Positions 1 through 25,062 of a stretch of DNA of 25,062 nt are shown here, in pieces (the stretch's first letter is position 1; the number at the start of each line of letters is the position of its first letter). The stretch lies in the IMG/VR virus record IMGVR_UViG_2703718822_000004; one strand, written 5' to 3'. The DNA is from a virus (lineage: Duplodnaviria; Heunggongvirae; Uroviricota; Caudoviricetes). The notes beneath the pieces were generated by a model. That model had not been told where the DNA came from. It saw only the letters and a list, made by a program, of their open reading frames with translations, and made no database searches. Position numbers and translations under genes: made by a program.

Positions 1-177
1 CATCTGTGCCTGCAGCCAGTCTTCCGGTGTAATACGAAAATACGCCTCCGGCTCTGCGGAGATATTCACGCAGGGCTGGTACCGTTCGCCCTCCGGGGTG
101 CTTATCACGAAGCCGCACGACTCCGCTGGCGCACACCGCCGGGCATGCACCAGAATCGCTGATTCAGTCTGTGTCAT
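1..177 (-). CDS. K: Tail assembly protein K, N-terminal 59 codons only; gene runs off the window start
   Basis: Reverse-strand translation from ATG at 175-177 gives MTQTESAILVHARRCAPAESCGFVISTPEGERYQPCVNISAEPEAYFRITPEDWLQAQM, matching lambda gpK N-terminus as recalled; lies directly downstream of L as in lambda. Confidence 0.85.
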   Translation of the reverse strand, partial: MTQTESAILVHARRCAPAESCGFVISTPEGERYQPCVNISAEPEAYFRITPEDWLQAQM

Positions 178-187
178 AAACCGGGAT

Positions 188-886
188 TTACTGCGAAAGT
201 TTATTGATGGAAAGGAAACCGCCAAAATTGACCGCCATGCCGCGCATCTCACACCCGCGCATGCATTTACTGCATCTGTCCTTCCGGATATCCGTGGTAG
301 GGTTGTCGAACTCATCCGCCACTGCCGGACCGTTATACCCGCACTCATCGCCCCGGTAATCCCACATACAGGTGTTCGCCAGCATGATGCGACCGGGAAA
401 CAGCGCCCCGTCCGTCTCCGTCGGTGTCGCCAGCACAAACGAGGCCGTCATGGCCGTCAGCGCTGATAACTGCTCCACCACCCACCGGTCCGTCAGCTCC
501 TGCTCCGGGTCTGCCTCCGGATTCCCCGCCACAAAGTTCACCGCATCAAGAAAACGCGCATACACCCGGCGGCGGACCACCGTGGCACCCACCAGGCTCT
601 GCAAATCCTCCGCCATCCCGGTGACAAGGCCGAAAAGATTGGACACCGTCAGCGACGGGCGGGCACTGCTGCCCTTTCCGTTCATCTCAAAGCCGCTGCC
701 CTCAATCGGGTACGCCTGATATTCACGCCCCTGCCAGGTCACCGGCTCCCCTTTTTCATTCAGCTCATTGCAGAAAAAATACCGCTCACCGCCCTGCACC
801 GTCAGGTCGATTTCCCAGAGCACCACCCGCGGTGACTGCTCTGACTTAACCGACTCGTTCAGGCTTTCTTCGTGAATATCCTGCAT
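188..886 (-). CDS. L: Minor tail protein L
   Basis: ORF 188..928; the part from MQDIHEESLNE... aligns along its length with lambda gpL (MQDIRQETLNE...GNFGGFLSINKLSQ). Start set at ATG 884-886 because the upstream in-frame codons overlap a terminator hairpin. Confidence 0.9.
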   Translation of the reverse strand: MQDIHEESLNESVKSEQSPRVVLWEIDLTVQGGERYFFCNELNEKGEPVTWQGREYQAYPIEGSGFEMNGKGSSARPSLTVSNLFGLVTGMAEDLQSLVGATVVRRRVYARFLDAVNFVAGNPEADPEQELTDRWVVEQLSALTAMTASFVLATPTETDGALFPGRIMLANTCMWDYRGDECGYNGPAVADEFDNPTTDIRKDRCSKCMRGCEMRGMAVNFGGFLSINKLSQ

Positions 887-898
887 ATATCCGCCCAT

Positions 899-922
899 AA
901 AAAAGGGGCGCAGACGCGCCCC
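899..922 (-). terminator. Intrinsic terminator downstream of the porin moron, just upstream of L
   Basis: Perfect hairpin GGGGCGC-AGAC-GCGCCCC (905-922) followed on the minus strand by a run of six T (plus-strand A run 899-904). Confidence 0.5.
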
Positions 923-1095
923 GAACAATAAAAGTCCAATTTAAAATAAAACCAATAAAGGTAATAACAGAAAGTTAAATCAGCACATGCCAGATGGCAA
1001 TTGCTGATCGCAGTGACCAATGAAAACTGTGTTTTCATTGATACAGGCCGCCTGTAAGGGCAGACGGCCCGTATTTATTAACTTATCAGCAATAA

Positions 1096-2250
1096 TCAGA
1101 ACTGATAAGTCATACCCACAGCAACGATATTATCTGTCGCAACACCGGCTTTCCGGGTAAATTCACTTTCATCAATCAGGTTAATTTTATAATCAACATA
1201 GGTGGACATATTCTTGTTAAAGTAATAAGTCGCACCGACATCAATATATTTAACCAGATCCTGATCGCCATGGTTCACACCACCAACCATAACATCCTGT
1301 CCGCGGGACTGAAGGTAGGCAAGGGACGGGCGCAGACCAAAATCAAACTGATACTGAACAACGGCTTCGATATTCTGAGCTTTATCCGCAACACCTTGAT
1401 CACCAAAGGTCGTCATATTCTGGGTTTCAGAATACACTGCTGCCAGATACAGGTTATTGGCATCATATTTAAGACCAGTTCCCCAGAATTCAGCATGTTT
1501 ACCTTTTGCCACACTACCTGAGTCAACTGCTTTTTCTCCAACCTTTTTACCTGATGCAGGATCAAGAACATCTGCAGTACCATTCAACCCCTGAACCTGC
1601 TTATCAGTACGATCTGACTTGGTATACGCAGCGACAAAACCAAAACCATCAAACTCATAGCTGGCCGAGAAACCATACCCGTCGCCATTAGCCTTCTGAA
1701 GGTCATCACGCTCATTTTTGCCCTGATACTGCGCCGCAAAATTCAGACCATCAACCAGTCCGAAGAAGTCTGTATTACGGTAAGTCAGGACACCGGAAGT
1801 TCGGGCCGTCATAAAGTTATCGGTCTGCGTCCAGCCATCACCACCAAACTCAGGCAGTACGTCAGTATATGATCCGACATCGTAAGCAATACCATAGTTA
1901 CGTCCGTAATCAATGGTACCAACATCTGCAAATCTCAGACCTGCAAATGCCAGACGGGTTTTATTTCCCGCGGAACCTTCAGATTCCGTTTTATTACCAG
2001 AGAACTGGTATTCCCACTGACCAAATCCGGTCAGTTGATCATTAATCTGCGTTTCGCCTTTAAAGCCGAGACGAGCATAAGTCTGGTCTCCGTCATTACC
2101 TTTATCATCCGAGAAGTAATGCAGAGCGGTTGCACGCCCGTAAAGATCCAGTTTATTACCATCTTTATTATAAACTTCTGCTGCCTGCGCCCCCGCAGCA
2201 AACATCACTGCCACTGCTACAGCAGAAAGTGCCACTGTCATTTTTTTCAT
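1096..2250 (-). CDS. OmpC/OmpF-family general porin (phage-borne moron), with signal peptide
   Basis: 384 aa; signal peptide ...AAGAQA then [15 protein letters not shown]; conserved porin blocks [53 protein letters not shown] and C-terminus [20 protein letters not shown]...YQF, all close to E. coli OmpC as recalled; loop regions diverge. Confidence 0.9.
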
Positions 2251-2448
2251 GATTTAATCCTTATTTAAACTGAACTATTCATGCATTCAGATGTCATGAA
2301 CAAAAATTAAAATATTTTAATACAAATTCTTAGTTCAATTTATATTATGTAACAAAATGTAAATGCAAGATCGATTTCGCACTTTCTGACAAGACAGATT
2401 AAAAATAATTAACAACTAAACACTAAAGAATGATTTATAGGATAATTC
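2251..2448 (-). promoter_or_regulatory. AT-rich upstream region of the porin gene with an OmpR-box-like motif
   Basis: Visibly AT-rich 200 bp between gpM stop and porin start; minus-strand motif TTTACATTTTGTTACATAAT (plus 2345-2364) resembles the OmpR-binding consensus of ompC/ompF promoters as recalled. Promoter hexamers not confidently placed. Confidence 0.35.
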
Positions 2449-2790
2449 TCATCTAACTACCTGCTCTATCGTGCAACTGAAATCACTGTACCGGGCGTTA
2501 TCCGTAATACTCCACTCCCGGCACACCACCCTGACCGTCCGGTTATGTTTCGGGGGCTTCCACAAAAAAGCCCGGTAACCACCATGCCATGACAGAAACG
2601 CGGACAGTGCCTCCCGCTCAGCATCCGTTGTCACCCGAAAAACCACCTGAAAGGTCTTCAGTTGCGCATTCAGTCCTGCCGGACGACGCTGCTGATAACC
2701 GTCGCCAAACTTCACCGTCATCACCGACGGTTTCTCCGTCACCTGCATCCCTTCCCGGGGACACCAGTGAAGAGTCTTAATCTCATCCAC
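2449..2790 (-). CDS. M: Minor tail protein M
   Basis: 113 aa; FGDGYQQRRPAGLNAQLKT...FLWKPP...EQVV pattern matches lambda gpM (FGDGYSQRAPAGLNANLKT...FLWTPP...EQVV); 8-nt overlap with tape measure stop. Confidence 0.85.
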   Translation of the reverse strand: MDEIKTLHWCPREGMQVTEKPSVMTVKFGDGYQQRRPAGLNAQLKTFQVVFRVTTDAEREALSAFLSWHGGYRAFLWKPPKHNRTVRVVCREWSITDNARYSDFSCTIEQVVR

Positions 2791-5700
2791 TCAGCATTCC
2801 TCCGTCACGACGCATGGATAACATCACCGCCTGTACCCGCTGGTCAATCAGTTGCACAAGGGTGCCCGCCGCTTCCGGCCCTATCTGCCCGTTAGCGCCG
2901 TCATTCTGAATGGCGATGTGGTACACCGGGGAATACACCAGACCCGCACTGCCGTTCATACTGCCCACCGCACGCACGCCGAGTGAACCATCCGCTGCCC
3001 GGGTCAGGGGCATGATGGCTTCAGGTCCGGCCTCCCCCATCAGCCCTGCCCCTTTTGCAAAGGCAAAGTACGTGGACGTGTCCACAATACTGTTACTGTA
3101 TGCACTCAGGTTTGCCGAGGTATAAACGCCGCCTTTTGCATTTGCCACCGCGCCACCCAGCCAGTTGCCTATACTGCCGAAAAATCCTCCTGCACCGGAC
3201 ATACTGTTTGCCGCCATCTTAATGCCGTTGACAATGGCCGCATTCATAAGAACTTTTGATATTTCCTGCAGGATTGATGCAGCCCAGCTGCGCCATTCCA
3301 CTTTATTTCCGTTCAGCATCTCCGTGATGTTATTCACCATCCCTGAGATACCGTCTGTCGCAAGCTGTGCTGCCTGTGAAGCGTAATCTGATGCGCTGTC
3401 CACCCAGTTACTTAGCCCTTCCTGCAGCCCTTTCTGCCAGTCAGCACGCTGCGCATCCGATTCGGCATAAAAAGCCTCCTGGTCTTTAAGGCGTTCACTC
3501 AGATACTGCGCATTCTGCGCCAGCGCCTGTCTGTAAAAATCCTCACTGATATCCCCTGTCTGATACTGAGACTGCAGGTCCGCATCCTTCTGGCGGTAGC
3601 CGTCACGAATCTGCTGCAGCTCCCGCATCCGTTCACGGACCCGCTCACCCTGCCCGTACCCCAGCAGCTCAGCGTCATTTGATGCCCTTGCGTCTGCATT
3701 ATCATTTTTCAGGGTCTCCTCCCGGGCCCGTAACTGCTCCCGGATTTTCTTCTGGTCAATCAGGGCAGCATTGCGCAGCAGCTCCTGCTTCTGTATCTCC
3801 GTCAGGGTTTTCAGCTCGCCCTGCGAGGTCTGGTATTTCAGTTTTGCCAGTTCTGTATTCTTCCCGGCCAGTGCCAGTTGTTCCTTCTGCTGCTTCAGCA
3901 GACGGGAAAAACTGTCTTCCGCTTTTTCCGCCCCTGATTTTCCGGCCCGGGATTTGGGTTTATTCGCCTCATTATTGCGCCAGGCTTCCATCGAATTACG
4001 GATGTAACGCTGCCTCGCCTCCTGATACGTATCCCCCACCAGACCAAGGTCATCCGCCGCATACCCCAGCCGGGCACGCTCTTTTTCTTCCCCTTTCAGC
4101 CGGGACAGGGCCAGTTGACGCTCTGTGTTATTCAGGGCGCTCTGCTGTTTATCATCCAGAGTGGCCTGTGGCAGTCGCAGCGGTACACTCGCCAGTCCCT
4201 GACGCTGTTGCAGCAGTTCATTACCCAGCCCCAGCAGGCGGTTGAATTCCGTATGCTGACCGTTCATGACCAGCAGTGACTGATACGCTTTATTCTGCTC
4301 TGCTGCCTGCTGACGAATTAACACAACACGGCGCTCTTCCAGTCCGGCAAGCACATCCTGAATGGACTGCGCTTTTTCCTGCATCTGTGCCAGACGGGAC
4401 TGCTCAACAGCAAACTGCTCTGTTGCCTGAGCAAGCTCTTCCGTTACAGTTTTCACCGATGTCAGATGGTTTATCATGAAGCCGTTACCGGTCGTCCAGC
4501 CCGGATTAGCCAGCACATACTGATACCCGGCGATTTTTTCCTGCAGGGATTTCACCCGGCTGGCCTGCTCATCAATCAGCCGGTTCTGCTCTGTCAGCGC
4601 CTCCCGTGTTCGCCCTTCATTATCTGAGGCTTCAGGCAGAGACATTGATGGCGTTTTATGCGCGATTTCATCAATCGTCAGTGCATACTGGCGCGCAGAC
4701 TCCCTGGCCTGCTCCTGATTCTGGTACAGCGTGTACCATGCGGCAGCTCCCAGCATCACCAGTCCGGGTACGCCTCCAACCAGTCCCAGCGCACCGCTCA
4801 TCAGACGTGAGCCCACCGCCGTTGTACTGTTCAGCGCATTCTGGGCGGCGGTTCTGGCAGCAATATTTCTGTTCAGGCGTTCCTGTGTGACCGCCAGACG
4901 GGCCTCTGCCGCAATCTGCATCTCAGTCCCGCGGGCTGCCGCCACAGCCTGCTGAGCCCGGTACACGGCTGCCCTTGCCCGCGCCGTGGCAATCTGCGTT
5001 CCCCTTAACTGGGCCTCAGCCAGTGCCACTTCATTACGTGCAGCGGTCACAAGTCCTGCCGTGGCAGACATCGCTCCGGAAGCCAGATTACCAAAGTACC
5101 GGGCCACCCCGACAGCAACCAGCACACCCGCAGCTGTTGCCACGGTATCAATATTTCCGGCCACACCGTTCAGTGCGCCGGAGAGCGTTTTCGTCGCTCC
5201 GCTGGCCTCATTCGCGCCGCCCACCCAGGCCATAAAGGCGTTTTCCACCTTCGTGATCCCGTCAGACACCGTTTCCGGCATGGCTGCATATTCATCACGC
5301 AATATCCCCAGCTGGCTGATTAACGCGGGAACGACTTTATCCGCCGTCAGTTGACCATCGTCCGCCATCGCCTTCAGATCCTTACGGGCCACGCCCATGC
5401 CTGCAGCCAGTGCGCGAATGATCCGGTCCCCACTTTCATTGACCGAATTAAATTCCTCGCCGCGCAACACCCCCTGTGCCAGCGCCTGGCTGAACTGGGT
5501 GATCACCGAACCCGCCTCTGCCGCACTGGCACCGGAAATTTTCAGCCCTGTCGAAATGGCCTCCGTCACCTTCAGCACATCATCAGCACTGTAACCATAT
5601 TCACGCATCGAGGCAGCCGAACGGGCAAACAGGGTCGCATTATCCGAAAATGCGGTGCCTGTCCGCTGGCTGATGTCCATCAGCACTTTCTGTGATAACG

Positions 5701-6025
5701 CAAATTCATCCGATGACTGCGACGCCTGTTTCAGACGGGCATTCACGGAGCTCCATTCATCTGCCAGCGAAATCAGGTGTCCGGTGGCAAAGGCACCGGC
5801 AAACGCACTGGTCATTCCGACAGCCGAAGCGCGGATTTCCGTCAACTGGCTGTTCAGCTCAGCCAGAGCCCGGCACTGCTCCCTGGCTGCCGCAGCAGCC
5901 TGACGTCCGCCATTCTGCAGGGTCCGGTAATATTCACTGCCCATACGGGACGCCCGCTGGATCTCCGACTGGAATGACTGTGAATTTGCCGAAATTTTGA
6001 TAATCAGTTCACGTAACGTCGCCAT
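2783..6025 (-). CDS. Tail length tape measure protein
   Basis: 1080-aa ORF between the G/T chaperone pair and M; long Ala/Gln-rich helical, coiled-coil-like middle; glycine-rich C-terminal region; position and size typical of siphovirus tape measure. Confidence 0.85.
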   Translation of the reverse strand: MATLRELIIKISANSQSFQSEIQRASRMGSEYYRTLQNGGRQAAAAAREQCRALAELNSQLTEIRASAVGMTSAFAGAFATGHLISLADEWSSVNARLKQASQSSDEFALSQKVLMDISQRTGTAFSDNATLFARSAASMREYGYSADDVLKVTEAISTGLKISGASAAEAGSVITQFSQALAQGVLRGEEFNSVNESGDRIIRALAAGMGVARKDLKAMADDGQLTADKVVPALISQLGILRDEYAAMPETVSDGITKVENAFMAWVGGANEASGATKTLSGALNGVAGNIDTVATAAGVLVAVGVARYFGNLASGAMSATAGLVTAARNEVALAEAQLRGTQIATARARAAVYRAQQAVAAARGTEMQIAAEARLAVTQERLNRNIAARTAAQNALNSTTAVGSRLMSGALGLVGGVPGLVMLGAAAWYTLYQNQEQARESARQYALTIDEIAHKTPSMSLPEASDNEGRTREALTEQNRLIDEQASRVKSLQEKIAGYQYVLANPGWTTGNGFMINHLTSVKTVTEELAQATEQFAVEQSRLAQMQEKAQSIQDVLAGLEERRVVLIRQQAAEQNKAYQSLLVMNGQHTEFNRLLGLGNELLQQRQGLASVPLRLPQATLDDKQQSALNNTERQLALSRLKGEEKERARLGYAADDLGLVGDTYQEARQRYIRNSMEAWRNNEANKPKSRAGKSGAEKAEDSFSRLLKQQKEQLALAGKNTELAKLKYQTSQGELKTLTEIQKQELLRNAALIDQKKIREQLRAREETLKNDNADARASNDAELLGYGQGERVRERMRELQQIRDGYRQKDADLQSQYQTGDISEDFYRQALAQNAQYLSERLKDQEAFYAESDAQRADWQKGLQEGLSNWVDSASDYASQAAQLATDGISGMVNNITEMLNGNKVEWRSWAASILQEISKVLMNAAIVNGIKMAANSMSGAGGFFGSIGNWLGGAVANAKGGVYTSANLSAYSNSIVDTSTYFAFAKGAGLMGEAGPEAIMPLTRAADGSLGVRAVGSMNGSAGLVYSPVYHIAIQNDGANGQIGPEAAGTLVQLIDQRVQAVMLSMRRDGGMLSG

Positions 6026-6072
6026 TCACCTTTCTCCTGGCGTAAAAAAACCGCCTCAGCGGTTCTCATCAT

Positions 6073-6752
6073 TCATGACTGTGCTGCAAGGCTCAGCGCG
6101 TCTTCCAGCGCCGCAAACGGATCCACCTCCGGCTTATCCTCATCCTCGCCCCAGCAGAGCATGGCGTCCTTCAGTGCAACATTCATCCCCTGTGCCCCGA
6201 AAACCGCTTTCACGATCTGTGCATTACGGATATCCCCGCGCTCATCACCCAGCGGGGATATCCTGTCGAACTCCATCCACATCATCGCCTCGCTCGCACT
6301 CAGGCTGTGCCGCAGTTCGGATAAGGTGCGCCCCAGACGGAGCGCAAGTCGCATCAGAAAGCGAATTTCCGGGCGGGCTACTTTTTTCTGACCGACTCTG
6401 CATCAGCGATCAGTTCCAGTGCCTGACGCAGCAAGCGGGCATGTACCGGACCATAGACGGCCAGCACCTGCTCACGGTCGTCCGGAGTGAACACCCGTTG
6501 CAGATCCGTATCACACAGGACATCGCAGAACAGCGTCACATCCGCTTCCAGGTTACGGCGGGTTTTCGCCACCACCGACAGAGTATCGTCATCCTCTCCA
6601 TCACCATTGAGCACGTCCTGCCACAGATACCAGGCCTCTGCCGAAGGCTCCCGCAGCACCACGCTGACATTACCCCATTCCGGCACCTTCACCGTTTTAT
6701 GACGAAACCCTGACAGTCTGGCCAGCGCCAGCGTTTTCAGATCCTTTTTCAT
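6073..6752 (-). CDS. Tail assembly chaperone G-T fusion made by -1 programmed frameshift at A_AAA_AAG (plus 6381-6387)
   Basis: T-frame ORF (6073..6354, extendable upstream to the slip site) lies in the -1 frame relative to G; canonical slippery heptamer A AAA AAG sits one codon before the G stop. Conserved position between major tail and tape measure genes. Confidence 0.7.
6378..6752 (-). CDS. Tail assembly chaperone G (zero-frame product)
   Basis: Start ATG 6750-6752 (MKKDLKTLALARL...) preceded by AAGGGGA; ends ...ESVRKK. The longer ORF-track start overlaps the major tail gene and lacks an RBS. Confidence 0.7.
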   Translation of the reverse strand: MKKDLKTLALARLSGFRHKTVKVPEWGNVSVVLREPSAEAWYLWQDVLNGDGEDDDTLSVVAKTRRNLEADVTLFCDVLCDTDLQRVFTPDDREQVLAVYGPVHARLLRQALELIADAESVRKK

Positions 6753-6766
6753 GATGACCCATCCCC

Positions 6767-7483
6767 TTATCCGGCGGCTGCGCTCACTGTCACGGTGCAT
6801 TCAACAGACGTCACACTCTGTGCTTTCTCTGCCGAATCGGTCACCACGCAGGTATATTTCCCCGCATCGGCGGACTGCGCACCTGGCTTACTGAAGGTGT
6901 CTGTCGTCTGCCCGTCAACCGGCTGACCATCCTTCTTCCAGGCGTATTTATACGGCGGCGTTCCCCCGTTGGCACTGACTGACATTGTCAGCAGCGCACC
7001 GGTATTCACGGTAAGTGTCTTATCCAGATTTTTCACAAACGCCAGCGGTACCACAAAGGACACCGGTTTGCCTTTCAGACGCAGTGAGAACGTTGCAGCC
7101 ACCACGCCGTTGGTACCGGATGACCAGGTGTGCTGGCGCACTTCCGCCAGGAATTTAAAGCCCTTACCGGACGGAAACAGCACCTTAAACGCATACAACG
7201 CGTCATTGTCATAGGCATCACGCAGGGCGTTCTGGGCCTGATTCAGATAAAAATTACCCGACATGGAAATCTCAGACGACGCCCCCAGACCGTTGATATT
7301 CTCCTGCTCTGTGGAGCAGAGCGTGGTCACATCAATATCCTGTTTCTGACCGGCGGTGAACTGGACTTCCTTGATGGTGCAGTCCAGGCGCAGATATTCC
7401 GCCTTATCCATAGTTTCAGCAGTCGCCGGGGCAGATGAAATCATCACCTGCGTCAGCTGTGAGCGTTCATACAAAGCAGACAT
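6767..7483 (-). CDS. Major tail protein with C-terminal Ig-like domain
   Basis: Start MSALYERSQ at ATG 7481-7483 preceded by AGGAGG; C-terminal ~80 aa (TLTVNTGALLTMSVSANGGTPPYKYAWKKDGQPV...YTCVVTD) looks like a bacterial Ig-like (Big_2) domain as found on lambda gpV; position immediately upstream of G/T. Confidence 0.8.
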   Translation of the reverse strand: MSALYERSQLTQVMISSAPATAETMDKAEYLRLDCTIKEVQFTAGQKQDIDVTTLCSTEQENINGLGASSEISMSGNFYLNQAQNALRDAYDNDALYAFKVLFPSGKGFKFLAEVRQHTWSSGTNGVVAATFSLRLKGKPVSFVVPLAFVKNLDKTLTVNTGALLTMSVSANGGTPPYKYAWKKDGQPVDGQTTDTFSKPGAQSADAGKYTCVVTDSAEKAQSVTSVECTVTVSAAAG

Positions 7484-7498
7484 TCTGCCTCCTGATAA

Positions 7499-7520
7499 TA
7501 AAAAACCCGCACGCGGCGGG
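7499..7520 (-). terminator. Candidate intrinsic terminator/attenuator upstream of major tail gene
   Basis: Stem CCCGC/GCGGG (7506-7510, 7516-7520) followed on the minus strand by a T run (plus A run 7499-7505). Confidence 0.35.
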
Positions 7521-7548
7521 GTATGGGTTTTGTAGAAAAAAGAAAAAG

Positions 7549-7893
7549 TCACACCGTGACCTGAAACTCCAGGGTTGCACGGTAACAGCGGTTTTCCGGA
7601 ATATAGTCCTGCATTTCACTGACGGATCCCGGGGCCAGCAGCATTATGGCTTCACGGGCGTCCTGACGTATCTGACGCGCCTGCGTCACAGTCCCGGCAT
7701 AAACGTCTATCTGCACCGCCACTGAGGACTCCGCCTGCCCGCCCATCACGTCCGCAGACACCGATGAAATCAGGCTGAAAACCACCCACGGAAGCGCTAC
7801 CGACGGCCTGCCATCCAGCAGGGGGACCACATACGGGTACACCTGCCCGCCGGCAAGATGCGCCAGATGAGGATACAAATCCGCCTCCGTCAT
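7549..7893 (-). CDS. Tail completion / tail terminator-like protein
   Basis: 114-aa ORF, 4-nt overlap with upstream gene, directly upstream of major tail gene; size and position typical of a tail terminator. Family assignment from position only. Confidence 0.55.
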   Translation of the reverse strand: MTEADLYPHLAHLAGGQVYPYVVPLLDGRPSVALPWVVFSLISSVSADVMGGQAESSVAVQIDVYAGTVTQARQIRQDAREAIMLLAPGSVSEMQDYIPENRCYRATLEFQVTV

Positions 7894-8336
7894 CGTCTCA
7901 GTACCTCATCAATGGCCCGGTTCATCCGAGCAATCGCCACCTGCGCTGCCTGTTCACTGCGCACATCAAACGCCGGGCGCACAAACGGGTGCGGTGGCAT
8001 ATTCACGGTCCCCATTTCCACAAACCGCCAGTAGAAAGCATTGCGCGGGTTATCCACCTTCATGGTGTTATCGCTGTTACCGGTGTCCGGATTAACACCA
8101 CGGATATGGACACCGGATTCCATCCCGCCATCGCGGGAGCGCCGGGAAAGGACCACCACATTGCGGCGCAGTTTTCCCCTGCGCACCGGTGCCCGTGACA
8201 CCACTTCTTCTTTCAGCACATTCGCACCCGCACGGGTTGCCTCACGCAGCACCCGGTTGTTTTCCGTACCACTCAGAAGCTGCAAATCGCGGCTGATGTC
8301 CTCCAGCCCCGAAAAATCCAGCAGGGTTTCGATCAT
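7890..8336 (-). CDS. HK97 gp10-like tail component
   Basis: 148-aa ORF in the head-tail joining cluster, translationally coupled to neighbours; family call is from memory of pattern and position. Confidence 0.55.
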   Translation of the reverse strand: MIETLLDFSGLEDISRDLQLLSGTENNRVLREATRAGANVLKEEVVSRAPVRRGKLRRNVVVLSRRSRDGGMESGVHIRGVNPDTGNSDNTMKVDNPRNAFYWRFVEMGTVNMPPHPFVRPAFDVRSEQAAQVAIARMNRAIDEVLRR

Positions 8337-8683
8337 TTTTCCCCTCCCAGCCGACAGAGAATTTCCAGACGTCCGCCGGTCGCATCCGGCACGGGCAGCC
8401 CGACAACGTTCAGGATCCGGTCACGCCATGGACCACTCAGCACATGAAGTCGTGACGCTGCCGTGATTTCCCGACCGGACTGACCGCGCACCCAGATGCG
8501 GATTTCCGCCTGCGCCATTTCCGCACCGGACTGCATCCGCTCCCGGCTGCTCCTGCCACGGATATCCGCATGAATTTTCCCGCATGACACCCATTCTTCC
8601 GTCATTTCTCCGGCAGCATTACGGGTTAACACCGGGTTCAGAACACTTATCATCTGTGTCAGACGACCTGCAGATATTGCCAT
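8333..8683 (-). CDS. Head closure / head-tail adaptor protein
   Basis: 116-aa ORF; position after the gp6-like connector; translationally coupled. Confidence 0.55.
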   Translation of the reverse strand: MAISAGRLTQMISVLNPVLTRNAAGEMTEEWVSCGKIHADIRGRSSRERMQSGAEMAQAEIRIWVRGQSGREITAASRLHVLSGPWRDRILNVVGLPVPDATGGRLEILCRLGGEK

Positions 8684-8692
8684 TCCCCCTCC

Positions 8693-9019
8693 TCATAACA
8701 CCGTCGGACAACGCAAATCGTAAATCAGCACGGAAACAGAAAACGGCAGCTCCCCCTGAAGCAGTTCTTCCCGCTCCGCAAGATCCGGATTCCGGTACAG
8801 CATCCCGGTCAGTCGCATGGCAGCCCCCTTCATCCGGGTTAATGCCTCGCCCGGGATCAGTTCACCGTCCTCACGAATCACCTTATCCCGGCTGCCCTGA
8901 ATGTAGGCCAGCAGCACGGCGGTAGCCTGACGAACCTTGTCCATCAGCATGTCATCATCCGCGTCATGGTCGACACGCAGATGTGCCTTGATCTCTTCCA
9001 GTGTCAGTAATGCCGTCAT
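8693..9019 (-). CDS. gp6-like head-tail connector protein
   Basis: 108 aa; N-terminal LTLEEIKAHLRVDHDADDDML resembles the gp6-like connector signature; 4-nt overlap with upstream gene. Confidence 0.6.
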   Translation of the reverse strand: MTALLTLEEIKAHLRVDHDADDDMLMDKVRQATAVLLAYIQGSRDKVIREDGELIPGEALTRMKGAAMRLTGMLYRNPDLAEREELLQGELPFSVSVLIYDLRCPTVL

Positions 9020-24327: not shown

Positions 24328-25062
24328 TTACTTCTGCAAACCGCTCCCGCTAAATACATCCCTGATTTCCTGCGCAGTCTGTTCAAAACGCCCGGTATCC
24401 AGCTCAACGCCAGTTGCACGACGCCCCAGCGCCATCGCGGCTTTGACTGTCGAACCCGACCCCATGAAAAAATCTGCAACCAGGTCACCCGGACGACTGC
24501 TCGCGCTGATTATCTGCTGCAGCATTTCTGCCGGTTTTTCGCACGGATGTTTCCCGGGATAGTACTGCACCGGTTTATGCGTCCACACATCCGTGTACGG
24601 CACCTGCGCCGTCACGCCAAAATACCGCCGCAGATGCTTATATTCACTCTGCAGTTCCGCATACTGCCGGTTCAGTGAAGTATACGTCTCCAGCAGCTGG
24701 TGGTGGGGCTTTTCCAGTTCACCCCGCTGATGCTTCTCTTCTGCCACCCGGGCAAACAGCGCCTGTAATTTCAGATAATCACTTTCGTCCGGCAGTTGCC
24801 ACTGACTGGCACTGAACCAGTGCGACACCATGTTTTTCTTTCCTGTGGCATCCACAATCTGTTTTGCCGTTATCCCCAGGGCAGCGCGCGCATCACGAAA
24901 GTAAGCAATCAGCGGTGCCATCACATGCTGTTTCAGTGCCCTGCCCTTCGCCTCATACCCGGCATCTTTCGGACGATACGGCCCCTGATAATGTTCCGCG
25001 AACAGAATGCGCTCTGTGGCGGGGAAATACGCCCGCAGGCTTTCCTTGTTGCACCCGTTCCA
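24328..25062 (-). CDS. DNA methyltransferase (N6A/N4C beta-class), C-terminal portion; N-terminus beyond window end
   Basis: HPCEKP and DLVADFFMGSGSTVKAAMALGRRATGVELD match the C-terminal catalytic and AdoMet-binding (FxGSG) motifs of the N6_N4 methyltransferase family; the frame stays open to the window edge (translated manually upstream of 24924). Confidence 0.8.
   Translation of the reverse strand, partial: WNGCNKESLRAYFPATERILFAEHYQGPYRPKDAGYEAKGRALKQHVMAPLIAYFRDARAALGITAKQIVDATGKKNMVSHWFSASQWQLPDESDYLKLQALFARVAEEKHQRGELEKPHHQLLETYTSLNRQYAELQSEYKHLRRYFGVTAQVPYTDVWTHKPVQYYPGKHPCEKPAEMLQQIISASSRPGDLVADFFMGSGSTVKAAMALGRRATGVELDTGRFEQTAQEIRDVFSGSGLQK

Follow-up and report, generated by a model that had tools for sequence, protein, structure and literature searches.

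The closest described systems are the lc-ipeX module of phage PA-2 and the nmpC-ipeX module of the cryptic prophage DLP12, which occur also in 434, P7, mEp and ev phages. These modules are encoded antisense to late transcription, in the opposite strand of the interval that separates Q from the lysis genes. Lysogens of phages with these modules produce the porin of the phage (PMC5069750; PMC8065619), and the IpeX RNA encoded on DLP12 and PA-2 acts as a repressor of both host porins, OmpC and OmpF (PMC5069750; PMC8065619; PMC3333887). The general concept, a prophage RNA that reduces an outer-membrane receptor and phage adsorption, is also known from svsR of NC-SV, which lowers LamB (PMC12247714); svsR, however, is unrelated in sequence to the RNA described below, has another target and comes without a replacement porin.

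Here, we delineate a cassette of similar design in a stretch of 25,062 nt of DNA from a lambda-like E. coli prophage (IMG/VR record IMGVR_UViG_2703718822_000004; in the following called the window). Like the lc/nmpC-ipeX modules, it places a general porin gene with an OmpR-type element upstream on a lambdoid phage, and in its 3′UTR three hairpins precede an unpaired seed (CUGUUAU..ACC..UUUAUU) and a terminator rich in GC. Unlike these modules, it is located between the tail genes M and L within the tail operon, co-directional with late transcription. We consider it reasonably probable that this locus is an autonomous porin-replacement (lysogenic conversion) cassette and a relocated, diverged paralogue of the lc-ipeX/nmpC-ipeX module. 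A literature search yielded no description of a porin between M and L.

The cassette replaces the junction of tail genes M and L

The following features define the insert and its borders:
188..896 (CDS 188-886, ATG at 886), minus strand: tail gene L (Pfam Phage_tail_L PF05100, E 8e-93)
899..922, minus strand: intrinsic terminator with a 7-bp all-GC stem, a 4-nt loop and U6
1096..2250, minus strand: porin CDS, 384 aa (Porin_1, E 6e-144)
2449..2790, minus strand: tail gene M, 113 aa (Pfam Phage_min_tail PF05939, E 3e-33)

The insert comprises 1.56 kb of low GC content (window 887-2448, minus strand) and stands in place of the overlapping stop/start junction of M and L; the Pfam assignments of both genes agree with the initial annotation, which had M and L parted by a porin insert of ~1.55 kb. 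It consists of the complete gene for a general porin of 384 aa, an AT-rich upstream region of 198 bp and a 200-nt 3′UTR that ends in a strong terminator. The span originally assigned, 1096-2448, covered the porin and its upstream region and stopped short of the last 210 nt at the 3′ end (887-1095). This omitted part proved the most informative.

In BP-4795, a phage without the insert, the stop codon of M and the start codon of L overlap (TGATG), which places the insert exactly at that junction; comparison with such a relative had been proposed at the outset. Compared with BP-4795, a remnant of the overlap is kept where the TGA stop of M lies within AGATGA. L is no longer translationally coupled to M and has a new Shine-Dalgarno (SD)-like sequence, GGGCGGA (896-890), directly 3′ of the terminator U-run; GGG[C/T]GGA is kept before L in the cassette variants that still have L. 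The terminator hairpin, GGGGCGC-GTCT-GCGCCCC at 922-905 followed by six T, had been noted correctly. It ends 12 nt 5′ of the L start codon, is the only terminator-like site with seven GC pairs in the region and is present in all variants, with compensatory changes at two pairs once ipeX is included.

The GC content is 23% in the upstream region (2251-2448), confirming its described AT-richness, 45% in the porin gene and 55-59% in M, L and H. Insertion between genes that are adjacent in relatives, a deviant base composition and an own terminator characterize morons, which were reportedly defined by Hendrix and colleagues and of which lom and bor of lambda and those of HK97 and HK022 are the classical lambdoid examples. 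The insert is a textbook moron in that its GC content is foreign, a related phage has the site unoccupied, and it comes with a terminator of its own and a conserved upstream region. It shares with the classical cases the extra transcription unit (the promoter here being predicted) with a terminator, but differs from them in that its cargo is a protein plus a putative regulatory RNA and in that it splits a translationally coupled pair, for which it supplies a new ribosome-binding site (RBS) for L.

A 59-aa ORF (859-1038) overlapping the 3′UTR was rejected as non-coding; it lacks a Pfam match, and its frame is broken in other variants by indels (13 nt and 1-2 nt). The whole window had no match among the complete E. 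coli genomes and is mosaic beyond ~18 kb.

The porin belongs to a phage-only clade

Within the porin gene, we distinguished the following features:
2250-2182, minus strand: signal peptide
2237-2231, minus strand: RybB-seed-like CAGTGGC
1854-1837, minus strand: L3 motif PEFGGD
1495..1611, minus strand: surface loop, hypervariable (residues 214-252), which corresponds to L5 when aligned with OmpC/OmpF

The Pfam model Porin_1 (PF00267) matched over its full length (profile positions 1-337 of 337), and the PDB matches were OmpC/OmpF/PhoE (E 1e-131 to 1e-111). The protein has a signal peptide and a C-terminal Phe within the terminal YQF. In the alignment, the basic/acidic eyelet residues and the PEFGGD motif are conserved, as is the barrel, and it is in the loops that the protein differs from OmpC/OmpF and that its alleles differ from one another; the earlier description as a complete porin gene with signal peptide, conserved barrel and divergent loops therefore stands. 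An AF2 model (pLDDT 72, with low confidence in the L3 region) resembled OmpC/OmpK36 with a target-normalised TM of 0.86 in Foldseek. As far as sequence features tell, the product is a general porin exported by Sec, with 16 strands, an intact constriction loop and a single hypervariable loop at the surface; general porins of this kind form trimeric outer-membrane channels.

The initial label “OmpC-family” is right at the level of the general porin family and imprecise beyond it because the protein is 65% identical to OmpC, clusters with Lc/NmpC/OmpD (71-74% identity; 67-71% in the comparison with the porins of the lc-ipeX and nmpC-ipeX modules) and not with OmpC/OmpN, and owes its RefSeq name “porin OmpC” to an NCBIfam subfamily model score of 507.7, barely above the cutoff of 484. 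It falls outside the OmpC clade and lacks both the OmpC-specific L4 insertion and the chromosomal micF/rcsD locus of an OmpC orthologue. The comparison places it in its own phage-only clade, sister to Lc/NmpC/OmpD, in line with the earlier citation of Lc and NmpC as phage-borne precedents. The signal peptides of the cassette porin and of the lc/nmpC porins are related (the compared pair including MKKLTVAISAVA..), while the long hypervariable L5 loop, like the separate clade, sets the cassette porin apart. With chromosomal OmpC it has in common the fold, the eyelet and the L3 motif. Unlike that of OmpC, its mRNA carries no MicC or MicF target: sites for these host RNAs did not exceed chance in the porin mRNA (z -1 to 0), and only the RybB-type seed is shared.

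Apart from the hypervariable loop, the gene is under strong purifying selection (dN/dS 0.04-0.09 at dS 0.4-1.3), versus a dN/dS of 0.13-0.40 in the loop. Across alleles, the length of L5 ranges from ~9 to ~47 residues in a barrel that is ~95% conserved; that of the window has ~34 residues and is modelled as an extra beta-hairpin (AF2 strands 222-229 and 236-243). An inert passenger, that is, a captured porin gene that is unexpressed and decaying, is extremely improbable: the ORF is intact in every fetched copy, the non-coding elements are conserved with compensatory changes, and the selection analysis, with these low ratios over saturating dS, effectively refutes it.

An OmpR-like site abuts a candidate promoter

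The upstream region contains, from its distal to its proximal side:
2380..2395, minus strand: conserved upstream block GTCTTGTCAGAAAGTG
2344..2363, minus strand: OmpR-box-like 20-mer TTTACATTTTGTTACATAAT with two TTACA half-sites 10 bp apart
2309..2338, minus strand: candidate sigma-70 promoter with -35 TTGAAC (2338-2333), an 18-nt spacer and -10 TATTTT (2314-2309)
2251..2302, minus strand: predicted 5′UTR of ~52 nt with the SD AAGGA at 2262-2258

The motif TTTACATTTTGTTACAT is found exactly at 2363-2347, where 0.04 chance matches are expected even with two mismatches allowed, and agrees at 16 of 17 positions with the OmpR repeat GTTACATTTTGTTACAT obtained by ChIP-exo (PMC5438342). The 20-mer is nearly identical to the chromosomal sites, with 17/20 positions matching ompF F1 and 15/20 matching ompC C1. 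Both TTACA cores are conserved in eight diverged cassettes, and the box was found in 29 of 30 IMG/VR contigs, the remaining contig ending at the porin start. The OmpR-box-like motif of the initial annotation is thus substantiated in silico as a predicted OmpR-binding sequence. Unlike ompC, the cassette has one such site instead of three and no divergent micF. Farther upstream, GTCTT..CA.AAAGTG is kept across diverged cassettes, and AAAGTG also in a non-phage copy (L016).

The succession of box, 5 nt, -35, 18 nt (16 in one variant) and -10 is constant in the eight variants, and indels accumulate only downstream of the candidate -10, with a predicted transcriptional start site (TSS) near 2302. 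By consensus the candidate -35 and -10 are weak (8/12) and fall below the threshold of a consensus scan. An alternative, ompC-like geometry with the box near -100, a -35 of ATGACA/TTGTTC and a 5′UTR of ~15 nt is less likely because the indels of the variants would fall inside that putative promoter. In the predicted 5′UTR, an inverted repeat TTCATG..CATGAA is conserved; the corresponding hairpin is weakly supported (-3.2 kcal/mol). Placement of the promoter by homology to nmpC, for which the TSS is known (a G), was given up as the alignment was too ambiguous.

The sister gene nmpC is repressed by OmpR and activated by CRP (PMC5438342; PMC11677980). Because OmpR represses this sister gene, it may act in either direction at the cassette, where the box is a candidate site. 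It is conceivable, if doubtful, that the box is likewise a repressor site or serves another regulator, the cassette then being induced at low OmpR-P or in response to other signals and not together with ompC; the related element of lc/nmpC, CTTACATCTTGAAAT, overlaps a TTGAAA hexamer, and the promoter here is a prediction. In the cassette, however, the box abuts the candidate -35 without overlapping the promoter, ending exactly 5 nt before it in 8/8 variants. The same 5-nt gap separates the -35 from ompC C3 and ompF F3, the promoter-proximal and activating OmpR sites, and a CRP-like site was not noticed in an informal look at the region. This arrangement argues for an activator-type position.

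The 3′UTR is a structural homologue of IpeX

Two features of the 3′UTR are of particular interest:
896..1095, minus strand: IpeX-like structured 3′UTR with HP1 (1074-1041), HP2 (1040-1018), HP3 (1009-978), an unpaired AU-rich region and the terminator
947..979, minus strand: unpaired seed UUUAACUUUCUGUUAUUACCUUUAUUGGUUUUA, complementary to positions -37 to about -4 of the ompC mRNA

Downstream of the stop codon, only a terminator had been described; the terminator is there, but the 200-nt IpeX-like structured RNA was missed. This RNA folds with a z-score of -8.1 and shows compensatory changes at 25 base pairs, with 95.9% of cells pairing, a value reached by 0 of 500 shuffles. A covariance model of the 3′UTR finds ipeX at full length downstream of lc and nmpC (33.5 bits, E ~1e-6, the E-values being rough; an unrelated hairpin-plus-terminator region scored 20.9 bits), and all phage porin genes to which it was applied have a match directly 3′ of them. 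Both in the cassette and in ipeX, the stop codon is succeeded in the same order by the three hairpins, the unpaired seed and the terminator; the seeds are alike (CTTCTGTTATATATTACCCTTTATT in ipeX, CTTTCTGTTATTACCTTTATT in the window), whereas the hairpins are unrelated in primary sequence. A search by nhmmer with the 3′UTR alignment returned nothing beyond the terminator of lc/nmpC (E 0.02) and the ompC RBS in antisense (E 0.08). At this level the link to ipeX is via the terminator only, so that a structure-aware model was needed. The Rfam scan of 700-2900 at E<=1, for which a positive control was run, gave a chance NsiR9 match only and neither MicC nor MicF; an ipeX-bearing lc locus (L012) was likewise without an Rfam match. 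Judged from covariation and architecture, the 3′UTR is a structural homologue of IpeX. It further has the sequence features of trans-acting, 3′UTR-derived sRNAs of the Hfq type, namely a U-rich stretch before the terminator/U-tail, a conserved unpaired seed and a complementary target.

The seed is complementary to the ompC leader

The seed, which reads UUAUUACC within the 3′UTR, matches the segment of the ompC mRNA where MicC pairs, plus the SD. Its part GUUAUUACCUUUAUUGG resembles the 5′ end of MicC (GUUAUAUGCCUUUAUUG); unlike MicC, it resides in a 3′UTR and not in a free-standing gene, and its complementarity reaches the ompC SD. The seed-ompC duplex (-28.5 kcal/mol) beats all 1500 genomic background windows, and the seed-ompF duplex (-21.2) ranks 19/1500. 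The same test gave rank 1/1500 for ipeX-ompC and 0/1500 for the MicF-ompF control. MicC, although it truly regulates ompC, came no higher than 45/1500, making this crude duplex test an imperfect one. It counts against the porin-replacement reading that the predicted pairing differs in register between the window-type and the L004-type seed. The ompC leader is at least 99% identical in 5365 of 5426 E. coli genomes.

These data bear on another explanation, in which the locus is a porin moron only. The hairpins would then just stabilise the mRNA and terminate transcription, the complementarity would be an AU-rich, SD-like by-product, and any drop in host porin would come from Sec/BAM competition or envelope-stress feedback. 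The seed is indeed AU-rich and anti-SD-like, the sequence-only homology to ipeX is marginal, and the rank of MicC speaks for the same caution. We nevertheless regard this explanation as unlikely: the seed core TTATTACCTT is invariant in the M-L clade while its flanks diverge, ompC comes first against the 1500 background windows with ipeX and with each of two independent seed variants, the RBS of the cassette's own porin gave no significant duplex in the same test, and the whole architecture is common with an RNA known to repress OmpC/OmpF. The original paper on IpeX reportedly found no simple complementarity to ompC and independence of Hfq for ompC; in that case, the RNA may act by something other than base pairing.

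The cassette, whose porin is not an OmpC orthologue, is the predicted antagonist of ompC, and the RefSeq label “porin OmpC” hides both the phage origin of the protein and this likely antagonism of the real OmpC. The cassette adds a second, diverged RNA to the IpeX class. When the two are compared, a conserved seed with complementarity to the ompC leader becomes apparent, and the long-unclear mechanism of IpeX is thereby open to a direct test by compensatory mutations.

Proposed exchange of surface porins

According to the reading as a porin-replacement cassette, the lysogen would transcribe the cassette from its own weak sigma-70 promoter, governed by host OmpR on the consensus site abutting the -35, in an activator-type position like C3/F3. 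The mRNA would give the phage porin, and its 3′UTR, within the mRNA or as a processed sRNA, would pair with the ompC (and ompF) mRNA and lower host porin synthesis. With the phage porin made and ompC/ompF lowered, surface OmpC would be exchanged for the loop-variant porin, so that permeability would be retained and a common phage and colicin receptor removed. In the prophage state, the terminator would keep the tail genes L-K-I-J silent; during lytic growth, Q-antiterminated late transcription would read through the cassette, with L translated from its own new RBS.

Altered receptor specificity and superinfection exclusion had been proposed initially from the variant porin, and an IpeX-like anti-ompC RNA offers a concrete mechanism for them; the effects on antibiotic permeability suggested at the same time are speculation. 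OmpC is a common phage receptor. If the proposal holds, lysogens would show a different major porin, with consequences for phage typing and phage therapy, because of this receptor role; sensitivity to colicins, recognition by antibodies and the entry of beta-lactams would be affected as well.

Distribution and phage context

M and L flank the cassette in 5/5 annotated loci and, as far as the contigs reach, in 30/30 IMG/VR contigs; it occupies this position also in a Citrobacter farmeri prophage and in every fetched phage or prophage copy. It was absent from all of 50,697 deposited phage genomes, and representatives of 185,579 species contained no homologues above 68%.

In the near-identical N51 prophage, a Q antiterminator is located upstream. 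The receptor-binding domain of N51 J is closest, among PDB entries, to gpJ complexed with OmpC (9wca/9wcb, 361 bits; lambda J 298), with only moderate likeness inside the actual binding subdomain. As to the receptor of the phage, the PDB likeness of J to the OmpC-binding gpJ is suggestive only. The closest deposited phages are Stx2a phages.

Together with the orientation of the cassette, which is that of the tail genes and unlike that of lc/nmpC, the similarity of J to the OmpC-complexed gpJ would fit a mainly lytic role. Late in infection, Q-antiterminated transcription would release anti-ompC RNA (and porin) in a burst, by which the lysing cell would be deprived of the receptor that the phage itself uses and progeny would not be wasted on debris; expression in the lysogen would be secondary. 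We hold this to be quite unlikely. A purely late gene would need neither the conserved upstream regulatory region nor the terminator. Prophage remnants in decay (L017/L018) and a copy outside phage surroundings still have the cassette together with its upstream region. Moreover, J is only moderately alike within the actual binding subdomain, and pre-existing OmpC is stable, so that late repression would remove little receptor.

An extension of the porin-replacement reading, which we rate as improbable, combines both phases in a two-mode receptor-removal device beside the receptor-binding genes, with an OmpR-driven swap in the lysogen and read-through RNA from Q-dependent transcription on induction. 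If true, the lysogen would exclude its own kind as well as other OmpC-dependent phages and colicins, and induction would flood the cell with anti-ompC RNA and stop new receptor synthesis. The M-L location would then have been selected because of the phage's own J, the binding domain of which is nearest to an OmpC-binding gpJ, and IpeX-class RNAs would pair directly with the ompC leader, contrary to what the original report is said to have found.

The full cassette is present in 109 of 5426 complete E. coli genomes (~2%). Shiga-toxin producers of human, cattle and food origin account for many of the carriers, and in some genomes several prophages have the cassette.

Gene arrangement at the junction of tail genes M and L

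The window represents the late region of a lambdoid prophage and is read on the minus strand. As the initial annotation had claimed, a complete porin gene lies here between tail genes M and L, encoding a signal peptide and a C-terminal YQF.

Features of the cassette and its surroundings, in the direction of transcription.
2783-6025, minus strand: tape-measure gene H
2449-2790, minus strand: tail gene M
887-2448, minus strand: insert; homology to phage BP-4795 ends at the end of M and restarts at the L start codon
1096-2250, minus strand: porin ORF (Pfam Porin_1 over the full length, E 6e-144)
1074-1041, 1040-1018 and 1009-978, minus strand: 3′UTR hairpins, followed by an unpaired AU-rich stretch and the terminator
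922-905, minus strand: terminator hairpin, followed by six T and ending 12 nt before the L start codon
188-886, minus strand: tail gene L

In BP-4795, the M stop codon and the L start codon overlap (TGATG) with no insert between them, and this comparison of the junction delimits the insert to exactly 887-2448. L is not translationally coupled to M in the window. A new SD-like GGG[C/T]GGA precedes L directly 3′ of the terminator U-run and is kept in the variants that still have L. The GC content is 45% in the porin gene, 23% in the 198 bp upstream and 41% downstream, compared to 55–59% in M, L, and H; both the AT-rich upstream region and the terminator hairpin just before L were correctly recognized initially. 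The insert has the structure by which a moron is defined.

The first 9.7 kb of the window share 99.5% identity with an E. coli N51 prophage, which adjoins an ompW remnant near yciE and is annotated with the same genes; the porin ORF is named “ompC: porin OmpC” there in RefSeq. No match to the whole window was found among complete genomes, and compared with the N51 prophage the window becomes mosaic past about 18 kb.

The porin belongs to a separate clade and is under purifying selection

The nearest solved structures are OmpC, PhoE, OmpK36, and OmpF (E 1e-131 to 1e-111). Superposing an AlphaFold model (pLDDT 72) on OmpC/OmpK36 gives a target-normalised TM-score of 0.86; the porin retains the L3 motif PEFGGD as well as the arginines and acids of the eyelet. 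Sequence identity is 65% to OmpC, 62–63% to OmpF, PhoE, and OmpN, and 71–74% to Lc (phage PA-2), NmpC (cryptic prophage DLP12), and OmpD-type porins. In a distance tree, the porin forms its own clade, sister to Lc/NmpC/OmpD, with which it also shares the type of signal peptide. The NCBIfam subfamily model “porin OmpC” is passed narrowly (score 507.7, cutoff 484). The earlier label “OmpC-family” is imprecise: orthology to OmpC is ruled out by the identity of 65%, the separate clade and the narrow NCBIfam pass.

Outside of one loop, pairwise dN/dS values are 0.04–0.09 at dS 0.4–1.3, which indicates that the gene was kept as a working protein over a long divergence. Variation is concentrated in a single surface loop, residues 214–252 (L5 by alignment), which is about 9 residues long in the shortest and about 47 in the longest allele and which is modelled as an extra beta-hairpin in the window allele. 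This selection, with variation confined mainly to one loop, rules out an inert passenger. The L5 variation suggests that phages, colicins or antibodies exert pressure on an epitope at the surface.

The upstream region contains an OmpR-type box at fixed spacing

The OmpR-box-like motif TTTACATTTTGTTACAT reported initially is present exactly, at 2363-2347 (0.04 matches expected by chance with two mismatches allowed). Eight diverged cassettes share a fixed module consisting of a 20-bp box (TTTACATTTTGTTACATAAT in the window), 5 nt, TTGAA[C/T], 18 nt, and TATTTT. Exceptions are TTGGAA in place of TTGAA[C/T] in the outgroup and a 16-nt spacer in one variant. Indels occur solely 3′ of TATTTT, at 51–66 nt from which the ATG follows. 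The box matches the OmpR repeat GTTACATTTTGTTACAT derived from ChIP-exo at 16 of 17 positions (PMC5438342). It agrees with the ompF site F1 at 17 and with the ompC site C1 at 15 of 20 positions. In K-12, C3 and F3 lie at the same 5-nt distance from the -35 elements of ompC and ompF, respectively, as the box does from the candidate -35 element.

We therefore favour a candidate promoter at 2338-2309 with a predicted TSS near 2302, and one putative high-affinity OmpR site in an activator-type position. The candidate promoter is weak by consensus; an alternative would be a promoter of ompC-like geometry with a very short 5′UTR. The sister gene nmpC is OmpR-repressed and CRP-activated (PMC5438342; PMC11677980). 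Upstream of the OmpR-like box, and separated from it by about 16 nt, is another conserved block, GTCTT..CA.AAAGTG (2380-2395, minus strand); its AAAGTG is present even in a non-phage copy of the cassette.

The 3′UTR resembles ipeX and is complementary to the ompC leader

The 200-nt stretch from the porin stop codon to the terminator is highly structured (fold z of -8.1 against shuffled controls). Among nine 3′UTR sequences, in an alignment fitted to the model, 95.9% of cells pair and 25 pairs show compensatory changes; none of 500 shuffles reached this, and slid controls gave 2–6 such pairs. The same layout of three hairpins, CUUCUGUUAUAUAUUACCCUUUAUU and a GC-rich terminator occurs downstream of lc and nmpC, in the stretch that Castillo-Keller et al. 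(2006) reportedly described as ipeX. IpeX on DLP12 and PA-2 represses OmpC and OmpF according to secondary sources (PMC5069750, PMC8065619, PMC3333887).

A covariance model built only from 3′UTRs of cassettes at the M/L junction matched the lc and nmpC downstream regions over their full length, with 33.5 bits and a rough E of 1e-6. An unrelated hairpin-rich region of the N51 prophage, absent from the window, scored 20.9 bits (L019 4154-4292, between TerB-like and HTH genes), so that the distance to noise is genuine, though modest; this hairpin-plus-terminator match is probably noise. Matches directly 3′ of the porin stop codon were found in 30 of 30 M-L-type and 10 of 10 sampled nmpC-type viral contigs, and in none of eight chromosomal porin loci of other genera.

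A manual comparison of the unpaired stretch (about 979-947) with the antisense of the ompC leader gave 81% identity over 31 nt; the stretch also resembles the 5′ end of MicC. Its core, UUAUUACCUU, does not vary within the M-L clade, and 5365 of 5426 E. coli genomes have an ompC leader with at least 99% identity.

Predicted duplexes. The rank is the count among 1500 genomic 70-nt windows pairing at least as well.
Window seed with ompC (-37 to about -4): -28.5 kcal/mol, rank 0
Seed of the L004 cassette variant with ompC: -24.0 kcal/mol, rank 4
ipeX seed with ompC: -26.7 kcal/mol, rank 1
Window seed with ompF: -21.2 kcal/mol, rank 19
Window seed with the ribosome-binding site of the cassette itself: -18.4 kcal/mol, rank 94
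MicF with ompF (control): -27.4 kcal/mol, rank 0

For ompF, the three seeds ranked 19–40. The simplest reading of these sequence comparisons is an IpeX-class RNA predicted to pair with the translation-initiation region of ompC and more weakly with that of ompF. The original IpeX paper reportedly found no simple complementarity to ompC.

Within the porin mRNA, we found no MicC or MicF target. Codons 5–7 (2231-2237, minus strand) do contain CAGUGGC, a RybB-type seed match with complementarity to the 5′ end of RybB. All M-L porin alleles have it unchanged and ompC, ompF, and lc have it as well, so the phage porin may still be subject to shut-off by the sigma-E/RybB envelope-stress response of the host. 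RybB has been reported to target nmpC (PMC3333887).

Distribution of the cassette

Of 5426 complete E. coli genomes, 109, including many from STEC, carry the full cassette; it was found in none of 50,697 deposited phage genomes, whose porins are of the Lc/NmpC type with 67–69% identity. No homologue above 68% identity was found in the species-representative genomes of 185,579 species. In each of the annotated E. coli loci that were retrieved, diverged alleles (84–92% protein identity, flanks 74–92%) occupy the same M-L junction, as does the cassette in a Citrobacter farmeri prophage. In all 30 IMG/VR contigs whose relative is at least 84% identical, M and L flank the porin as far as the contigs reach. 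Several E. coli genomes have cassette matches at 2–6 places, and three different prophage contigs under one IMG genome identifier (643348545_000008, _000009, and _000013; L125, L129, and L130) each carry an M-porin-L cassette.

One allele persists in decayed prophage remnants with M fragments, in one copy also with L. These two E. coli contigs, L017 and L018 (protein P0018), contain an 82%-identical porin and the upstream region. L018 retains a complete IpeX-like 3′UTR, an M fragment and a broken L; in L017, which has an M fragment, the 3′UTR ends before the terminator beside an IS66 element. Both look like cassettes domesticated after phage loss. On another E. coli contig (L016, protein P0027), a 77%-identical porin neighbours a CdiI-type immunity gene in non-phage surroundings. 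Its layout of OmpR-type box, -35/-10 spacing, hairpins and terminator is the same, the seed region differs, and this locus could represent the ancestral carrier of the cassette or an alternative one.

Possible role in the lysogen and relation to known phage porins

In a lysogen, the cassette would be transcribed from its own promoter under OmpR, the phage porin would be exported and assembled, and the 3′UTR would repress OmpC and OmpF, swapping the major porin. The terminator would insulate L-K-I-J. During the lytic cycle, Q-modified polymerase would read through the cassette; read-through of this kind is well established in lambda, and the N51 prophage has a Q gene upstream.

The C-terminal receptor-binding region of J in the N51 prophage (L001 13794-14693, outside the window) shares 90% identity with the J proteins of several Stx2a-converting phages. 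Its closest PDB entry is “A8 gpJ 713”, solved with EDL933 OmpC (9wca/9wcb) and nearer than lambda J, which hints that this phage lineage may use OmpC as its receptor.

Function and ancestry point to the lc/nmpC-ipeX module. However, that module is defined by a position in the Q-lysis region and by an orientation opposed to late transcription; in DLP12, NmpC is encoded on the other strand, with Q on one side and the lysis genes on the other. The cassette is located elsewhere and its porin belongs to a separate clade. A porin moron as such is unsurprising to a specialist, and in the literature searched we found no description of a porin between M and L. New are the relocated, diverged IpeX-class RNA with its clear predicted anti-ompC seed, the geometry of the putative OmpR site and the hypervariable loop, features that are testable and bear on STEC surface biology.

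Other genes in the window

The region that separates the late-gene regulator from the lysis genes contains an ORF for an AraC-family regulator of 241 aa (23539-24264, minus strand; HTH_18/HTH_AraC). This probable further cargo gene adjoins a DNA methylase ORF (24328-24924) and lies downstream of a gene for a NanS-p-type sialate esterase (20242-22206). In the direction of late transcription, the lysozyme gene (19116-19649) is closely followed by an ORF with the N-terminal domain of the P22 antirepressor (P22_AR_N; 18396-18845, minus strand, E 6e-46).
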